Positions 1 to 64,000 of a stretch of 64,000 nucleotides of DNA are shown here, piece by piece. The DNA comes from Phenylobacterium sp. (GTDB taxonomy: Bacteria; Pseudomonadota; Alphaproteobacteria; Caulobacterales; Caulobacteraceae): assembly GCF_031360265.1 (NCBI RefSeq), contig NZ_JANMBF010000116.1, forward strand, positions 3,839-67,838. The letters run 5' to 3'. A program made the position numbers and the translations under genes. The first letter of the stretch is position 1, and the number at the start of each line of letters is the position of its first letter. The notes below the pieces were generated by a model. That model was not told the origin of the DNA. It ran no database searches and worked only from the letters and a program-made list of their open reading frames with translations.

Positions 1-165
1 GTCGAGACGATCCGCGCCGCGCACCCCGACCTGCCGGTGTTCATGTACGAAGCCGGCCACGCCTTCGTGGCGCCCAACGGCTATCACGAGGATAGCGCCC
101 GCCTGTCGCAACTGCGGACCCTGGCGCATTTCAGCAAGAACAGCGGCGTGCGCGGGGAGAGCTGA
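1..165 (+). CDS. 3' end of a probable dienelactone hydrolase family protein (partial)
   Basis: Frame 1 reads VETIRAAHPDLPVFMYEAGHAFVAPNGYHEDSARLSQLRTLAHF...stop at 163-165; the Y-x-AGHAF motif is typical of the DLH C-terminus. Confidence 0.7.
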   Translation, partial: VETIRAAHPDLPVFMYEAGHAFVAPNGYHEDSARLSQLRTLAHFSKNSGVRGES

Positions 166-247
166 GGCACGGCCCGACATCGAACGTGTGGGCGCTATAG
201 TCGGAGCCTTGAAATCCATCGCCGCCAGTTTGCCGCGGTGTCTCGTT

Positions 248-369
248 CCCCTCCCCCTTGCGGGGAGGGGTCAGGGGTGGGGGTGCAAGCCGTGCGCCCG
301 CCGCCCTGGCCCCTGAGACGCTGAGCCGACACCCCCACACCCAACCCTCTCCCCGCAAGGGGGAGAGGG
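248..369. repeat. Palindromic alphaproteobacterial intergenic repeat (REP/RIME-like)
   Basis: Terminal hairpins CTCCCC-CTTGC-GGGGAG and CTCTCCCC-GCAA-GGGGGAGAG are reverse complements of each other; inner arms GGGGTGGGGGTG / CACCCCCACACCC. Confidence 0.8.
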
Positions 370-382
370 CTATGCTCCGCTT

Positions 383-1213
383 GTGACTCGCACCGTCCTC
401 GCCCTTGCCGCCCTCCTGACGGCCGCCGGATCTCCGGCGCTCGCGGGCGAGGCGGCCTGCTGGTTCGAGGGCGGCGTGGTCGTCGTCTCCGCCGAAGTCA
501 TGGGCGTACCCGGCGACTACATCCTGGACACCGCCACCCCGCACACTCAGCTCGCCGATAGCCAGGCCCAGGCCGCGGGCTACGCCGAGGCGTCGCTGGT
601 CGGCAGGGTGCGGCTGGCGGGCCTAAGCCTCAGCGGCCGGGCGGTTGCGGTGGCCGATCTTGACCTGCGCACAGGCGCCCTGCCCACCCCCATCGCCGGG
701 GTGATCGGGGCCGATGTTCTGCGGGCCTATGTGCTGGACGTGAGTTTTGCCCCCTGCCGCATCGTCCTGTCGCCGGCGGGCGGCGCCCCCCGGTTCCACG
801 CGCGGGTGTCCCTGCCCCTGGCCTGGGTTGCGGGCCGGCCCGGGGTCGTCGCCGCCGTCGCCGACGGTCCGCACGCCGTCTCCGGCCTTTTCGCGCCCGC
901 GACCGGGGCTGATGTGGGCCTGCGGCTGAGCGACGCCATCGCCAGCGTCGCCGGCGCGGCCAAGCCTGGCGAGCTCTATCCCTACGGCGTCTATCGTCCC
1001 CGGCTGCGGGCCTTCTCCTTCGCCGGCGCCCTGAGCGAAAACCTGCCCTCCGGACTGCTCAAGGCCGAGGACCCCGCCCTCGCCGGCCAGATCGGCGCGT
1101 CGCTGCTGACCCGCTATCGCCTGCGCTTCGATTTCCCGGCCGGCCGGCTGTTGCTGGCGCCAGCGGCCCCGAGCGCCGACGAAAAAGGGCCCCGACCTGC
1201 GCCGGAGCCCTGA
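383..1213 (+). CDS. Secreted retropepsin-like (aspartyl protease family) protein with degenerate motifs
   Basis: Signal-peptide-like N-terminus; YILDTATP, GVIGADVL and a second-lobe ATGAD...GQIGASLL pattern typical of two-lobed Asp_protease_2 proteins. Confidence 0.65.
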   Translation: MTRTVLALAALLTAAGSPALAGEAACWFEGGVVVVSAEVMGVPGDYILDTATPHTQLADSQAQAAGYAEASLVGRVRLAGLSLSGRAVAVADLDLRTGALPTPIAGVIGADVLRAYVLDVSFAPCRIVLSPAGGAPRFHARVSLPLAWVAGRPGVVAAVADGPHAVSGLFAPATGADVGLRLSDAIASVAGAAKPGELYPYGVYRPRLRAFSFAGALSENLPSGLLKAEDPALAGQIGASLLTRYRLRFDFPAGRLLLAPAAPSADEKGPRPAPEP

Positions 1214-1236
1214 TTGCGGTCGTCGCCGGCGCCCGT

Positions 1237-2106
1237 CTAGTGGGCAACGTTCTTCCAGATCTTCTTGTAGCTGGCGTAGAGCAGGCCGGCGAAGATCAGC
1301 AGGTAAATCATCGCGCCCAGGCCGAACGCCTTGCGCTCTTCCATCTTCGGCTCGGCGGCCCAGGCGAGGAAGGCCGAGACGTCCTTGGCCTGCTGGCTGA
1401 CGGTCGACGGTGACTTGTCGTCGAAGGTCACCTTGTCGGGCGCCAGCGGCGGCGGCATGGAGATGAAGCCGCCCTCCGGGACCTTATCCTTTGGGCCCGA
1501 CCAGAACGAGCTCATGTCGCCGGGCATGTAGGGGTTGTAGTATTTTCCGGCCGGCACGGTCATGCCCTTGGGCGCGTCGCGGAACCCGGTCAGCAGCGAA
1601 TAGACATAGGCGGGGCCGCCCTCGCGCGCCTTGGCCATCACCGAGAGGTCCGGTGGCAGGGCGCCGCCATTGGAGGCGCGCGCCGCCGGCTCGTTGGGGA
1701 ACGGCGCCGGGAACCTGTCGGCCGGACCGGCCGGGCGGCTGATAACGTCGCCGGTGTCCTGATCGATGTCCTTGACCTGCAGGTCCTTGGCCAGCGACTT
1801 CACATAGGGGTTCTCGTTCGGGTTGGCGTACTTCGGATCGTAGAACGGCCCGCCCTTCTGGCCCAGGTTGCGCAGGTACATCAGGTTCATCGAGTGGCAG
1901 GCGGCGCAGACCTCCCGATAGACCTTGTAGCCCCGTTGCAGCTGGGCCTTGTCGAACTTGCCGAACGGCCCCTCGAAGGACCAGTGGACGTCCCGGGGCT
2001 CCTGCTGGGTGGTGGCCGACAGCGCCGGACCCGCCACAAGGGTCCCCGCCAACAGAGCCAGCCCGAGCGCCGCGAACGCGAAACCTCTGCGCAGCATCAG
2101 GCTCAA
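1237..2106 (-). CDS. petC: Cytochrome c1 (bc1 complex)
   Basis: CAACH heme motif, PPDLS, C-terminal TM helix; start may be the ATG at 2097. Confidence 0.95.
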
Positions 2107-3422
2107 CCTCTCTTTTCAGGCGACGCCACGGCGCCGGCGGGCGTCATGGCGGGATGCGACAGGACGGGCTCGGAGATCGACTCCGGCACCGGCAGCGGGG
2201 TCTCGAACAGCCCGAGCGCCGGTGTGATCACCCAGAAGTAGGCGAAATAATAGAGCGCGCCGATCCGTGACAGCCACACGAAGCTGTTGAGGTTGGCGTC
2301 ACCGACCTGCAGCCCCGAGACACCCGGGATCACCAGGTCGTCGGGCGCGTGCGCCCCGCAGAAGCCCAGCACGATGCAGGCCAGGACGAAGATGAAGAAA
2401 TAGAGCCGGGCGGTCGGGCGGTAGCGCATCGAGCGCACCTTCGAGGTGTCGAGCCAGGGCAGGACAAACAGGGTGGCGATCGCCCCGAACATCAGGATCA
2501 CGCCCATCAGCTTGTTGGGGACCGCCCGCAGGATCGCGTAGAATGGCAGCAGATACCACTCCGGCACGATATGGGCCGGCGTCACCAGCGGGTTGGCCTG
2601 GATATAGTTGGCCGCGTCGCCGAGCGCGTCGGGCATGTAGAAGACGAAGCTCGCGTAGAGGATCAGGAACACCGAAATCGCGAAGCCGTCCTTCACCGTG
2701 TAGTACGGATGGAAGGGCACGGTGTCCTGGGCCGAACTGACGTTCACGCCGGTCGGGTTGCTGTTGCCCGGCACATGCAGCGCCCAGACGTGCAGACCGA
2801 CAACGCCGGCGATCATGAACGGCAGCAGGTAATGCAGCGAGAAGAAGCGGTTGAGCGTCGGATCATCGACCGCGAACCCGCCCCATAGCCAGGTGGTTAT
2901 CGAGGGGCCGACCACCGGAATGGCGCCGATCAGATTGGTGATCACCACCGCCCCGTGGAAGCTCATCTGGCCCCAGGGCAGGACGTAGCCGAAGAAGGCC
3001 GTGCCGATCATCAGGAGGTAGATCACGCAGCCCAGGATCCACAGCACCTCGCGCGGCGCCTTGTAGGACCCGTAGTAGAGGCCGCGGAACATGTGCAGGT
3101 AGACCGCCAGGAAAAACATCGAGGCGCCATTGGCGTGCAGGCCCTGGATCAGCCACCCGTAGTTGACGTCGCGCTTGATCCGCTGGACCGAGGCGAAGGC
3201 CATGTCCACCTGCGGCACATAGTGCATCGCCAGGATCACGCCGGTGACGATCTGGATGCCCAGCATCAGCGCCAGGATTCCGCCGAAGGTCCACCAGAAG
3301 TTGAGGTTCTTGGGCGTCGGGAAGGTGACGATGGTGTCGCTGGCGAACCGCAGGATCGGCAGACGCGAGTCCAGCCAGCGCTCGAAGCCGCTCTTCGGCT
3401 CGTAGGTTGAATGTCCGCTCAT
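2103..3422 (-). CDS. petB: Cytochrome b (bc1 complex)
   Basis: PEWY motif, [20 protein letters not shown]; start MSGHSTY at 3422. Confidence 0.97.
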
Positions 3423-3426
3423 CTGA

Positions 3427-3981
3427 TCAGCCAACCTTGACCTTGGTGTCCGTGAGGAAACTGTACTCCGGCACCGCCAGGTTCAGCGGCGCGGGGCCTT
3501 TGCGGATCCGTCCGGAGGTGTCGTAGACCGAGCCGTGGCAGGGGCAGAACCAGCCGCCGTAGTCGCCGCCGCCGAAGGTCGGCACGCAGCCCAGGTGGGT
3601 GCAGACGCCGATCAGGACCAGATACTGGGCCTTGCCGGGCTTGTGGCGGCTCTCGTCGGTGGCGGGGTCCCGCAGGTCCGCATGGTCGTCCTTGATCGCC
3701 TCGGCGATCTCCTTGGGCGTCCGATAGCGGATGAACAGCGGCTTGCCGCGCCATTTCACCACCACCTGCTGGCCTTCGACGACCTTGTCGAGGTTGACCT
3801 CGATGGAGGCCATGGCCAGGGTGTCGCCCGCCGGGTTCATCTGGTCGATGAACGGCCAGGCAAGACCCCCGACCAGGCCCACGGCTGCGACGCCGGCGGC
3901 GATGTGGATGAAATCGCGACGATTCGGGTCGTCCCCCGAGACGTGCAGATCGGCAGTTGCGCCCACGACGGTGTCGGCCAC
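3427..3981 (-). CDS. petA: Rieske iron-sulfur subunit of ubiquinol-cytochrome c reductase
   Basis: CTHLGC and CPCHGS Rieske boxes, Tat-type RRDF. Confidence 0.97.
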
Positions 3982-4184
3982 CTAAAGCTACCCTTCGTTT
4001 CGGGACCCCGGAATCGCTCGGGGACACCCAGCCTTTGGACCCTTCCAGACGCTCTGGTAAGGGCTTTTAAGTCACGGCGGGCACACGCGGGACGCACTGA
4101 GCGCGAGCACCCCTCAAGCCTGGCGCGCGCGCATCGGTGATTCGTCTGGCAGAGCCCCGCTTAACCCATCGCGGATCGCTTAGA

Positions 4185-4658
4185 ATGCGTTTGGCCCTTT
4201 TTCAACCGGACATTCCGCAAAACCTCGGCGCCGCCCTTAGGCTGGGCGCCTGTCTTGACGTCCCGGTGGACGTGATCGAGCCCTGCGGCTTCCCGTTTTC
4301 CGACGCCGGCGTGCGCCGCGCGGCGATGGATTACGGCGCGCTGGCCGACATGACGCGGCACGCCAGCTGGGCAGAATTCCTGGCCTCGCCCCAGCGCGGG
4401 ACCGGCCGATTGCTGCTGTTGACCACCCGCGGCGCGGCGCCCCTCCACGATTTCCAGTTTCGCGCGGACGACACCCTGCTGTTCGGCCGCGAGAGCTCCG
4501 GCGCGCCACGGGAGGTGCACGCCGCGGCCGACGCGCGGCTGTATATTCCGCTGGCGCCGGGCGCCCGGTCGCTGAACCTCACGGTCAGCGCGGCGATCGC
4601 GCTTTCCGAGGCCCTGCGCCAGACCCATGGCTTCCCAACAGGCGCCCCGACCGGTTAG
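4185..4658 (+). CDS. trmL: tRNA (cytidine(34)-2'-O)-methyltransferase, SpoU family
   Basis: LFQPDIPQNLG, RRAAMDY, FGRESSG, RSLNL; ATG at 4185. Confidence 0.9.
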   Translation: MRLALFQPDIPQNLGAALRLGACLDVPVDVIEPCGFPFSDAGVRRAAMDYGALADMTRHASWAEFLASPQRGTGRLLLLTTRGAAPLHDFQFRADDTLLFGRESSGAPREVHAAADARLYIPLAPGARSLNLTVSAAIALSEALRQTHGFPTGAPTG

Positions 4659-4667
4659 CAATCACCC

Positions 4668-5546
4668 ATGTCGTCACTCCCGCCCGAAGTTCATGATCGC
4701 CGCGCCCGCACGAAGGCCTGGTTCGAGACCCTGCAGACGCGGATCGTCGCCGAACTGGAACGGCTTGAGGTCGAGGCGCCCGTCGAGCTCTACCCCGACC
4801 CGCCCGGCCAATTCGACCTGCGCCCCTGGACGCGGGAAACCGGCACAGGCGGCGGGATCGGCGCGCACCTGTCGGGGCGGCTGTTCGAAAAGGCCGGCGT
4901 CCACACCTCGGCTGCGACCAGCCGGTTCTCCCCGGAAATGGCCGCCACCATGCCCGGCGCCGACCAGGACCCGTCCTACGTCTCGGCCAGCATCAGCCTG
5001 ATCGTCCATCCGCGCAGCCCGCGCGTGCCCACCGTCCACATGAACACCCGCTTCCTCTCGACCGCGGAAAGCTGGTTCGGCGGCGGCGCCGACCTGACCC
5101 CGACGCTGGACGAACAGCGCAGCCAGGAAGCCGACGACGCCATCCTGTTCCACGCCGCGATGAAGGCCGCCTGCGACGCCTTCGATCCCGACTGGCATGG
5201 CAAGTACAAGGCCTGGTGCGACGAGTATTTCTTCCTGCCCCACCGCAACGAGCCGCGCGGCGTCGGCGGCATCTTCTATGACCGCCACAACTCCGGCGAT
5301 TTCGAGCGCGACTTCGCCTTCACCCGCGCGGTCGGCGAGGCGTTCCTGGAGGTCTATCCGAAGATCGTCCGCCACCGGATGAGCGAGCCGTGGACTGAGG
5401 CCGACCGCGCCGAACAGCTGATGCGTCGCGGCCGCTACGTGGAATTCAACCTGCTGTACGACCGCGGCACGATGTTCGGCCTGAAAGCCGGCGGCAACAT
5501 CGAGACCATCCTCAGCTCCATGCCGCCGATGGTGCGCTGGCCCTAG
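4668..5546 (+). CDS. hemF: Oxygen-dependent coproporphyrinogen III oxidase
   Basis: PTVHMNTRF, WFGGGADLTP, RGVGGIFYD, RGRYVEFNLLYDRGTMFGL. Confidence 0.95.
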   Translation: MSSLPPEVHDRRARTKAWFETLQTRIVAELERLEVEAPVELYPDPPGQFDLRPWTRETGTGGGIGAHLSGRLFEKAGVHTSAATSRFSPEMAATMPGADQDPSYVSASISLIVHPRSPRVPTVHMNTRFLSTAESWFGGGADLTPTLDEQRSQEADDAILFHAAMKAACDAFDPDWHGKYKAWCDEYFFLPHRNEPRGVGGIFYDRHNSGDFERDFAFTRAVGEAFLEVYPKIVRHRMSEPWTEADRAEQLMRRGRYVEFNLLYDRGTMFGLKAGGNIETILSSMPPMVRWP

Positions 5547-5548
5547 GC

Positions 5549-5578
5549 ATGATATACATCATCTGGAATGTATATCAT
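5549..5578. promoter_or_regulatory. Probable autoregulatory operator of the vapBC module
   Basis: Perfect 11-bp inverted repeat ATGATATACAT-N8-ATGTATATCAT, AT-rich, immediately upstream of the antitoxin RBS and start. Confidence 0.75.
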
Positions 5579-5583
5579 TAGAG

Positions 5584-5826
5584 GTGGAAATGAAGGTTGC
5601 GAAGTGGGGCAACAGCCTGGCGGTGCGGCTCCCCAAATCGATGGTGGAGGCTCATAAACTTCGGGAGGGCGATGAAGTCGAGCTGGCCTTGACGACCGCT
5701 CGCGAGGCCGAGGCTATCGCACGGGCGGAGAGGGTGCGGTGGCTGGAAGAGATGCGAAAATATCAGGGCCGCCTGCCGGCCGACTTCAAGTTCGACCGCG
5801 ACGAAGCCAACAGCCGTGGCGACTGA
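5584..5826 (+). CDS. vapB: AbrB/MazE/SpoVT-family antitoxin
   Basis: KVAKWGNSLAVRLPK swapped-hairpin motif; C-terminal FKFDRDEANSR; overlaps a PIN toxin gene. Confidence 0.9.
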   Translation: MEMKVAKWGNSLAVRLPKSMVEAHKLREGDEVELALTTAREAEAIARAERVRWLEEMRKYQGRLPADFKFDRDEANSRGD

Positions 5827-6220
5827 TGCGTTCCTCGACACGAACATTCTGATTTATCTGCTCGCCTCCGAGTCGCCCAAGGTCAGAGTCTCGCGAGACG
5901 TCGTAGCGTCTGGCGGGGTCATCAGCGTCCAAGTCCTGAACGAGTTCGCACGCGTCGCGCAACGCAAGCATTCTCTGGAATGGCCCGAGATCGAACTCTA
6001 CCTTTCGGGGTTCCGCCAAAGCTTTCGGGTGGAGCCGCTAACGGTCGCAACACAGTCGCGAGCGGTGGACATTGCGCGAGCTCACCGATTCGGGATCTAC
6101 GACGCCAACATCCTGGCGGCAGCCGAACTGGCCGGTTGCCGGATCGTCTATTCCGAGGACATGCAGCATGGCCAGCGGGTCGGCGGACTGACCATCCTCA
6201 ATCCCTTCGCGGACAGCTAA
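5816..6220 (+). CDS. vapC: PIN-domain toxin
   Basis: FLDTNILIY, SVQVLNEF, IYDANILAAA, YSEDMQHG. Confidence 0.9.
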   Translation: MATDAFLDTNILIYLLASESPKVRVSRDVVASGGVISVQVLNEFARVAQRKHSLEWPEIELYLSGFRQSFRVEPLTVATQSRAVDIARAHRFGIYDANILAAAELAGCRIVYSEDMQHGQRVGGLTILNPFADS

Positions 6221-6635
6221 CCCGCCGGCCCCGGCCGCCGCCGCGCGGGCTTGAGCGCCCAGAGGCTGAGCCCGCACCCCAGCGCCGAGGCCGCGCCCAT
6301 GCCGTAGCGTTCGCCCGCCGTCTGGGCGGCGAGGTTGGCGAGCGTGTTCAGCGCCAGTTGCGCCGCCAGGAAGATGTTGAAGATCAGGAACGGCCGGCGC
6401 GGCAGCGCACGCCCCCAGTCGCCGGCGCGGACCTCCATCATCGCCGCGGCCACCAGCAGGTAGACGGCCGCCCCGGCGCTGGTCCACCGCAGCGACGCCG
6501 GCAGCACCGCGCTCGATCCGCCCCAGGCGATCTGGCCATAGGGCGCCCCCAGCGCCAGCATCACTGGAAGAGCGCGAAGGTGCCGCAGAAGATCGCCGCC
6601 CCCCGCGCGGCCCACTGGCCGACCGAGGGCCTCAC
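6217..6635 (-). pseudogene. Small membrane protein gene split by a 1-nt frameshift near 6562 (or assembly error)
   Basis: GTG at 6635 overlaps the upstream stop (GTGA); reads VRPSVGQWAARGAAIFCGTFALFQ-TGA, then MLALGAPYGQIAWGG... continues in another frame. Confidence 0.6.
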
Positions 6636-7333
6636 GTTGCCGATGTCAGGAACGCGTTGATCCAGCCGCCCACCCGGGCGCGATCGTCGGGACCCTGGTA
6701 GCTGGCGATGGCGCGGTCGGCCTGGTCCGGGGTCAGCGGCCCGTCGCGACGGGTCTCGATCAGCTCGATGGCGTAGGCCGGATCGAACTCCGGATGCGGC
6801 TGCATCGAGATCGCCCGGTCGTCGCGGTAGATCAGGCCGGCGAAGGGCGTGAAGGCGCTGGCGGCGAACAGGTCGGCCCCCGGCGGCGCCTCGACCACCT
6901 GGTCCTGGTGCGAGGCCGGCAGGCGGAGGGTGGCCGCCCATGCGTCCATCCACGGCTCGCGGCGCAGCACCTGGTACTCATTCTCGCCGACACCCCAGCC
7001 CTTGGGCGACTTGATCACCTGGCCACCGAACGCCTGGGCCATCAGCTGGTGGCCGAGACACACGCCCACCAGCGCCGCCTGCCCCCTGGCAGCGCGCAGG
7101 AAATCCATCGTCGCGCCGATCCAGGGGTCGGGATCATAGGCGCCGGCCGCCCCGCCAGTGATCAGCCAGGCGTCGCAAGCGGTCGGACTCTCCGGCAGCT
7201 CGCCCTCGTCGACGGCATAGGTCCGGTACTCGTGACGCGGGCCCAGCAAGGCCTGGAACATCTCCGGATAGGTCCCGAACCGCGGGATGCAGGCCCGGGG
7301 CGGCCGTCCGGTCTTGAGGATGCCAAGCTTCAA
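6632..7333 (-). CDS. Type 1 glutamine amidotransferase (GMP-synthase-like)
   Basis: LITGG, GVCLGHQL nucleophile elbow, SHQDQV, QPHPEF; TTG start at 7333 overlaps the upstream stop. Confidence 0.88.
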   Translation of the reverse strand: MKLGILKTGRPPRACIPRFGTYPEMFQALLGPRHEYRTYAVDEGELPESPTACDAWLITGGAAGAYDPDPWIGATMDFLRAARGQAALVGVCLGHQLMAQAFGGQVIKSPKGWGVGENEYQVLRREPWMDAWAATLRLPASHQDQVVEAPPGADLFAASAFTPFAGLIYRDDRAISMQPHPEFDPAYAIELIETRRDGPLTPDQADRAIASYQGPDDRARVGGWINAFLTSAT

Positions 7334-7776
7334 GACTCCGTCTCCCCATCGCCCCTTGCCGTCTCGACGGCGACGAAACCGCGCGCGGAGGCCGACCACG
7401 CCACCTGAACGGTTGCGGTCACGAATAGGAGGAACGCCACCTGAAGGCCAAACGCCGTGTCGGTCCAAAGGTGGAGCGCGGGCGGCTGGAGCAAGACGTC
7501 GCGGAAGATGATCCCATTGTGGAGGACATCCAGCCCGATGATCCCACAGGTCAGGACCAGCCCCACCCGTGGCCACACGAACAGGCAAACGGCGGCGGCC
7601 GGGTCAGCGACCGCAAGCGATGTCCAGAACGCCGCGCTGGCCGGGCCAACGCCGCCGTAGTCCCAGAGAATGCCGTTCTGGATCAATGGAATGACATGCG
7701 TACACGTCGCGACCAGCAGGCATAGGGCGTAGGCGATCCTTATGCGGAGGCCGCAACGATGAATTGGGTTGTGCAT
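7330..7776 (-). CDS. Hypothetical integral membrane protein (about 4 TM)
   Basis: ATG 5 nt after the cca stop, stop overlapping the GATase start; hydrophobic segments; visibly lower GC than its neighbours. Confidence 0.6.
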   Translation of the reverse strand: MHNPIHRCGLRIRIAYALCLLVATCTHVIPLIQNGILWDYGGVGPASAAFWTSLAVADPAAAVCLFVWPRVGLVLTCGIIGLDVLHNGIIFRDVLLQPPALHLWTDTAFGLQVAFLLFVTATVQVAWSASARGFVAVETARGDGETES

Positions 7777-7781
7777 CGCGC

Positions 7782-9032
7782 CTAAAACGCCATGCCCTGC
7801 GCCACCGACTTCAGTTTCTCGATCATCGACAGCTTGTCGTCGAGGAAGTCGTGGTCGATCCACCAGGCCTCGACCTCGGCCAGTACGTGGCCGACCATCG
7901 GCCCCTTTGGCACGCCCGAGGCGATGACGTCGCGGCCGCTGAGCGGGAACGCAGGCGGGGTCCAGCCCTCGCCCAGTGCGATCATCCCGCGCCATTGCGG
8001 CGTGGTGGCGGTGCGCCCGGCGCGCGCCCAGGCGAGCTTGGCGCGGTCGCGGAAGGCCTGCGCGCCCAGGCGATAGAGGTGGCGGCGGATCTCACGCGGG
8101 CTCATCCAGCTCTTGAACACCGGCGTCGGCGCGAGCGCGGCGACGACCCGGTCGCGCGCGGCGTTGGACAGGCGCAGCCGCTCGGCCAGTTGCCCGGCCG
8201 CCACTTGATCGTCAGGCAGCAAGGCCGCCAGCCGCAGCACCGTGTCGGTCTCGAACAGCTGGTCCTCCTCGATGGCCACCATGCCGTTGAAGCGGGCCAG
8301 GTCGAGCGGCGGCGGCAGCAGCTCGCCCAGCACGCCGCAGCCGGCCATCAGGCCGACGGCCTCGCGCGGGTCGGCCGCGGCGAACAGCTTCAGCAGCTCC
8401 CTGGACACCCGCTCGGCCGACAGGGCTTTGAGGTCGCCCTTCAGGGCCGCGCAGGCCGACAGCGCCGCGGCGTCGGGCGGACCCGCGCCGTACCAGGCGC
8501 GGAAACGGAAGAAGCGCAGGATGCGCAAGGCGTCCTCGGCGATGCGCCGCCCGGCCTCGCCGACGAAGACGATGCGGCCGGCCCGCGCGTCGGCGACACC
8601 CTGGCCGGTGGGATCGAGAACGGTCCCGTCACGCCGCGCATAGAGGCTGTTCAGAGTGAAGTCGCGACGCTGGGCGTCCAGCGTCCAATCGTCGGTGAAC
8701 GCCACCACGGCGCGCCGGCCATCGGTGGCGACATCGCGGCGCAGGGTGGTGATCTCATAGGGCCTGGACCCGCTGACCGCCGTCACCGTGCCGTGGTCGA
8801 TTCCCGTGGGCACGGCCTTGAGCCCCGCGGCGCTCAGCGCCTGAGTCACCTGGCCGGGCGTCAGGGTCGTGGCGATGTCGATGTCGTCGATCGGCCGGCC
8901 CAGCAGGGCGTTGCGCACGCAGCCGCCGACGAAGCGGGCGCAGTCGGGGCCGCCGGCGCCCTCCAGCGCGTCCAGCACCGCCGCCGTCGCCGGCGCGGTG
9001 ATCCACGGGCGCTGGCCTAGAGACCCGCTCAT
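7782..9032 (-). CDS. cca: CCA tRNA nucleotidyltransferase
   Basis: FVGGCVRN..DDIDIAT, EITTLRRD, RRDFTLN, EDALRILRFFRF; ATG at 9032 overlaps the upstream stop. Confidence 0.92.
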   Translation of the reverse strand: MSGSLGQRPWITAPATAAVLDALEGAGGPDCARFVGGCVRNALLGRPIDDIDIATTLTPGQVTQALSAAGLKAVPTGIDHGTVTAVSGSRPYEITTLRRDVATDGRRAVVAFTDDWTLDAQRRDFTLNSLYARRDGTVLDPTGQGVADARAGRIVFVGEAGRRIAEDALRILRFFRFRAWYGAGPPDAAALSACAALKGDLKALSAERVSRELLKLFAAADPREAVGLMAGCGVLGELLPPPLDLARFNGMVAIEEDQLFETDTVLRLAALLPDDQVAAGQLAERLRLSNAARDRVVAALAPTPVFKSWMSPREIRRHLYRLGAQAFRDRAKLAWARAGRTATTPQWRGMIALGEGWTPPAFPLSGRDVIASGVPKGPMVGHVLAEVEAWWIDHDFLDDKLSMIEKLKSVAQGMAF

Positions 9033-9313
9033 TTCGCCTTCGGCGCCTCGAAATAGCCCTTGCTGACCGCGCCGTCGGCGGTCACTTCGCCCGGGACGTA
9101 GCGCTCTCCGCGATTGTCCTGGCGCAACAGCACCGTCCCGACCAGCGACAGGCCGACGAGCACCGCGCCGGCGGCCACCAGCCAGGCATAGGGCGTCGAG
9201 CCCATCTCGCGACCCGACCTGCGAGCCCAGGCGCGCCAGAGGAACCACACCGCGAACGGCACGAGCACCAGACTGCCCCGGATGAGCAGGAGCCTAAGCA
9301 ACCGCGGCTCCAT
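9029..9313 (-). CDS. Small membrane protein (DUF6111-like)
   Basis: Two TM helices plus YVPGE..DG tail; usual position upstream of cca in alphaproteobacteria. Confidence 0.65.
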   Translation of the reverse strand: MEPRLLRLLLIRGSLVLVPFAVWFLWRAWARRSGREMGSTPYAWLVAAGAVLVGLSLVGTVLLRQDNRGERYVPGEVTADGAVSKGYFEAPKAK

Positions 9314-9971
9314 AGAGCCGGTCGTAGAGCGCGCGCAGCATCCCGGCCGTGGCGCCCCAGATGAACCGGTCGTCGTGGGTCATGGCGTAGAAGCGGCGCT
9401 TCTCACCCGTCGGAAGCTCGCGCACATGCTCCTCGTGGTTGCGCGGATCCATCAGGAAGCCGAAGGGCGTCTCGAAGATGTCGGCCACCTCGTCGGGATT
9501 GGCGGTGAGGGTGAACCCGGCCCGCACGAAGCCCACCACCGGGGTGATCAGAAAGCCGGTGCCGGTGCGGTAGGGAGTCGAGAGCCCCGCCAGGGAAACG
9601 AAGCTCGGGTGCAGCCCGATCTCTTCCTCGGCCTCGCGCAGCGCCGTCTGCCAGGCGGACTCGCCCGGGTCGCGCCGCCCGCCCGGAAGCGCGATCTGGC
9701 CGGTGTGGCTGCGCAGCGTGTCCGAACGCCGGGTCAGGATCACCGACAGCCCCGCCTGGCGCTGCACCAAGCCGACCAGCACGGCGGCGGGCTTCAGCGG
9801 ATGGGTGTCGGGGGCCTGCCCGGGATTGAGGTCGAAGTCGGACCGGTGCGGGCCAGCCTCCGCCGGCTCGCCCTCTTCCAGGGGATCGAGGTGGCTGGCC
9901 ATCCATCCCTGCAGCTCGTGGGGCCGATCGTGTGGCGGGGCGCCCTGTTTCGCGGCCGGGAGGTCGGTCAC
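9294..9971 (-). CDS. Nudix hydrolase, CoA pyrophosphatase type
   Basis: HTGQIALPGG..ALREAEEEIG Nudix box, IWGATAGML. Confidence 0.9.
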   Translation of the reverse strand: MTDLPAAKQGAPPHDRPHELQGWMASHLDPLEEGEPAEAGPHRSDFDLNPGQAPDTHPLKPAAVLVGLVQRQAGLSVILTRRSDTLRSHTGQIALPGGRRDPGESAWQTALREAEEEIGLHPSFVSLAGLSTPYRTGTGFLITPVVGFVRAGFTLTANPDEVADIFETPFGFLMDPRNHEEHVRELPTGEKRRFYAMTHDDRFIWGATAGMLRALYDRLYGAAVA

Positions 9972-9983
9972 CGGATCCGCGCC

Positions 9984-10574
9984 CTATATCTGGTGAACAT
10001 GGGCCGGTCCCACGGGATACCAGGCGCCATTGGACGCCACGCCCAGCGTCGGGCCGTCGGGCGTCTGGCGTTCCGCCGCCATCTCGACGAGCTCATAGAA
10101 CACCGGCCGGGCGATCAGGGCCTCGAGCCCGCGGCGGACGTGGACATAGGGGCGCGGGGCGCCGTCCTGGCCAACCTCGACGCGGATATAGTTCTCCGGT
10201 CCCGCCTCCACCTCGTCGCCGACATTGGTCAGGAAGCGCAGGGCCGCGCCCACCCGGTCGACCCGCGTGGCGATGAACGGAGCGTCCTCCACGCTGATTT
10301 TCATCTTCTCGACGGGGGTGACCAGATGGAAGCCGTCGGGATCCCTCCGCAGCACCGTGGAGAACAGCCGCACCAGGGCCTCGCGGCCAATCGGCGTCCC
10401 CTCGTGGAACCAGAGGCCGTCCTTGCGAATGACGATGTCGATCTCGCCGCAGTGGGCCGGGTTCCACAGGTGGACCGGCGGCAGGCCCCGGCCCGGCGCC
10501 TGCCCCTTCGCCGCCAGGGATTGGGCCGCCGCCGCGATCCCCTCCAGCCCCGATCTGCCCGCTGCGTCAGCCAT
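9984..10574 (-). CDS. DUF1285 family protein
   Basis: LPPVHLWNP, DGLWFHEGTPIGR, LVTPVEK, VEDAPF; ATG at 10574. Confidence 0.85.
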   Translation of the reverse strand: MADAAGRSGLEGIAAAAQSLAAKGQAPGRGLPPVHLWNPAHCGEIDIVIRKDGLWFHEGTPIGREALVRLFSTVLRRDPDGFHLVTPVEKMKISVEDAPFIATRVDRVGAALRFLTNVGDEVEAGPENYIRVEVGQDGAPRPYVHVRRGLEALIARPVFYELVEMAAERQTPDGPTLGVASNGAWYPVGPAHVHQI

Positions 10575-10606
10575 GCCTGCCAAGGTAGGCGCGCCCGCGG
10601 TTCGCC

Positions 10607-11119
10607 TCAAGCGGCCTGCACGGGTCCGGCCAGATCCTCCGCGTCGGGGGCCAGCGTACGGACCAGGACCCGGCGTGGGTCCACCGGCCCGGGCAGCACC
10701 ACCTGGCCAGCCATCACCCGGACAAACCCCACGCGGGCGAAATAGGCAGCGTCGCCGACCAGCAGCACATGGGTCTCGCCGGCGGCCCGCGCGGCCTGGC
10801 AGGCGCGCGCGATCAAACGCGCCCCGAAGCCGGCGCTGCGCTCGCCCTGTTCCACGGCGAAAGGGCCCAGGAACATCGCCGGCCGATCGCCGACGCGCAC
10901 ATGCCATTGCCGCGCACATCCCAGCAGGCGGCCCGCCTGCCAGGCGCAGATCGACAGCTCCGGCGCGAAGGTGGCGAACTCGCGCACCCGCTCGGAGACC
11001 TTGGTGAAGCGGCCCGGCCCGAACGCGCGGTCGATCAGGGCGTCCACCAGAGGCGCGTCTTCGGCGCATTCGGATTGCAGGATGAGCGCCGGGAGCGGCG
11101 CGGCGGGCTGGACTGTCAT
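10607..11119 (-). CDS. GNAT family N-acetyltransferase
   Basis: DRAFGPGRF, LGPFAV..GERSAGFG, LVGDAAYF. Confidence 0.85.
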   Translation of the reverse strand: MTVQPAAPLPALILQSECAEDAPLVDALIDRAFGPGRFTKVSERVREFATFAPELSICAWQAGRLLGCARQWHVRVGDRPAMFLGPFAVEQGERSAGFGARLIARACQAARAAGETHVLLVGDAAYFARVGFVRVMAGQVVLPGPVDPRRVLVRTLAPDAEDLAGPVQAA

Positions 11120-11333
11120 GGGGTCTTCGCGGTGCGATGCGACAGGACCGGCGCGACACAGCGAGGCGCGAGCCGGTGGGCGGTGCGGGTCAGGCGCTTG
11201 CGCGCGGGTGTCGTCGCGAGGGCATGTCAGGGTGCTCGGCCGCCAACGTCAAGAGCGCGCAGGTAGGGCTCTGACGGCCCCGCGTCAACGCCGCCGTTGC
11301 GAGGGGTGTCAACGCAGGGCAGGTTCGCCGGCC

Positions 11334-12587
11334 ATGGCCGAACCTGTCGCCGACTTGCCGCCCCCCGCCCGCGCACTGCTGAAGGAACGCGACTACCTGC
11401 TGTTCTGGGCGTCGCGCTGGACCGGCAGCTTCGCCGCTCAGATCCAGAGCGTGGCGCTGGGCTGGCAGATGTACGCCATCGCGCGCGCCACCCGCTCGGT
11501 TGACGAAAGCGCCTTCCTGGTCGGGATGATCGGGCTGGCGGCCTTCATTCCCGTCTTCCTGCTGACCCTGCCGGCGGGCGAGACCGCCGACCGGCACAAT
11601 CGCAAGACCGTGCTGCTGGTCTGCCTGGCGGGCGAGATGGCCACGGTGCTGACCCTGGCTATCGCCAGCTGGCGGGGCTGGGCCTCGGTCCCGCTCCTGC
11701 TGGCGGTAGGGTTCCTGTTCGGCGCCGCGCGGGCGTTCTTCGCGCCGGCCTCGACGGCGCTGGGGCCGATGCTGGTGCCAAGGTCGCTGTTGCCGCGCGC
11801 CATCGCCTGGAATTCCCTGGCCTGGCAGACCGCCTCCATCGCCGGCCCGGCGATGGGCGGCGTGTTGTTGCTGTTGTCGCCGGCGCACGCCTATTTCGCC
11901 ACCCTCGGCCTCTACCTGGTCTCCGCCCTGTCGCTCGCCCTGATCCGCAAGAACGCACAGCCGGTGGTCAATCCGGGATCGCGCTGGGCGCTGATGAAGG
12001 AGGGCCTGGCCTATGTCTGGGCCCAGAAGATCGTCTTCGGCGCGATCTCGCTGGACCTCTTCGCCGTGCTGCTGGGCGGCGCGACCGCGCTCTTGCCGGT
12101 GTTCGCCCGCGACGTGCTGCAGGTGGGTCCGCAGGGGTTTGGCATCCTGCGCGCCGGCCCGGCGATCGGCGCCACGGTCGTCGCCCTGTCGCTGGCGGCG
12201 CGGCCGATCCACCGCAGGGCCGGCGTCGTGATGTTCTGGGGCGTCGCGGTGTTCGGACTGGCGACCTGCGCCTTCGCCCTGTCGCGATCCCTCTGGCTGT
12301 CGGTGGCGGCGCTGGCCGTGCTGGGCGGCGCCGATATGCTCAGCGTCTATGTCCGCCAGACCCTGGTCCAGCTGGTCACGCCTGACGCCATGCGCGGGCG
12401 GGTGGCGGCGGTGTCGTCGGTGTTCATCGGCGCCTCCAACGAACTGGGCGAGTTCGAAAGCGGGGTGGTCGCCCGGTTCCTGGGTCCCGTGGGCGCGGCG
12501 CTGTTCGGCGGGATCGGCGCCCTGATCGTCACCGGCGCCTGGGCCGGCCTGTTTCCCGCCTTGCGCAAGGCCGACCGCCTCGAATAA
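11334..12587 (+). CDS. MFS transporter
   Basis: About 12 TM segments, ADRHNRK loop, DLFAVLLGGATALLP; ATG at 11334. Confidence 0.9.
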   Translation: MAEPVADLPPPARALLKERDYLLFWASRWTGSFAAQIQSVALGWQMYAIARATRSVDESAFLVGMIGLAAFIPVFLLTLPAGETADRHNRKTVLLVCLAGEMATVLTLAIASWRGWASVPLLLAVGFLFGAARAFFAPASTALGPMLVPRSLLPRAIAWNSLAWQTASIAGPAMGGVLLLLSPAHAYFATLGLYLVSALSLALIRKNAQPVVNPGSRWALMKEGLAYVWAQKIVFGAISLDLFAVLLGGATALLPVFARDVLQVGPQGFGILRAGPAIGATVVALSLAARPIHRRAGVVMFWGVAVFGLATCAFALSRSLWLSVAALAVLGGADMLSVYVRQTLVQLVTPDAMRGRVAAVSSVFIGASNELGEFESGVVARFLGPVGAALFGGIGALIVTGAWAGLFPALRKADRLE

Positions 12588-12620
12588 CTGTCGCCCTATA
12601 AGGTTGAGGGAGATAATTCG

Positions 12621-13547
12621 ATGGGCGCATTGGACGGTAAGGTTGTCCTGGTCACGGGCGGCGGCAACGGCATCGGGCGCGACTGTGCGCTGATCGCCGC
12701 GCAAGAGGGCGCGAAGGTCGTGGTCAACGACCTGGGCGCCGGCCTCAAGGGCGATGACGAGGGCTCCGCCGGGCCGGCCGAAAAGGTCGCTCAGGAAATC
12801 CGCGCCGCCGGCGGCGAGGCGGTCTCCAACTCCGACAGTGTGACCAACCTCGACGCGGTCTACGGCATGGTCGAGCAGGCCAAGAAGGCCTTCGGCGGCC
12901 TGCACGCCGTCATCAATCCGGCCGGGATCCTGCGCGACGTGATGTTCCACAAGATGACCGAGCGCGACTGGGACCAGGTGATCGAGGTCCACATGCGTGG
13001 TTCGTTCAATGTCGCCCGCGCCACCATCGAGCTGTTCCGCGAGCAGAACGACGGCGCCTATATGTTCTTCACCTCGACCAGCGGCCTGTTCGGCAACATC
13101 GGCCAGGCCAACTATGGCGCCGCCAAGATGGGGATCGCCGGCCTCAGCCGCATCATCGCCATGGAAGGCGCGCGCAACAACGTGCGCGCCAACTGCCTGG
13201 CGCCGGTCGCCTGGACGCGGATGACCCAGTCGGTGCCGATCAAGGACGAAGCCGCCGCCGCCCGCCGCGCGGTGATGGCCGAGAAGATCCGCGCCGACCA
13301 GCCGGCCCGCTTCTCCGTCGCCATGGTGACGCCGGCCGCGGCGAACGTCTCGGGCCAGATCTTCGGCTCGTCGGGCGAGAACATCATCCTCTATTCCCAG
13401 CCCCGCCCCATCGAGACGGTGACCAAGGAAGAGGGCTGGACGGTCGCCACCATCCTCTCCGAAGCCGTGCCGAAGATGGCCCCGAAATTCTTCGACCTCA
13501 ACCGCGCGCCCATGGCCGGCGCGCAACCGGCCAAGGCGCCGGCCTAG
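12621..13547 (+). CDS. SDR oxidoreductase (3-hydroxyacyl-CoA dehydrogenase-like)
   Basis: TGGGNGIG, VVVNDLG, YGAAK. Confidence 0.9.
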   Translation: MGALDGKVVLVTGGGNGIGRDCALIAAQEGAKVVVNDLGAGLKGDDEGSAGPAEKVAQEIRAAGGEAVSNSDSVTNLDAVYGMVEQAKKAFGGLHAVINPAGILRDVMFHKMTERDWDQVIEVHMRGSFNVARATIELFREQNDGAYMFFTSTSGLFGNIGQANYGAAKMGIAGLSRIIAMEGARNNVRANCLAPVAWTRMTQSVPIKDEAAAARRAVMAEKIRADQPARFSVAMVTPAAANVSGQIFGSSGENIILYSQPRPIETVTKEEGWTVATILSEAVPKMAPKFFDLNRAPMAGAQPAKAPA

Positions 13548-13783
13548 GGGTTCACGCCGGTCATGGCGTGAGGCGCAGGCCCACCGGTCTCGGGGCGTGG
13601 CGATGGCCTGGAGGGTCTGCTGTCAGGTCCGCGAATTCGCCTCTCAGGTGAACCCGCTTGCCGCGGCAATGATGGACAAGGTTAATGCATAACGTAGTTC
13701 TTCGGGGTGGCCTGAACTTGGCGACCCGCATTGTCTGAAATTGGAATATCCGTCTCCACGACCCTAGAATTCGGAGCCCGCCA

Positions 13784-14479
13784 ATGAATTCGAGAACCCT
13801 TTCCGTGGCGCTCTGCGCCCTTACCGCGTCCATCGCGCTTTCCGCGACCGGCGCCGGGGCCGTTGGCATCGTCAACGGGGGCTTTGAGGCGGACGCCGCC
13901 AGCGTGCCCGCGAGCGGCGTCTATTTCGGGGCGATCACCGGCTGGAACTCGCCAGGCTACCTGATTTCGGCGGGCTACTACAGCGCGACGCCTCCGGAGG
14001 GCCGGATCTTCGCGCTCCTGGGCAACGGGATCGACACCGGGGGCTATCACCTGTCGCAGACGATCACCGGCCTGACGTCGGGCAGCCGCTACACCGTGCA
14101 GTTTTCGCTGGCCAGTGAGGACTTTGTCATTCCCGGCACGATCGAGCAGGTCAACGTCTGGATGTCCGCCGGTTCGACGTCAGCATCACAACTCTACAGC
14201 GCGCCGGTGAGCTCCAACACGACGCCCTATGGCTCGGGGCCGCTTTGGGATCATTGGGGGGTGTTCAACTACAGCTTCCTCGCCAACGCGGCCAGCGCGA
14301 CGATCGATTTCCAGCAGACGGCGGCCACCCGCGGGTCTGGGGACACCGGTCTCGACAAGCTGTCGATCTTCGCCGCCTCGGGCGGTGTGCCGGAACCCGG
14401 GTCCTGGGCCCTGATGCTCATTGGCTTCGGCGCTCTGGGCGCGACCCTGCGCCGTCGCCGGGCGATGGTCGCGGCCTAA
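13784..14479 (+). CDS. PEP-CTERM (PEPxxWA) exosortase-target surface protein
   Basis: Signal peptide, NGGFE-type beta domain, C-terminal VPEPGSWALMLIGFGALGATLRRRR. Confidence 0.9.
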   Translation: MNSRTLSVALCALTASIALSATGAGAVGIVNGGFEADAASVPASGVYFGAITGWNSPGYLISAGYYSATPPEGRIFALLGNGIDTGGYHLSQTITGLTSGSRYTVQFSLASEDFVIPGTIEQVNVWMSAGSTSASQLYSAPVSSNTTPYGSGPLWDHWGVFNYSFLANAASATIDFQQTAATRGSGDTGLDKLSIFAASGGVPEPGSWALMLIGFGALGATLRRRRAMVAA

Positions 14480-14490
14480 ACCATTCAGGA

Positions 14491-15363
14491 TCAGGTCGTC
14501 GTCGGCCGCAGGTCCAGGCCGGACAAAGCGAGGAACCGATCAAAATAGACGGTGTCGTCCAGGGTGTCGTTCATGCCGATCCACGCCTCGTCGGTCATGC
14601 TGGCGCGCAGGCCGAGGAACGGCTCCGCATCGGGGCCGGAGGGGGTGCGAAACCGGGTGGTCCGGCCTTCGACGATCTCCAGCATGGTCTCGGCGACGAC
14701 CGTGGGCGGCGGTCCGGAGTCCGGCGTGGCGGTGTAGAAGGCGCGCATCCTGCCGCCATGCGGATAGGGACTGCCGGCCTTCGGTTTCGGCAGATTGGCC
14801 AGGGTCATCGGCGTGGCGATGATTCCCGGCTCGACCAGGACAACGCGGACGCCGAAGGCGGACATTTCCGCGGCCAGGGATTCGCTCATCCCTTCGACCG
14901 CGAATTTCGACGCGGCATAGGCGCCTGAGCCGGCGGCCGCGATGCGTCCGGCGATCGATGAGACGTTGATGATCAGGCCGGCGCGGCGGGCGCGCATCGC
15001 GGGCGCGACCGCCTTGATGCAGCGCAGCGCGCCGAAATAGTTGGTGTTCATGACCTCTTGGAACCGGGCCAGGGTCTCATCCTCGACCGCGTCGATGCTG
15101 TAGATGCCGGCGTTGTTGATCAGCACGTCGATACTGTCCGCCGCGCCCGGCCCCGTCGCGAACAGCCTGGCGACAGACGCATCGTCGTCGACATCCAGCT
15201 CGGCGACCGTGATCGGCAGGCCCTCGCGCGCCGCGATCTCGGCAAGGTCGCAGTCCTTAGGCGTTCGCATCGCCGCGACCACGGCGTGCCCGGCCCGCGC
15301 CAGCACCAGGGCGGTTTCCCGGCCGATCCCCTTGCTCGCGCCCGTGATGAGTGTTTTCGCCAT
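14491..15363 (-). CDS. SDR oxidoreductase
   Basis: TGASKGIG, NNAG, YAASK; ATG at 15363. Confidence 0.88.
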   Translation of the reverse strand: MAKTLITGASKGIGRETALVLARAGHAVVAAMRTPKDCDLAEIAAREGLPITVAELDVDDDASVARLFATGPGAADSIDVLINNAGIYSIDAVEDETLARFQEVMNTNYFGALRCIKAVAPAMRARRAGLIINVSSIAGRIAAAGSGAYAASKFAVEGMSESLAAEMSAFGVRVVLVEPGIIATPMTLANLPKPKAGSPYPHGGRMRAFYTATPDSGPPPTVVAETMLEIVEGRTTRFRTPSGPDAEPFLGLRASMTDEAWIGMNDTLDDTVYFDRFLALSGLDLRPTTT

Positions 15364-15455
15364 GCCAGCCTCCCCGATGCCTGCCGCCGATAGGCACACG
15401 CGGCCGCGGCGAGTCAAATCCAGGCGCTGAAGGGATCCGCCGCCGCGGGCGACGC

Positions 15456-15935
15456 TCAGCCCGCAGCCAGCCGCTCCAATGCCTGCCCGTCGAGCCGCCG
15501 CACCGTCCAGCCGGTCTTCGCCGCGGCGCCCAGGCTGTCGTAGAACTCGATCGACGGCGTGTTCCAGTCGAGCACCGACCACTCCAGCCGGCCAAGGTCG
15601 GCCTCGACGCAGCGCTGGGCGAGCCGCGCCAGCAGCGCCTTGCCGGCCCCGAGGCCGCGGGCGTCCGGCTCGACGAACAGGTCCTCCAGGAAGATCCCCG
15701 CGCGGCCCTGGAAGGTCGAATAGCTGTAGTACCAGAGCGCGAAGCCCACGGGCCGGCCGCCCGCCTCGGCGATGTCGCAGAAGCAGCGCGGGTTCTCACC
15801 GAACAGGTCGCGGCGGATGTCGGCCTCGGTGGCCTCCACCTCGTGCAGCAGCTTCTCGTAGGTCGCCAGATCGCGGATGAACCCCAGGATCAGCGAGACG
15901 TCGGTCGGCGAGGCGACCCGGACTGTCACCTTCAT
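15456..15935 (-). CDS. GNAT N-acetyltransferase (diamine acetyltransferase-like)
   Basis: STFQGRAGIFLEDLFV, RGLGAGKALL, WSVLDWN; ATG at 15935. Confidence 0.88.
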   Translation of the reverse strand: MKVTVRVASPTDVSLILGFIRDLATYEKLLHEVEATEADIRRDLFGENPRCFCDIAEAGGRPVGFALWYYSYSTFQGRAGIFLEDLFVEPDARGLGAGKALLARLAQRCVEADLGRLEWSVLDWNTPSIEFYDSLGAAAKTGWTVRRLDGQALERLAAG

Positions 15936-16807
15936 GCGGGCGCGGATCCGCCTGCGATGACCACCCCGGGCGGCGGCGGAATGCTGTCGGGGACGAAGAA
16001 GTCGGGCATCAGCGGCTGGGTGGGATCGACGCGGTACCTGTCGAAATCCCGCGTCCCCTCCGCATAGAGGAACGTGTCGTCGATCAGGAAATTGCCGGTG
16101 AACGCGCGCGCCGGCTTCTCGAAGATCGCGTGCGCCGCATCGGCCATGATCTCCACCGTGCGGCAGCGCGCCATGCCCTCGTCGCCGGCCAGCGCGAACT
16201 TGATCGCCGCGGTGGCGATGCCGGTGCGCGGCCACAGCGCGTTGAAGGCGATGCCGTCGGCCTTGAACTCCGCAGCCATGCCCAGCACGCACAGGCTCAT
16301 GCCGAACTTGGCCATGCTGTAGGCAGTGTGGCCGGCGAACCACCTGGCGTCCATATCGAGCGGCGGCGACAGCATCAGCACGTGCGGGTTGGCGCTGCGC
16401 TTGAGGTGCGGGATGCAGGCCTTCGAGGTGAGATAGGTCCCGCGCGCGTTCACCTGGTTCATCAGGTCGTAGCGCTTCATGTCGGTGGCCAGCGTGCCGG
16501 TCAGCTGGATCGCCGAGGCGTTGTTGACGCAGATGTCGATGCCGCCGAAGCGTTGCACCGCCTGTTCGACCGCCGCCATCACCGAGGCTTCCTCGCGCAC
16601 ATCGACGATCAGCGGCAGGGCTTTGCCGCCAGCCTTCTCGATCTCCTCGGCGGCGGAATAGATGGTGCCGGGCAGGTGTTTGTGGGCCTCGGCGGTCTTG
16701 GCGGCGACCACGATATTGGCCCCGTCGCGGGCGGCCCGCAGAGCGATGGCCAGGCCGATGCCGCGACTAGCGCCGGTGACGAAAAGGGTCTTGCCTGACA
16801 GGCTCAT
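15932..16807 (-). CDS. SDR oxidoreductase (HSDL2/citronellol dehydrogenase-like)
   Basis: TGASRGIG, NNASAI, LSPPL, YSMAKFG, NALWP. Confidence 0.88.
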   Translation of the reverse strand: MSLSGKTLFVTGASRGIGLAIALRAARDGANIVVAAKTAEAHKHLPGTIYSAAEEIEKAGGKALPLIVDVREEASVMAAVEQAVQRFGGIDICVNNASAIQLTGTLATDMKRYDLMNQVNARGTYLTSKACIPHLKRSANPHVLMLSPPLDMDARWFAGHTAYSMAKFGMSLCVLGMAAEFKADGIAFNALWPRTGIATAAIKFALAGDEGMARCRTVEIMADAAHAIFEKPARAFTGNFLIDDTFLYAEGTRDFDRYRVDPTQPLMPDFFVPDSIPPPPGVVIAGGSAPA

Positions 16808-17766
16808 AGCTTGGCTCCCGTGGTCTCTTCCGACAGCGCCCAGAGCCGGTCGGCGGCGTCCGGGTCGAGCGCGTGCGGCGCGACGCCGAAGCGGTCGCCC
16901 GGCTTGAAGGTCTCCGCCTGCGCCAGGTTCTCCAGATAGAGTCCGCCGACGCCTTCGAGTTCATCTCCAGTGGCAGCCCAGACGCTGGTCGAGGCGCCCT
17001 GCGCCGGCGTCTTGAAGCCGGTGGCGATGACGCCCGCCTCGTCCATCCAGCCCATGGCGATCATCTCTTCCCGGGGGAGGTGCCGCTGCAAGGGCGTCAT
17101 GATCCCGCCCGGCATGACGGCGTTGGCGGTGACGCCCAGGTCGGCGAACCGCTGTTGGAAGCCCACGGCGAACAGGGCATTGGCGGTCTTTGACTGCCCA
17201 TAGGCCTGCCACTTCTCGTATGGGCGCGTGCGATAGTGCGGATCATCGAAGTCCATGGCGCTGCGCAGGTGGGCGATCGACGACAGCGAGACCAGCCGCG
17301 CGCCGCGACCTTCCTCGGCGCCGTTCATCAACGCCCGGGCCAGGCCCATGCCCAGGGCGAAGTGACCGAAGTGGTTGGTTCCGAGCTGCATCTCCAGATC
17401 ATCGGCGGTGTAGGTCAGCGGGCAGGCCATGACGCCGGCGTTGTTGATCAGCATGTGCAGGGGACGGTCGCCCCAGCCGGTGGCGAAGGCGGCCACGGTC
17501 GCCAGGTCCGACAGGTCCAGCACACCGACACTGACGCGTGGCGTTCCCAGTTCGCCATTGATCAGAGCGGCGGCGGCCTCGCCGGCGGGCTTGTTGCGCA
17601 CGGCGACCACCACATCGGCGCCGGCGCCGGCCAGGGCGCGGACGGTCTCGATGCCGATGCCGGTCGCCCCGCCGGTGACGATGGCGGTCCGGCCGGAGAG
17701 ATCCTTGCCGTCCAGCACCACGGCGGCGTCGGTATAGGGGTCGAGCCCCGAGGTGATGCGGGTCAT
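16804..17766 (-). CDS. SDR oxidoreductase (retinol dehydrogenase-like)
   Basis: TGGATGIG, NNAGVM, TNHFGHF, YGQSK. Confidence 0.88.
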   Translation of the reverse strand: MTRITSGLDPYTDAAVVLDGKDLSGRTAIVTGGATGIGIETVRALAGAGADVVVAVRNKPAGEAAAALINGELGTPRVSVGVLDLSDLATVAAFATGWGDRPLHMLINNAGVMACPLTYTADDLEMQLGTNHFGHFALGMGLARALMNGAEEGRGARLVSLSSIAHLRSAMDFDDPHYRTRPYEKWQAYGQSKTANALFAVGFQQRFADLGVTANAVMPGGIMTPLQRHLPREEMIAMGWMDEAGVIATGFKTPAQGASTSVWAATGDELEGVGGLYLENLAQAETFKPGDRFGVAPHALDPDAADRLWALSEETTGAKL

Positions 17767-17802
17767 GCGGGTTCGCCTTGCGGATTCTTACAGCGTAAGT
17801 CT

Positions 17803-18933
17803 CTAGGCCGCCGCCCGGTACCAGTCGATGCCGTTTTCATCGCGGGTTCGCACCGCCCGGCCGCGCGCCAGGAGGCAGTTGAGGTGGGCTAGGCTTTCGC
17901 CGGTGGCCAGGCCCAGCAGGTTCTGATCGATTGTGCGTCGGAATAGCACGTGGAAGACGTCCACCACGCGCCTGGGCTCGGCGATCAGGGCCTGCAGGCG
18001 CGCAAGCCCGCGTTCGTGCCCGCCGATCAGGTGGTCGATGCGCGCGTGCAGGCCGTGGAACGGATCGTTGTGCGCCGGCAGCACCAGCACGTCATCGGGG
18101 ATCTTGGTGCGGATCCGCGCCAGCGAGGTCAGCCAGTCGGTCAGCGGATCGCCGTCGGGCTCGGTGGGGAACACCGAGACATTGGAGGATATTTTCGGCA
18201 GCACCTGATCGCCGCTGATCATCAGCTGCAGCTCGGGGCAGTGCAGGCAGGCGTGCTCGGGGCTGTGGCCGGAGCCCACCACGATGCGCCACAGCTTTCC
18301 GCCTATGACGATCTCGTCGCCGTCGTTCAGCCGGTGGTAGCTGTCGGGCAGGGCGTGCAAGCCCCGCCCAAACCCGCCGAAGCGGGCCTTGTAGTGCTCG
18401 ACCGCATCGTCATCCCAGCCGGCGGCGCGGAAGAACCGCACGGCGTCCTCCGGCGCCTCGCGCCCGGTGTCGGCCGACAGCGAGCGGCAGGTCAGATATT
18501 CCAGCCGGGTGATCCACAGCTTGGCGTCGAACTTGCGGGTCAGATAGCCGGACATGCCGATGTGGTCGGGGTGCATGTGGGTGACGAACACCCGGCTGAC
18601 GGGCTTGCCGGCCAGCGGTCCCTGGAACGCGGCGCGCCAGGCGTCGCGCGTCGCCGTCCCGCCCATGCCGGTGTCGACGATGGCCCAGCCGTCCGCCTCC
18701 TCGATCGCCCAGACGTTGATGAACCCCAGCGCACCGCCCAGCGGCATGCGCAGCCACTTAACCCCCGGCGCCACATCCAGCGCCGCGCCGCCGATCTTCG
18801 GCGCCTGCTCGAAGGGATAGGTGAGCTTCGGCCGCGGATGCTCCGCGAAGGTCTGTTCAATGCCGTCCCGCAAAATCCGCTCCCAAGGTTGAGCCCCATC
18901 TTCGGCCGCCCGGGCCGTCAGGGCAAACCCCAT
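17803..18933 (-). CDS. Metallo-beta-lactamase fold hydrolase
   Basis: THMHPDH motif, GHSPEH, GDQVLP; true start possibly TTG at 18873. Confidence 0.88.
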   Translation of the reverse strand: MGFALTARAAEDGAQPWERILRDGIEQTFAEHPRPKLTYPFEQAPKIGGAALDVAPGVKWLRMPLGGALGFINVWAIEEADGWAIVDTGMGGTATRDAWRAAFQGPLAGKPVSRVFVTHMHPDHIGMSGYLTRKFDAKLWITRLEYLTCRSLSADTGREAPEDAVRFFRAAGWDDDAVEHYKARFGGFGRGLHALPDSYHRLNDGDEIVIGGKLWRIVVGSGHSPEHACLHCPELQLMISGDQVLPKISSNVSVFPTEPDGDPLTDWLTSLARIRTKIPDDVLVLPAHNDPFHGLHARIDHLIGGHERGLARLQALIAEPRRVVDVFHVLFRRTIDQNLLGLATGESLAHLNCLLARGRAVRTRDENGIDWYRAAA

Positions 18934-19006
18934 CGGCGTGAGGACGCTCGCTTGCCGGGAGGCGGTGGGGCTGAAATAGTCCGCGCCACGCTATCGGGGG
19001 TCACTC

Positions 19007-20425
19007 ATGTTGAAGTTCGCCAGCACGCTCGCCGCCGCGATTCTGCTCGCCAGCGTGGCCCACGCCCAGACCCGCTCAGACCCGTCCCGCCCCGACCAGA
19101 CCGCCTTCCGGGCGCTCTACAAGGAGCTTGTGGAGACCAACACCCAGGCCTCCAACGGCAGCTGCACCTTGGCCGCCGCGCGGATGGCGGCACGGCTGAA
19201 GGCGGCGGGGTTCCCCGACAACGACCTGATCCGTTTCGCGGCGCCGGAATTTCCCAGAAACGGCGGCCTCGTGGCGGTCTATCCGGGCCGGGATCCCAAG
19301 GCCAAGGCCATCCTGCTGCTGGCGCACATCGACGTGGTCGAGGCCAGACGTGAGGACTGGGTGCGCGACCCCTTCACCCTGGTCGAGGAGGGTGGCTATT
19401 TCTATGCGCGAGGCGCGTCGGACGACAAGGCCCAGGCCGCCATCTGGGTCGACAGCCTGATCCGCTACCGGGCCGAGGGCTTCAGGCCGCGCCGCACGAT
19501 CAAGATGGCGCTGACCTGTGGCGAGGAGGGGGGATCACCATTCAACGGCGCCGCCTGGCTGATGGCCAACCGGCGCGAGCTGATCGACGCGGCCTTCGCG
19601 CTGAACGAGGGCGGCGGCGGGTCGCTGGACGCCCAGGGCCGGCGCGTCGCCAACGGGATCGAAGCGGGCGAGAAATCATCGCAGAGCTATGTCCTGGAGG
19701 TCACCAACCCGGGCGGTCACTCCTCGCGGCCAGTGCCGGACAACGCCATCTATCACCTGGCCGACGCCGTCGCGCGGATCGGCCGGTACGAGTTTCCGGT
19801 GCAGATGAACGATGTCACGAGCCGCTATCTGACCCAGATGTCGAAGATCGCCGGCGGCGAACAGGGGGCGGCGATGGCAGCTCTGGTGGCCAACCCGGCC
19901 GACGCCCGGGCCGATGCGCTGCTCAGCGCCGATCCCAGCCTGCACGCGATCCTGCGGACCACCTGCGTGGCCACCCTGCTCAGCGCCGGCCACGCCCAGA
20001 ACGCCCTGCCCCAGCGCGCCAACGCGACGATCAACTGCCGCATCTTTCCCGGCGTTTCACGCCAAGCGGTGCGCGAGACGCTGATCAAGGTGATCGCCGA
20101 CCCCGCGGTCTCGGTCTCGCAGCCGAGCGGACGCGCGGGCTCCGACGCCGGGCCGCCGCTTACCCCGCAGGTCATGGCCCCGATCGAGGCGCTGACCGCT
20201 CAGATGTGGCCCGGCGTCCCCGTGGTGCCGAACCTGCTGGCGGCAGGCACCGACGGCAAGGCGCTGATGGCGGGCGGCATCCCGACCTATGGCGTCTCTG
20301 GGATCTTCTACGAGCCCGACCTGGGCCACATCCACGGCCTCAACGAGCGCATCGGCGTGACCTCCCTCTACGAGGGTCGCGACTTCCTCTACAAGCTGGT
20401 GAAGATCTACGCCGACCAGCCCTAG
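19007..20425 (+). CDS. M20/M25/M40 family metallopeptidase, secreted
   Basis: Signal peptide, AHIDVV, RGASDDK, GEE, GHSS, HGLNE. Confidence 0.9.
   Translation: MLKFASTLAAAILLASVAHAQTRSDPSRPDQTAFRALYKELVETNTQASNGSCTLAAARMAARLKAAGFPDNDLIRFAAPEFPRNGGLVAVYPGRDPKAKAILLLAHIDVVEARREDWVRDPFTLVEEGGYFYARGASDDKAQAAIWVDSLIRYRAEGFRPRRTIKMALTCGEEGGSPFNGAAWLMANRRELIDAAFALNEGGGGSLDAQGRRVANGIEAGEKSSQSYVLEVTNPGGHSSRPVPDNAIYHLADAVARIGRYEFPVQMNDVTSRYLTQMSKIAGGEQGAAMAALVANPADARADALLSADPSLHAILRTTCVATLLSAGHAQNALPQRANATINCRIFPGVSRQAVRETLIKVIADPAVSVSQPSGRAGSDAGPPLTPQVMAPIEALTAQMWPGVPVVPNLLAAGTDGKALMAGGIPTYGVSGIFYEPDLGHIHGLNERIGVTSLYEGRDFLYKLVKIYADQP
20139..20241 (+). repeat. Direct repeat copy 1 (103 bp, inside the peptidase 3' region)
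   Basis: Aligns without gaps to 22333-22435 with 8 mismatches by hand count. Confidence 0.9.
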
Positions 20426-20515
20426 ACGCAGCGCGGCTGTCCCCCGTCTGAAGCTCGCCTCGACCGATCGGGACGCGCGCGATACCGTGGCCGGCAAACG
20501 GATCGGGAGGCACGC

Positions 20516-22315
20516 ATCTCGGATATCTTCATATCCTACAGCCGCGAGGATCAGGCCGTGGCGCGCCTCTACGCCGACGCGCTTGAGGCCCACGGCTTCA
20601 GCGTCTGGTGGGATGCGGCGCTGCGTTCCGGCGAGGCCTTCGACGAGGCGATCGAGACGGCCCTGCGAGCAGCCAAGGCTGTGGTGGTCCTGTGGTCGCC
20701 TCGCTCTGTCACATCGCGCTGGGTGCGCGCGGAGGCCACGCTCGCCGACCGCAACAAGACCCTGGCGCCGGTGATCATCGAGCCGTGCGAACGGCCGATC
20801 ATGTTCGAATTGACCCAGACCGCGGACCTCAGTCACTGGAAGGGCGCGTCCGACGATCCGGCCTGGTTGTCCCTGCTGGACGAGATGCGGCGGTTCGTCG
20901 GCGTCCGCGACGCACCGCGGCCAGCCGTCCCGGCTGCCCCGCCGCACAGGGCGCCGGACGCCCGGCCCTCGATCCTCGTGCTGCCGCTGATCAACATGAG
21001 CGGAGATCCCGAACAGGAGTATTTCAGCGACGGGGTCAGCGAGGACATCATCACCGATCTGGGGCGCGTTTCGGCGCTGTCGGTGGTCTCGCGCACCACC
21101 GCCTTTTCCTACAAGGGCAAGACCATTGCGCCGGGACAGTTGGCGACCGCGCTGGGGATCACCCACATCCTGGAGGGCAGCGTGCGCAAGTCCGGCGCGC
21201 GAATCCGCATCACCGCTCAGTTGTTTGACGCCGTGCGCGACACCCAGTTGTGGGCCGAGCGCTTCGACCGCACCCTGGACGACATCTTCGCCATTCAGGA
21301 AGAGATCTCCCAGGCCATCGTCGGCGCACTGAAGCTGAAGCTGGCGCCGGCGGAACGGCAGGCGATCGAGCAACGGCAGACCGCCAGCGCCGAAGCCTAT
21401 GAACTCTACCTGCTGGCCCGCCAGTTCAGCCGCACCGGCAGCGAGCGCCTGAAGCCGCTGATCGTGCGCATCTGCCAGCGCGCGGTGGCGCTGGACCCCG
21501 ACTTTGGCCAGGCCTGGGCGCAGATCGCCAACGCCGAGGCCGAGGCGTACCAGCGCAACGTCGAGGGCATGAGCTACGAACACGCGCTCCACGCCGCGGA
21601 ACGCGCGGCGGCCGTGTCACCGGACCTGGCCGAAGCCCACGCGGCGATGGCCGAAGTCCTGCTGCGCGGTCCTTTGATGGACTTCGCCGGCGGCGAATCC
21701 TATGTCGCGACGGCGCTCCGCCTCGACCCAGACTGCTACGACGCCCACCTGTGCGCCGGGTATCAGACCCTCGGCCTGAAGCGCTGGGACGATTCGGTGC
21801 GCCATTTTGAGGCCGCCATCGCGCTCGATCCTGTCGCCTTTCGGCCGGCGGGCATGGTCATCCAGGTCTACAAAGCCCTCGGCGACCAGCAGAGTGTCAT
21901 CGCGGCGGCGCGCCGGTGCCTCACGCGCTGCGAAAGGATCCTCGCGACAGAACCAGACCACGGCAGCGCCCTGGGCTTTCTGGTGACCGCTCTGGTCGAA
22001 CTCGGAGATGTGGATCGGGCCCGCGACTGGGTGCGCCGCGCGATGCTGTTCGACCCCGACAACATGCGCCTGCACTACAACCTGGCCTGCGGCCTGGCCG
22101 GCCTCGGCGACGCCGAAGCGGCCTGCGATCTCCTGGACGACATCATCGACAAGGTGTCCGCCAGCTGGCTCTTGTGGATCGAGACAGACAACAGCCTCGA
22201 TCTGATCCGCGACGATCCCCGCTTCATCGCCATCGTGGAGCGCGGCAAGGCCCGGTTCGCCGACAGCGATGCGGACCCGGCGGCCGACGCACCGCCGATG
22301 AATGCCTCAGCATGA
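20516..22315 (+). CDS. TIR domain + TolB-like + TPR protein; apparent start codon ATC
   Basis: GGGAGG-N5-ATC TCG GAT ATC TTC ATA TCC TAC gives (M)SDIFISYSRED; TIR motifs SVWWD, VVVLWS, WVRAEA; LPLINMSGDPEQEYFSDG; C-terminal TPR-like helices. Confidence 0.85.
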   Translation: MSDIFISYSREDQAVARLYADALEAHGFSVWWDAALRSGEAFDEAIETALRAAKAVVVLWSPRSVTSRWVRAEATLADRNKTLAPVIIEPCERPIMFELTQTADLSHWKGASDDPAWLSLLDEMRRFVGVRDAPRPAVPAAPPHRAPDARPSILVLPLINMSGDPEQEYFSDGVSEDIITDLGRVSALSVVSRTTAFSYKGKTIAPGQLATALGITHILEGSVRKSGARIRITAQLFDAVRDTQLWAERFDRTLDDIFAIQEEISQAIVGALKLKLAPAERQAIEQRQTASAEAYELYLLARQFSRTGSERLKPLIVRICQRAVALDPDFGQAWAQIANAEAEAYQRNVEGMSYEHALHAAERAAAVSPDLAEAHAAMAEVLLRGPLMDFAGGESYVATALRLDPDCYDAHLCAGYQTLGLKRWDDSVRHFEAAIALDPVAFRPAGMVIQVYKALGDQQSVIAAARRCLTRCERILATEPDHGSALGFLVTALVELGDVDRARDWVRRAMLFDPDNMRLHYNLACGLAGLGDAEAACDLLDDIIDKVSASWLLWIETDNSLDLIRDDPRFIAIVERGKARFADSDADPAADAPPMNASA

Positions 22316-22332
22316 GTCTCAGGCCGCGCGTT

Positions 22333-22435
22333 GCTCCGACGCCGGGCCCCCGCTGACCTCGCAGGTCATGGGTCCGATCGAGGCGCTGACCGCCCAGATG
22401 TGGCCCGGCGTGCCCGTGGCGCCGAACCTGCTGGC
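22333..22435 (+). pseudogene. Remnant of a paralogous M20 peptidase (direct repeat copy 2)
   Basis: Encodes SDAGPPLTSQVMGPIEALTAQMWPGVPVAPNLLA versus SDAGPPLTPQVMAPIEALTAQMWPGVPVVPNLLA in the intact gene. Confidence 0.85.
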
Positions 22436-22533
22436 CGCCGCCAACGCCGACCAGAAGGATTGGGGCGGGTCGAGCCACGCGCGCCTCGGCTCGCCCCTGG
22501 GGCAGCCCGCCGTTCGCGCCTGAGCCCCGTCGG

Positions 22534-23283
22534 TCAGGCCGCCACCAGTCGAACCCGCGTTCCGCACAGCCGCACCTCGCCCTGCGCCCCGATCAGGCTG
22601 CGCCGCTCGGCCCGCGCGCGGACCTGCGCCACATCGCGAACGGCGACGTCAAAGGCGCCCAGCCCCTCGCCCCGGCCATCGGTCACGCCTACAAACCGCA
22701 ATTCCCCGCCGTCGAGGGGCAGGCGCCAGCCTTCGGCGGTCTCGGCCGCCTCGAGCCCCAGCACGGCGGCCCAGCGGGCGGCCATGGCGCGTGGGTCCTC
22801 GCCCTGAAGCTCGGCGCCGACGATCGCCACGGAGGTGTCGGTTCGCACCTGCTCGCGCCAGCGCGAGCCGCCCCACTGCCAGCGGTCGGGCGGAATCATG
22901 GCGTCCACCGACACGATCGCGCCACCCATGTCGCGCGGGTGCAGGTGGGTCATCCAGAACCCGTCGCCGTCCAGCTGATCGACGACACGCACGCCCTGGG
23001 CCTTGATCCGCGCCCGCGCCGGGCCGATCTCGTCGGCCTGCAGGATCACCATGTAGCCGCCGTCGCCGCCGCGCTTCTGCAACAGCCGCCCCGCGGTGGT
23101 GCCCGGCGCCTTGGGCGACAGCGCCTCCAGGAAGGTCTCGCCCACCGGCCAGACGGCGTTGGCCAGGCCATATTTCCCGACCCCGGGGTCGGCATAGGCG
23201 CCGCCCAGGCCCAGCACATCGACAATGTCCTCGCTCGCCGCGGCCAGGTCCGAGCCCACCAGGGCGATCTGTCGAAGCCGCAT
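22534..23283 (-). CDS. VOC/glyoxalase-like family protein
   Basis: MRLRQIALV, YGLANAV, FLEALSP, GGYMVILQ, HLHPRD. Confidence 0.8.
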   Translation of the reverse strand: MRLRQIALVGSDLAAASEDIVDVLGLGGAYADPGVGKYGLANAVWPVGETFLEALSPKAPGTTAGRLLQKRGGDGGYMVILQADEIGPARARIKAQGVRVVDQLDGDGFWMTHLHPRDMGGAIVSVDAMIPPDRWQWGGSRWREQVRTDTSVAIVGAELQGEDPRAMAARWAAVLGLEAAETAEGWRLPLDGGELRFVGVTDGRGEGLGAFDVAVRDVAQVRARAERRSLIGAQGEVRLCGTRVRLVAA

Positions 23284-23427
23284 CGCGATCCATTCCAGGC
23301 CAAAGGCTCGCCCCGGTCCGGGGACGGACGGAACTAGAGAGCCGGCGCCGGTGGCGGTCAAGCGCTGGCGCGGCTGGCGTTTTTCGGCGGGCGCGGTTCC
23401 TATGGCCCATCCGACTCGGGAATCGCC

Positions 23428-25050
23428 ATGCTCAGACCTCTTGCCTTCGCCGCCGCGCTCGCCGCTTTGGCCGTCGCCGCACCGGGTGCCCCCAGCGCCC
23501 AGGCCCCGGCCCAGACCAGGCCGCTGAGCCCGTTTGCCTCGGGTGCCGAGCAGCAGGCGGCCATGGCGGCCGGCGCCACGACGTCCGAAGACCTGGTCAG
23601 GGCCTATCTGGCGCGGATCGCGGCGATCGACCGGGCCGGGCCGAAGCTGAACAGCGTGCTGGCGCTCAATCCGCACGCGCTCGCCGACGCCCGCAAGCTC
23701 GACGCCGAGCGCCGCGCGGGCCACCTGCGCGGGCCGTTGCACGGCCTGCCGGTGCTGCTGAAGGACAACATCGAGTCCGACGACGGCACGGCGACCACGG
23801 CAGGCTCGCTGGCGATGGTCGACAATGTCACCGGCCGCGACGCGCCGCTGGTGCGCCGGCTGACCGACGCCGGGGCGGTGATCCTAGGCAAGGCCAACCT
23901 GTCGGAATGGGCCAACTTCCGCTCGACCCGCTCCATCAGCGGCTGGACCGGCGTGGCGGGCCTGGTGCGCAACCCCTATTCGCTGGATCGCACCGCCTGC
24001 GGCTCCAGCGCCGGCTCCGGCGCGGCCATCGCCGCGGGCCTGGCGACTCTGGCCATCGGCACCGAGACCGACGGCTCGATTACCTGCCCGGCCGCCGCCA
24101 ACGGGGTGGTCGGCCTGAAACCCACCGTGGGCCTGGTCTCGCGCACCTATGTGGTGCCGATCTCGCCGGAGCAGGACACGCCCGGCCCGATGACCCGCAC
24201 CGTCGCCGACGCCGCGGCCATGCTCACCGCCATCGCCGGCTCCGATCCGCTGGACCCCGCCACCGCCCAGGCCAACGCCCACAAGGCCGACTACCTGGCC
24301 GGCCTGCGGACCGACGCCCTGCGCGGCGTCCGCGTCGGCGTGCTGCGGATGACGCTCGGCCGCTCGCCGCAGACCGACGCGGTGTTCGAGACCGCGCTTG
24401 CCGCCCTGCGCAAGGCCGGCGCCGTGCTGGTCGAGGTCAAGGGGCCGGACGAGGCGGCGCTCGGCCAGATCGGCGGCGCCGAGGGCGAGGCCCTGCGGGT
24501 CGAGTTCAAGGCCTCGCTCAACGCCTATCTGGCGGCCACGCCGGCCAAGGTGAAAACCCGCTCCCTCGACGACCTGATCGCCTTCAACGCCCATGAGCCG
24601 CGCGAGACGCTGCTGTTCGGCCAGGAGATCTTCGAGCAGTCCGCCAAGGTTCCGCCGATCACCGACCCGACCTATCTGGCCGGCCGCGCCAAGGCCCGCA
24701 AACTGGCCCGCGACGCCCTGGACAGGATGCTGGCCGACGACAACGTCGAGGTGCTGGTCGGTCCGTCCACCGGCCCGGCCGCCATCGTCGATCCGATCGA
24801 CGGCAGCCGCAGCCTGGGATCCTATTCGACCCTGCCGGCGGTGTCGGGCTATCCGCACCTGACGGTGCCCATGGGGAACGTCCAGGGCCTGCCGGTGAAC
24901 ATTTCCTTCATCGGCCCGGCCTGGTCGGAAGCCCGGCTGCTGGCGCTGGGCTTCGCCTTCGAACAGGCCACCCACGCCCGCATCGATCCGCGGTTCCTGC
25001 CCAATATCTGGGCGCGCCCGGAATACGCCAGGGTCTTCGATCCGCGATGA
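23428..25050 (+). CDS. Amidase signature family protein, secreted
   Basis: [35 protein letters not shown]. Confidence 0.92.
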
Positions 25051-25265
25051 GACCCTTGCCCAGCCGCCGTTTCACCCCAATTTGAGGCCCAAGCTGAGCT
25101 TTGACGACTAACCGGTTGAGGGGGCGGGTCCGTTTGGCCAGACTGTGGAACAGATCGCCCGGCCGGACCCTCGCTTCGCGGGGCGATCCGCGGCGGCGAC
25201 GGGATCGAACAGTCGAGCTGTTCGTTGCGTCTTGCGGCGAACCTGCTGACCGGGGGCTTGAGACG

Positions 25266-26474
25266 ATGTTCGACGCCACAGCACGCAGCGCCGCCCCGGC
25301 CCCTGGCGCAGGACCGGCGGCCTCGGCCGGACCGGCGCCCGGCTTCCACCTGATCGACACCACCATGATGTATGCGCCCCGCTCCGGCGGCGTGAAGCGC
25401 TACCTCAGCGCCAAGCGCCATTGGCTGGAGACCCGCAGGCCCGACATCCGCCACACCCTGGTGGTGCCCGGCGCGGCGACCCGCGCCGAGGCCGCGGGGC
25501 TGGTCACCATCGCCGCGGTGCGCCTGCCGTTCGGCGACGGCTACCGCATGCCCGCCAGTCCCGCCAAATGGGAGGCGGTGCTGCGCGGTCTGGAGCCCGA
25601 CATCATCGAGGCCGGCGACGTGTTCGTGCCCGGTCACGCGGCGATGGACGCCGGCCAGGCCCTGGGCGTGCCGGTGGTCGGCGTCTGCCACACCGACGCG
25701 CCCACCCTGGCGGCCCTGCACCTGGGCGACTGGGCCGAACAGCCGACGCTCAACCTGTGGGCCCAGGCCTACCGACGGTTCGACCAGGTGGTGGCGCCCA
25801 GCCGTCACACGGCCTCGCGGCTGGCCGAGGCCGGCGTCGAGCGGGTGACCGTGCTGCCGCTGGGGGTCGATACCGAGCTGTTCCATCCCAGCCGCGGCGA
25901 CCGCGCCGCCCTGCTGCGCCGCCTCGAATTCCCCGCCGATTCCCGCCTGCTGGTGTTCGCCGGCCGCCCGGCTCGGGAAAAGAACATCGACGCCATGGTG
26001 GCCTGCGTCGAACGGCTGGGGGACCCCTATCGCCTGGTGCTGATCGGCGCCGGCCGGGATTCCCAAGAGAGCGCCCGCGTCGCGTGCCTCGACTTCGAAC
26101 GCCAGCCGGAAACCCTGGCCGGCGTCATCGCCAGCTGCGACGCCTTCCTCCACGCCAACGAGAACGAGATCTTCGGCCTGGTGGTTCTGGAAGCCATGGC
26201 CGCCGGCCTGCCGGTGGTCGGGCCCAACAAGGGCGGCGTCGGCGAACTCATCGACGACGGCGTTGGCCAGCTCGCCGCCGGCGTCGATCCGGCCAGCCTC
26301 GCCGAGGCCGTCGAGGCGCTGTTCGCCCGCGACCTGGGCGCCCTGAAGCTGGCCGCGCGCCGCCGCGCCGAGACCCGTCACAGCTGGGACCACACGTTCG
26401 AGGGGCTGACCCGCCTCTACGCCCAGCTGATGGCCCGCCAGACACGGCGGCCGCCGCTCAAGCTCAGCGCCTGA
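25266..26474 (+). CDS. Glycosyltransferase family 4
   Basis: GGVKRYL, GRPAREKN, EIFGLVVLEAMAAGLPVV; ATG at 25266. Confidence 0.88.
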   Translation: MFDATARSAAPAPGAGPAASAGPAPGFHLIDTTMMYAPRSGGVKRYLSAKRHWLETRRPDIRHTLVVPGAATRAEAAGLVTIAAVRLPFGDGYRMPASPAKWEAVLRGLEPDIIEAGDVFVPGHAAMDAGQALGVPVVGVCHTDAPTLAALHLGDWAEQPTLNLWAQAYRRFDQVVAPSRHTASRLAEAGVERVTVLPLGVDTELFHPSRGDRAALLRRLEFPADSRLLVFAGRPAREKNIDAMVACVERLGDPYRLVLIGAGRDSQESARVACLDFERQPETLAGVIASCDAFLHANENEIFGLVVLEAMAAGLPVVGPNKGGVGELIDDGVGQLAAGVDPASLAEAVEALFARDLGALKLAARRRAETRHSWDHTFEGLTRLYAQLMARQTRRPPLKLSA

Positions 26475-26535
26475 CATCAACGGCGCGCACGCGGTTTCGC
26501 ACCCAATGCGAAATTCAACCTGCACGGGCGAACTC

Positions 26536-26566
26536 GATTGACAGTCAATCTCCCAAGAGCATATTT
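26536..26566 (+). promoter_or_regulatory. Putative sigma70 promoter with an overlapping palindromic operator
   Basis: GATTGAC-A-GTCAATC perfect inverted repeat at 26536-26550 containing TTGACA; weak -10-like CATATT 16 nt downstream; AT-rich intergenic region. Confidence 0.5.
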
Positions 26567-26684
26567 CCCGGGAGTTTGCTTCCAGTTCTCGAATAGCTGT
26601 GACGGCCGGCCGATTAAACAAAATCCTCCGACTGTCTGAGTCGTATCAGAAGATTCTCTGTTTGATCAGTCATGGGAGAATATC

Positions 26685-27269
26685 ATGTCAACCAAGGTAC
26701 GTAATCGTCATGATTTCATAGTCAAAGATCTGGTCATCAGCGTTCCTTCAGCGGCGGGAAGCCACGGCGGAACCTTCCTTCCGGCTGACGACGGCACGCT
26801 GCCGCCCTGGTGGATTTCCCCCATCGCTAGTGTTCTGGTGAAGGGAGACATATTAGAAGTTGTGCGAGAGACTGTCCGGCAATCTCTCAAGGACACGGGG
26901 GAGCTGACCTCGATCGGTCGGGCGTTCGCCGGCGACCTCAGCGGCAATCCGGCGATCAGCTCGGCGATCCACGACATTGGCGCCGCGGTCGTCGCCAGCG
27001 CCGCCTACTCCGCCCTGGGCGGCGGGTCTGTCGGCCTGCCCAACCCCGATTGTGGCGGCTCCTCGCTTGAGACCATCCCCACGCCGATCACGCCGATCGT
27101 TCTCGTGGGCCGCGAGGTACATCAGGTGTCCGAGCTTCCCGGCCTGCGGAAACAGCTGGCTGTCGCGGTGGAAGCGCTCGACCGGTTCACAGCCGCCCAG
27201 GCGCCGCGCGACGCCGAGATCGGGGTGGTGCGCACGCAGCTTGAAGGCGCGTTGAAGAGCCTCGGCTGA
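26685..27269 (+). CDS. Hypothetical protein; candidate RiPP precursor-like substrate
   Basis: RBS GGGAGA; N-terminal FIVKDLVISV; two Ser/Thr-Pro motifs; C-terminal amphipathic helices; first gene of a lyase/kinase unit. Confidence 0.75.
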   Translation: MSTKVRNRHDFIVKDLVISVPSAAGSHGGTFLPADDGTLPPWWISPIASVLVKGDILEVVRETVRQSLKDTGELTSIGRAFAGDLSGNPAISSAIHDIGAAVVASAAYSALGGGSVGLPNPDCGGSSLETIPTPITPIVLVGREVHQVSELPGLRKQLAVAVEALDRFTAAQAPRDAEIGVVRTQLEGALKSLG

Positions 27270-27301
27270 CGGCCCCAGGATCCGCGCCAAGAGGCTGCGC
27301 C

Positions 27302-28045
27302 ATGGGCGGACGGCTCGACGCGCTGTCGCTTCGGGCGATCCGGACCACCGCGGCCCTGCCGTGCTCGGACGCCAGAACCCTTTCGCGGCGGCTCTACGCC
27401 TATGGCGCGGTCCCGCGCGGCCCGACGTTCGATCTGGACTTCGGGCCGGGCGACGATGCGCTGGCTGTGCTCGGCCTGACCTCCGGCGGCGGCGTCCGTG
27501 CGCGGCTGGCGCGGGACTATGACGCAACGACCTATCCCGGCTGGGTGGGGTTCGGGCGGCTGGGTCAAAACGACAGCGCCTCGTCGGCCTTCAAGCTCTA
27601 CGCGAGCCCACGTCCTGAAGCCCTGGCGACGGCCTTCCCGATCCTGGCGCAGGTCTTCGCCGATCTCGAGGTCCGCGCCTTCAAGGTGGGACGCGGTCCA
27701 GCCGGTCTGCTTCGCTGTGACAAGATCGTCGCCTATTTTGACAGCCGGGAACATCTGCGGGTCGTGGCCGCCGCGCTCGCCCGCAAGCTTGCCGGCTGCC
27801 CGGCGCAGGGCGTGCCCTTCACCGCCGCGCTCGGCGCCGACGGACTGCTGTCCTGGGGGATCGACCCCCCGCCGCCGGCCGAAGGACCAGCGCAGAGCTG
27901 GCGATCCTGGATCACCGGCAAGCTGGCCGACGCGATCCTGGCCGTCCGCCGGCCGGACCTCGACCCCGCGGGGCCGGTGCTTGCCCGGATGACGGCCGAC
28001 GGCGTGGTGGACTGGCGGCCGGCGGCAAGCAGGCCGGGGCCCTGA
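27302..28045 (+). CDS. Candidate HopA1/OspF-like phosphoserine/phosphothreonine lyase
   Basis: FKLYASP...AFKVG...LLRCDKIVAYF...GVPFT..L...DP...SW motif order; TGATG coupling to the kinase gene. Confidence 0.6.
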   Translation: MGGRLDALSLRAIRTTAALPCSDARTLSRRLYAYGAVPRGPTFDLDFGPGDDALAVLGLTSGGGVRARLARDYDATTYPGWVGFGRLGQNDSASSAFKLYASPRPEALATAFPILAQVFADLEVRAFKVGRGPAGLLRCDKIVAYFDSREHLRVVAAALARKLAGCPAQGVPFTAALGADGLLSWGIDPPPPAEGPAQSWRSWITGKLADAILAVRRPDLDPAGPVLARMTADGVVDWRPAASRPGP

Positions 28046-30090
28046 TGAGCGCGCCCGCCCCCGGCCTCGGCGACATCCTCTTCACGCTTCCCGCCGATGC
28101 TCGTCTGGTGCCGGTTCGCGAGCTCTCGCCGCGCCTGCAGGCCCGGATCGGACCCGTCGATCCTGGGCAGGTGGTGGTCAGCCGGCCGGGCTTTCGCGTG
28201 ACCACCCGGCTGGTGACTCCCGAACTCGCGCGCCTGATGGCCGAGTTTCGCGCGCCCCGGCGTCTTGTGGACGCGGTGCTGCGGTTCAGCCGGGATGAGG
28301 CGCGCGATCCGTTCGCCACGCTCGACGACGCCTTCGGGGCCCTGGCGACCCTGATCGACGGGCGGGTTCTGGTCCCGGCGGATTCGCCGGAGGCCCAGGG
28401 TCTGCCGCCCAGCCTGGCGGCAGGCCAGGCGCTTGCCGGCTATGAGGTGGAGGCCCTGGTGCAGGCGCTGGAGGACAGCGAAGTCTATCGCGCCCTGTCG
28501 GCGCGGGGTCAGCCGGTGGCGCTGAAGGTCGCGCGCGCCGGCGCGCGTTCGGCGCTGGCGCATGAAGCCCGGGTGCTCGCGCATCTGGGCGGCGGCGACA
28601 CGCCGCGGCTGATCGAGGCGGGTGAGGCCGGCGGGCGGCCGTTCCTGGCGATGGCGTGGCGGCCGGGCGTGTCGGTGGCGTTCGCGGCCCAGCGGATGCG
28701 GGCCTCTGGAGACAGGCCGCGCGCGCGGCGGATGGTGGCCGCCCTCCTCGCCGCCTACGGTCGGTTGCATGCCAAGGGCGTCATCCACGGCGACATTCAC
28801 CCGGGCAACATCCTGATCGACGAGGCGGGACGGGTGACCCTGCTCGATTTCGGCCGGGCCCGGCTCGACGCGGCGGAAGGCGCCGATCCCGCGCGGGCGG
28901 GGATCGCCCACTTCTATGAGCCGGAGATGGCGCGGGCCTTGTTGGTCGGGCAGACGCCGCCGGCGTCGACCGCCCGATCCGAGCAATATGCCCTGGCCTC
29001 GCTCGGCTATTTCCTGCTGACCGGCCTGCATCCCGTCGATCCCTCGGCGGAACATCGGGAGCTGCTGGCAAGGATCGTCACGCGGCCGCCACTGCCGTTC
29101 ACAGCGCGCGGCGTGGCCGCCTGGCCGGGGGTGGAGCGGGTGCTGGCGACAGCGCTGTCGAAAGACCCGGCGGAGCGTTTCCCCGACGTTGGCGCGTTCG
29201 CCGCCGCCTTCGCCGCGGCGCCGCCCGCCCGACCTTGGCCGCGCGCGCCCCTGGCCGCGGCAAACCTGCTGGAAGCGGCGCTCGAGCGTGTGCTGCGCGG
29301 GTGGCAGGTCGAGACGTCCGTTGATGCCTTGCCGTTGGCCTGGCTTGCCCTGCGCGCGGCGCTTGGCCGCGGCGACGGTGACCTGCTGGCCGCCGCCGAC
29401 CTGTGGGCGAGCCGCGCCGGCCCGGGCTGGACCGCGGCCGCCGTCCGCGCCGAGGTCGCCCGCGCCCGCTGCGACAGCGCCGCCGAGACCGAGGCGATCA
29501 CCGCCTTCATGGCCGCGGCGGATCGGGCGGACGGACCCGCCCCCCTGCTGGCGGCGGCACGGCTGTTGGACGGCGGCGCCTATCGGGAGGCAGACGCCGC
29601 ACCGCTGGCGGGCTGGGCCGTCCGGCGGCTTGACCGGCTGCGGGCGGCCGATCCCGCGCCGGCGACCCTGGCCCAGGCGACGCTGGCGCTCAGTCAGGCC
29701 GGCGTCGCACCCTTGCCAGACGGACTGTGCGCGCAATTGGACGCCTTGCCGCGGGCGGCCGGAGACGTCTGGCTGTGGGGGCTCGCCCACGGCGCCTTCG
29801 CCGAGCCGCGCTATGCCGAGCGCGCGCTCGAGGCGGCGCGTCGGACGCGCGACGGGCTGGCGCGATTGCGGGCCTACCAGCTGACCGGCGACCGGCGCAG
29901 TTACGCCGCCGCGCGGCGCGGCGCCTATGCCGCCGCCCGGCGAGCGCCAGCGGCGGATGATCCGGGGATCCTGGAAACGGCTTTGCTGCTGCTGGAGCTG
30001 GTAGCCCCACAGCGGGTCATCAGGCCGCCGTTCGAACTCTGGATCGGGAGGCCCCTCGTCCCGCCTACCGCCCCGCCGGCATGTCCTTGA
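28045..30090 (+). CDS. RRE-like domain + Ser/Thr kinase + degenerate LanC-like domain fusion
   Basis: VALK (K161), E174, HGDIHPGN, DFG, YEPE, DPAERF; C-terminal WGLAH..EPRY and LRAYQLTGD resemble LanC barrel helices, but no WCxG/CHG. Confidence 0.8.
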   Translation: MSAPAPGLGDILFTLPADARLVPVRELSPRLQARIGPVDPGQVVVSRPGFRVTTRLVTPELARLMAEFRAPRRLVDAVLRFSRDEARDPFATLDDAFGALATLIDGRVLVPADSPEAQGLPPSLAAGQALAGYEVEALVQALEDSEVYRALSARGQPVALKVARAGARSALAHEARVLAHLGGGDTPRLIEAGEAGGRPFLAMAWRPGVSVAFAAQRMRASGDRPRARRMVAALLAAYGRLHAKGVIHGDIHPGNILIDEAGRVTLLDFGRARLDAAEGADPARAGIAHFYEPEMARALLVGQTPPASTARSEQYALASLGYFLLTGLHPVDPSAEHRELLARIVTRPPLPFTARGVAAWPGVERVLATALSKDPAERFPDVGAFAAAFAAAPPARPWPRAPLAAANLLEAALERVLRGWQVETSVDALPLAWLALRAALGRGDGDLLAAADLWASRAGPGWTAAAVRAEVARARCDSAAETEAITAFMAAADRADGPAPLLAAARLLDGGAYREADAAPLAGWAVRRLDRLRAADPAPATLAQATLALSQAGVAPLPDGLCAQLDALPRAAGDVWLWGLAHGAFAEPRYAERALEAARRTRDGLARLRAYQLTGDRRSYAAARRGAYAAARRAPAADDPGILETALLLLELVAPQRVIRPPFELWIGRPLVPPTAPPACP

Positions 30091-31306
30091 AGGCCACGTC
30101 CTTGTCGACGCGGATGTCGCCCGGCAGGCCCAGGACGCGCTCGGCGATGATGTTCTTGAGGATCTCGTCGGTGCCGCCGGCGATCCGCAGGCCCGGCGCG
30201 AACATCACCGAGCTCTGGAACGCCCCCTTCAGCGGCGCCAGGTCAGGGTCGTCGAGGATGCCGAACTGATCCAGCATCTCCAGCGCCTCGTTGCCCAGCT
30301 CCTGCATCTGCACCGCCGAGACGATCTTGCCGATCGAGCTTTCCGGCCCCGGCGTCTGGCCGCGCGAGAGCGCGGTCATGGTGCGGTTGCGGGTGTGCTT
30401 CAGCCCCTCGGCCCGGACATACCAGTCGGCCAGCTTCTCGCGCAGGGCCTGGTCCTTGATCGCCGGGGCGCCGTCAAAGCCGGCGACATTGCGCGCGGCC
30501 TCCATGAACTCCGCCCAGCCCGCGCCGGTCGCCCCGCCCACCGCCAGCCGCTCGTTCATCAGGGTGACCAGGCTGACCTTCCAGCCGTCGTCCACCGCGC
30601 CCAACCGCTGGCTGTCCTTGACCCGCACGCCCTCGAAGAACACCTCGTTGAAGCCCGAACCGCCCGACATCTGGTGGATCGGCTTCACCTCGACGCCGGG
30701 ATCGTGCATGTCGATCCAGAACATCGTCAGGCCCTTGTGCTTGGGCGCGTCGGGGTTGGTCCGGCAGATGACGATGCCGTAGTCGGAGAACTGAGCCCCC
30801 GTGGTCCACACCTTTTGGCCCGAGATCAGCCAGTCGCCGGAGCCATCGGGCGCGCGCACCGCCTTGGTGCGCGCCGCGGCCACGTCCGAGCCGCCGGAAG
30901 GCTCGGAGAACAGCTGGCACCAGATCTCCTCGCCGCGCAGGGCCGGGCCCACGAAGCGATCTTTGGTGCCCTGGTCGGCGAAGGTCGCCACGGTCGGCAC
31001 GCACATGCCCAGGCCGATCTGGAACGGGTTCGGCGGAATCGGATATTTCGCCTCCTCGGCGGCGAAGATCACGCTCTGGATCGGATTGCCGCCCTGCCCG
31101 CCCCATTCCTTGGGCCAGGTGATGCAGGCGTAGCCGGCCGCGGCCTTGCTCGCCTGCCAGGCCTTGGACGCAGCCATGGAGCCTGCGCCTTCGCCGTCCC
31201 CATCGCCGTCGGCGACGGGCGGGCGCCGGGGCGCATTGGCCTCCAGCCAGGTCCGCACCTGGGCGCGGTAGGCGGCTTCCTCGGGGCTGTCGTTGAAGTC
31301 CATCAC
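30065..31306 (-). CDS. Acyl-CoA dehydrogenase family protein
   Basis: WCQLFSEPSGGSD, GQKVWTT, FNEVFF, IAGGTDEILKNIIAER. Confidence 0.92.
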   Translation of the reverse strand: MMDFNDSPEEAAYRAQVRTWLEANAPRRPPVADGDGDGEGAGSMAASKAWQASKAAAGYACITWPKEWGGQGGNPIQSVIFAAEEAKYPIPPNPFQIGLGMCVPTVATFADQGTKDRFVGPALRGEEIWCQLFSEPSGGSDVAAARTKAVRAPDGSGDWLISGQKVWTTGAQFSDYGIVICRTNPDAPKHKGLTMFWIDMHDPGVEVKPIHQMSGGSGFNEVFFEGVRVKDSQRLGAVDDGWKVSLVTLMNERLAVGGATGAGWAEFMEAARNVAGFDGAPAIKDQALREKLADWYVRAEGLKHTRNRTMTALSRGQTPGPESSIGKIVSAVQMQELGNEALEMLDQFGILDDPDLAPLKGAFQSSVMFAPGLRIAGGTDEILKNIIAERVLGLPGDIRVDKDVAFKDMPAGR

Positions 31307-31348
31307 TCAGCTCCTGGGCTGAAAGTTCCCATTGAAATTATTATGGAA

Positions 31349-31470
31349 CGTCATGGCCCGGCTTGTCCGGGCCACCCATGATCTCCCTGCCGACGGCGAG
31401 GCTCGGCGGTGCTGTATTCCATCCTGTATCGCGGAGATCATGGGTCCCCCGGACAAGCCGGGGGATGACG
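31349..31470. repeat. REP-like palindromic repeat (GTCATGGCCCGGCTTGTCCGGGCCA type)
   Basis: Arms CGTCATGGCCCGGCTTGTCCGGGCCACCCATGATCTCC and GGAGATCATGGGTCCCCCGGACAAGCCGGGGGATGACG are near reverse complements. Confidence 0.85.
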
Positions 31471-31499
31471 ACAAGAGGGGTTGTTCGAGCCATCGTCCT

Positions 31500-32615
31500 T
31501 CAGGCCGCGTTGCGCCGTTCGAGCTGGCTGACCAGCCGTTCCTTCCAGACCCGGGGCGCGCCGGCCACCAGGCTGAGCTGGCGCGAGCGCCGGTAGTAGA
31601 GGTGACAGTCCACCTCCCAGGTGAAGCCGATGCCGCCGTGGGTCTGGATGCTTTCCTTCGAGGCGAACCAGAACGCTTCGGACGCGGCGATCCGCGCCGC
31701 GCTGGCCGCCACCGGCAGTTCGGGCGCGGCGGTGTTGAGAGCCCAGGCGCCATAGTAGGCGTTGGACCGCGCCAGCTCGTTCTTCACATAGATGTCGGCC
31801 AGCTTGTGCTTGATCGCCTGGTACGAGGCGATGACGCGGCCGAAGGCGAAGCGTTCCAGGGCATAGGCCTTGGCCATCTCCAGGCACTTGTCGGCGCCGC
31901 CGCACTGTTCGAAGGCCAGCAGCACCGCGGCGCGGTCGAGAATCTGTTCCAGCAGGGCGAAGCCCTCGCCGGCGGGTCCCAGCCGCCTGGCCGGGGCCTC
32001 CTTGAAGGTCAGCCGGGCGGCGTCGCGGGTCGGATCAAGCGTCTTCAGTGGCTCGCGGGTGACGCCGGCGCCGTTCAGATCGACCAGGAACAGGCCCGCC
32101 TGGCCGTTTTCCTTGGCCAGCACGAGGCACAGGTCGGCGATGTCGCCGTCGGTCACCGGCAGCTTCACCCCGGTCAGCCTGCCGCCGCTGACGCTGGCCA
32201 GCAAGGCGCCGGGCGTCAGCACGCCGGGCCCCTCGGAGGTGGCCAGCGCGCCGATCAGTTCGCCTGTGGCGATCTTCGGCAGGATCTCGGCCTTCTGCGC
32301 CGCGCTACCGGCCAGCATCACCGCCTCGGCCAGGACATAGACCGTCGAGGCGAACGGGATCGGCGCGACGGCGCGGCCCAGCTCCTCGGCGATCACACAG
32401 AGTTCCAGGTGGCCCAGCCCCAGGCCGCCGTGCTCCTCCGGGATCGCCGCGCCCAGCCAGCCCTGGCCCGCCACCGCCTTCCACAAGGCCGCGTCATAGG
32501 CGGTCGCTGGGTCATCGAGCACGCAGCGCACCCGGACCGTCGGACAGTTGGCGTCAAGAAACCTGCGGGCCTCGGACTTGAGCGACTTCTGGTCGTCGGA
32601 AAAGTCGAAATTCAT
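31500..32615 (-). CDS. Acyl-CoA dehydrogenase family protein (partner subunit type)
   Basis: MNFDFSDDQ, RFAFGRVIASYQAIKHKLAD, QTHGGIGFTWE; ATG at 32615. Confidence 0.92.
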   Translation of the reverse strand: MNFDFSDDQKSLKSEARRFLDANCPTVRVRCVLDDPATAYDAALWKAVAGQGWLGAAIPEEHGGLGLGHLELCVIAEELGRAVAPIPFASTVYVLAEAVMLAGSAAQKAEILPKIATGELIGALATSEGPGVLTPGALLASVSGGRLTGVKLPVTDGDIADLCLVLAKENGQAGLFLVDLNGAGVTREPLKTLDPTRDAARLTFKEAPARRLGPAGEGFALLEQILDRAAVLLAFEQCGGADKCLEMAKAYALERFAFGRVIASYQAIKHKLADIYVKNELARSNAYYGAWALNTAAPELPVAASAARIAASEAFWFASKESIQTHGGIGFTWEVDCHLYYRRSRQLSLVAGAPRVWKERLVSQLERRNAA

Positions 32616-32784
32616 GCGCCACCCATCCCGCCGACTGTCGCGGCTTTGCGAGGTTTCCCCTGGGATACCATACGCGCACACGCGGAGGTGGAAAGTGTGA
32701 CCTCGCGTCAAACGTGCGGCCGTCCTCAAAAGCCGGTCCATGAACCGATCCCCGGGCTTTGCGCGAGCGCGGCCGAATGACTAG

Positions 32785-35424
32785 ATGGCGCCCATGCGCA
32801 CCGACACCCCCCAGCCGATCCGGCTCGTCGACTATCAACCACCGGGCTTCCTGATTGACGAGGTCCAGCTGACCTTCGACCTGCGGCCCACAGCCACGCG
32901 GGTGAAGGCCCGGATGACGGTCCGCCGCAATGGCGAGCACACCGAGCCGCTGAGCTTCAACGGCGAGCGGCTGACGCCGATCTCCGTGTCCATCGACGGG
33001 CGCGTGCTGGCGCCGGGCGAGCGCGTGATCGACGGGGAAACCCTGGTCATCGCCGGCGTCCCCGACGCCTTCGTGCTGGAAACCGAGGTCGAGATCGACC
33101 CGCAGGCCAACACGGCGCTGGACGGGCTCTACATGTCGGGCGGCCGGTTCTGCACCCAGTGCGAAGCCGAGGGCTTCCGCAAAATCACCTTCTGGCCCGA
33201 CCGCCCCGACGTGCTGTCGCGCTTCACGGTGCGGATCGAGGCGGACGCGGGCCTCCACCGCCTGCTCTCCAACGGCAACCTGATGCAGAGCGGGCCCCTG
33301 CCGGGCGGCCGCCATTTCGCCGTCTGGAACGACCCCTTCCCTAAACCCTGCTACCTGTTCGCCCTGGTGGCCGGCGAGCTGGACGTGCTGGAAGACACGC
33401 TGGTGACGATGACCGGCCGCACCGTCGACCTGCGGATCTACGTCGATCCCGGCATGGCGCCGCGCGCCGCCTACGCCATGGACGCCCTGAAGCGCTCGAT
33501 GAAATGGGATGAGGCGACCTTCGGCCGCGAGTACGACCTGGACCTGTTCATGATCGTCGCCGTGCGCGACTTCAACTTCGGGGCGATGGAGAACAAGGGG
33601 CTGAACATCTTCAATTCATCCCTGTTGCTGGCCGACCCGGCCACCGCCACCGACCTGGATTTCGAGCGCATCGAGAGCGTCGTGGCCCACGAGTATTTCC
33701 ACAACTGGACCGGCGACCGGATCACCTGCCGCGACTGGTTCCAGCTGTGCCTCAAGGAGGGCCTGACGGTCTTTCGCGACCAGAGCTTCTCGGCCGACCA
33801 GCGCGGCCACGCCGTCCAGCGGATCAAGGACGTCAAGGCGCTGCGCGCGCGCCAGTTCGCCGAGGACCAGGGGCCGCTGGCCCATCCCGTGCGGCCCTCG
33901 AGCTATCTGAAGATCGACAACTTCTACACCGCGACCATCTACGACAAGGGTGCGGAGGTGATCCGCATGCTGAAGACCCTGATCGGACCCGAAGCGTTCC
34001 GCGCCGGCATGGATCTCTATTTCGAGCGCTGGGATGGCCACGCCACCACGGTGGAGGAATTCATCCGCTGCTTCGCCGAGGTTAGCGACCAGGACCTGAC
34101 CGCCTTCTTCGCCTGGTACGAGCAGGCCGGCACGCCGCAAGTCAGCCTGACCAGCCGCTATGACGCCGAGCGCCGCGAACTCGAGCTCGAGCTTGTGCAG
34201 GCGACGGCCGCGACCCCGGGCCAGCCCTCCAAACGGCCGCTGCCGATCCCGGTGATCGTCGGCCTGCTGGACGCCGACGGCCGCAGCCAGGCCTTCCTTC
34301 GCGATGGCGTGGCCCTTGACGAGACGGTCGTGGTGCTGAGCGGCGAGCGGACCACGCTCACGCTCACCGGCATCGACGAACGCCCGGTGGTCTCCGCGCT
34401 GCGCGGCTTCTCAGCGCCGGTGAAGCTGACCAGCAACGCCGAGGCGCGCGACCGCTATGTGCTGCTGGCCGGCGACCCGGACCTGTTCAACCGCTGGGAG
34501 TCCGGGCAGGAGCTGGCCCGCGCCCTGATCCTCGGCCGGGCCGGAGGCCAGCCCGACGAGGTCGGCGAGGAACGCTACGCCGAGGCGGTGGGCCGCGCGC
34601 TCGCCGACCAGGCCGCCGACCCCGCGTTCAAGGCCCTGCTGCTCAACCTGCCGTCCGAATCCGACCTGGCGCTGGCCATGAGCCCGGCCGATCCCGCCGC
34701 CCTGCACGCGGGCCGCGAAGCGCTGCGGACGCGTCTGGCCGTGCACCTGGCCGATGACCTGAAGCGCCTGCACGCCGGCCTGCAGGAGGCCGGCGAGTTC
34801 TCGCCCGACGCCGCCGGCGCGGGGCGGCGCGCGCTGCGCAACGCCGCCCTCGACCTGATGGCCGCCAATCCGCGATCGGAAGTCGGCGAACTGGCCTGGG
34901 GCCACTATCAGGCCGCCGCCAACATGACCGACGCCATGGGCGGGCTCTCCGCCCTGACCCTGATCGGCGGCGATCTCTACGAGAAAGCCCTGGCCGACTT
35001 CTACGAACGCTGGAAAGCCGAGCCCCAGGTGATCGACAAATGGTTCGCCGCGCAGGCCCGCGACCCTGACGAAGGCGCCCTTGGCCGAATTCTGGGTCTG
35101 ACCGCTCATCCGGCCTTCGAGGCGCGAAATCCCAACCGGCTGCGGGCGCTGGTCTCGACCTTCGCCAGCTTCAACCCGGTCCGCTTCCATGATCCCAGCG
35201 GGGTCGGCTACCGTTTCCTCGCCGACCAGATCCTGGCGGTCGACGCCGGCAATCCGATGACCGCGGCGCGGCTGGTCGAGCCGCTTGGCGGCTGGCGTCG
35301 CTACCGACCGGACCTGGGCGGCCTGATGAAGGGTCAGCTCGAGCGGATCCTGGCCGCGCCCGGCCTCTCCAAAAACGTCTTCGAACTGGTCAGCCGCGCC
35401 CTGGCCGACGACGCGGCAACCTGA
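32785..35424 (+). CDS. pepN: Aminopeptidase N
   Basis: TQCEAEGFR, GAMENKGLN, HEYFHNWTG, NPNRLRAL. Confidence 0.96.
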   Translation: MAPMRTDTPQPIRLVDYQPPGFLIDEVQLTFDLRPTATRVKARMTVRRNGEHTEPLSFNGERLTPISVSIDGRVLAPGERVIDGETLVIAGVPDAFVLETEVEIDPQANTALDGLYMSGGRFCTQCEAEGFRKITFWPDRPDVLSRFTVRIEADAGLHRLLSNGNLMQSGPLPGGRHFAVWNDPFPKPCYLFALVAGELDVLEDTLVTMTGRTVDLRIYVDPGMAPRAAYAMDALKRSMKWDEATFGREYDLDLFMIVAVRDFNFGAMENKGLNIFNSSLLLADPATATDLDFERIESVVAHEYFHNWTGDRITCRDWFQLCLKEGLTVFRDQSFSADQRGHAVQRIKDVKALRARQFAEDQGPLAHPVRPSSYLKIDNFYTATIYDKGAEVIRMLKTLIGPEAFRAGMDLYFERWDGHATTVEEFIRCFAEVSDQDLTAFFAWYEQAGTPQVSLTSRYDAERRELELELVQATAATPGQPSKRPLPIPVIVGLLDADGRSQAFLRDGVALDETVVVLSGERTTLTLTGIDERPVVSALRGFSAPVKLTSNAEARDRYVLLAGDPDLFNRWESGQELARALILGRAGGQPDEVGEERYAEAVGRALADQAADPAFKALLLNLPSESDLALAMSPADPAALHAGREALRTRLAVHLADDLKRLHAGLQEAGEFSPDAAGAGRRALRNAALDLMAANPRSEVGELAWGHYQAAANMTDAMGGLSALTLIGGDLYEKALADFYERWKAEPQVIDKWFAAQARDPDEGALGRILGLTAHPAFEARNPNRLRALVSTFASFNPVRFHDPSGVGYRFLADQILAVDAGNPMTAARLVEPLGGWRRYRPDLGGLMKGQLERILAAPGLSKNVFELVSRALADDAAT

Positions 35425-35504
35425 CGCCACGCCAGCCTGTTCGCCGCCGAATGACGTGACGTCGTTTACGCTTCGCGAGTAGACTCCGCGTCTTCAGGGG
35501 TGAT

Positions 35505-37394
<1,890 letters not shown>

Positions 37395-37399
37395 CTGGC

Positions 37400-37665
37400 G
37401 TGACCGACCCAGCCAGATCCTCTCTCGGGCGAGTCGAGATCGTCGATTTTAGCCCAGGCTGGCCGGACGCTTCAGAGCCGAACACGACCTGATACGATCG
37501 TTGACGGACGCCCCGTTCATAGAGCTTGAGCATTTTGGCAGCACTGCCGAACCGATGCTCCGCGCCAAGCCGAACATCGACCTGATGGCCTCGGTCGCCC
37601 GGTTGGAGGAGGCCGAGACCGCGGCCTCGCGCCGGAGACTTGCTGGGACGAGTAGGTCGCGTCGC
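37400..37665 (+). pseudogene. GrpB (UPF0157) family remnant
   Basis: VEIVDFSPGWP in one frame ending in a stop, then IELEHFGSTAEPMLRAKPNIDLMASV in another frame; no recognisable C-terminal half. Confidence 0.65.
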
Positions 37666-40617
37666 CTAGAGCTGCACGATAAGATCGTAGGCCTTCCGCG
37701 CCGCCAGGCGGGCGGCGGCCAGGCGGGCCCGCAGCTGGCGGAAATCCCGTGCACCGCCCGCCCGGGCCAACAACGCACGGAACGCTGCCGGCTCGGCCTC
37801 CGGATCGGCGCCGTCGTCCAGCGCCACCTTCAATAGCTGGGTCAGGTCCTGTTGCAGCCGCCAGCCGCGCTCCAGGTCCGCCAGCGCCGCCGCCGGCGCC
37901 AGCGTGGCCTCGCGCAACGCCGCCAGGGCCTGGGCGGTGTTGGGCTTCAGCGGCCCACCTTCGGCGGCGTGCGCCAGCTGCAGGAACTGGACGGCGAACT
38001 CGATGTCCACCAGGCCGCCGTCGGAGAGCTTCAGGTCCCACGCGCCCTTCGCCGGCCGCTCGCGCGCCATAAGGGCGCGCATCTCGCGCACATCGGCGGC
38101 CGTCGCGGTCCGGTCCCGGTTCCGCCGCAAGGCTGTCGTGATCGCCGCCTCCGCCGCCTGGGCGAACGCCGGCCCGCTCGACCAGACCACCCGCGCGCGG
38201 GTCAGGGCCAACAGCTCCCAGGTCTCGGCTTCAGCCGCGTAATAGTCCTCGAAGGCCGCGAAGCTCACCGCCACTGGCCCCTTGGTCCCGGAGGGGCGCA
38301 ACTGCATATCCACCTCGTAGAGCCCGCCCTCGGCGGTCTGCGCCGACAGCGCCGCGATCAGCCGCTGGGTGAACCGGCCGTAGAAGGTGACCCCGTCCCA
38401 CCCCTTGATCACCGACCCGCCCGCCGGGTCCGACACCCGATAGAGGGTCATCAGGTCAAGGTCGGATCCGGCGCTCATCTCGCGGGAGCCGCATTTGCCC
38501 AGCGCCACCACCGCCACGTCGCCGGCGAAGCCACCGCCGATCCGCACGGTCTCCGCCAGGGCCGCGGCCGCCAGGGTTCCGATGCAGACGTCGGCCAGGT
38601 CGGCGAAGGCCTTGCCCGCGACTACCGCGCTGGCGGTCCCGCTCATCACCTGAACGCCCACCCGGAAGGCCTGCTCGCGGTGGACAATGCGCACGGCCTC
38701 CATCGCCGCCTCGAAACCCCCGGCGTCCATGTCGCGGACAGCGCGTTCGACGGCGGCCTGCATGGCGGCGCGATCCTCGGCGATGTCGATCGCCTCGAAG
38801 AACGCCCCGTCCAGCATGGAGTCGATGGCGGCCGGGCGTCTGGCAAGAGTCGCCGCAAGCCGCGGCGCGAACGCCATCACCTGGACGATCAGCTCGAAGA
38901 GCTTCGGTTGCGCCAGGAACAACGACTGAAGCTGCACCCCCGACGAAAGCCTGCCGAAGAAATCGGCGAACCGAAGGAAGGCGGTGTCCGGCGCACCTGT
39001 CGCCTGGGCCGCGTCCAGAAGGCGTGGGGCCAGGCGGGTGAACAGTTCGCGGCCGCGCTCGGTGGCGGTCGCCGGGATGCGGCCGCGATGCCAGGCGCGG
39101 ATGGTGGCCGCGACATTGGCCGGCGTCGAAAACCCCATCCGCTTCAGCGTCGCCAGGGTCGCCGGATCGTCATCGACGCCGGTGAAGACCAGGCTGCCGA
39201 AACGTGAGGACAGCGGCTCCTCCGACGGGAAGAGTTCGCTATAGCGCGCGTTGACGCCCTTCAGCGTCCGGGTGATCGCCGCGTCGAAGCTGCGCAGCGG
39301 CGCGAAGCCGCAGAGCGCCGCCACGCGCCGGCGCTCCGCATCGGAGTCCGGCAGCCGGTGGGTCTGCTCATCGGCCAGCATCTGGATCCGGTGCTCGATC
39401 CCGCGCAGGCGGATATAGGCGCCGGTCAGTTCAGCCGCGGTGCGCGGCGCCACGTGGCCGGCCTCGGCGAGCGCCGCCAAAGCGTCCAGCGTGCGACGAC
39501 CGCGCAGCGCCGGGTTGCGGCCGCCCAGGATCAACTGCTGGGTCTGGGCGTAGAATTCGATCTCGCGAATGCCGCCGCGGCCCAGTTTCAGGTCGACGCC
39601 GGCGGCGCTGACCCGCTCGTCCACCTTGTGAGCGTGGATCTGGCGCTTGATCGAGTGGATGTCGGCGATGGCGGCGAAATCGAGGTTCTTGCGCCACACG
39701 AAGGCCTGTAGCTCGCCCAGAAAGGCGTTCGCCGCCGGGATATCGCCGGCGCAGGGTCGCGCCTTGATGAACGCCGCCCGTTCCCAGTTCTGGCCGGCGC
39801 TCTCGTAGTATTCCAGCGCCGCGGCGATCGGCACCGCCGGCGGGGTCGAGGACGGATCGGGCCTCAGTCGCAGGTCCATGCGGAAGACATAGCCGTCGGC
39901 GGTCCGCGCCTGAATCAGGTCTGACAGTCGCTGCGTGAGGCGCACCGCGAACGCCCCGGCCTCGATCCCGTCGGCGAGCGGCATGGCGTCGGGATCGAAG
40001 AACACCGAGACATCGATGTCGCTGGAGTAGTTGAGCTCGAAGGCTCCTTGCTTGCCCATGGCGATGCAGAACCAGCCGGGGACCGGCCCCTCGTCGCCCT
40101 GACCCACCCGCGTCAGCCGCCCGGCCTCCAGTTCGCCCGTCGCCGCGACCACCAGCGCCGAGGCGACCGCGGCGTCGGCAAAGCGGGTCAGCGCGCCGGT
40201 CACCTGGTCGAGGTCCCAGACGCCGCCCAGGTCGGCGAGAGCGGTCAGCAGATGCAGCTCGGCCTTCAGCTCGCGCAGCCGCACCTGGGCCGCGGCGAAA
40301 TCCAGGCTCGCCGCGGCGGCCGTGCGTGAGAGAATATCGACCAGCCGCCGGTCAGGATCGTCGGCCAGCAGCGCGTCGAGCCGCGCGGGGTCACGCCGCG
40401 CCAGGCCGGCGAGGTAGGGCGAGGCGGCAAAGGCCGGGGCCAGCAAGGGCCATGCCTGGTCCAGGCGCTCCGCCGCCACCGCGCCGGCGATGACGGCGCG
40501 TATGCGCCCGGCAGCCCGGTCATCGACCACCGGACCACAGGGCTTCAGTTGTCGGGCGAGCGCCATGCCTTGAGGAAGTCCCACCGTTCCTGCGAGCCGG
40601 TCAAGCGGGTCCGTCAA
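37666..40617 (-). CDS. glnE: Bifunctional glutamine synthetase adenylyltransferase/deadenylase
   Basis: MGKQGAFELNYSSDID, DLRLRPDP, GGIREIEF, GSDLDL, QLRPSG. Confidence 0.95.
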   Translation of the reverse strand: MTDPLDRLAGTVGLPQGMALARQLKPCGPVVDDRAAGRIRAVIAGAVAAERLDQAWPLLAPAFAASPYLAGLARRDPARLDALLADDPDRRLVDILSRTAAAASLDFAAAQVRLRELKAELHLLTALADLGGVWDLDQVTGALTRFADAAVASALVVAATGELEAGRLTRVGQGDEGPVPGWFCIAMGKQGAFELNYSSDIDVSVFFDPDAMPLADGIEAGAFAVRLTQRLSDLIQARTADGYVFRMDLRLRPDPSSTPPAVPIAAALEYYESAGQNWERAAFIKARPCAGDIPAANAFLGELQAFVWRKNLDFAAIADIHSIKRQIHAHKVDERVSAAGVDLKLGRGGIREIEFYAQTQQLILGGRNPALRGRRTLDALAALAEAGHVAPRTAAELTGAYIRLRGIEHRIQMLADEQTHRLPDSDAERRRVAALCGFAPLRSFDAAITRTLKGVNARYSELFPSEEPLSSRFGSLVFTGVDDDPATLATLKRMGFSTPANVAATIRAWHRGRIPATATERGRELFTRLAPRLLDAAQATGAPDTAFLRFADFFGRLSSGVQLQSLFLAQPKLFELIVQVMAFAPRLAATLARRPAAIDSMLDGAFFEAIDIAEDRAAMQAAVERAVRDMDAGGFEAAMEAVRIVHREQAFRVGVQVMSGTASAVVAGKAFADLADVCIGTLAAAALAETVRIGGGFAGDVAVVALGKCGSREMSAGSDLDLMTLYRVSDPAGGSVIKGWDGVTFYGRFTQRLIAALSAQTAEGGLYEVDMQLRPSGTKGPVAVSFAAFEDYYAAEAETWELLALTRARVVWSSGPAFAQAAEAAITTALRRNRDRTATAADVREMRALMARERPAKGAWDLKLSDGGLVDIEFAVQFLQLAHAAEGGPLKPNTAQALAALREATLAPAAALADLERGWRLQQDLTQLLKVALDDGADPEAEPAAFRALLARAGGARDFRQLRARLAAARLAARKAYDLIVQL

Positions 40618-42017
40618 GCAGGTCGGGGCAGCACCAGGGCCACGCGCAGGCCCGGACCTGTGTCGCCCACCTGGCCGGGCCCCTCGTCAAGTTCGAGCCG
40701 TCCGCCGTGCGCCTCGGCGACAGCGGCCACCAGCGACAGGCCGAGCCCAGCCCCCGGCTCATTGCGACTGTTCTCCAGGCGGACGAACCGTTCGACCACC
40801 CGTTCGCGGTCGGCGTCCGGCACGCCGGGTCCGGTGTCGGTCACCGAGAACTCTACCTCGCCCGAGGAGCGGCGGCGCACGCGCAGCATGATCGCGCCCC
40901 CGGCCGGGGTGTATTTGACCGCGTTGTCGAGGATGTTGGCCAGGGCCTGGGCGAGGAATTCGCGATTGCCGCGCAGCTGCAACGGCTTGGCGAACTCGGC
41001 GGCGAAATCGATGCCCTTATCCTCGCAGAGCGGCGCGTAGAGTTCGGCGATGTCGGCCGCCAGATCCGCGGGGTCGAACAGCACCGGGTCAGGGGCCGCG
41101 CCGGCGGCCTGCAGCCGGGCGATCGACAGCACCGCGCCGAAGGTCTTCAGCACCCCGTCGGTATCGTCCAACGCCTGAGCCAGCGCCTGGGTCGGGTCGC
41201 CCTTGCCGGCCTCCACATCGAGGTAGGCGGCTTCCAGCCGCGCCCGAAGCCGGGTCAGCGGCGAGCGCAGGTCGTGGGCGATGGCGTCGCCGGCGTGGCG
41301 GTGGCCGGCCATCGAGCGTTCCAGGCGGTCCAGCATCTCGTTGACCCCCGCCGCCAGCTCATCGAACTCGTCACGGGCGCCGCGCACCTGGGCGCGGGCG
41401 CCAAGATCGCCATTGCGCACCGCCTCGACCACCTCGCTCAAGCCGACCATGCTGCGGGTGACGTTGCGGCTGACCAGCACCCCGCCGGCGAGGCCCAGCA
41501 CGATGACCAGGGCGCCGGCTCCCCAGAGCGCGCGGACTATCTTGACCACATAGGCCTCGTCGTCGCCGACGTCCGCACCGACGAAGAGGATCTGGCCGCC
41601 GCGCAGCGCCTCCTGCAGACCGCGCGCCGGGTGCTTGACCGTGTGGCCGTTGGCGTCGAGGTCGGTGACCGAAAAGCTGGTCCAGGTGCTCGGGCCGGAG
41701 AACGTCTCCACCGGGCTTTCCGCAATGGAGCCGGAGATCCGCTTCTGGTCCTTGTTCATCAGCAGATAGAGAAACGGCCGCTCGCTGGCCGCCCGTTCGA
41801 TCAGCGACTGGTTGACGGCGTCCAGCCCGGCGCGGTCGTAGGCCCCGACCAGCGAGCGCATCTCCCGCGTGATCTCCTGGTCCGTCCGTCGCGTCGCCTC
41901 GCCGGCGGTCGCCACATAGATGTAGGCCAGGAAGGCGCTGGCGGCGCTGGCGAACAGCGCCAGGAACAGCAGCGTCAGCCGGAACGGCGTGGTGCGGAAT
42001 ATGCGCGGCAGGCGCAT
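40614..42017 (-). CDS. HAMP sensor histidine kinase (UzcS/RagB-like by synteny)
   Basis: Two TMs, HAMP, AHDLRSPL H-box, NILDNAVKY, DTGPG, GLGLS. Confidence 0.9.
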   Translation of the reverse strand: MRLPRIFRTTPFRLTLLFLALFASAASAFLAYIYVATAGEATRRTDQEITREMRSLVGAYDRAGLDAVNQSLIERAASERPFLYLLMNKDQKRISGSIAESPVETFSGPSTWTSFSVTDLDANGHTVKHPARGLQEALRGGQILFVGADVGDDEAYVVKIVRALWGAGALVIVLGLAGGVLVSRNVTRSMVGLSEVVEAVRNGDLGARAQVRGARDEFDELAAGVNEMLDRLERSMAGHRHAGDAIAHDLRSPLTRLRARLEAAYLDVEAGKGDPTQALAQALDDTDGVLKTFGAVLSIARLQAAGAAPDPVLFDPADLAADIAELYAPLCEDKGIDFAAEFAKPLQLRGNREFLAQALANILDNAVKYTPAGGAIMLRVRRRSSGEVEFSVTDTGPGVPDADRERVVERFVRLENSRNEPGAGLGLSLVAAVAEAHGGRLELDEGPGQVGDTGPGLRVALVLPRPA

Positions 42018-42020
42018 CTA

Positions 42021-42168
42021 TCTCCCCTGCGAAGCGGGGGAGGGGGACCGTTCCCCGAATAGGGAATGGTGGAGGGCGCAAGCCTCAGACGCGGCGCATG
42101 GGGCTCGTCCCCTCCACCATCGGCTCTTCGGCCGATGGTCCCCCTCCCCCATGAATGGGGGAGGTAGG
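42021..42168. repeat. Multi-hairpin palindromic repeat between the response regulator and kinase genes
   Basis: Hairpins TCCCCTGC-GAA-GCGGGGGA, CCATCGGC-TCTTCG-GCCGATGG, CCTCCCCCAT-GAA-TGGGGGAGG; arms TGGTGGAGGG / CCCTCCACCA; CTA on both flanks (42018-42020, 42169-42171). Confidence 0.85.
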
Positions 42169-42840
42169 CTACGCATCCAGGCGGTAGCCCGCCCCGCGGA
42201 CGGTCTGCAGCATCGCCCGGTCGAAGCCCTTGTCGATCTTCGACCGCAGGCGCGAGATGTGCACGTCAATGACGTTGGTCTGCGGATCGAAGTGGTACTC
42301 CCAGACCTTCTCCAGCAGCATGGTGCGGGTCACCGACTGGCCGGCGTGGCGCATCATGAACTCCAGCAGCTGGAACTCGCGCGGTTGCAGGTCGATCTCC
42401 TTGCCTTGCCGATGCACCGCCCGCCCGATCAGGTCCATCTCCAGATCGCCCACGCGAAGCAAGGTCTGCACCGAACCGGTCTCGCGCCGGCGCGCCAGGG
42501 CTTCCACCCGGGCGATCAGTTCGGCGAAGGCATAGGGCTTGACCAGATAGTCGTCGCCGCCGGCCTGCAGGCCGGCCACCCGATCGCCGACCTCGCCCAG
42601 GGCCGAGAGGAACAGCACCGGCGTCTGGTCGCCCTCACGCCGGATGGTCTCGATCAGCTGCACGCCATCCATCTTCGGCATCATGCGATCGACGATCATC
42701 ACGTCGAACTGGCCGTCGCGCGCGGCGCCGAGACCCGCCTGCCCGTCCGCCGCCCGGCTGCAGACGTGGCCCGCGTCGGCCAGCCCCCGCTCCATGGCGT
42801 CGGCCGCCTCGAGGTCGTCTTCGACGATCAGGATCCGCAT
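42169..42840 (-). CDS. OmpR-family response regulator (UzcR/RagA-like by synteny)
   Basis: MRILIVEDD, DRMMP, GGDDYLVKPY, VIDVHISRLRSK. Confidence 0.93.
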   Translation of the reverse strand: MRILIVEDDLEAADAMERGLADAGHVCSRAADGQAGLGAARDGQFDVMIVDRMMPKMDGVQLIETIRREGDQTPVLFLSALGEVGDRVAGLQAGGDDYLVKPYAFAELIARVEALARRRETGSVQTLLRVGDLEMDLIGRAVHRQGKEIDLQPREFQLLEFMMRHAGQSVTRTMLLEKVWEYHFDPQTNVIDVHISRLRSKIDKGFDRAMLQTVRGAGYRLDA

Positions 42841-42868
42841 GCTGGTCTCGCCCCGCGCTGAGCGCGCC

Positions 42869-44431
42869 CTAGCCCGTCACCTTGAGCGGCAGGAACGTGG
42901 TGCGGCCCTGCCGAAAGATACCCATCAGGACGCCCGTGCGGCCAGCCTTCTTGGCGCTGTCGACGGCGGCGGCGACGTCAGCGGCGCTGGTCACCGGCTT
43001 GCCCCCGGCCTGGACGATCACGTCGCCTCGGCGCAGGCCCTTCTGACCGGCGTCGGACGCCTGATCGACGCTTTCGACCAACACGCCGCGCAGAGTCTCA
43101 GGCGCGTTGAGCCGCCGCCGGGTCGCCTCGTCAATCGGACCCAGCGCCATGCCGAGCACGGAGGTGTGCGGCGTCGCGGGGTCCCCCGGCGCGCGCTGGG
43201 CGCCGCCGGGCGTGTTGTCGTTGGAGGCCAGATCCCGTTCCGACGGCCGGATGCCGGAGCGAACCTCGACGGTGCGATGCTTGCCTTCGCGGATCACCTC
43301 CAGGCGCAGGGCGTCGCCGGCCTTGCCCTTGGCGACCTCGCGGGTCAGCTCCGAGGAGCTCTTCACCGACGCCCCGTTGATCGCCACGACCACGTCGCCC
43401 GGCAGCAACCCGGCGCGCTGCGAGGGGCCGCCCGGCACCAGGTCGGAGACGATCGCCCCCTTCTGGGAGCCCAGCCCCTGGGCTTCGGCCATGTCAGGCG
43501 TGAAGTTCTGGATCGTCGCGCCGATATAGCCGCGCTGAATCTTGCCGCCGGAAATCAGCTGCTTGGTGACCTTGTCGGCGATCTCGGCGGGAATCGCGAA
43601 GCCGATGCCCACAGACCCGCCAGACGGTGAGAAGATCGCCGTGTTGACGCCGATCACCCGGCCATAGATGTCAAAGGTCGGCCCGCCCGAGTTGCCCCGG
43701 TTGATCGGCGCGTCGATCTGGATGTAGTCGACGAAGGTCTCGCCGATGTCCCGCCCATAGGCCGAGATGATGCCCGCCGTCGCCGTGCCCCCCAGACCGA
43801 AGGGGTTTCCGACCGCGATGACCCAGTCGCCGACGCGCGGCTTGCCGGCGTTCTCGAAATTCACGAACGGGAAGTTGGTGCGCCCGCCCTTGACCTTGAT
43901 CACCGCCAGGTCGGTGCCTTCGTCACGGCCGACCACCACAGCTTCGAGTTCGGTCTCGTCCTTCAGCACCACCTTGATGGTCTCGGCGTTCTCGACCACG
44001 TGATTGTTGGTGACGATGTAGCCGTCAGCCGAGATGAAGAATCCGGACCCGGCGGACTGCTGGGTTGGCAGCCGTGGCTGGCCTCGCCCACCCTGCGGCG
44101 GCGCGGCCTCGTCGTCCCCCTCGCCCTTGCCCTTGGGCGTGAGGTCGAAGGGAAAATTCTCGAAGCCCGGGACCTTGCGCAGCGCACTGGTCTCAACCCG
44201 GCTGGTGACATTGATCGACACCACGGCGGGCGAGACCCGGTCGAAGATGTCGGCGAACGACATTGGCGCGCCCGGCGGCGGGGCGAAGATCGGCGCCGTC
44301 GAGGCCCTGATCAGATGCGCCTGGTCGGCGTGGGCGGACGGCAGCCGCATGCCGGCGCCGGCCACCGCGGCGGCCATGACGCCGGCGCCAGCTACGGCGC
44401 CCAGGAGATAACCCGTCTTCTTGGAGGTCAT
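42869..44431 (-). CDS. degP: Do/DegP (HtrA) serine endoprotease
   Basis: TNNHVV, DLAVIK, GNSGGP and two PDZ domains; ATG at 44431. Confidence 0.93.
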   Translation of the reverse strand: MTSKKTGYLLGAVAGAGVMAAAVAGAGMRLPSAHADQAHLIRASTAPIFAPPPGAPMSFADIFDRVSPAVVSINVTSRVETSALRKVPGFENFPFDLTPKGKGEGDDEAAPPQGGRGQPRLPTQQSAGSGFFISADGYIVTNNHVVENAETIKVVLKDETELEAVVVGRDEGTDLAVIKVKGGRTNFPFVNFENAGKPRVGDWVIAVGNPFGLGGTATAGIISAYGRDIGETFVDYIQIDAPINRGNSGGPTFDIYGRVIGVNTAIFSPSGGSVGIGFAIPAEIADKVTKQLISGGKIQRGYIGATIQNFTPDMAEAQGLGSQKGAIVSDLVPGGPSQRAGLLPGDVVVAINGASVKSSSELTREVAKGKAGDALRLEVIREGKHRTVEVRSGIRPSERDLASNDNTPGGAQRAPGDPATPHTSVLGMALGPIDEATRRRLNAPETLRGVLVESVDQASDAGQKGLRRGDVIVQAGGKPVTSAADVAAAVDSAKKAGRTGVLMGIFRQGRTTFLPLKVTG

Positions 44432-44572
44432 ATGACTTCTGTTCCCTGTGCGCCCCGCAGCTTCGGACGCGCTTTTCAAGCCGAGGTTCGATGCACGAGA
44501 GCTTCGCCGCCCTCAAGTTACGTTTAGATCACCGTCGGATCGGTATTCCGACCGATGTTAGGCGCAATCATG

Positions 44573-45025
44573 TCAGGCGGAATCGCTTTCCGCGAGCCGT
44601 CTCACGCGGTTGGCCTCTTCCGGAGAGAGTTCCGCCTCCGCCGCGCGGTTCCGCAGCCTTGACGCCAGCAGGCCGCCACCCGCCAGAACCACCAGGAACG
44701 GCCCACCCCAGAGCGCCAGATTGACCCAGGAGAAGGCCGGGGTCAGCAGGACAAATTCGCCATAGCGGTCGGTCAGGAAACGCTTGATCTGGGCGTCGCT
44801 GCGACCCGCTCGGACCTGTTCGCGCACCGCACGGCGCAGATCGCCCGCGAGCTCAGCTTCGGAATCGTCGATCGATTCGTTCTGGCAGACGAGGCAGCGG
44901 ACGTCGGCGAAGATCGCCCGGGCGCGGGCTTCCTGATGCGGATCGGCGAGGCGTTCGGCCGGGTCGGCGGCGGCGGCGATGCAGATCACCCCGGCCAGCG
45001 CGGCGAGGAGCGAACGCGCGGTCAT
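44573..45025 (-). CDS. ccmH: Cytochrome c biogenesis protein CcmH/CycL
   Basis: RCLVCQNESIDDS, RYGEFVLL. Confidence 0.93.
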   Translation of the reverse strand: MTARSLLAALAGVICIAAAADPAERLADPHQEARARAIFADVRCLVCQNESIDDSEAELAGDLRRAVREQVRAGRSDAQIKRFLTDRYGEFVLLTPAFSWVNLALWGGPFLVVLAGGGLLASRLRNRAAEAELSPEEANRVRRLAESDSA

Positions 45026-47016
45026 GCCGGCTGCTCCCCGGCGACAGCTTTGGCGCGCCGCGCGACGCCCAGCCTGAGACGCCGGTCAGACAGCGAGATC
45101 AGGCCGCCGATGGCCATGATCACCGGCCCAAGGAAAATCAGCGTCGCCCAGGGGTTCCAATAGGCCCTGACCAGCCAGACCGGCGTGCCGGCCATGGTCT
45201 CCCGCCGCTCGCCCAGCACCATGTAGAGATGCGACGCGCCGCGATAGCAGATCGCCACCTCCGAGGTGGTCTGACCGCCGGCCGGATAGAACCGCCGCTC
45301 CGGCTCGCCCGTGCAGACTGGCTTGCCGTCCCGGGTGGCGCGGATCAGGCCGCGCTCGGCCTCGAAGTTGGGACCATCGACGGGCCCGACACTTTCCAGG
45401 ACCAGGTGATACCCGCCAACATCGAGCGACCCGCCAAGACTGAGCGCCTCGGCGGCCTCCCCCTTCCAGCCGATCTCGAAACAGGCGCCCAGCACGAACA
45501 CGCCGAGGCCCAGGTGGGCCAGCGTCATCCCCCAGGCGCCGCGTGGCAGGCCAACCAGCCGCCGCCAGCTGTCAGCGGCGGGAACCCGCAAGGCCCGCGT
45601 GCGCTCGACAAGTTCGGAAATCGCCCCACCGATCAGCCAGACGCCCAAGGCCAAGCCCAGGCACCCCAGCGCCTTCTTCGGACTGACCAGTGCATAGGCC
45701 AGCAGGCCGCAGCCGACCGCGATCACCGCGGCGATCCAAAGGCGCTGACCGACTCCTCGCAGATCGCCGCGCTTCCAGGCCAGCAGTGGCCCGGCCGGCA
45801 GCAGGATCGCCAGCGCCGCCATCAGGGGCGTGAAGGTGGCGTTGAAATAGGGGGGTCCCACCGAGATGGATTCCCCGGTCAGGGCTTCGCGGATCAGCGG
45901 ATAGAGCGTCCCCAGGAGCACCGTCGCCGTCGCCGCGGCCAGCAGGATGTTGTTGAGCACCAGGGCGCTTTCGCGGCTGATCGGTGCGAAAAGCCCGCCC
46001 GGACTGAGCTGCGGCGCGCGCCAGGCGAACAGGGTGAAGGCGGAGCCGGAGGTCAGCCCCAGAATGATCAGCAGCAGCACGCCGCGCGTGGGATCCACGG
46101 CGAAGGCATGCACCGACGTCAGCACGCCCGAACGCACCAGGAAGGCGCCCAGCATCGAGAAGGTGAAGGCGCCCAGGGCCAGGAACAGGCTCCAGCCGGC
46201 CAGGGCGCCGCGTTTTTCCGTGACAATGGCTGAGTGCAACAGGGCGGTGGCCACCAGCCACGGCATGAACGAGGCGTTCTCGACAGGATCCCAGAACCAC
46301 CAGCCGCCCCAGCCCAGCTCATAGTAGGCCCAGAAGGCGCCGAGCGTGATGCCCACCGTCAGGAAACTCCACGCCGCCAGCGCCCAGGGTCGCACCCAGC
46401 GGGCCCACGCGGCGTCCACCCGTCCCTCGATCAAAGCGGCGACGGCCAGCGAGAACACCACCGACATCCCCACATAGCCCGCGTAGAGGAACGGCGGATG
46501 GATCGCCAGGGCGGGGTCCTGCAGCAAGGGGTTGAGCGAGCGGCCCTCAACCGGCGGCGTGGCGATGCGCATCAAGGGGTTGGAGGCGAACACCGTGTAG
46601 GCCAGGAACACGCTGCCCAGCGCGCCTTGCGTCGCCACCATCAGCGCCTTGAGGCCGCGCGGCAGGCCGCCGCCGAGCGTCGCCGATGCCGCGCCATAGC
46701 CGGTGAGGATCAGGCACCAGAGCAGCATCGAGCCCTCGTGACTGCCCCAGGCTCCGGCCACCTTATAGAGCAGCGGCTTTTCGGTGTGCGAATTGGCCGC
46801 CACATTGGCGACGGAGAAATCCGACGTCACGAAGGCATAGATGAGGCTGGCGAAGGCGATCGCCACGCCAGCGAACGCGGCCAGGGCCGCACCTTCGCCG
46901 GCCGCTGCCAGGACCGTCGAACGGCGGATCCGCGCGGCGGTCGACAGCATCAGCTGGGCGATGGCGCAGGCCAGCGCCAGGGTCAGCGCGAAGGATCCGA
47001 ACTCGGCGGTCATCAT
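45022..47016 (-). CDS. ccmF: Cytochrome c heme lyase CcmF/CycK
   Basis: WGSHEGSMLLW, HPPFLYAGY, WGGWWFWDPVENASFMPW. Confidence 0.96.
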   Translation of the reverse strand: MMTAEFGSFALTLALACAIAQLMLSTAARIRRSTVLAAAGEGAALAAFAGVAIAFASLIYAFVTSDFSVANVAANSHTEKPLLYKVAGAWGSHEGSMLLWCLILTGYGAASATLGGGLPRGLKALMVATQGALGSVFLAYTVFASNPLMRIATPPVEGRSLNPLLQDPALAIHPPFLYAGYVGMSVVFSLAVAALIEGRVDAAWARWVRPWALAAWSFLTVGITLGAFWAYYELGWGGWWFWDPVENASFMPWLVATALLHSAIVTEKRGALAGWSLFLALGAFTFSMLGAFLVRSGVLTSVHAFAVDPTRGVLLLIILGLTSGSAFTLFAWRAPQLSPGGLFAPISRESALVLNNILLAAATATVLLGTLYPLIREALTGESISVGPPYFNATFTPLMAALAILLPAGPLLAWKRGDLRGVGQRLWIAAVIAVGCGLLAYALVSPKKALGCLGLALGVWLIGGAISELVERTRALRVPAADSWRRLVGLPRGAWGMTLAHLGLGVFVLGACFEIGWKGEAAEALSLGGSLDVGGYHLVLESVGPVDGPNFEAERGLIRATRDGKPVCTGEPERRFYPAGGQTTSEVAICYRGASHLYMVLGERRETMAGTPVWLVRAYWNPWATLIFLGPVIMAIGGLISLSDRRLRLGVARRAKAVAGEQPA

Positions 47017-47525
47017 GGCGTCACCCTGCCCGCTTCCCCGACCGAGGGAGCTTTGGCGTAGTCGGGCGTGGAACCGTCGCCGCGCCATTCCCCCTGCGCC
47101 TTCAGCGCCTTGGTGAGCTCTCGCGGCATGTAGCGTTCGTCGTGCTTGGCCAGCACCTGCTTGGCCTCGAACACGCCGTCCCTGCGGAACGATCCGACGG
47201 CCACCACGCCCTGGCCCTCGCGGAACAGGTCCGGAAGGTCGCCCTGGAACACCACCCGATCGGCGGCGGTGCGATCGGCGACCGTGAACTCCACCCGGCC
47301 ATCCGGATGCTTAGCCACCGAACCGATCCGAACCATCCCGCCAAGCTGCACGGCGCGACCCGGTGACGGACTGGCCTTGGCGGCCTGCGAGGGCGTGTAG
47401 AAGAACGAGATCGAATCCTTCAGCCCCCACAGCGTCAGGCCCACGGCCATCACCAGGATCGGGGCGATGGCGGCCACCAGGGTCAGGCGCCGGCGCGCCT
47501 TGGGAGACTTCGGCAACCAGCTCAT
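47013..47525 (-). CDS. ccmE: Heme chaperone CcmE/CycJ
   Basis: LPDLFREGQG, LAKHDERYMP; ATG at 47525. Confidence 0.94.
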   Translation of the reverse strand: MSWLPKSPKARRRLTLVAAIAPILVMAVGLTLWGLKDSISFFYTPSQAAKASPSPGRAVQLGGMVRIGSVAKHPDGRVEFTVADRTAADRVVFQGDLPDLFREGQGVVAVGSFRRDGVFEAKQVLAKHDERYMPRELTKALKAQGEWRGDGSTPDYAKAPSVGEAGRVTP

Positions 47526-48604
47526 CGCATCGGCTCCGTCGCGGCGGCCTTGGCGAGGTCGGCCAGGACGCCGGGGTCTGCGGCATAGCGCGCGCGCGCT
47601 GCCTTCAGCGCGGCGTCTCGTTTGTCGCGCTCGCCAAGCACCGCGTAGGCCCGCACCAGCTGGACCCATCCCTTGCGATCGTCGGGGCTGGCGGCCAACC
47701 GTGCGGCCAGGTTCGCCACCATGCCGCGCACGGCGGTCAGCTGGTCGCGGGAAAGGCCCTGCGGCGCCGGAGCCGATCCGCCCTGCGCCTCGGCGATGGC
47801 GGCCGCCAGCGTGGACCGGCGCGGATCGTCAGCCGGCAGGTCGGCCAGCAGGGCGCGCCAGTCGGCAAGGCCGCCCGCCTTGTCGCCCGCCGCCACGCGG
47901 GCGCGGGCCAGGTGGAACCGCGCGGGGACGCTTGCCGGGTCAAGCTTCAGGGTCTCGGCAAAGACCTGGCGGGCATCGGGCGTCACCGCGCCGCCGGCGG
48001 CATAGACCATGGCTTCGCCGAGCATTTCCCAGAGGTCGGCGCGCTGCGGCGCCAGCTTCACGGCGCGTTTCAGCGCGCGGACCGCGCCGGCTGGATTGTT
48101 TGATGCGCCTTCGGCCAGCGCCAGATAGCGAAAGCCATCCGGGTCGCTGGGCCGCTCGCGGGTAAGCTTGTTCAGCACGGCGGCCATTTCCGGCGGCGCC
48201 AGGGTTCGCGGGTCGGCGCGGGTCCACCCGGCCAGACGTGCGGCGAACGGTTGGTCGACCCTGCCCGGCGACCCCACGACGAAATAGAGCCCCAGGGCCA
48301 GCGCCGGCGCCGCGGCCGCGGTGATCAGGACCGGCGCCCGGAGGGGGCTCGCCGACCAGATCCTCACCGGCTCGTCGGCGGCGTCAAGAAGGCGGCGCCC
48401 GGCCTCGGCCTCGGCGCTCTTGCGCTCCGCGGCGCCGATCAGGCCGCGATCGGCCAGTTCGCCGATCTCGGCAAGCTGGCGGCGATAGAGCACGGTCGTG
48501 GGATCGGCGGGTTCCACCCGTGTCGCGGCTCGGGCGGCGCGCAGCAGAATAAGGATGGCCGAGGCGGCCGAGAGGACTGCGGCCGCGGCCCAGAAGGCGA
48601 TCAT
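47522..48604 (-). CDS. ccmI: Cytochrome c biogenesis protein CcmI/CycH
   Basis: N-terminal TM, YRRQLAEI, TPR region. Confidence 0.9.
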   Translation of the reverse strand: MIAFWAAAAVLSAASAILILLRAARAATRVEPADPTTVLYRRQLAEIGELADRGLIGAAERKSAEAEAGRRLLDAADEPVRIWSASPLRAPVLITAAAAPALALGLYFVVGSPGRVDQPFAARLAGWTRADPRTLAPPEMAAVLNKLTRERPSDPDGFRYLALAEGASNNPAGAVRALKRAVKLAPQRADLWEMLGEAMVYAAGGAVTPDARQVFAETLKLDPASVPARFHLARARVAAGDKAGGLADWRALLADLPADDPRRSTLAAAIAEAQGGSAPAPQGLSRDQLTAVRGMVANLAARLAASPDDRKGWVQLVRAYAVLGERDKRDAALKAARARYAADPGVLADLAKAAATEPMR

Positions 48605-48676
48605 GCGCGGCGTGTAGCCGAAACCCCGCGCCAGGGCGAGCGGTGGCTTGCCGACTGTAGCTCCAGGTGCAGAGCG

Positions 48677-50068
48677 TCAGGTCGGGTCACCACCGTGGCA
48701 GACCGCGGCGCGACGACGAATCAGCTCCGCGAATTTTTCGTCGCGGACCAGACCCGCGAAATCGGCGGCGACCGACAGATAGGCATGGGCAATGCCCCGA
48801 TCGGGCAGGTCGCCGGTCCGGGCCAGGTCGAGCACGTCCTCAACATAGTGGTCGATCATCCCCCCCAGCCTGTCCACCAGCCGGGTGTGAGCCGCGGAAA
48901 AGCCGCCATAGTTGGCGAAGGGGCGCGCCGTTTCGCTGAAGGCGAGCAGGGTCATCGCCCGGGCGACAGCCCTCGGGTCAGGGGCGGTGTCAAGCTTGGG
49001 TCCCTTCTTGCGCAGGCGCGCAAGGCCCGCCACCTCACTGGGAAGCGCGGCGGTCGCAAAGGCCTCGGCCTCCCTCAGCCGGGCCTCCACAACCTTGGCC
49101 AGCGCCTGCTTCTGATCGACGATACGCCGTCCCCAACCCTGGTCGCGGGTCAGTTCGATGGCGCCCTCGAGTTCGTAGGTCTGGGCCGTGACAACACCTA
49201 TGCGGGCGGCGACTTGAGTCGCGACCGACGGACCGGCATCGGGATCGAGGGTGGCGATCGCCGTCAGGGCGGCGTCAATGTCGCTCATCACCCGCTCCGG
49301 GAAGGCGCCCAGCTCCGACTCCGCAAGATAGCGCTCGGTGGGCCGGTCCATGATCGCCGAGATGATCCGCAGCACCATCCACCGCGGTGTGAGCTGGGCG
49401 GCCAGCATCTCGAAGAAACGCGGCCCGGCGTCCTCGGCGATGGCGACCGCGTCCTTGTAGGCCAGCCGGGCGGCGGCGGCCGTCTCGTCGTCGACGCGCC
49501 CGATCCAGTCCGGCAGACGGCCGATCGCGCAGCGCACTACGGGCGATATGGCCAGGCAGCTGGCGAGGGCGGCCGCACCGCCGGCCCGGGCGGCCTCACA
49601 GATCTCAGCCGCGGTCCGGAAGTCCCGCGCCTGGCCGGCGCGCAGAACGTCGGCCGCCGCCCGCACCAGGGCGTCGAAGGCAAGGCTCGGATCCGGGGGT
49701 TGGCGTTCGTCAGCGACCGCGGCGGCCACGGACTCGGCGATCACCGCTGCGGCCGCGACCTCGGCGGCCGCCTCGCGCTTCAGGCCGCGCCAGACCAACG
49801 CCAGGGCGCGGGCGGGGAACACCAGACTGTGGCCGTCCGACCCATCACCGACACAGAGCGGCGCCAGCGGCGCGAAGACGGCGTTGCGCAACGCCCGGTC
49901 GCGCGCCTCGGCCTCGACCAGCAGGCGGACGTCGGCCAGAACAGTGTCGTCGCCGGATTGCGCCAGCGCCAGTTGCAGGTTGCCGACGATCCGGTCCGGG
50001 GCGGTTTCCACCAGGGTCCTGACGATCTCGATCTTTCGCTCGGAGAGGGCGCCCATGGCACGCTCCAT
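48677..50068 (-). CDS. Hypothetical all-helical protein
   Basis: 463-aa ORF filling the gap, co-oriented with its neighbours, normal composition; no motif recognised. Confidence 0.7.
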   Translation of the reverse strand: MERAMGALSERKIEIVRTLVETAPDRIVGNLQLALAQSGDDTVLADVRLLVEAEARDRALRNAVFAPLAPLCVGDGSDGHSLVFPARALALVWRGLKREAAAEVAAAAVIAESVAAAVADERQPPDPSLAFDALVRAAADVLRAGQARDFRTAAEICEAARAGGAAALASCLAISPVVRCAIGRLPDWIGRVDDETAAAARLAYKDAVAIAEDAGPRFFEMLAAQLTPRWMVLRIISAIMDRPTERYLAESELGAFPERVMSDIDAALTAIATLDPDAGPSVATQVAARIGVVTAQTYELEGAIELTRDQGWGRRIVDQKQALAKVVEARLREAEAFATAALPSEVAGLARLRKKGPKLDTAPDPRAVARAMTLLAFSETARPFANYGGFSAAHTRLVDRLGGMIDHYVEDVLDLARTGDLPDRGIAHAYLSVAADFAGLVRDEKFAELIRRRAAVCHGGDPT

Positions 50069-50146
50069 ATGCGGGACAGGGTTCCGCGCGGCGTATAGTG
50101 CCTGCCCCGAGTTAAGGGTCTGCGAAGGCGTGGATCGCGCTCCGCG

Positions 50147-51586
50147 TCAGGCCCCGGCCTGCGGCAGATCCGCGTCCAGGCGGAGTCCGCCGAGGGTCGA
50201 ATCTCCCAGGGTCACGCCGCCGCCGTAGGCGCGGGCCAGTTCATCGACGATCGACAGGCCAAGACCCGAGCCCGGCGCGGTCTCGTCCAGCCGCGCGCCC
50301 CGGCGCAGCACCTCGTCGCGGCGGTCGGGCGGCAGGCCGGGGCCGTCGTCTTCCACCACCAGAGCGAACCGCTCCGCACCGAGCGCGGCGGCGCGGACCC
50401 GGACGCGGCCCTTGCACCACTTGCAGGCATTCTCCACGGCGTTGCCGGCGATCTCGAGCAGGTCCTGCCGCTCGCCGAGGAAATAGAGGTCGTCGGGCGC
50501 GTCCCAGTCGATGCTGACCCCCTTGTCGCGGAAAATGCGCTCCAGGGTACGCGACAGCTCGTCGAGCACCGCGGCCACGGCGGTTCGCTCGCCCTGCCCC
50601 TGGCTGCGGGCCGCGGCCCGGGCGCGCCGCAGGTGATGGTCGACCTGTTGGCGCATGGCGTCCGCCTGCCGGGTCACCACGTCCGCCAGCGGGCCGGGTC
50701 GCTGGGTGGCCTCGGCGATCATTACGGAGATCGGAGTCTTCAGCGCATGCGCCAGGTTGCCCACGTGGGTGCGCTGACGCTCAACCACCTCCTGGTTGTG
50801 CGCTACCAGGGCGTTGAGTTCCTGGGCCAGCGGCTTCAGTTCGCTGGGATAGGTTTCGGCCAACCGCACGGACTTGCCCCGGCGCACGTCGGCGACCTCG
50901 CGGCTGAGGTCGAACAGCGGTCGCAGGCCGACCCGGACCTGGATGACAATGGCCACGATCAGGCCCGCCCCCAGCAGCACGAAGGCCGCCGCTGTGGCGG
51001 CGACGAATCCCTGGACGTCGCGGTCGATCGAGCTGCGATCCTCGGCGGCCAGGAAGATCACCGGGGCCTTGCGGCCGGGCAGCCAGTTCTGCTGCGCGCG
51101 CACCCGCAGCGGCTCGCTGAGCGGACCGCGAGCGTCATAGGCGATGGGGTGGCCCGGCCGGGATTTGAGCCGCGCCACCAGATCCGCTGGAGCGTCGAGC
51201 ACCGCATCGAACAGAGAGTGGGACCGCGCCAGGGGCCGCAGCCGACCGTCCGCCGTAGGCTCGGCGATCTCCCAGTAGCGGCCGGAAAAGACCCGCAGCG
51301 CGCGTTCGTCGGTGAACGGCGGGGCGAACACCTGTCCGGCCTCGACCGTCGAATAGGTGACCAGGTTGACGGTGAGATCGCTGAGCGTCTGATCGACGCG
51401 CCGGATCGCGGCCTGCTGGAACAACAGCGCCAGGACCGCGGCCGAGACGATCAGGGCCGCGAGACTCCAGCCCAGCGCCAGCAGCACCAGCCGACGCGCC
51501 AGCGAGGGGCGGCGCAGCCCCGCCGCGAGGATCGTCACCCCGTCACGGGGCCCGGTACGCGACCCATCACGACGCGCTCGCCGCAC
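50147..51586 (-). CDS. Sensor histidine kinase (FeuQ/PhoQ-like)
   Basis: Two TMs, AHALKTP, NAVENACKW, DDGPG, GSGLGL. Confidence 0.9.
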   Translation of the reverse strand: MRRARRDGSRTGPRDGVTILAAGLRRPSLARRLVLLALGWSLAALIVSAAVLALLFQQAAIRRVDQTLSDLTVNLVTYSTVEAGQVFAPPFTDERALRVFSGRYWEIAEPTADGRLRPLARSHSLFDAVLDAPADLVARLKSRPGHPIAYDARGPLSEPLRVRAQQNWLPGRKAPVIFLAAEDRSSIDRDVQGFVAATAAAFVLLGAGLIVAIVIQVRVGLRPLFDLSREVADVRRGKSVRLAETYPSELKPLAQELNALVAHNQEVVERQRTHVGNLAHALKTPISVMIAEATQRPGPLADVVTRQADAMRQQVDHHLRRARAAARSQGQGERTAVAAVLDELSRTLERIFRDKGVSIDWDAPDDLYFLGERQDLLEIAGNAVENACKWCKGRVRVRAAALGAERFALVVEDDGPGLPPDRRDEVLRRGARLDETAPGSGLGLSIVDELARAYGGGVTLGDSTLGGLRLDADLPQAGA

Positions 51587-52259
51587 CGTCGAGCTCGGCG
51601 TCGGGCGCCGTCAGGCGATAGCCGAGCCCGCGCACGGTCTCGATGCGGTCGGCGCCCATCTTCTTGCGCACCCGGCCGATGAATACTTCGATGGTATTGG
51701 AATCGCGGTCGAAATCCTGGTCGTAAAGGTGCTCGACCAGTTCCGTTCGGCTGATCACCCGACCCTGGTGCATCATCAGATAGTGCAGGAGGCGGTACTC
51801 CAGTGAGGTCAGCCGCAAGGGCTCGCCGTTGACGCTGGCGCGGGCGGCGCGGGGATCAAGGCGCAGGCCGCCGCATTCCAGATTGGGGCTTGCGTGGCCA
51901 GCGGTGCGCCGCAGCAGCGCCCGCAGGCGCGCCAGCAGCTCCTCGGTATGGAAGGGCTTGGTCAGGTAATCGTCCGCGCCGGCGTCGAAGCCCGCGACCT
52001 TCTCGCTCCAGGCGCCGCGGGCGGTGAGGATCAGCACGGGGGTGGCCATGTTCTCGCGCCGCCAGCGTTCCAGCACCGAGATCCCGTCCACCTTGGGCAG
52101 TCCGAGATCGAGGACGACGGCGTCATAGGGTTCGGTCTCGCCGAGAAACTGGGCCTCCTCGCCGTCCGGCGCGTGATCGACGGCATAGCCGGCGTCAGCC
52201 AGCGCCAGCTTCAGCTGGCGCGACAGGTCGGGATCGTCTTCCACGAGCAGGATGCGCAT
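51567..52259 (-). CDS. OmpR-family response regulator (FeuP/PhoP-like)
   Basis: MRILLVEDD, DLGLP, GADDYLTKPF, DSNTIEVFIGR. Confidence 0.93.
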   Translation of the reverse strand: MRILLVEDDPDLSRQLKLALADAGYAVDHAPDGEEAQFLGETEPYDAVVLDLGLPKVDGISVLERWRRENMATPVLILTARGAWSEKVAGFDAGADDYLTKPFHTEELLARLRALLRRTAGHASPNLECGGLRLDPRAARASVNGEPLRLTSLEYRLLHYLMMHQGRVISRTELVEHLYDQDFDRDSNTIEVFIGRVRKKMGADRIETVRGLGYRLTAPDAELDGAASAS

Positions 52260-52271
52260 GGCGGCCTCCTT

Positions 52272-52309
52272 GTTCTAGCCAATAACCCGGGTTCTAGCCA
52301 ATGACCTGG
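52272..52309. repeat. 19-bp tandem duplication at the 3' end of the PepSY-like gene
   Basis: GTTCTAGCCAATAACCCGG followed by GTTCTAGCCAATGACCTGG (2 mismatches). Confidence 0.75.
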
Positions 52310-52569
52310 CCGGTCTCGGCGTCCACCACGAACACCACGATCCGACCGTCGGCGAGTTGCCACTGGATCACATAGGTCGCCCGGCCGCCCGATTGACCCA
52401 GTGTGGTGTTCAGCTGCTTGCCCGGGTGGCGCTGGGCCAGCATGGCCAGAACGCGCGAGAGCGCCACCTGGGGCGCCTGGCGGCCCGCCTGGGCGGTTTC
52501 CTGCGCCGCGGCCACGCCCGCCACGGGCGCGCCGAGCAGCAGCGCGGCGATGAGGATATGGTGTTTCAT
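52294..52569 (-). CDS. Small secreted PepSY-like protein
   Basis: Signal peptide, YVIQW...VFVVDAETGQVIG; upstream of the response regulator. Confidence 0.75.
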   Translation of the reverse strand: MKHHILIAALLLGAPVAGVAAAQETAQAGRQAPQVALSRVLAMLAQRHPGKQLNTTLGQSGGRATYVIQWQLADGRIVVFVVDAETGQVIG

Positions 52570-52593
52570 GGGTCCCCACCTAAGGGGCCTGGA

Positions 52594-52610
52594 CTGAACC
52601 GGGCCTGAAC
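52594..52610 (-). promoter_or_regulatory. Putative OmpR-type binding site (11-bp-period direct repeat)
   Basis: GTTCAG-N5-GTTCAG on the minus strand about 25 nt upstream of the PepSY-like start. Confidence 0.55.
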
Positions 52611-52655
52611 GGTCCCGGTTATGGGACGCCGCGTGGCGGCTGTCACGCCCATCGG

Positions 52656-53591
52656 TCAGGGCTTGCGCTTCGGCGCATAGGGCCGCTCGCGCTTCCAGGT
52701 TTCGGCCAGGGCCTCCAGCTCCGCGTCCGGTCTGTCGGGCAGGGCGACCACCAGGCGCGCGAAGAGGTCGCCGCGCCGGCCCTGCGCGTCAGCCAGCCCC
52801 CGACCCTTCAGCCGCAGGCGCGCGCCGGTGTTGGCGCCCTTGGGGATGGTCAGGGTCACCGGGCCGTCCGGGGTCGGCGCCTGAGCCTTGCCGCCCAGCA
52901 CCGCGTCATAGACGGTCACCGGCACGTCCATCACCAGCGCCTCGCCCTCGCGGCGGAAGATCGGGTGCGCCGCAATGGTCAGCTCGATCAGCGCGTCGCC
53001 GGGGCCGGCGCGGCCGGGCGAGCCCTGGCCCTTGAGCCGCAGGGTCTGGCCCTCCTGGGCGCCCTTGGGGATGGTCACGTCGATGGTGCGCCCGTCGGAA
53101 AAGGCGATCCGCCGCTTGCCGCCCAGGATGGCGTCCACCAGGTCGACCTCAAGCCGGGCGCGAACGTCACCGCCGCGCTGCGAGCCGCCGCCGAACCCGC
53201 CGCCCTGTCCGCCGCCGCCGCGGCCGCCCCTCGCACCGCCGAACATCTCGCCCAGGATGTCGCCGAGATCGACGCCCTCGAAGCTCTCGCCACGCCCGCC
53301 GCCGAACCCGCCGCCGCCGGGAGGTGGACCCCAGGGACCGCCGCCGCCGAACCCGCGCGCGGTCTCCCGCCCGTCGGCGTCGATCTCGCCGGCGTCGAAC
53401 TTCTTGCGCTTGGGGACGTCGCCCAGGATGTCGAAGGCCGCGCTGACCCGCTTGAACCGCTCCTCGGCCGCCTTGTTGTCGGGATTGGTGTCGGGGTGGT
53501 GGGCCTTGGCGAGCTTGTGAAACGCCTTGCGGATCTCCGCCGCCGTGGCGGTCCGGGGGACGCCCAGCTCCTGATAAGGATCGCTCGCCAA
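52656..53591 (-). CDS. DnaJ/CbpA-family protein (J domain + C-terminal domain, no Zn finger)
   Basis: DPYQELGV, HPD motif, Gly-rich linker, GKRRGDL-type C-terminus; TTG start at 53591. Confidence 0.9.
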   Translation of the reverse strand: MASDPYQELGVPRTATAAEIRKAFHKLAKAHHPDTNPDNKAAEERFKRVSAAFDILGDVPKRKKFDAGEIDADGRETARGFGGGGPWGPPPGGGGFGGGRGESFEGVDLGDILGEMFGGARGGRGGGGQGGGFGGGSQRGGDVRARLEVDLVDAILGGKRRIAFSDGRTIDVTIPKGAQEGQTLRLKGQGSPGRAGPGDALIELTIAAHPIFRREGEALVMDVPVTVYDAVLGGKAQAPTPDGPVTLTIPKGANTGARLRLKGRGLADAQGRRGDLFARLVVALPDRPDAELEALAETWKRERPYAPKRKP

Positions 53592-53702
53592 AAACCTGAG
53601 CCCTTCGATGATTGGAGGTGGAGTGTCGCGGTCTAGATCGGTCGGAACGCGCCCGCGCGCAAGAGCCAATGTGGCAGAAATATCACATGTGGGCGCCGGA
53701 GC

Positions 53703-54176
53703 CTAGCGCCGCCCTCGCTCAACCATCAGGTCGGGGGCGGCGAAATCCAGCGCGTCCTCGGCCTCGTTGAGCACCGTCTCGCTGATCGTCTGGCCGCGCA
53801 CCGAGACGCCGGCGCGATGCACGCTTTCAGGGTCGCCGGATATCAGCGGATGCCAATCCGCCAGGTCACGGCCCTCGTGCAGCCGTCGATAGGCGCAGGA
53901 CAGCGGCATCCAGGCCAGCTGTTCGATGTTGCCGGGCGTCAGCTTGACACAGTCGGGCACAGTGGCGTGGCGGTTCGCATAGTCGGCGCAGACGCAGGCG
54001 TGGGCGTCGAACAGCTGGCAGTGGACGCGGGTCGGGATGACGTCGCCGGTGTCCTCCTCCTCGAAGCGCACCAGGCAGCACAGGCCGCAGCCGTCGCACA
54101 GGCTCTCCCACTCCGGCACGGTCATTTGGGTGAGCGTCTTGCGACGCCAGAAAGGTTCGCGGGCCATGCGGCTCAT
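53703..54176 (-). CDS. YcgN (UPF0260) cysteine cluster protein
   Basis: [32 protein letters not shown]. Confidence 0.9.
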
Positions 54177-55552
54177 GTAGCAGATCGGACACGGCGCCGC
54201 TGAACGACGTAGGCCACAGTCAGAATGCCGAGCCAGGGGACGCCGACGATCCAGGAGATGTTCCAGAATTCGGTGTCGAGCCCCATGGTGACCAGCAGCG
54301 CGGCGAGCAGGATCAGGCCGGCGATCTGCAGCCAGGGGAAGAAGGGCATCCGCACCGGCAGGTCGCGGGCCCGGTGTCGGCGGCGGAAGCCCAGGTGGCT
54401 GAGCAGGATGACGATCCAGACGAATATCGCGCCGAACAGGGCGACGCCGAAAAGGTAGTTGTAGGCCAGCGGCGTGAAGAACGAGACCGCGGCGGCCGCG
54501 GCGACGCAGACGCCGGATACCGCGATGGCGGCGGTGGGCGCGCCGGCGGGATTGAGACGGCCCAGGCGCCGGGGAGCATAGCCGCCGCGCGAGAGCGAGA
54601 ACAGCATCCGGGCGCTTAGGTAGATGTTGGCGTTCATGCTGGAGAGCGCCGCGCTCAGCACCACGAAGTTCATGATCCCGGCCGCCGCCGGCAGTCCGGT
54701 ATGGGCGAAGACGCGCACGAAGGGACTTTCGGAAACCACCTTGGCGCCGGTCTCGGTCCACGGGACGAAGCTCATCAGGACGGTCAGCGCCAGCAGGTAG
54801 AACAGCGCCAGGCGCACGGCCATGGCGCGGAGCGCGGCGGGGATGGTGGTCTTCGGATCGGGCGTCTCGGCGGAGGCGACCGCGACCATCTCGACGCCGA
54901 CGAAGGAGAACACCGCCATGATGGTCCCCATCCAGACGCCCTTCAGCCCATGAGGCAGGAAGCCGCCGGGCAGGGCGTAGAGATTGTGGAGGCCCAGGGC
55001 AGGCTGACCGACCCCCAGGATCGCCGCGCCGCCCAAGAGGATGAAGCCGACGATGGCGGTCACCTTGATGACCGCGAAGACGTATTCGAAGGTCCCGAAA
55101 TTGGCCACCGAGCGGGCGTTGACCCAGAGCAGGATGACCGCGAACCCGAGCGACCAGGCCCAGACCGCAACGCCGGGGAACCACCAGCTCATATAGGTTC
55201 CGGCGGCCACCGCCTCGCCGCCGACGGCGATCACCTGGGCGGCCCAGTAGGTGTAGCGGACAACGAAACCCGCCCAGCGGTTCAGATAGGTCTCGGCATA
55301 GACCCCGAAGGACCCCGCGGCCGGGTGCAGGGCGACCATTTCCGACAGGCTGCAGACCACCACGATCGCGGCGAAGGCGGCGATCAGATAGCTGATCAGG
55401 ACGCCCGGACCCGCGTAGCCGATGGCGATGCCGCTGCCCATGAAGAGGCCGGTGCCGATGGCGCCGCCCAGACCGATCATGATGATCTGGCCGCGCGTCA
55501 GCGCCTTCTTGAGGCCCGCTTCGCGCGCGACGATGGCGTCTTCGTCGTCCAT
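54173..55552 (-). CDS. APC-superfamily amino acid permease
   Basis: [35 protein letters not shown]; ATG at 55552. Confidence 0.92.
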
Positions 55553-56637
55553 CAGACGTCCGAGGCGCCGGCGGGCAGGATCACCTCGAGCAGCTGGAAG
55601 TCGGGCGAGGCGTCCGCCAGGCCCCACGGCCGTCGGGGCGGGATGACGAAGGCGTCGCCGGCGTTGAGCGGGTGCGCGCCGTCGTGGTCGAGCACGGCGC
55701 CTCCGTGCAGGACGAAGCCGAACAGCAACTCGCCATCGTAGCCGTCGGCGGCGAAGGACCGGGCCAGGGCGGGACGGATCACGCGGACCTCGGCCAGGCC
55801 CTGCGTCGCGGCCGCCATGCCGGTGTCGCGGCGTTCGAATCCGGTGGCGGCGTGGGCGGTCCACGGCGTCTCGACGGCGACGTGGCGCAGGAAACGCTGG
55901 CCGGCGAAATCGCGCCGCGGATCGAGACGCGCTGTGGGCAGGGTCAGGTCGTGGTCGGCCAGGGTTTCGTGCAGGGCCGGACAGCCGATCTCCACCACCT
56001 CCAGGCCCGGCGAGCTTTCCAGCACCCGGTGGCGGATGCGGGGCGGTTGCAGGACGCAGTCGCCGGCCTGCAGGGTGAAGGGCTCCCCCTGGTCCTCGTA
56101 GACCACCCGCACCCAGCCGGCGCGGCAGAAGATCATCTGGAAGCGGATCTTGTGGAAGTGGACCCAGTCGGCGACCGGCCCGCCCTGAGGGATCGTGATG
56201 TGCGAGGCGATGAAGCGTCCGCCCAGGCGGTCGGGGATCAGGTCCCGATAGAGCATGCCGGCGCGGCCCTCGCCGGGGCCGGGACCGTCGGCGGCGCGGG
56301 TGAGGACGAACGCCGGCCGAAGCGGCGGCGTCTCGAGGGGCGGATTGGGATCGACGAACAGGATGCGGGCGCCGTTGGGGGCGATCCGCGGCGCGCCGGC
56401 GCCGGGAAGGCGAAGCGTCGGCGCGGGTGCGTCCCCCGGCTCAAGCCGCAGGCGCAGGCCGTGGCCGGAGAGGCTGGCGACGCGGGGCTCGTCGGCCGGA
56501 AAGATGGTCTCCACCCGGAAGCCCAGGGTTTCCACGAAGAAGTCGAGCGTCGGCGCCAGCTCCACGCAGGGCAGAACCACCTCGGCCTGACCGGGCCCCA
56601 GACTGGGGGTTTCTGCGGTCGATCCGACGTCGCGCAA
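55552..56637 (-). CDS. VOC-like + cupin domain protein
   Basis: N-terminal [11 protein letters not shown]; cupin [20 protein letters not shown]; stop overlaps the permease start. Confidence 0.8.
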
Positions 56638-56871
56638 CCGGGGTCTCCCTCTCCGTAAGGACCGGGATCATCCGTAAGGCGGTCCGCGCGCAAAGTCTCG
56701 CCGGGCGGCGGGGCCTCAGGCGGAACTTCGCCGATCCTTGGGCGGAGCGTAGACCTCTCCAGGCACGGAATCACCGAACGCCCCCGACCCGCCCCGCGCC
56801 GCTGCCGGCGACTTCTTGGTCTCCAGACCAGAGTCGTTGGCCTATGCCGAAGCCTATGCTATCGTTGCGCC

Positions 56872-57105
56872 ATGAACGCGCATCGTCACGTGAAACTGTT
56901 CAAGAACGGCCGGAATCAGGCAGTTCGGATTCCGCGCGAGTTCGAGTTGCCCGGGCAGCACGCGATCATGCACCGCGAGGGCGACCGGTTGATCCTTGAG
57001 GCGGCGGCTCCGACATCACTGCTCGCGGTCCTGGCCGCTCTGTCCCCGATCAACGACGAATTTCCTGAAATTGACGACCCGGCGCCAGGTCCCGTCGAAC
57101 TCTGA
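56872..57105 (+). CDS. vapB: AbrB-family antitoxin
   Basis: KLFKNGRNQAVRIPREF; TGATG overlap with the toxin. Confidence 0.9.
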   Translation: MNAHRHVKLFKNGRNQAVRIPREFELPGQHAIMHREGDRLILEAAAPTSLLAVLAALSPINDEFPEIDDPAPGPVEL

Positions 57106-57518
57106 TGCGCCACCTGCTCGACACCAACATTGTCTCGGACCTCGTGCGCAATCCGCAAGGCAGGATCGCCGCACGGATCGCCGAGGTGGGCGAGGACGCG
57201 GTCTGCACCAGTTTGATTGTCGCTGCCGAGCTCAGATACGGCGCGGCCAAACGCGGCTCGCCGCGCCTGACGGCCCAGGTCGAACGCGTCCTGGCGGCCC
57301 TGACGATCCTGCCGCTTGAGGACCCCGCCGACGCCGCTTACGGCGAGCTTCGCACGCAACTGGAGACGGCCGGCACGCCGATAGGCGGCAACGACCTGCT
57401 GATCGCCGCCCACGCCATCGCAGCAGGGTGTTGCGTTGTGACCGACAACGAACGGGAATTCGCCCGGGTAGGCGGGCTGACTGTGGTCAACTGGCTACGC
57501 CAACCCTTGGAAAGTTAG
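57105..57518 (+). CDS. vapC: PIN-domain toxin
   Basis: LLDTNIVS, AELRYGA, GTPIGGNDLLIAAHA, VTDNEREF. Confidence 0.92.
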   Translation: MRHLLDTNIVSDLVRNPQGRIAARIAEVGEDAVCTSLIVAAELRYGAAKRGSPRLTAQVERVLAALTILPLEDPADAAYGELRTQLETAGTPIGGNDLLIAAHAIAAGCCVVTDNEREFARVGGLTVVNWLRQPLES

Positions 57519-57632
57519 CCAAGGGTCAACGGGCGGTCGGTTTCAGATATCGAGCGGCAGGTGTCGCAACCCACGCCCATGCCCGGCCCGCCCTTGCGCT
57601 CCGCCCCCCGCGCTGTATCTGTCCGCCCCCAC

Positions 57633-59453
57633 ATGCGCGCCCCCATCCTCGCCCTGAAGGACGTTCGCCTGGCGGACGGTCCGCTGATGCTGTTCGACGG
57701 GGTCGATCTGGCCCTGGACGCCCGCGTGCGCGCCTGTCTGGTGGGGCGCAACGGGGCGGGCAAGTCGACGCTGTTGCGCATCCTGGCCGGGCAGATCGAG
57801 CCGGACGGCGGCGACCGGGCGATCACACCGGGCGCGCGGATCGCCTTCGTGCCGCAGGAACCGGAGATCACCGGCGCCACCCTGCTCGACTACGCCACCG
57901 CAGGCGGGGCGAAGGACTATCGGGCGCAGGCCCGGCTGAGCGACTTCGGGCTCGACCCAGGCAAGGCGGCGGAGGGGCTCTCCGGCGGGGAGATCCGTCG
58001 CGCGGCGCTGGCCCGGGCCTTCGCCGAGGACGCCGACGTGATCCTGCTGGACGAACCCACCAACCACCTGGACATCCTGGCCATCGAGACGCTGGAGGAG
58101 GAACTGGCGGCGTCGAAGGCCGCGGCCCTGATCGTCAGCCATGACCGGGCGTTCCTGGAGCGGGTGACCCGGCGCTGCTTCTGGCTGGAATACCGGCTGG
58201 TCAAGCGGCTGGACGAGGGGTTCGCGGGCTTCGAGGGCTGGGCTGAGAAGATTGCCGCGCAGGAGGCCGAGGAGGCCCGGCGCCTGGATCGCTATATCCA
58301 GCGCGAGGCCCACTGGATGGCCCGCGGCGTCACCGCGCGCCGCGCCCGCAACGAGGGCCGCAAGCGACGCCTGGAAAGCCTGCGCCAGGACAAGGCCGAC
58401 CGGCTGAAGGACACCCGCAAGGAACTCAACATGGGGCTGGCCAGCTCCGGGGTCTCAGGCAAGCGGGTGGTCGAGGCCAAGGGCGTCAGCAAGGCGTTCG
58501 GCGACCGGGTGCTGCTGAAGGACTTCTCCACCCGCATCCTGCGCGGCGATCGGGTGGCGGTGGTCGGGCCGAACGGGGCCGGCAAGACCACACTGGTCAA
58601 GCTGCTGCTGGGCCAGATCCCCGCCGACTCCGGCGAGGTCAAGCTGGGGACCAATCTGGAGATCAGCTATATCGACCAGGCGCGCGCGGCGCTGTCGCCG
58701 GAGATGACCCTTCGCGAGGTGCTCCTGCCCAAGGGCGGCGACCAGATCCTGGTGCGCGGCGAGCCCCGCCACATCGTGTCCTACGCCAAGGACTTCCTGT
58801 TTTCCGAGGCGCAGCTGCGCCAGCCGGTGCGCAGCCTGTCGGGCGGCGAACGCAATCGCCTGCTGCTGGCCCGCGCGCTCGCCAACCCGGCCAATGTGCT
58901 GGTGCTGGACGAGCCGACCAACGACCTCGACATGGACACCCTCGACCTCCTGGAAGACCTGCTGGCCGACTATGAGGGGACGCTGATCCTGGTCAGCCAC
59001 GACCGCGACTTCATCGACCGGCTGGCGACCTCGACCATCGGGCTGGACGGCGCGGGCCGCACCATCGAGACGCCGGGCGGCTGGCAGGACTTCATCTCGC
59101 AGAATCCGGGGTTCTTCACCCACCTGCCGATTGCCGCCTTCGCGACGAGCCCCAAGTCGGCCGCCAAGGCGACCTTGGCGCCGGCGGCCAGGCCGGAACC
59201 GCCCCGCTCGGCGAAGCTCAGCTTCAAGGACCAGCGCCGGCTCTTGGAACTGGAAACCCTGATCGCCGAGGCGCCCGGAAAGATGGCGGCCCTGGAGGCC
59301 AGGCTGGCCGACCCGGGCCTCTATGGCCGCGACCCGGCCGGCTTCCAGCGGTTGAGCCGCGAGCTCGACGCGGCGCGCGCGGGCCTGGCCGCGGCGGAGG
59401 AAGACTGGCTGGTCCTTGAAGGCCGCCGCGAGGCCCTGCAAACCGGCCGCTGA
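57633..59453 (+). CDS. uup: ABC-F family ATP-binding protein (Uup-like)
   Basis: Two ABC cassettes (GRNGAGKST/LSGGE, GPNGAGKTT/LSGGE) and a KLSFKDQR coiled-coil tail; no TM segments. Confidence 0.88.
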   Translation: MRAPILALKDVRLADGPLMLFDGVDLALDARVRACLVGRNGAGKSTLLRILAGQIEPDGGDRAITPGARIAFVPQEPEITGATLLDYATAGGAKDYRAQARLSDFGLDPGKAAEGLSGGEIRRAALARAFAEDADVILLDEPTNHLDILAIETLEEELAASKAAALIVSHDRAFLERVTRRCFWLEYRLVKRLDEGFAGFEGWAEKIAAQEAEEARRLDRYIQREAHWMARGVTARRARNEGRKRRLESLRQDKADRLKDTRKELNMGLASSGVSGKRVVEAKGVSKAFGDRVLLKDFSTRILRGDRVAVVGPNGAGKTTLVKLLLGQIPADSGEVKLGTNLEISYIDQARAALSPEMTLREVLLPKGGDQILVRGEPRHIVSYAKDFLFSEAQLRQPVRSLSGGERNRLLLARALANPANVLVLDEPTNDLDMDTLDLLEDLLADYEGTLILVSHDRDFIDRLATSTIGLDGAGRTIETPGGWQDFISQNPGFFTHLPIAAFATSPKSAAKATLAPAARPEPPRSAKLSFKDQRRLLELETLIAEAPGKMAALEARLADPGLYGRDPAGFQRLSRELDAARAGLAAAEEDWLVLEGRREALQTGR

Positions 59454-59619
59454 AGGCTCAGGGTCGCTTTCCTGTGGATTGTTTTCAGCTCTGAATCGCT
59501 TTTGGAAATTGGCGCGACGTCCCAGGTTGTCCACCGGATATGCACCGGGTTTGCTCCGCCCACGCACATGGGGACCCAATCTCTCGCTTGCCGGATTTCG
59601 GGTTCGGGAGCACCGTTCA

Positions 59620-59872
59620 CTTGCCGAGAGGGACTGCGGCGCGGGCGGACGGAGAGGCCGGAAACGGCGGACCCAGAAGCCAAGGCGAGCAGGAGGTTTT
59701 TGAGCCGTAGGACCGGGGCGACCCGGGACAAACGACTGAGAGACACCGGCCGCGACGGAAAACCAGCGAGCTTGCTCGCCAACCGAAGGCGCGATCGACC
59801 TGGAAGGCACAGATCCCCCAACGGATCTGGATGAGAGGGCGGAGCCCCGGGCAACCGGAGCGCCGCCCTCTT
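59620..59872 (+). ncRNA. Candidate structured non-coding RNA
   Basis: Hairpins with GAAA (59657-59668), GCGA (59713-59726), CUUG (59766-59779) and GCAA (59847-59858) tetraloops, plus stems 59810-59829 and 59834-59871; no credible ORF. Confidence 0.6.
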
Positions 59873-59873
59873 G

Positions 59874-59907
59874 CTATGGGCGTCTTCCAACTATGGGCGT
59901 CTTCCAA
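59874..59907. repeat. Perfect 17-bp tandem duplication
   Basis: CTATGGGCGTCTTCCAA x2. Confidence 0.95.
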
Positions 59908-59955
59908 CCTGGGCCAGACCGCCCTAGGTTCGCGAGGCTCAGTCGGGGAGTCTCC

Positions 59956-60945
59956 ATGCAAGCCTTGCGTCTCATCGTCGCCGTCGCCGTCGCGGCCCTG
60001 GCCTGCGCCTGTTCGCCGAAGGAGGAGGTCGCCAAGACGCCGGGGCTGACCCCCATCCGCTTCGCCACCGACTGGCGGGCCCAGGCCGAGCAGGGCGGGT
60101 TCTATGAGGCGCTGGCCAACGGCGAATACGCCCGCCGTGGCCTGGCCGTGACGATCCTGCAGGGCGGGCCGGGCGTGAACGTGCCGCAGCTGCTGGCGGC
60201 CGGATCGGTGGACCTGGGCATGGGCTCCAACAGCTTCATCGTCATGAACCTCGCCCAGGAGCGGGTGCCGGTGAAGGCGGTGGCGGCAATCTTCCAGAAG
60301 GACCCGCAGGTGCTGATCGCCCACCCTGACGCCGGCGTCGAGACGCTGGCCGACCTGAAGGGCCACCCGATCCTGCTGGGCGACGCCTCGATCACCGCCT
60401 TCTGGGTGTGGCTGAAGGCCAAGTATGGCTTCACCGACGATCAGGTGCGCAAATACACCTTCAACAACGGCCCGTTCCTCGCCGACAAGCGCGCCGCCCA
60501 GCAGGGCTATCTGACCTCGGAGCCCTATACTCTGGAGAAGCAGGCGGGGCTGAAGCCCGAGGTGTTCCTGCTGGCCGACAACGGCTACCCCGGATACGCC
60601 AACATGATCCTGGCGCCTGACGCCCTGATCGCCAGCAATCCGGCGGCGGTGAAGGCCTTCGTCGAGGCCAGCGCCAAGGGCTGGAAGGACTATCTCAACG
60701 GCGACCCCAGGCCCGCCGACGCCCTGATCCTGAAGGACAATCCGGACATGACCCAGGACGTGCTCGACCAGGCCCGCGCCAAGCTGAAGTCCTATGCCAT
60801 CGTCGAGAGCCGCGACGGGGGGGCTATCGGGGCGATGACCGACGCGCGCTGGAAGACCTTTATCGACATGGCGACGAGCCAGGGGGTCTATCCTAAGACG
60901 CTTGACGGCCGGGCGGCCTACACGCTGCGGTTCCTCGGCAAGTGA
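59956..60945 (+). CDS. ABC transporter substrate-binding lipoprotein (NMT1/THI5-like)
   Basis: Lipobox LACAC, DWRAQAEQGGFY, GYLTSEPY. Confidence 0.85.
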   Translation: MQALRLIVAVAVAALACACSPKEEVAKTPGLTPIRFATDWRAQAEQGGFYEALANGEYARRGLAVTILQGGPGVNVPQLLAAGSVDLGMGSNSFIVMNLAQERVPVKAVAAIFQKDPQVLIAHPDAGVETLADLKGHPILLGDASITAFWVWLKAKYGFTDDQVRKYTFNNGPFLADKRAAQQGYLTSEPYTLEKQAGLKPEVFLLADNGYPGYANMILAPDALIASNPAAVKAFVEASAKGWKDYLNGDPRPADALILKDNPDMTQDVLDQARAKLKSYAIVESRDGGAIGAMTDARWKTFIDMATSQGVYPKTLDGRAAYTLRFLGK

Positions 60946-60975
60946 GCCGGCGCGCCGGCGGTCGCGTGGAGTAGG

Positions 60976-61815
60976 ATGCGAAGCATGGCAGACATCGGCC
61001 CGTCCAGCCGGACTCGTGCGGGCCTTGAGTGGCGCCCGCATCGCCCGGTGACCGAGATCGCGCGAGCGACGCCGCGGGAGGTCGCCATCGGCCTGTCCTT
61101 CGACGGCCGGCCCCATACCGTGCTGATGGCGACGCCCGACAACCTGGAAGAGCTGGCCGTCGGCTTCACGGTGACCGAGGCGATCGCGACCTATGCCGAT
61201 CTCCTGGCGGTGACCGTCGAGGCGGCCGCCGAGGGGGTGCTGGTCGATGTCCGCCTGGCGCCGTCGTCGCGGACGCGCCGCCTCCGGCCACGCACCCTGG
61301 AGGGCCGCTCAAGCTGCGGCCTCTGTGGCGTGCAGCGGCTGGCCGACGCGGTGCGGCCGCTGCCGGCCGTGGTCAGCCGCCAAAGTTTCCGGCCCGCCGC
61401 CATCGAGCGCGCGGTGGCCGAGCTCGGGGGACGCCAGCCGCTGGGACGCCTGACGCGGGCCACCCACGCCGCGGGCTTCGCCTTCGCCGACGGAAGTCTG
61501 GGACCAGTGCTCGAGGACGTCGGCCGTCACAACGCGCTGGACAAGCTGGCCGGCGCCCTGCTGCGCGCCGGGACCGACCCGGCGGGCGGCTTCGTGGTGG
61601 TCACCAGCCGCTGCTCGTTCGAGATGGTCGAGAAGACCGCGCGGATCGGCTGTCCGATGCTGGTGGCGATCTCCGCGCCCACCGACCTGGCGATCCAGCG
61701 GGCCGACAGCGCCGGCCTGACCCTGGTCGCCCTGGCCCGCGACGACGGCCATACGGTGTTCAGCCATCCCGAGCGCCTGGGTCTGGTCGCAACGGATCTG
61801 GCGGAGGCGATCTGA
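60976..61815 (+). CDS. fdhD: Formate dehydrogenase accessory sulfurtransferase
   Basis: VLMATPDNLEELAVGF, SSCGLCG, EDVGRHNALDKL, SRCSFEMVEK. Confidence 0.93.
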   Translation: MRSMADIGPSSRTRAGLEWRPHRPVTEIARATPREVAIGLSFDGRPHTVLMATPDNLEELAVGFTVTEAIATYADLLAVTVEAAAEGVLVDVRLAPSSRTRRLRPRTLEGRSSCGLCGVQRLADAVRPLPAVVSRQSFRPAAIERAVAELGGRQPLGRLTRATHAAGFAFADGSLGPVLEDVGRHNALDKLAGALLRAGTDPAGGFVVVTSRCSFEMVEKTARIGCPMLVAISAPTDLAIQRADSAGLTLVALARDDGHTVFSHPERLGLVATDLAEAI

Positions 61816-64000
61816 TGGCGGAACGATCCATTCCAGGCGTCCGCCGCTATGACGCCGCGGCTGGCGGCTGGGGCGCCCTGAAGGCCGTGGGACATGCGCT
61901 GACCGATCAGAAGACCGTGGTCGAGGGCGGCCGCAGCCTGCTGCACGCCAACCAGCCCGACGGCTTCGACTGCCCCGGCTGCGCCTGGCCCGATCCGAAG
62001 CACGCCTCGTCCTTCGAGTTCTGCGAGAACGGCGCCAAGGCCGTCGCCTGGGAGGCGACCCGCAAGCGGGCCACGCCGGAGCTGTTCGCCACCCATACCC
62101 TGACTGAGCTGCGCGGCTGGAGCGACCATGCGCTGGAAGACGCCGGGCGGCTGACCGAGCCGATGGCCTATGACACCGACACCGACCGCTATGTGGCGAT
62201 CGACTGGGCGGACGCCTACAGGCGGGTGGCGGCCGGGCTGAAGGCGCTGGAGCATCCGAACCAGGCGGAATTCTACGCGTCGGGCCGGGCCTCCAACGAA
62301 GCGGCGTTTCTCTACCAGCTGCTCGGCCGCCGCTTCGGCACCAACAATTTCCCCGACTGCTCGAACATGTGCCACGAGCCCACCAGCGTGGCCCTGCCCG
62401 ACGCCATCGGGGCCGGCAAGGGCTCGGTGACGCTGGAGGATTTCGACGAAGCAGACCTGATCTTAAGCTTCGGCCACAATCCCGGCACCAACCACCCGCG
62501 GATGATGACCACCCTGCGCGACGCCGCGCGGCGGGGCGCCGCGATCCTGGTGTTCAACCCGCTCCGGGAGCGGGCGCTAGAGCGCTTCGCCTCGCCGCAG
62601 GATCCGCTGGAGATGGCGACGCTTGGCGCCACGCACATCGCCTCGCGGTACTATCAGGTGCGGATCGGTGGCGACGCGGCCGTGCTGCAAGGCATGATGA
62701 AGGCGCTGATCACCGCGGACGTGAGCGCGCGGGCCGCCGGCGACTCCCCAGTGCTCGACCATGCCTTCATCGCCGAGCACACTCGCGGATTCGCGGACCT
62801 GGCCGCCCGGCTCGAACAGCTGACGTGGCCGGATATCGAGGCGCGGTCGGGCCTGGGGCGGGCGGCGATCGAGGAGGCGGCCCAGATCTACGCGACCTCG
62901 CGGGCGGCCATCCTCTGCTACGGCATGGGCCTGACGCAGCACCGAAACGCCTCGTCCACGGTGCATCAGATCGTCAACCTGCTGCTGCTGCGCGGCAATA
63001 TCGGGCGGCCCGGCGCGGGGATCTGTCCGCTGCGCGGCCACTCCAACGTGCAGGGCGACCGCACCGTCGGCCTCTGGGAAAAGCCTTCCGAGGCGTTTCT
63101 GGCGTCGATGGATGCGACCTTCGGCTTCCGCTCGCCGCGCGAGCACGGGCACACCGTGGTGCAGGCGATCGGCGCGATGGAGGACGGCCGGTGCAAGCTG
63201 TTCGTCGGCCTGGGCGGCAATTTCGCCGTCGCCGCACCCGATCCCTTGCGCACCTTCGCGGCGCTTCGGCGGCTGGACATGACCGTCCACGTCGCCACCA
63301 AGCTGAACCGCACCCACCTCTTGCCCGGCCGCCAGAGCCTCTTGCTGCCATGCCTGGGCCGCACCGAGTTCGACCGCCAGGCCGGCGGGGCCCAGTCGGT
63401 GACCGTGGAAGACTCCATGTCGATGGTCCACGCCTCGCGCGGCCTCAACGCGCCGGCCTCGCCGGGCCTTCGGTCCGAACCCGCCATCGTCGCCGGCATC
63501 GCAGCGGCGCTGTTTGGAGCGACCGACCCGGTGGACTGGGCCGCCCTGACCGCCGACTACGACCGCATCCGCGACCTGATCGAAGCGGTCCTGCCCGAGC
63601 AGTTCGGCGACTACAACGCCAGGATCCGCGTGCCCGGCGGCTTCCGGCTGCCGGTGGGGCCGTCGCAGCGGATCTGGAAGACCGCCAGCGGCAAGGCCAA
63701 CTTCCTGCCCTATGAGGCGGACACCGACGCGCCTGACCTGTCGGATCCGGCGATCCTGCTGCTCACCACGCTGCGCAGCCACGACCAGTACAACACCACC
63801 ATCTATGGCAGCGATGATCGCTACCGCGGGGTGTTCGGCCGCCGCGACGTGGTGTTCGCCAACGCCCAGGACCTGGCCAGCCGGGGTCTGGCCGACGGCG
63901 ACGCGATCGACCTGCACGCGGCGTTCGACACCGGCGGGGAGCGAGTGCTGCGCGGCTTTACGGCCGTGGCGCGCGACCTGCCCCCGGGCTGCCTGGCGGC
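61815..64000 (+). CDS. FdhF/YdeP family molybdopterin oxidoreductase (runs off the window end)
   Basis: AGGWGAL, DGFDCPGCAWP, EFCENGAK, NNFPDCSNMCHE, LRGHSNVQGDRT, TLRSHDQYNTT; open to 64000. Confidence 0.92.
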   Translation, partial: MAERSIPGVRRYDAAAGGWGALKAVGHALTDQKTVVEGGRSLLHANQPDGFDCPGCAWPDPKHASSFEFCENGAKAVAWEATRKRATPELFATHTLTELRGWSDHALEDAGRLTEPMAYDTDTDRYVAIDWADAYRRVAAGLKALEHPNQAEFYASGRASNEAAFLYQLLGRRFGTNNFPDCSNMCHEPTSVALPDAIGAGKGSVTLEDFDEADLILSFGHNPGTNHPRMMTTLRDAARRGAAILVFNPLRERALERFASPQDPLEMATLGATHIASRYYQVRIGGDAAVLQGMMKALITADVSARAAGDSPVLDHAFIAEHTRGFADLAARLEQLTWPDIEARSGLGRAAIEEAAQIYATSRAAILCYGMGLTQHRNASSTVHQIVNLLLLRGNIGRPGAGICPLRGHSNVQGDRTVGLWEKPSEAFLASMDATFGFRSPREHGHTVVQAIGAMEDGRCKLFVGLGGNFAVAAPDPLRTFAALRRLDMTVHVATKLNRTHLLPGRQSLLLPCLGRTEFDRQAGGAQSVTVEDSMSMVHASRGLNAPASPGLRSEPAIVAGIAAALFGATDPVDWAALTADYDRIRDLIEAVLPEQFGDYNARIRVPGGFRLPVGPSQRIWKTASGKANFLPYEADTDAPDLSDPAILLLTTLRSHDQYNTTIYGSDDRYRGVFGRRDVVFANAQDLASRGLADGDAIDLHAAFDTGGERVLRGFTAVARDLPPGCLA

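Follow-up and report, generated by a model that had tools for sequence, protein, structure and literature searches.

A three-gene cassette in Phenylobacterium encodes a putative two-core protein substrate, a stand-alone lyase-fold protein and a kinase joined to a LanC remnant

Results

Reading frame and expression signals of gene A

The DNA analysed here, referred to throughout as the window, is a stretch of 64,000 nt with a G+C content of approximately 70%. Gene A lies at 26685–27269 on the + strand and encodes a 194-aa two-core putative substrate protein, the sequence of which agrees with that quoted in the preliminary description of the region. A Shine-Dalgarno site (GGGAGA) is located 5 nt upstream of the ATG. 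The G+C content at the three codon positions (0.68, 0.51 and 0.75) is coding-like, with GC3 below that of the neighbouring genes. A large protein collection yielded 334 homologues of approximately 192 aa, 55–97% identical to A, and all those that bear names are annotated as hypothetical. The Shine-Dalgarno site, the conserved homologues and the coding GC pattern show that gene A is a genuine gene. The AT-rich gap upstream of it contains a candidate sigma70-like promoter, TTGACA-16-CATATT, at 26538–26565 (+), identified purely as a consensus match with 10 of 12 positions matching (one found, 0.1 expected).

The genome annotation seems to give A in shortened form. The annotated protein is a 135-aa form (P0007) with 99% identity over 70% of the query, and the gene caller was probably misled by the GC3-poor 5′ part of the gene. 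We favour the long, 194-aa form because its N-terminus is conserved among the homologues. Scans against Pfam, NCBIfam and PADLOC assigned A to no significant family, and no signal peptide was found in the protein.

Organisation of protein A

Protein A begins with the motif DFIVKDLVISV at aa 10–20 (26712–26744, +), a candidate leader-like recognition element with the lowest entropy in the protein (0.63). The resemblance of this segment to a leader motif had been pointed out from the sequence of A, and the motif is real: its family-wide form is F-x-[VI]-x-D-L(-M-I-N-V), in which the F, D and L are invariant in 29 distant representatives, and no other element of the family is as well conserved. 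F11, D15 and L16 of A correspond to F4, D8 and L9 in A6. Its likeness to the FxLD leaders of class I lanthipeptides is a loose one, as the spacing from F to D-L differs in A.

The remainder of the protein consists of two core-like repeats and two helical parts. Repeat 1 (aa 27–53, 26763–26843, +), GGTFLPADDGTLPPWWIS45-P46-IASVLV, contains no Cys and carries an invariant S-P anchor. It is followed by a helical spacer (aa 54–111, 26844–27017, +) and by repeat 2 (aa 112–141, 27018–27107, +), GGGSVGLPNPDC123GGSS127LET130IPTPIT136-P137-IVLV, which contains an invariant Cys and has an entropy of 0.69. A C-terminal helical hairpin (aa 142–194, 27108–27266, +; LPxLRKQL ... LEGALKSL), conserved family-wide, completes the protein. 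Alignment of first-half and second-half profiles with hhalign paired aa 27–51 with aa 113–142 (P=5.4e-5), GGTFLPADD..LPPWWISPIASVL being aligned with GGSVGLPNPDCGGSSLETIPTPITPIVLV. The degenerate internal duplication that had been proposed is thus borne out, and it is obvious in distant homologues from Acidobacteriota and Myxococcota, where two plain copies are present (CSEDVSATxPTPITP and CGGSSLETIPTPITP). C123 is the only Cys in A, as had been noted, and is invariant among the homologues; exactly one Cys is present in 137 of 145 of them.

An AlphaFold2 model of A, built from a 39-sequence alignment (mean pLDDT 60), contains predicted helices at residues 46–111 (pLDDT 74–79) and 138–192 (pLDDT 74–88), in agreement with the helical spacer and C-terminal helices of the preliminary description. 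Confidence falls below 50 for residues 1–34 and 108–148. A PDB fold search with this low-confidence model gave no match (best E=1.6).

Conservation of A in close and distant homologues

Among close homologues, entropy is 0.63 for aa 10–20 and 0.69 for aa 112–141, and approximately 1.3 for the helices. The best-conserved stretches of A are therefore those in which AlphaFold2 confidence is low. The two core-like segments that had been described between the helical parts are conserved and are predicted to be unstructured; a shallow alignment (39 sequences), rather than disorder, could account for their low pLDDT.

When 1.84 billion cluster representatives were searched exhaustively with a profile, only 60 members of the A family were recovered, 37 of them at E<=1e-10. 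Across the family the N motif, the helical layout and two [ST]-P anchors, which in the window are S45-P46 and T136-P137, stay fixed. The sequence preceding each anchor is variable and switches between core types with zero to two Cys each. One core type is LPxPDCGGTSxETIPTPITP; two others, LC[TS]xDMPTCxxNxxISP and LCxxDQPTxxxCGxxSP, contain two Cys and are very lanthipeptide-like; a further type is Cys-free and rich in Pro and Thr. Cys-free family members are P0291, P0296 and P0297, the last of which carries three repeats (DxxFPPWVTP) instead of two. The expectation that homologues would have conserved termini and hypervariable cores consequently holds in part for the family as a whole, where a conserved leader-like motif is combined with variable cores, and fails for close homologues (50–75% identity), in which the cores are the most conserved segments.

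Gene B encodes a stand-alone lyase-fold protein

Gene B (27302–28045, +) begins 32 nt downstream of A and encodes a 247-aa protein that we describe as a stand-alone phospho-Ser/Thr lyase with the HopA1/LanY/LanKC-N fold. Pfam, NCBIfam and PADLOC gave no significant family for B itself, and Pfam searches of 24 members of the B family returned weak RamC_N or HopA1 matches for three. A PDB sequence search with a B profile produced only chance matches, and a fold search was needed to place the protein. The predicted structure of B has a pLDDT of 89.5 and a pTM of 0.87, and all of the top 29 PDB fold matches are phospho-Ser/Thr lyases. The best is chain B of LxmKY (class V, E=4e-7); the others include HopA1, OspF, SpvC and VirA, together with SalKC, ThurKC and PneKC of class III and CuvL of class IV, these four being matched through their lyase domains.

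K98, Y100, K128, R138, D140, K141, D188 and R201 are invariant in B. The lyase residues of SpvC are K104, K136, R148, D201 and R213, and those of ThurKC are K65, K94, K117, D152 and R163 (PMC10604976). B residues K98, K128, R138/K141, D188 and R201 are spaced like these, the mapping being one of spacing and not of superposition. An invariant Tyr (K-L-Y) in B replaces the His that acts as catalytic acid in SpvC and ThurKC.

Gene C combines a kinase with a LanC remnant

Gene C (28045–30090, +) encodes 681 aa, and its start overlaps the stop codon of B by 1 nt (TGATG). Its N-terminal 130 residues (28045–28434) form a conserved domain of unassigned fold, a candidate substrate-binding module. No RRE or PqqD match to this domain was found in Pfam or in PDB sequence profile searches, and weak matches to FAT domains in Pfam and PDB profiles were taken as chance. 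The B proteins of distant relatives are extended at the N-terminus by approximately 130 aa that resemble the N-domain of C (hhalign P=8e-5), and this sequence resemblance suggests that the two may represent a shared docking module.

Residues ~131–400 of C (28435–29244) are a Hanks-type Ser/Thr kinase in which K161, E174, HGD250IHPGN255 and D268FG are all invariant; PDB sequence matches of the kinase are to PknB-type kinases. The best NCBIfam match of C is to the kinase region of class IV LanL (E=1.3e-24), with a score of 86.6 bits that lies far below the cut-off of 650, as do those of its relatives at 117–173 bits. The PADLOC defence models PD-T4-6 and MADS6 also match C, over aa ~126–395 only, which is the generic kinase domain. 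Identity with these defence kinases was rejected, because the likeness is confined to the kinase domain and the flanking genes are variable and mostly not defence genes.

The C-terminal part of C (aa ~401–681, 29245–30090) is a LanC-like cyclase remnant that lacks the HG, WCxG and C(C/H)G segments. Pfam LANC_like did not match the window's C, whose last 280 residues are without a Pfam match. Distant relatives of C have a longer aligned C-terminal region with the LanC motifs LAHGWAG, GWCSGSAG and CCG. Those at L014, L034, L036, L046 and L047 score above the Pfam LANC_like threshold (2e-17 to 5e-26), and L014, L034 and L036 match the LanL model over kinase plus cyclase (1e-34 to 1e-51). A zinc-ligand LanC domain with the HG motif is present in these five loci and in L048, and absent from the window. 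The LanC-intact relative at L048:6708–8741 has C-Y-G in place of the C-C-G or C-H-G zinc-ligand motif. The C-terminal domain of the window type is homologous to the LanC domains of the relatives (hhalign Prob 99.2, E=8e-20), and with a length of approximately 280 aa it has lost all three motif-bearing catalytic segments together with about 100 residues. When the window domain was aligned directly by hhalign with a single class I LanC, that of L006, no match resulted (Prob 0.1); the LanC homology is visible only through the intermediate relatives.

The suggestion that the scarcity of Cys in A matches the loss of the cyclase motifs did not hold up cleanly. L014, L046 and L048, with intact LanC motifs, also have a single core Cys. 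Cys count in A does not cleanly follow LanC integrity, LanC-intact loci having one to three Cys and reduced loci having one. Among the LanC-intact loci, L036 and L047 are examples with two-Cys cores.

Distribution and genomic context of the cassette

A scan of one genome per species identified 30 loci in at least seven phyla, with the taxa Alpha-, Beta- and Gammaproteobacteria, Acidobacteriota, Chloroflexota, Actinomycetota, Verrucomicrobiota, Gemmatimonadota and Myxococcota represented. All 30 have A, B and C tightly packed in that order. The cassette has no space for another precursor ORF. The same order was seen in further assembly contigs found by identity and, as far as the contigs reach, in metagenome contigs of distant relatives. 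The proposed tie between A and kinase and lyase genes therefore proved strict: A is the first gene of the unit wherever the contig reaches. Sphingomonas parva 17J27-24 and Roseomonas alba HJA6 are among the carriers that can be cultivated. The cassette is rare: it was not found in 40 relatives, 24 of them congeners, or in 400 other genomes sampled across the class, and no A homologues were found in phage and plasmid collections. Database names of the three proteins are limited to 'hypothetical protein', 'serine/threonine protein kinase' and 'AarF/UbiB family protein', and no description of the A-B-C unit was found in the databases or full-text literature searched.

The flanks of the cassette differ everywhere and include alaS, the gene for ribosomal protein S1, IS elements, group II introns and toxin-antitoxin genes. 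No protease or transporter was recurrently linked to it across the loci examined. Some copies are flanked by group II intron reverse transcriptases and IS transposases (L039:6014–9315; L040:5160–6643 and 14571–15440), which fits with mobility of the region. In the window, a TIR-TPR protein is encoded at 20558–22315 (+), approximately 4 kb upstream of the cassette and outside the conserved unit; it matches Pfam TIR_2 (2.5e-18) and, weakly, Thoeris/Aga TIR models in PADLOC. Upstream of the cassette, the window (23428–25050) and L038 (6351–7766) each have an amidase gene; the A protein of L038 is 64% identical to that of the window, and the shared neighbour is a hint that synteny is partly kept among the nearest relatives. 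In the metagenome contig L006, genes for a class I LanB (PF04738/PF14028) and a LanC (PF05147) are found at 6481–10839 on the – strand, 1 kb downstream of the cassette and on the opposite strand to it. The A protein of L005 is identical to that of L006, and its context is different. Two copies appear to be decaying: that of a Rhodobacterales MAG (L010:1604–2359) has an in-frame stop in B, and that of Paracoccus sp. DMF-8 (L026:6989–10995) has several frameshifts in B and C.

A reduced form of the cassette

We classed cassettes as reduced when B is without the N-terminal extension and the LanC motifs are lost. In a maximum-likelihood tree of the lyase core all reduced cassettes form one clade (support 100/99), sister to L014, which retains both the extension and the motifs. 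Phyla are intermixed on short branches within this clade, indicating horizontal spread. The window's copy was left out of the tree; it presumably belongs to the reduced clade, judging by the approximately 60% identity of its A, B and C proteins to those of the Phenylobacterium locus L007. The three ORFs are intact and conserved in the reduced clade, Cys123 included, and the reduced system is therefore still under selection.

Discussion

A proposed pathway for the modification of A

We consider it probable, though well short of certain, that the next two genes encode a split, class-IV-like lanthionine synthetase and that A is the protein substrate dedicated to it. The analysis shows how the genes are linked, that B has a lyase fold, that C keeps the catalytic residues of a kinase and has LanC ancestry, and that A contains a repeat and is conserved in the pattern described; the chemistry at each step, and what becomes of the product, we infer. 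The N motif F-x-V-x-D-L, perhaps together with the helical parts, would dock A onto the enzymes. The Hanks kinase of C would then phosphorylate Ser and Thr residues in the two core loops, which are predicted to be unstructured; S45 and T136, at the family-wide [ST]-P anchors, are candidate phosphosites, as are S127 and T130. Lyase B, a separate protein, would remove the phosphate to give dehydroalanine or dehydrobutyrine, and in repeat 2 Cys123 could add to a dehydro residue to form a thioether. A zinc LanC domain would catalyse this last step in relatives of the ancestral type, and in the reduced clade of the window the LanC remnant would at most guide it, or it might be spontaneous. The product is probably an intact, intracellular modified protein. 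We favour this fate because no protease or exporter is linked to the cassette and because the helical parts are conserved; the lack of such linkage fits with a modified protein rather than an exported peptide.

Several observations count against this reading. The LanC domain of the window is gutted and the His of B is replaced by Tyr. Unlike typical RiPP cores, those of A are strongly conserved in close homologues, and Cys123 is N-terminal to the candidate Ser and Thr residues, which is the less common ring direction. Since some family members are Cys-free, a thioether cannot be the universal outcome. The most specific form of our proposal is that the cassette makes a 'lanthiprotein', an intact helical protein of approximately 190 aa with two dehydrated loops, the second of them stapled by a thioether through the action of the split synthetase. 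We put this forward tentatively, as a possibility against which the balance still tilts.

Other readings of the cassette

A could instead be a conventional, if very long, RiPP precursor, from which, once it is modified, one or two lanthipeptide-like peptides would be cut by housekeeping proteases and exported by unlinked transporters. The N motif is leader-like and conserved, core types vary across the family, and individual loci adjoin genes that would suit such a pathway, namely the class I LanB and LanC genes of L006 and an S49 peptidase gene next to L037. No protease or transporter beside the cassette is conserved in any locus examined, however, and A is without a signal peptide. Moreover, the helices, including the hairpin that follows core 2, are conserved family-wide, and a scaffold that is to be discarded needs none of this conservation. 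We therefore regard cleavage to small peptides as unlikely. The genomic setting raises a different question, namely whether A might be a regulator, pseudosubstrate or scaffold for a kinase-lyase pair that irreversibly 'eliminylates' other proteins of host or phage, as in an anti-phage or stress module. The cassette is patchy, horizontally spread and self-contained, and some of its neighbours are of mobile or defence type (the TIR-TPR gene of the window, PIN/MazE, Fic and integrase genes at L005, and group II intron reverse transcriptases adjoining L039). The kinase matches the PD-T4-6 and MADS6 models, and OspF and SpvC lyases do target foreign kinases. Yet the PADLOC matches span the generic kinase domain alone, many flanks are housekeeping genes such as alaS and that for S1, and searches of the phage and plasmid collections found no copy. 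A itself is indicated as the modified protein by the LanC ancestry and by its Cys/Ser/Thr cores, whose type changes together with the family, and we find a regulatory role distinctly unlikely.

For the reduced clade it could also be argued that phosphorylation alone survives, with A as a phosphoprotein partner of the kinase and with B and the LanC remnant non-catalytic. The presence of Tyr in B where the K-x-H motif has His and the deletion of the LanC motifs would be explained in this way. The invariance of K98, K128, R138, D188 and R201 of B and of Cys123 of A throughout a clade that spans several phyla argues instead for retained chemistry, and makes the loss of everything beyond phosphorylation very improbable.

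Relationship to known lanthionine synthetases

The closest published kinds of system are lanthipeptide classes III, IV and V, each of which departs from the cassette in at least one defining feature. Class IV LanL enzymes such as VenL and CuvL share with it the OspF/SpvC-type lyase, the Hanks kinase and a substrate gene placed first. They also have the zinc-ligand LanC cyclase that is found in ancestral-type relatives, whereas the window has a ligand-free remnant. LanL fuses lyase, kinase and cyclase in one protein; here the lyase is separate (27302–28045), and C is without a lyase domain and has the additional 130-aa N-domain in its place. A class IV precursor is a short peptide made up of a leader and one core rich in Cys, Ser and Thr, in contrast to the 194 aa, two cores and helical spacers of A, and the cassette differs further in having no protease or exporter.

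Class III LanKC enzymes (ThurKC, CurKC) have the same lyase fold, a cyclase that is without zinc ligands, as in the window's clade, and a mode of substrate recognition that does not involve a classical RRE, a domain for which the sequence searches with the N-domain of C likewise found no match. They are single polypeptides with a full-size cyclase, whereas the enzyme described here is split and its cyclase is a remnant of approximately 280 aa with deletions. Class III substrates are short, with the labionin motif S-x-x-S-x-x-x-C and a helical leader of the ILELQ type. Neither is present in A, whose only Cys lies upstream of the Ser and Thr residues, so that the class III motif is absent. Class V (LanK/LanY/LanX, as in LxmK-LxmY of lexapeptide) resembles the cassette in its stand-alone HopA1-like lyase and separate kinase. 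Class V uses an APH-type kinase (PF01636) and a LanX cyclase unrelated to LanC, in contrast to the Hanks kinase fused to a LanC-derived domain in C; no third, LanX-like enzyme gene was found in the cassette at the loci examined.

Outside the lanthipeptides, the effectors OspF, SpvC and HopA1 and the eukaryotic LanCL proteins share with the proposed pathway the elimination of phosphate or the addition of thiols on folded proteins. Their targets are host kinases or the proteome at large, and they lack a co-encoded, dedicated substrate gene. Two further candidates were considered and found to be different from the A-B-C unit: the archaeal BLES03 and stand-alone lyase clusters (PMC4159009), and 'Class VI', which is the streptococcal LanKCb family.

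Significance

Lanthionine synthetases are known for making short secreted peptides. A dedicated, protein-sized and conserved substrate with two cores would carry lanthionine chemistry into the maturation of whole proteins, by means of an enzyme split of a sort undescribed for classes I–VI. The family is small, with 60 representatives, and extends over at least seven phyla; as a system of three genes it is both untouched and easily testable. A successful lineage within it has dropped the zinc cyclase site yet retained the Cys. If the cassette does produce a lanthiprotein, RiPP chemistry would have been recruited for the site-specific maturation of a cellular protein, and the widespread reduced clade would achieve this without any zinc cyclase site.
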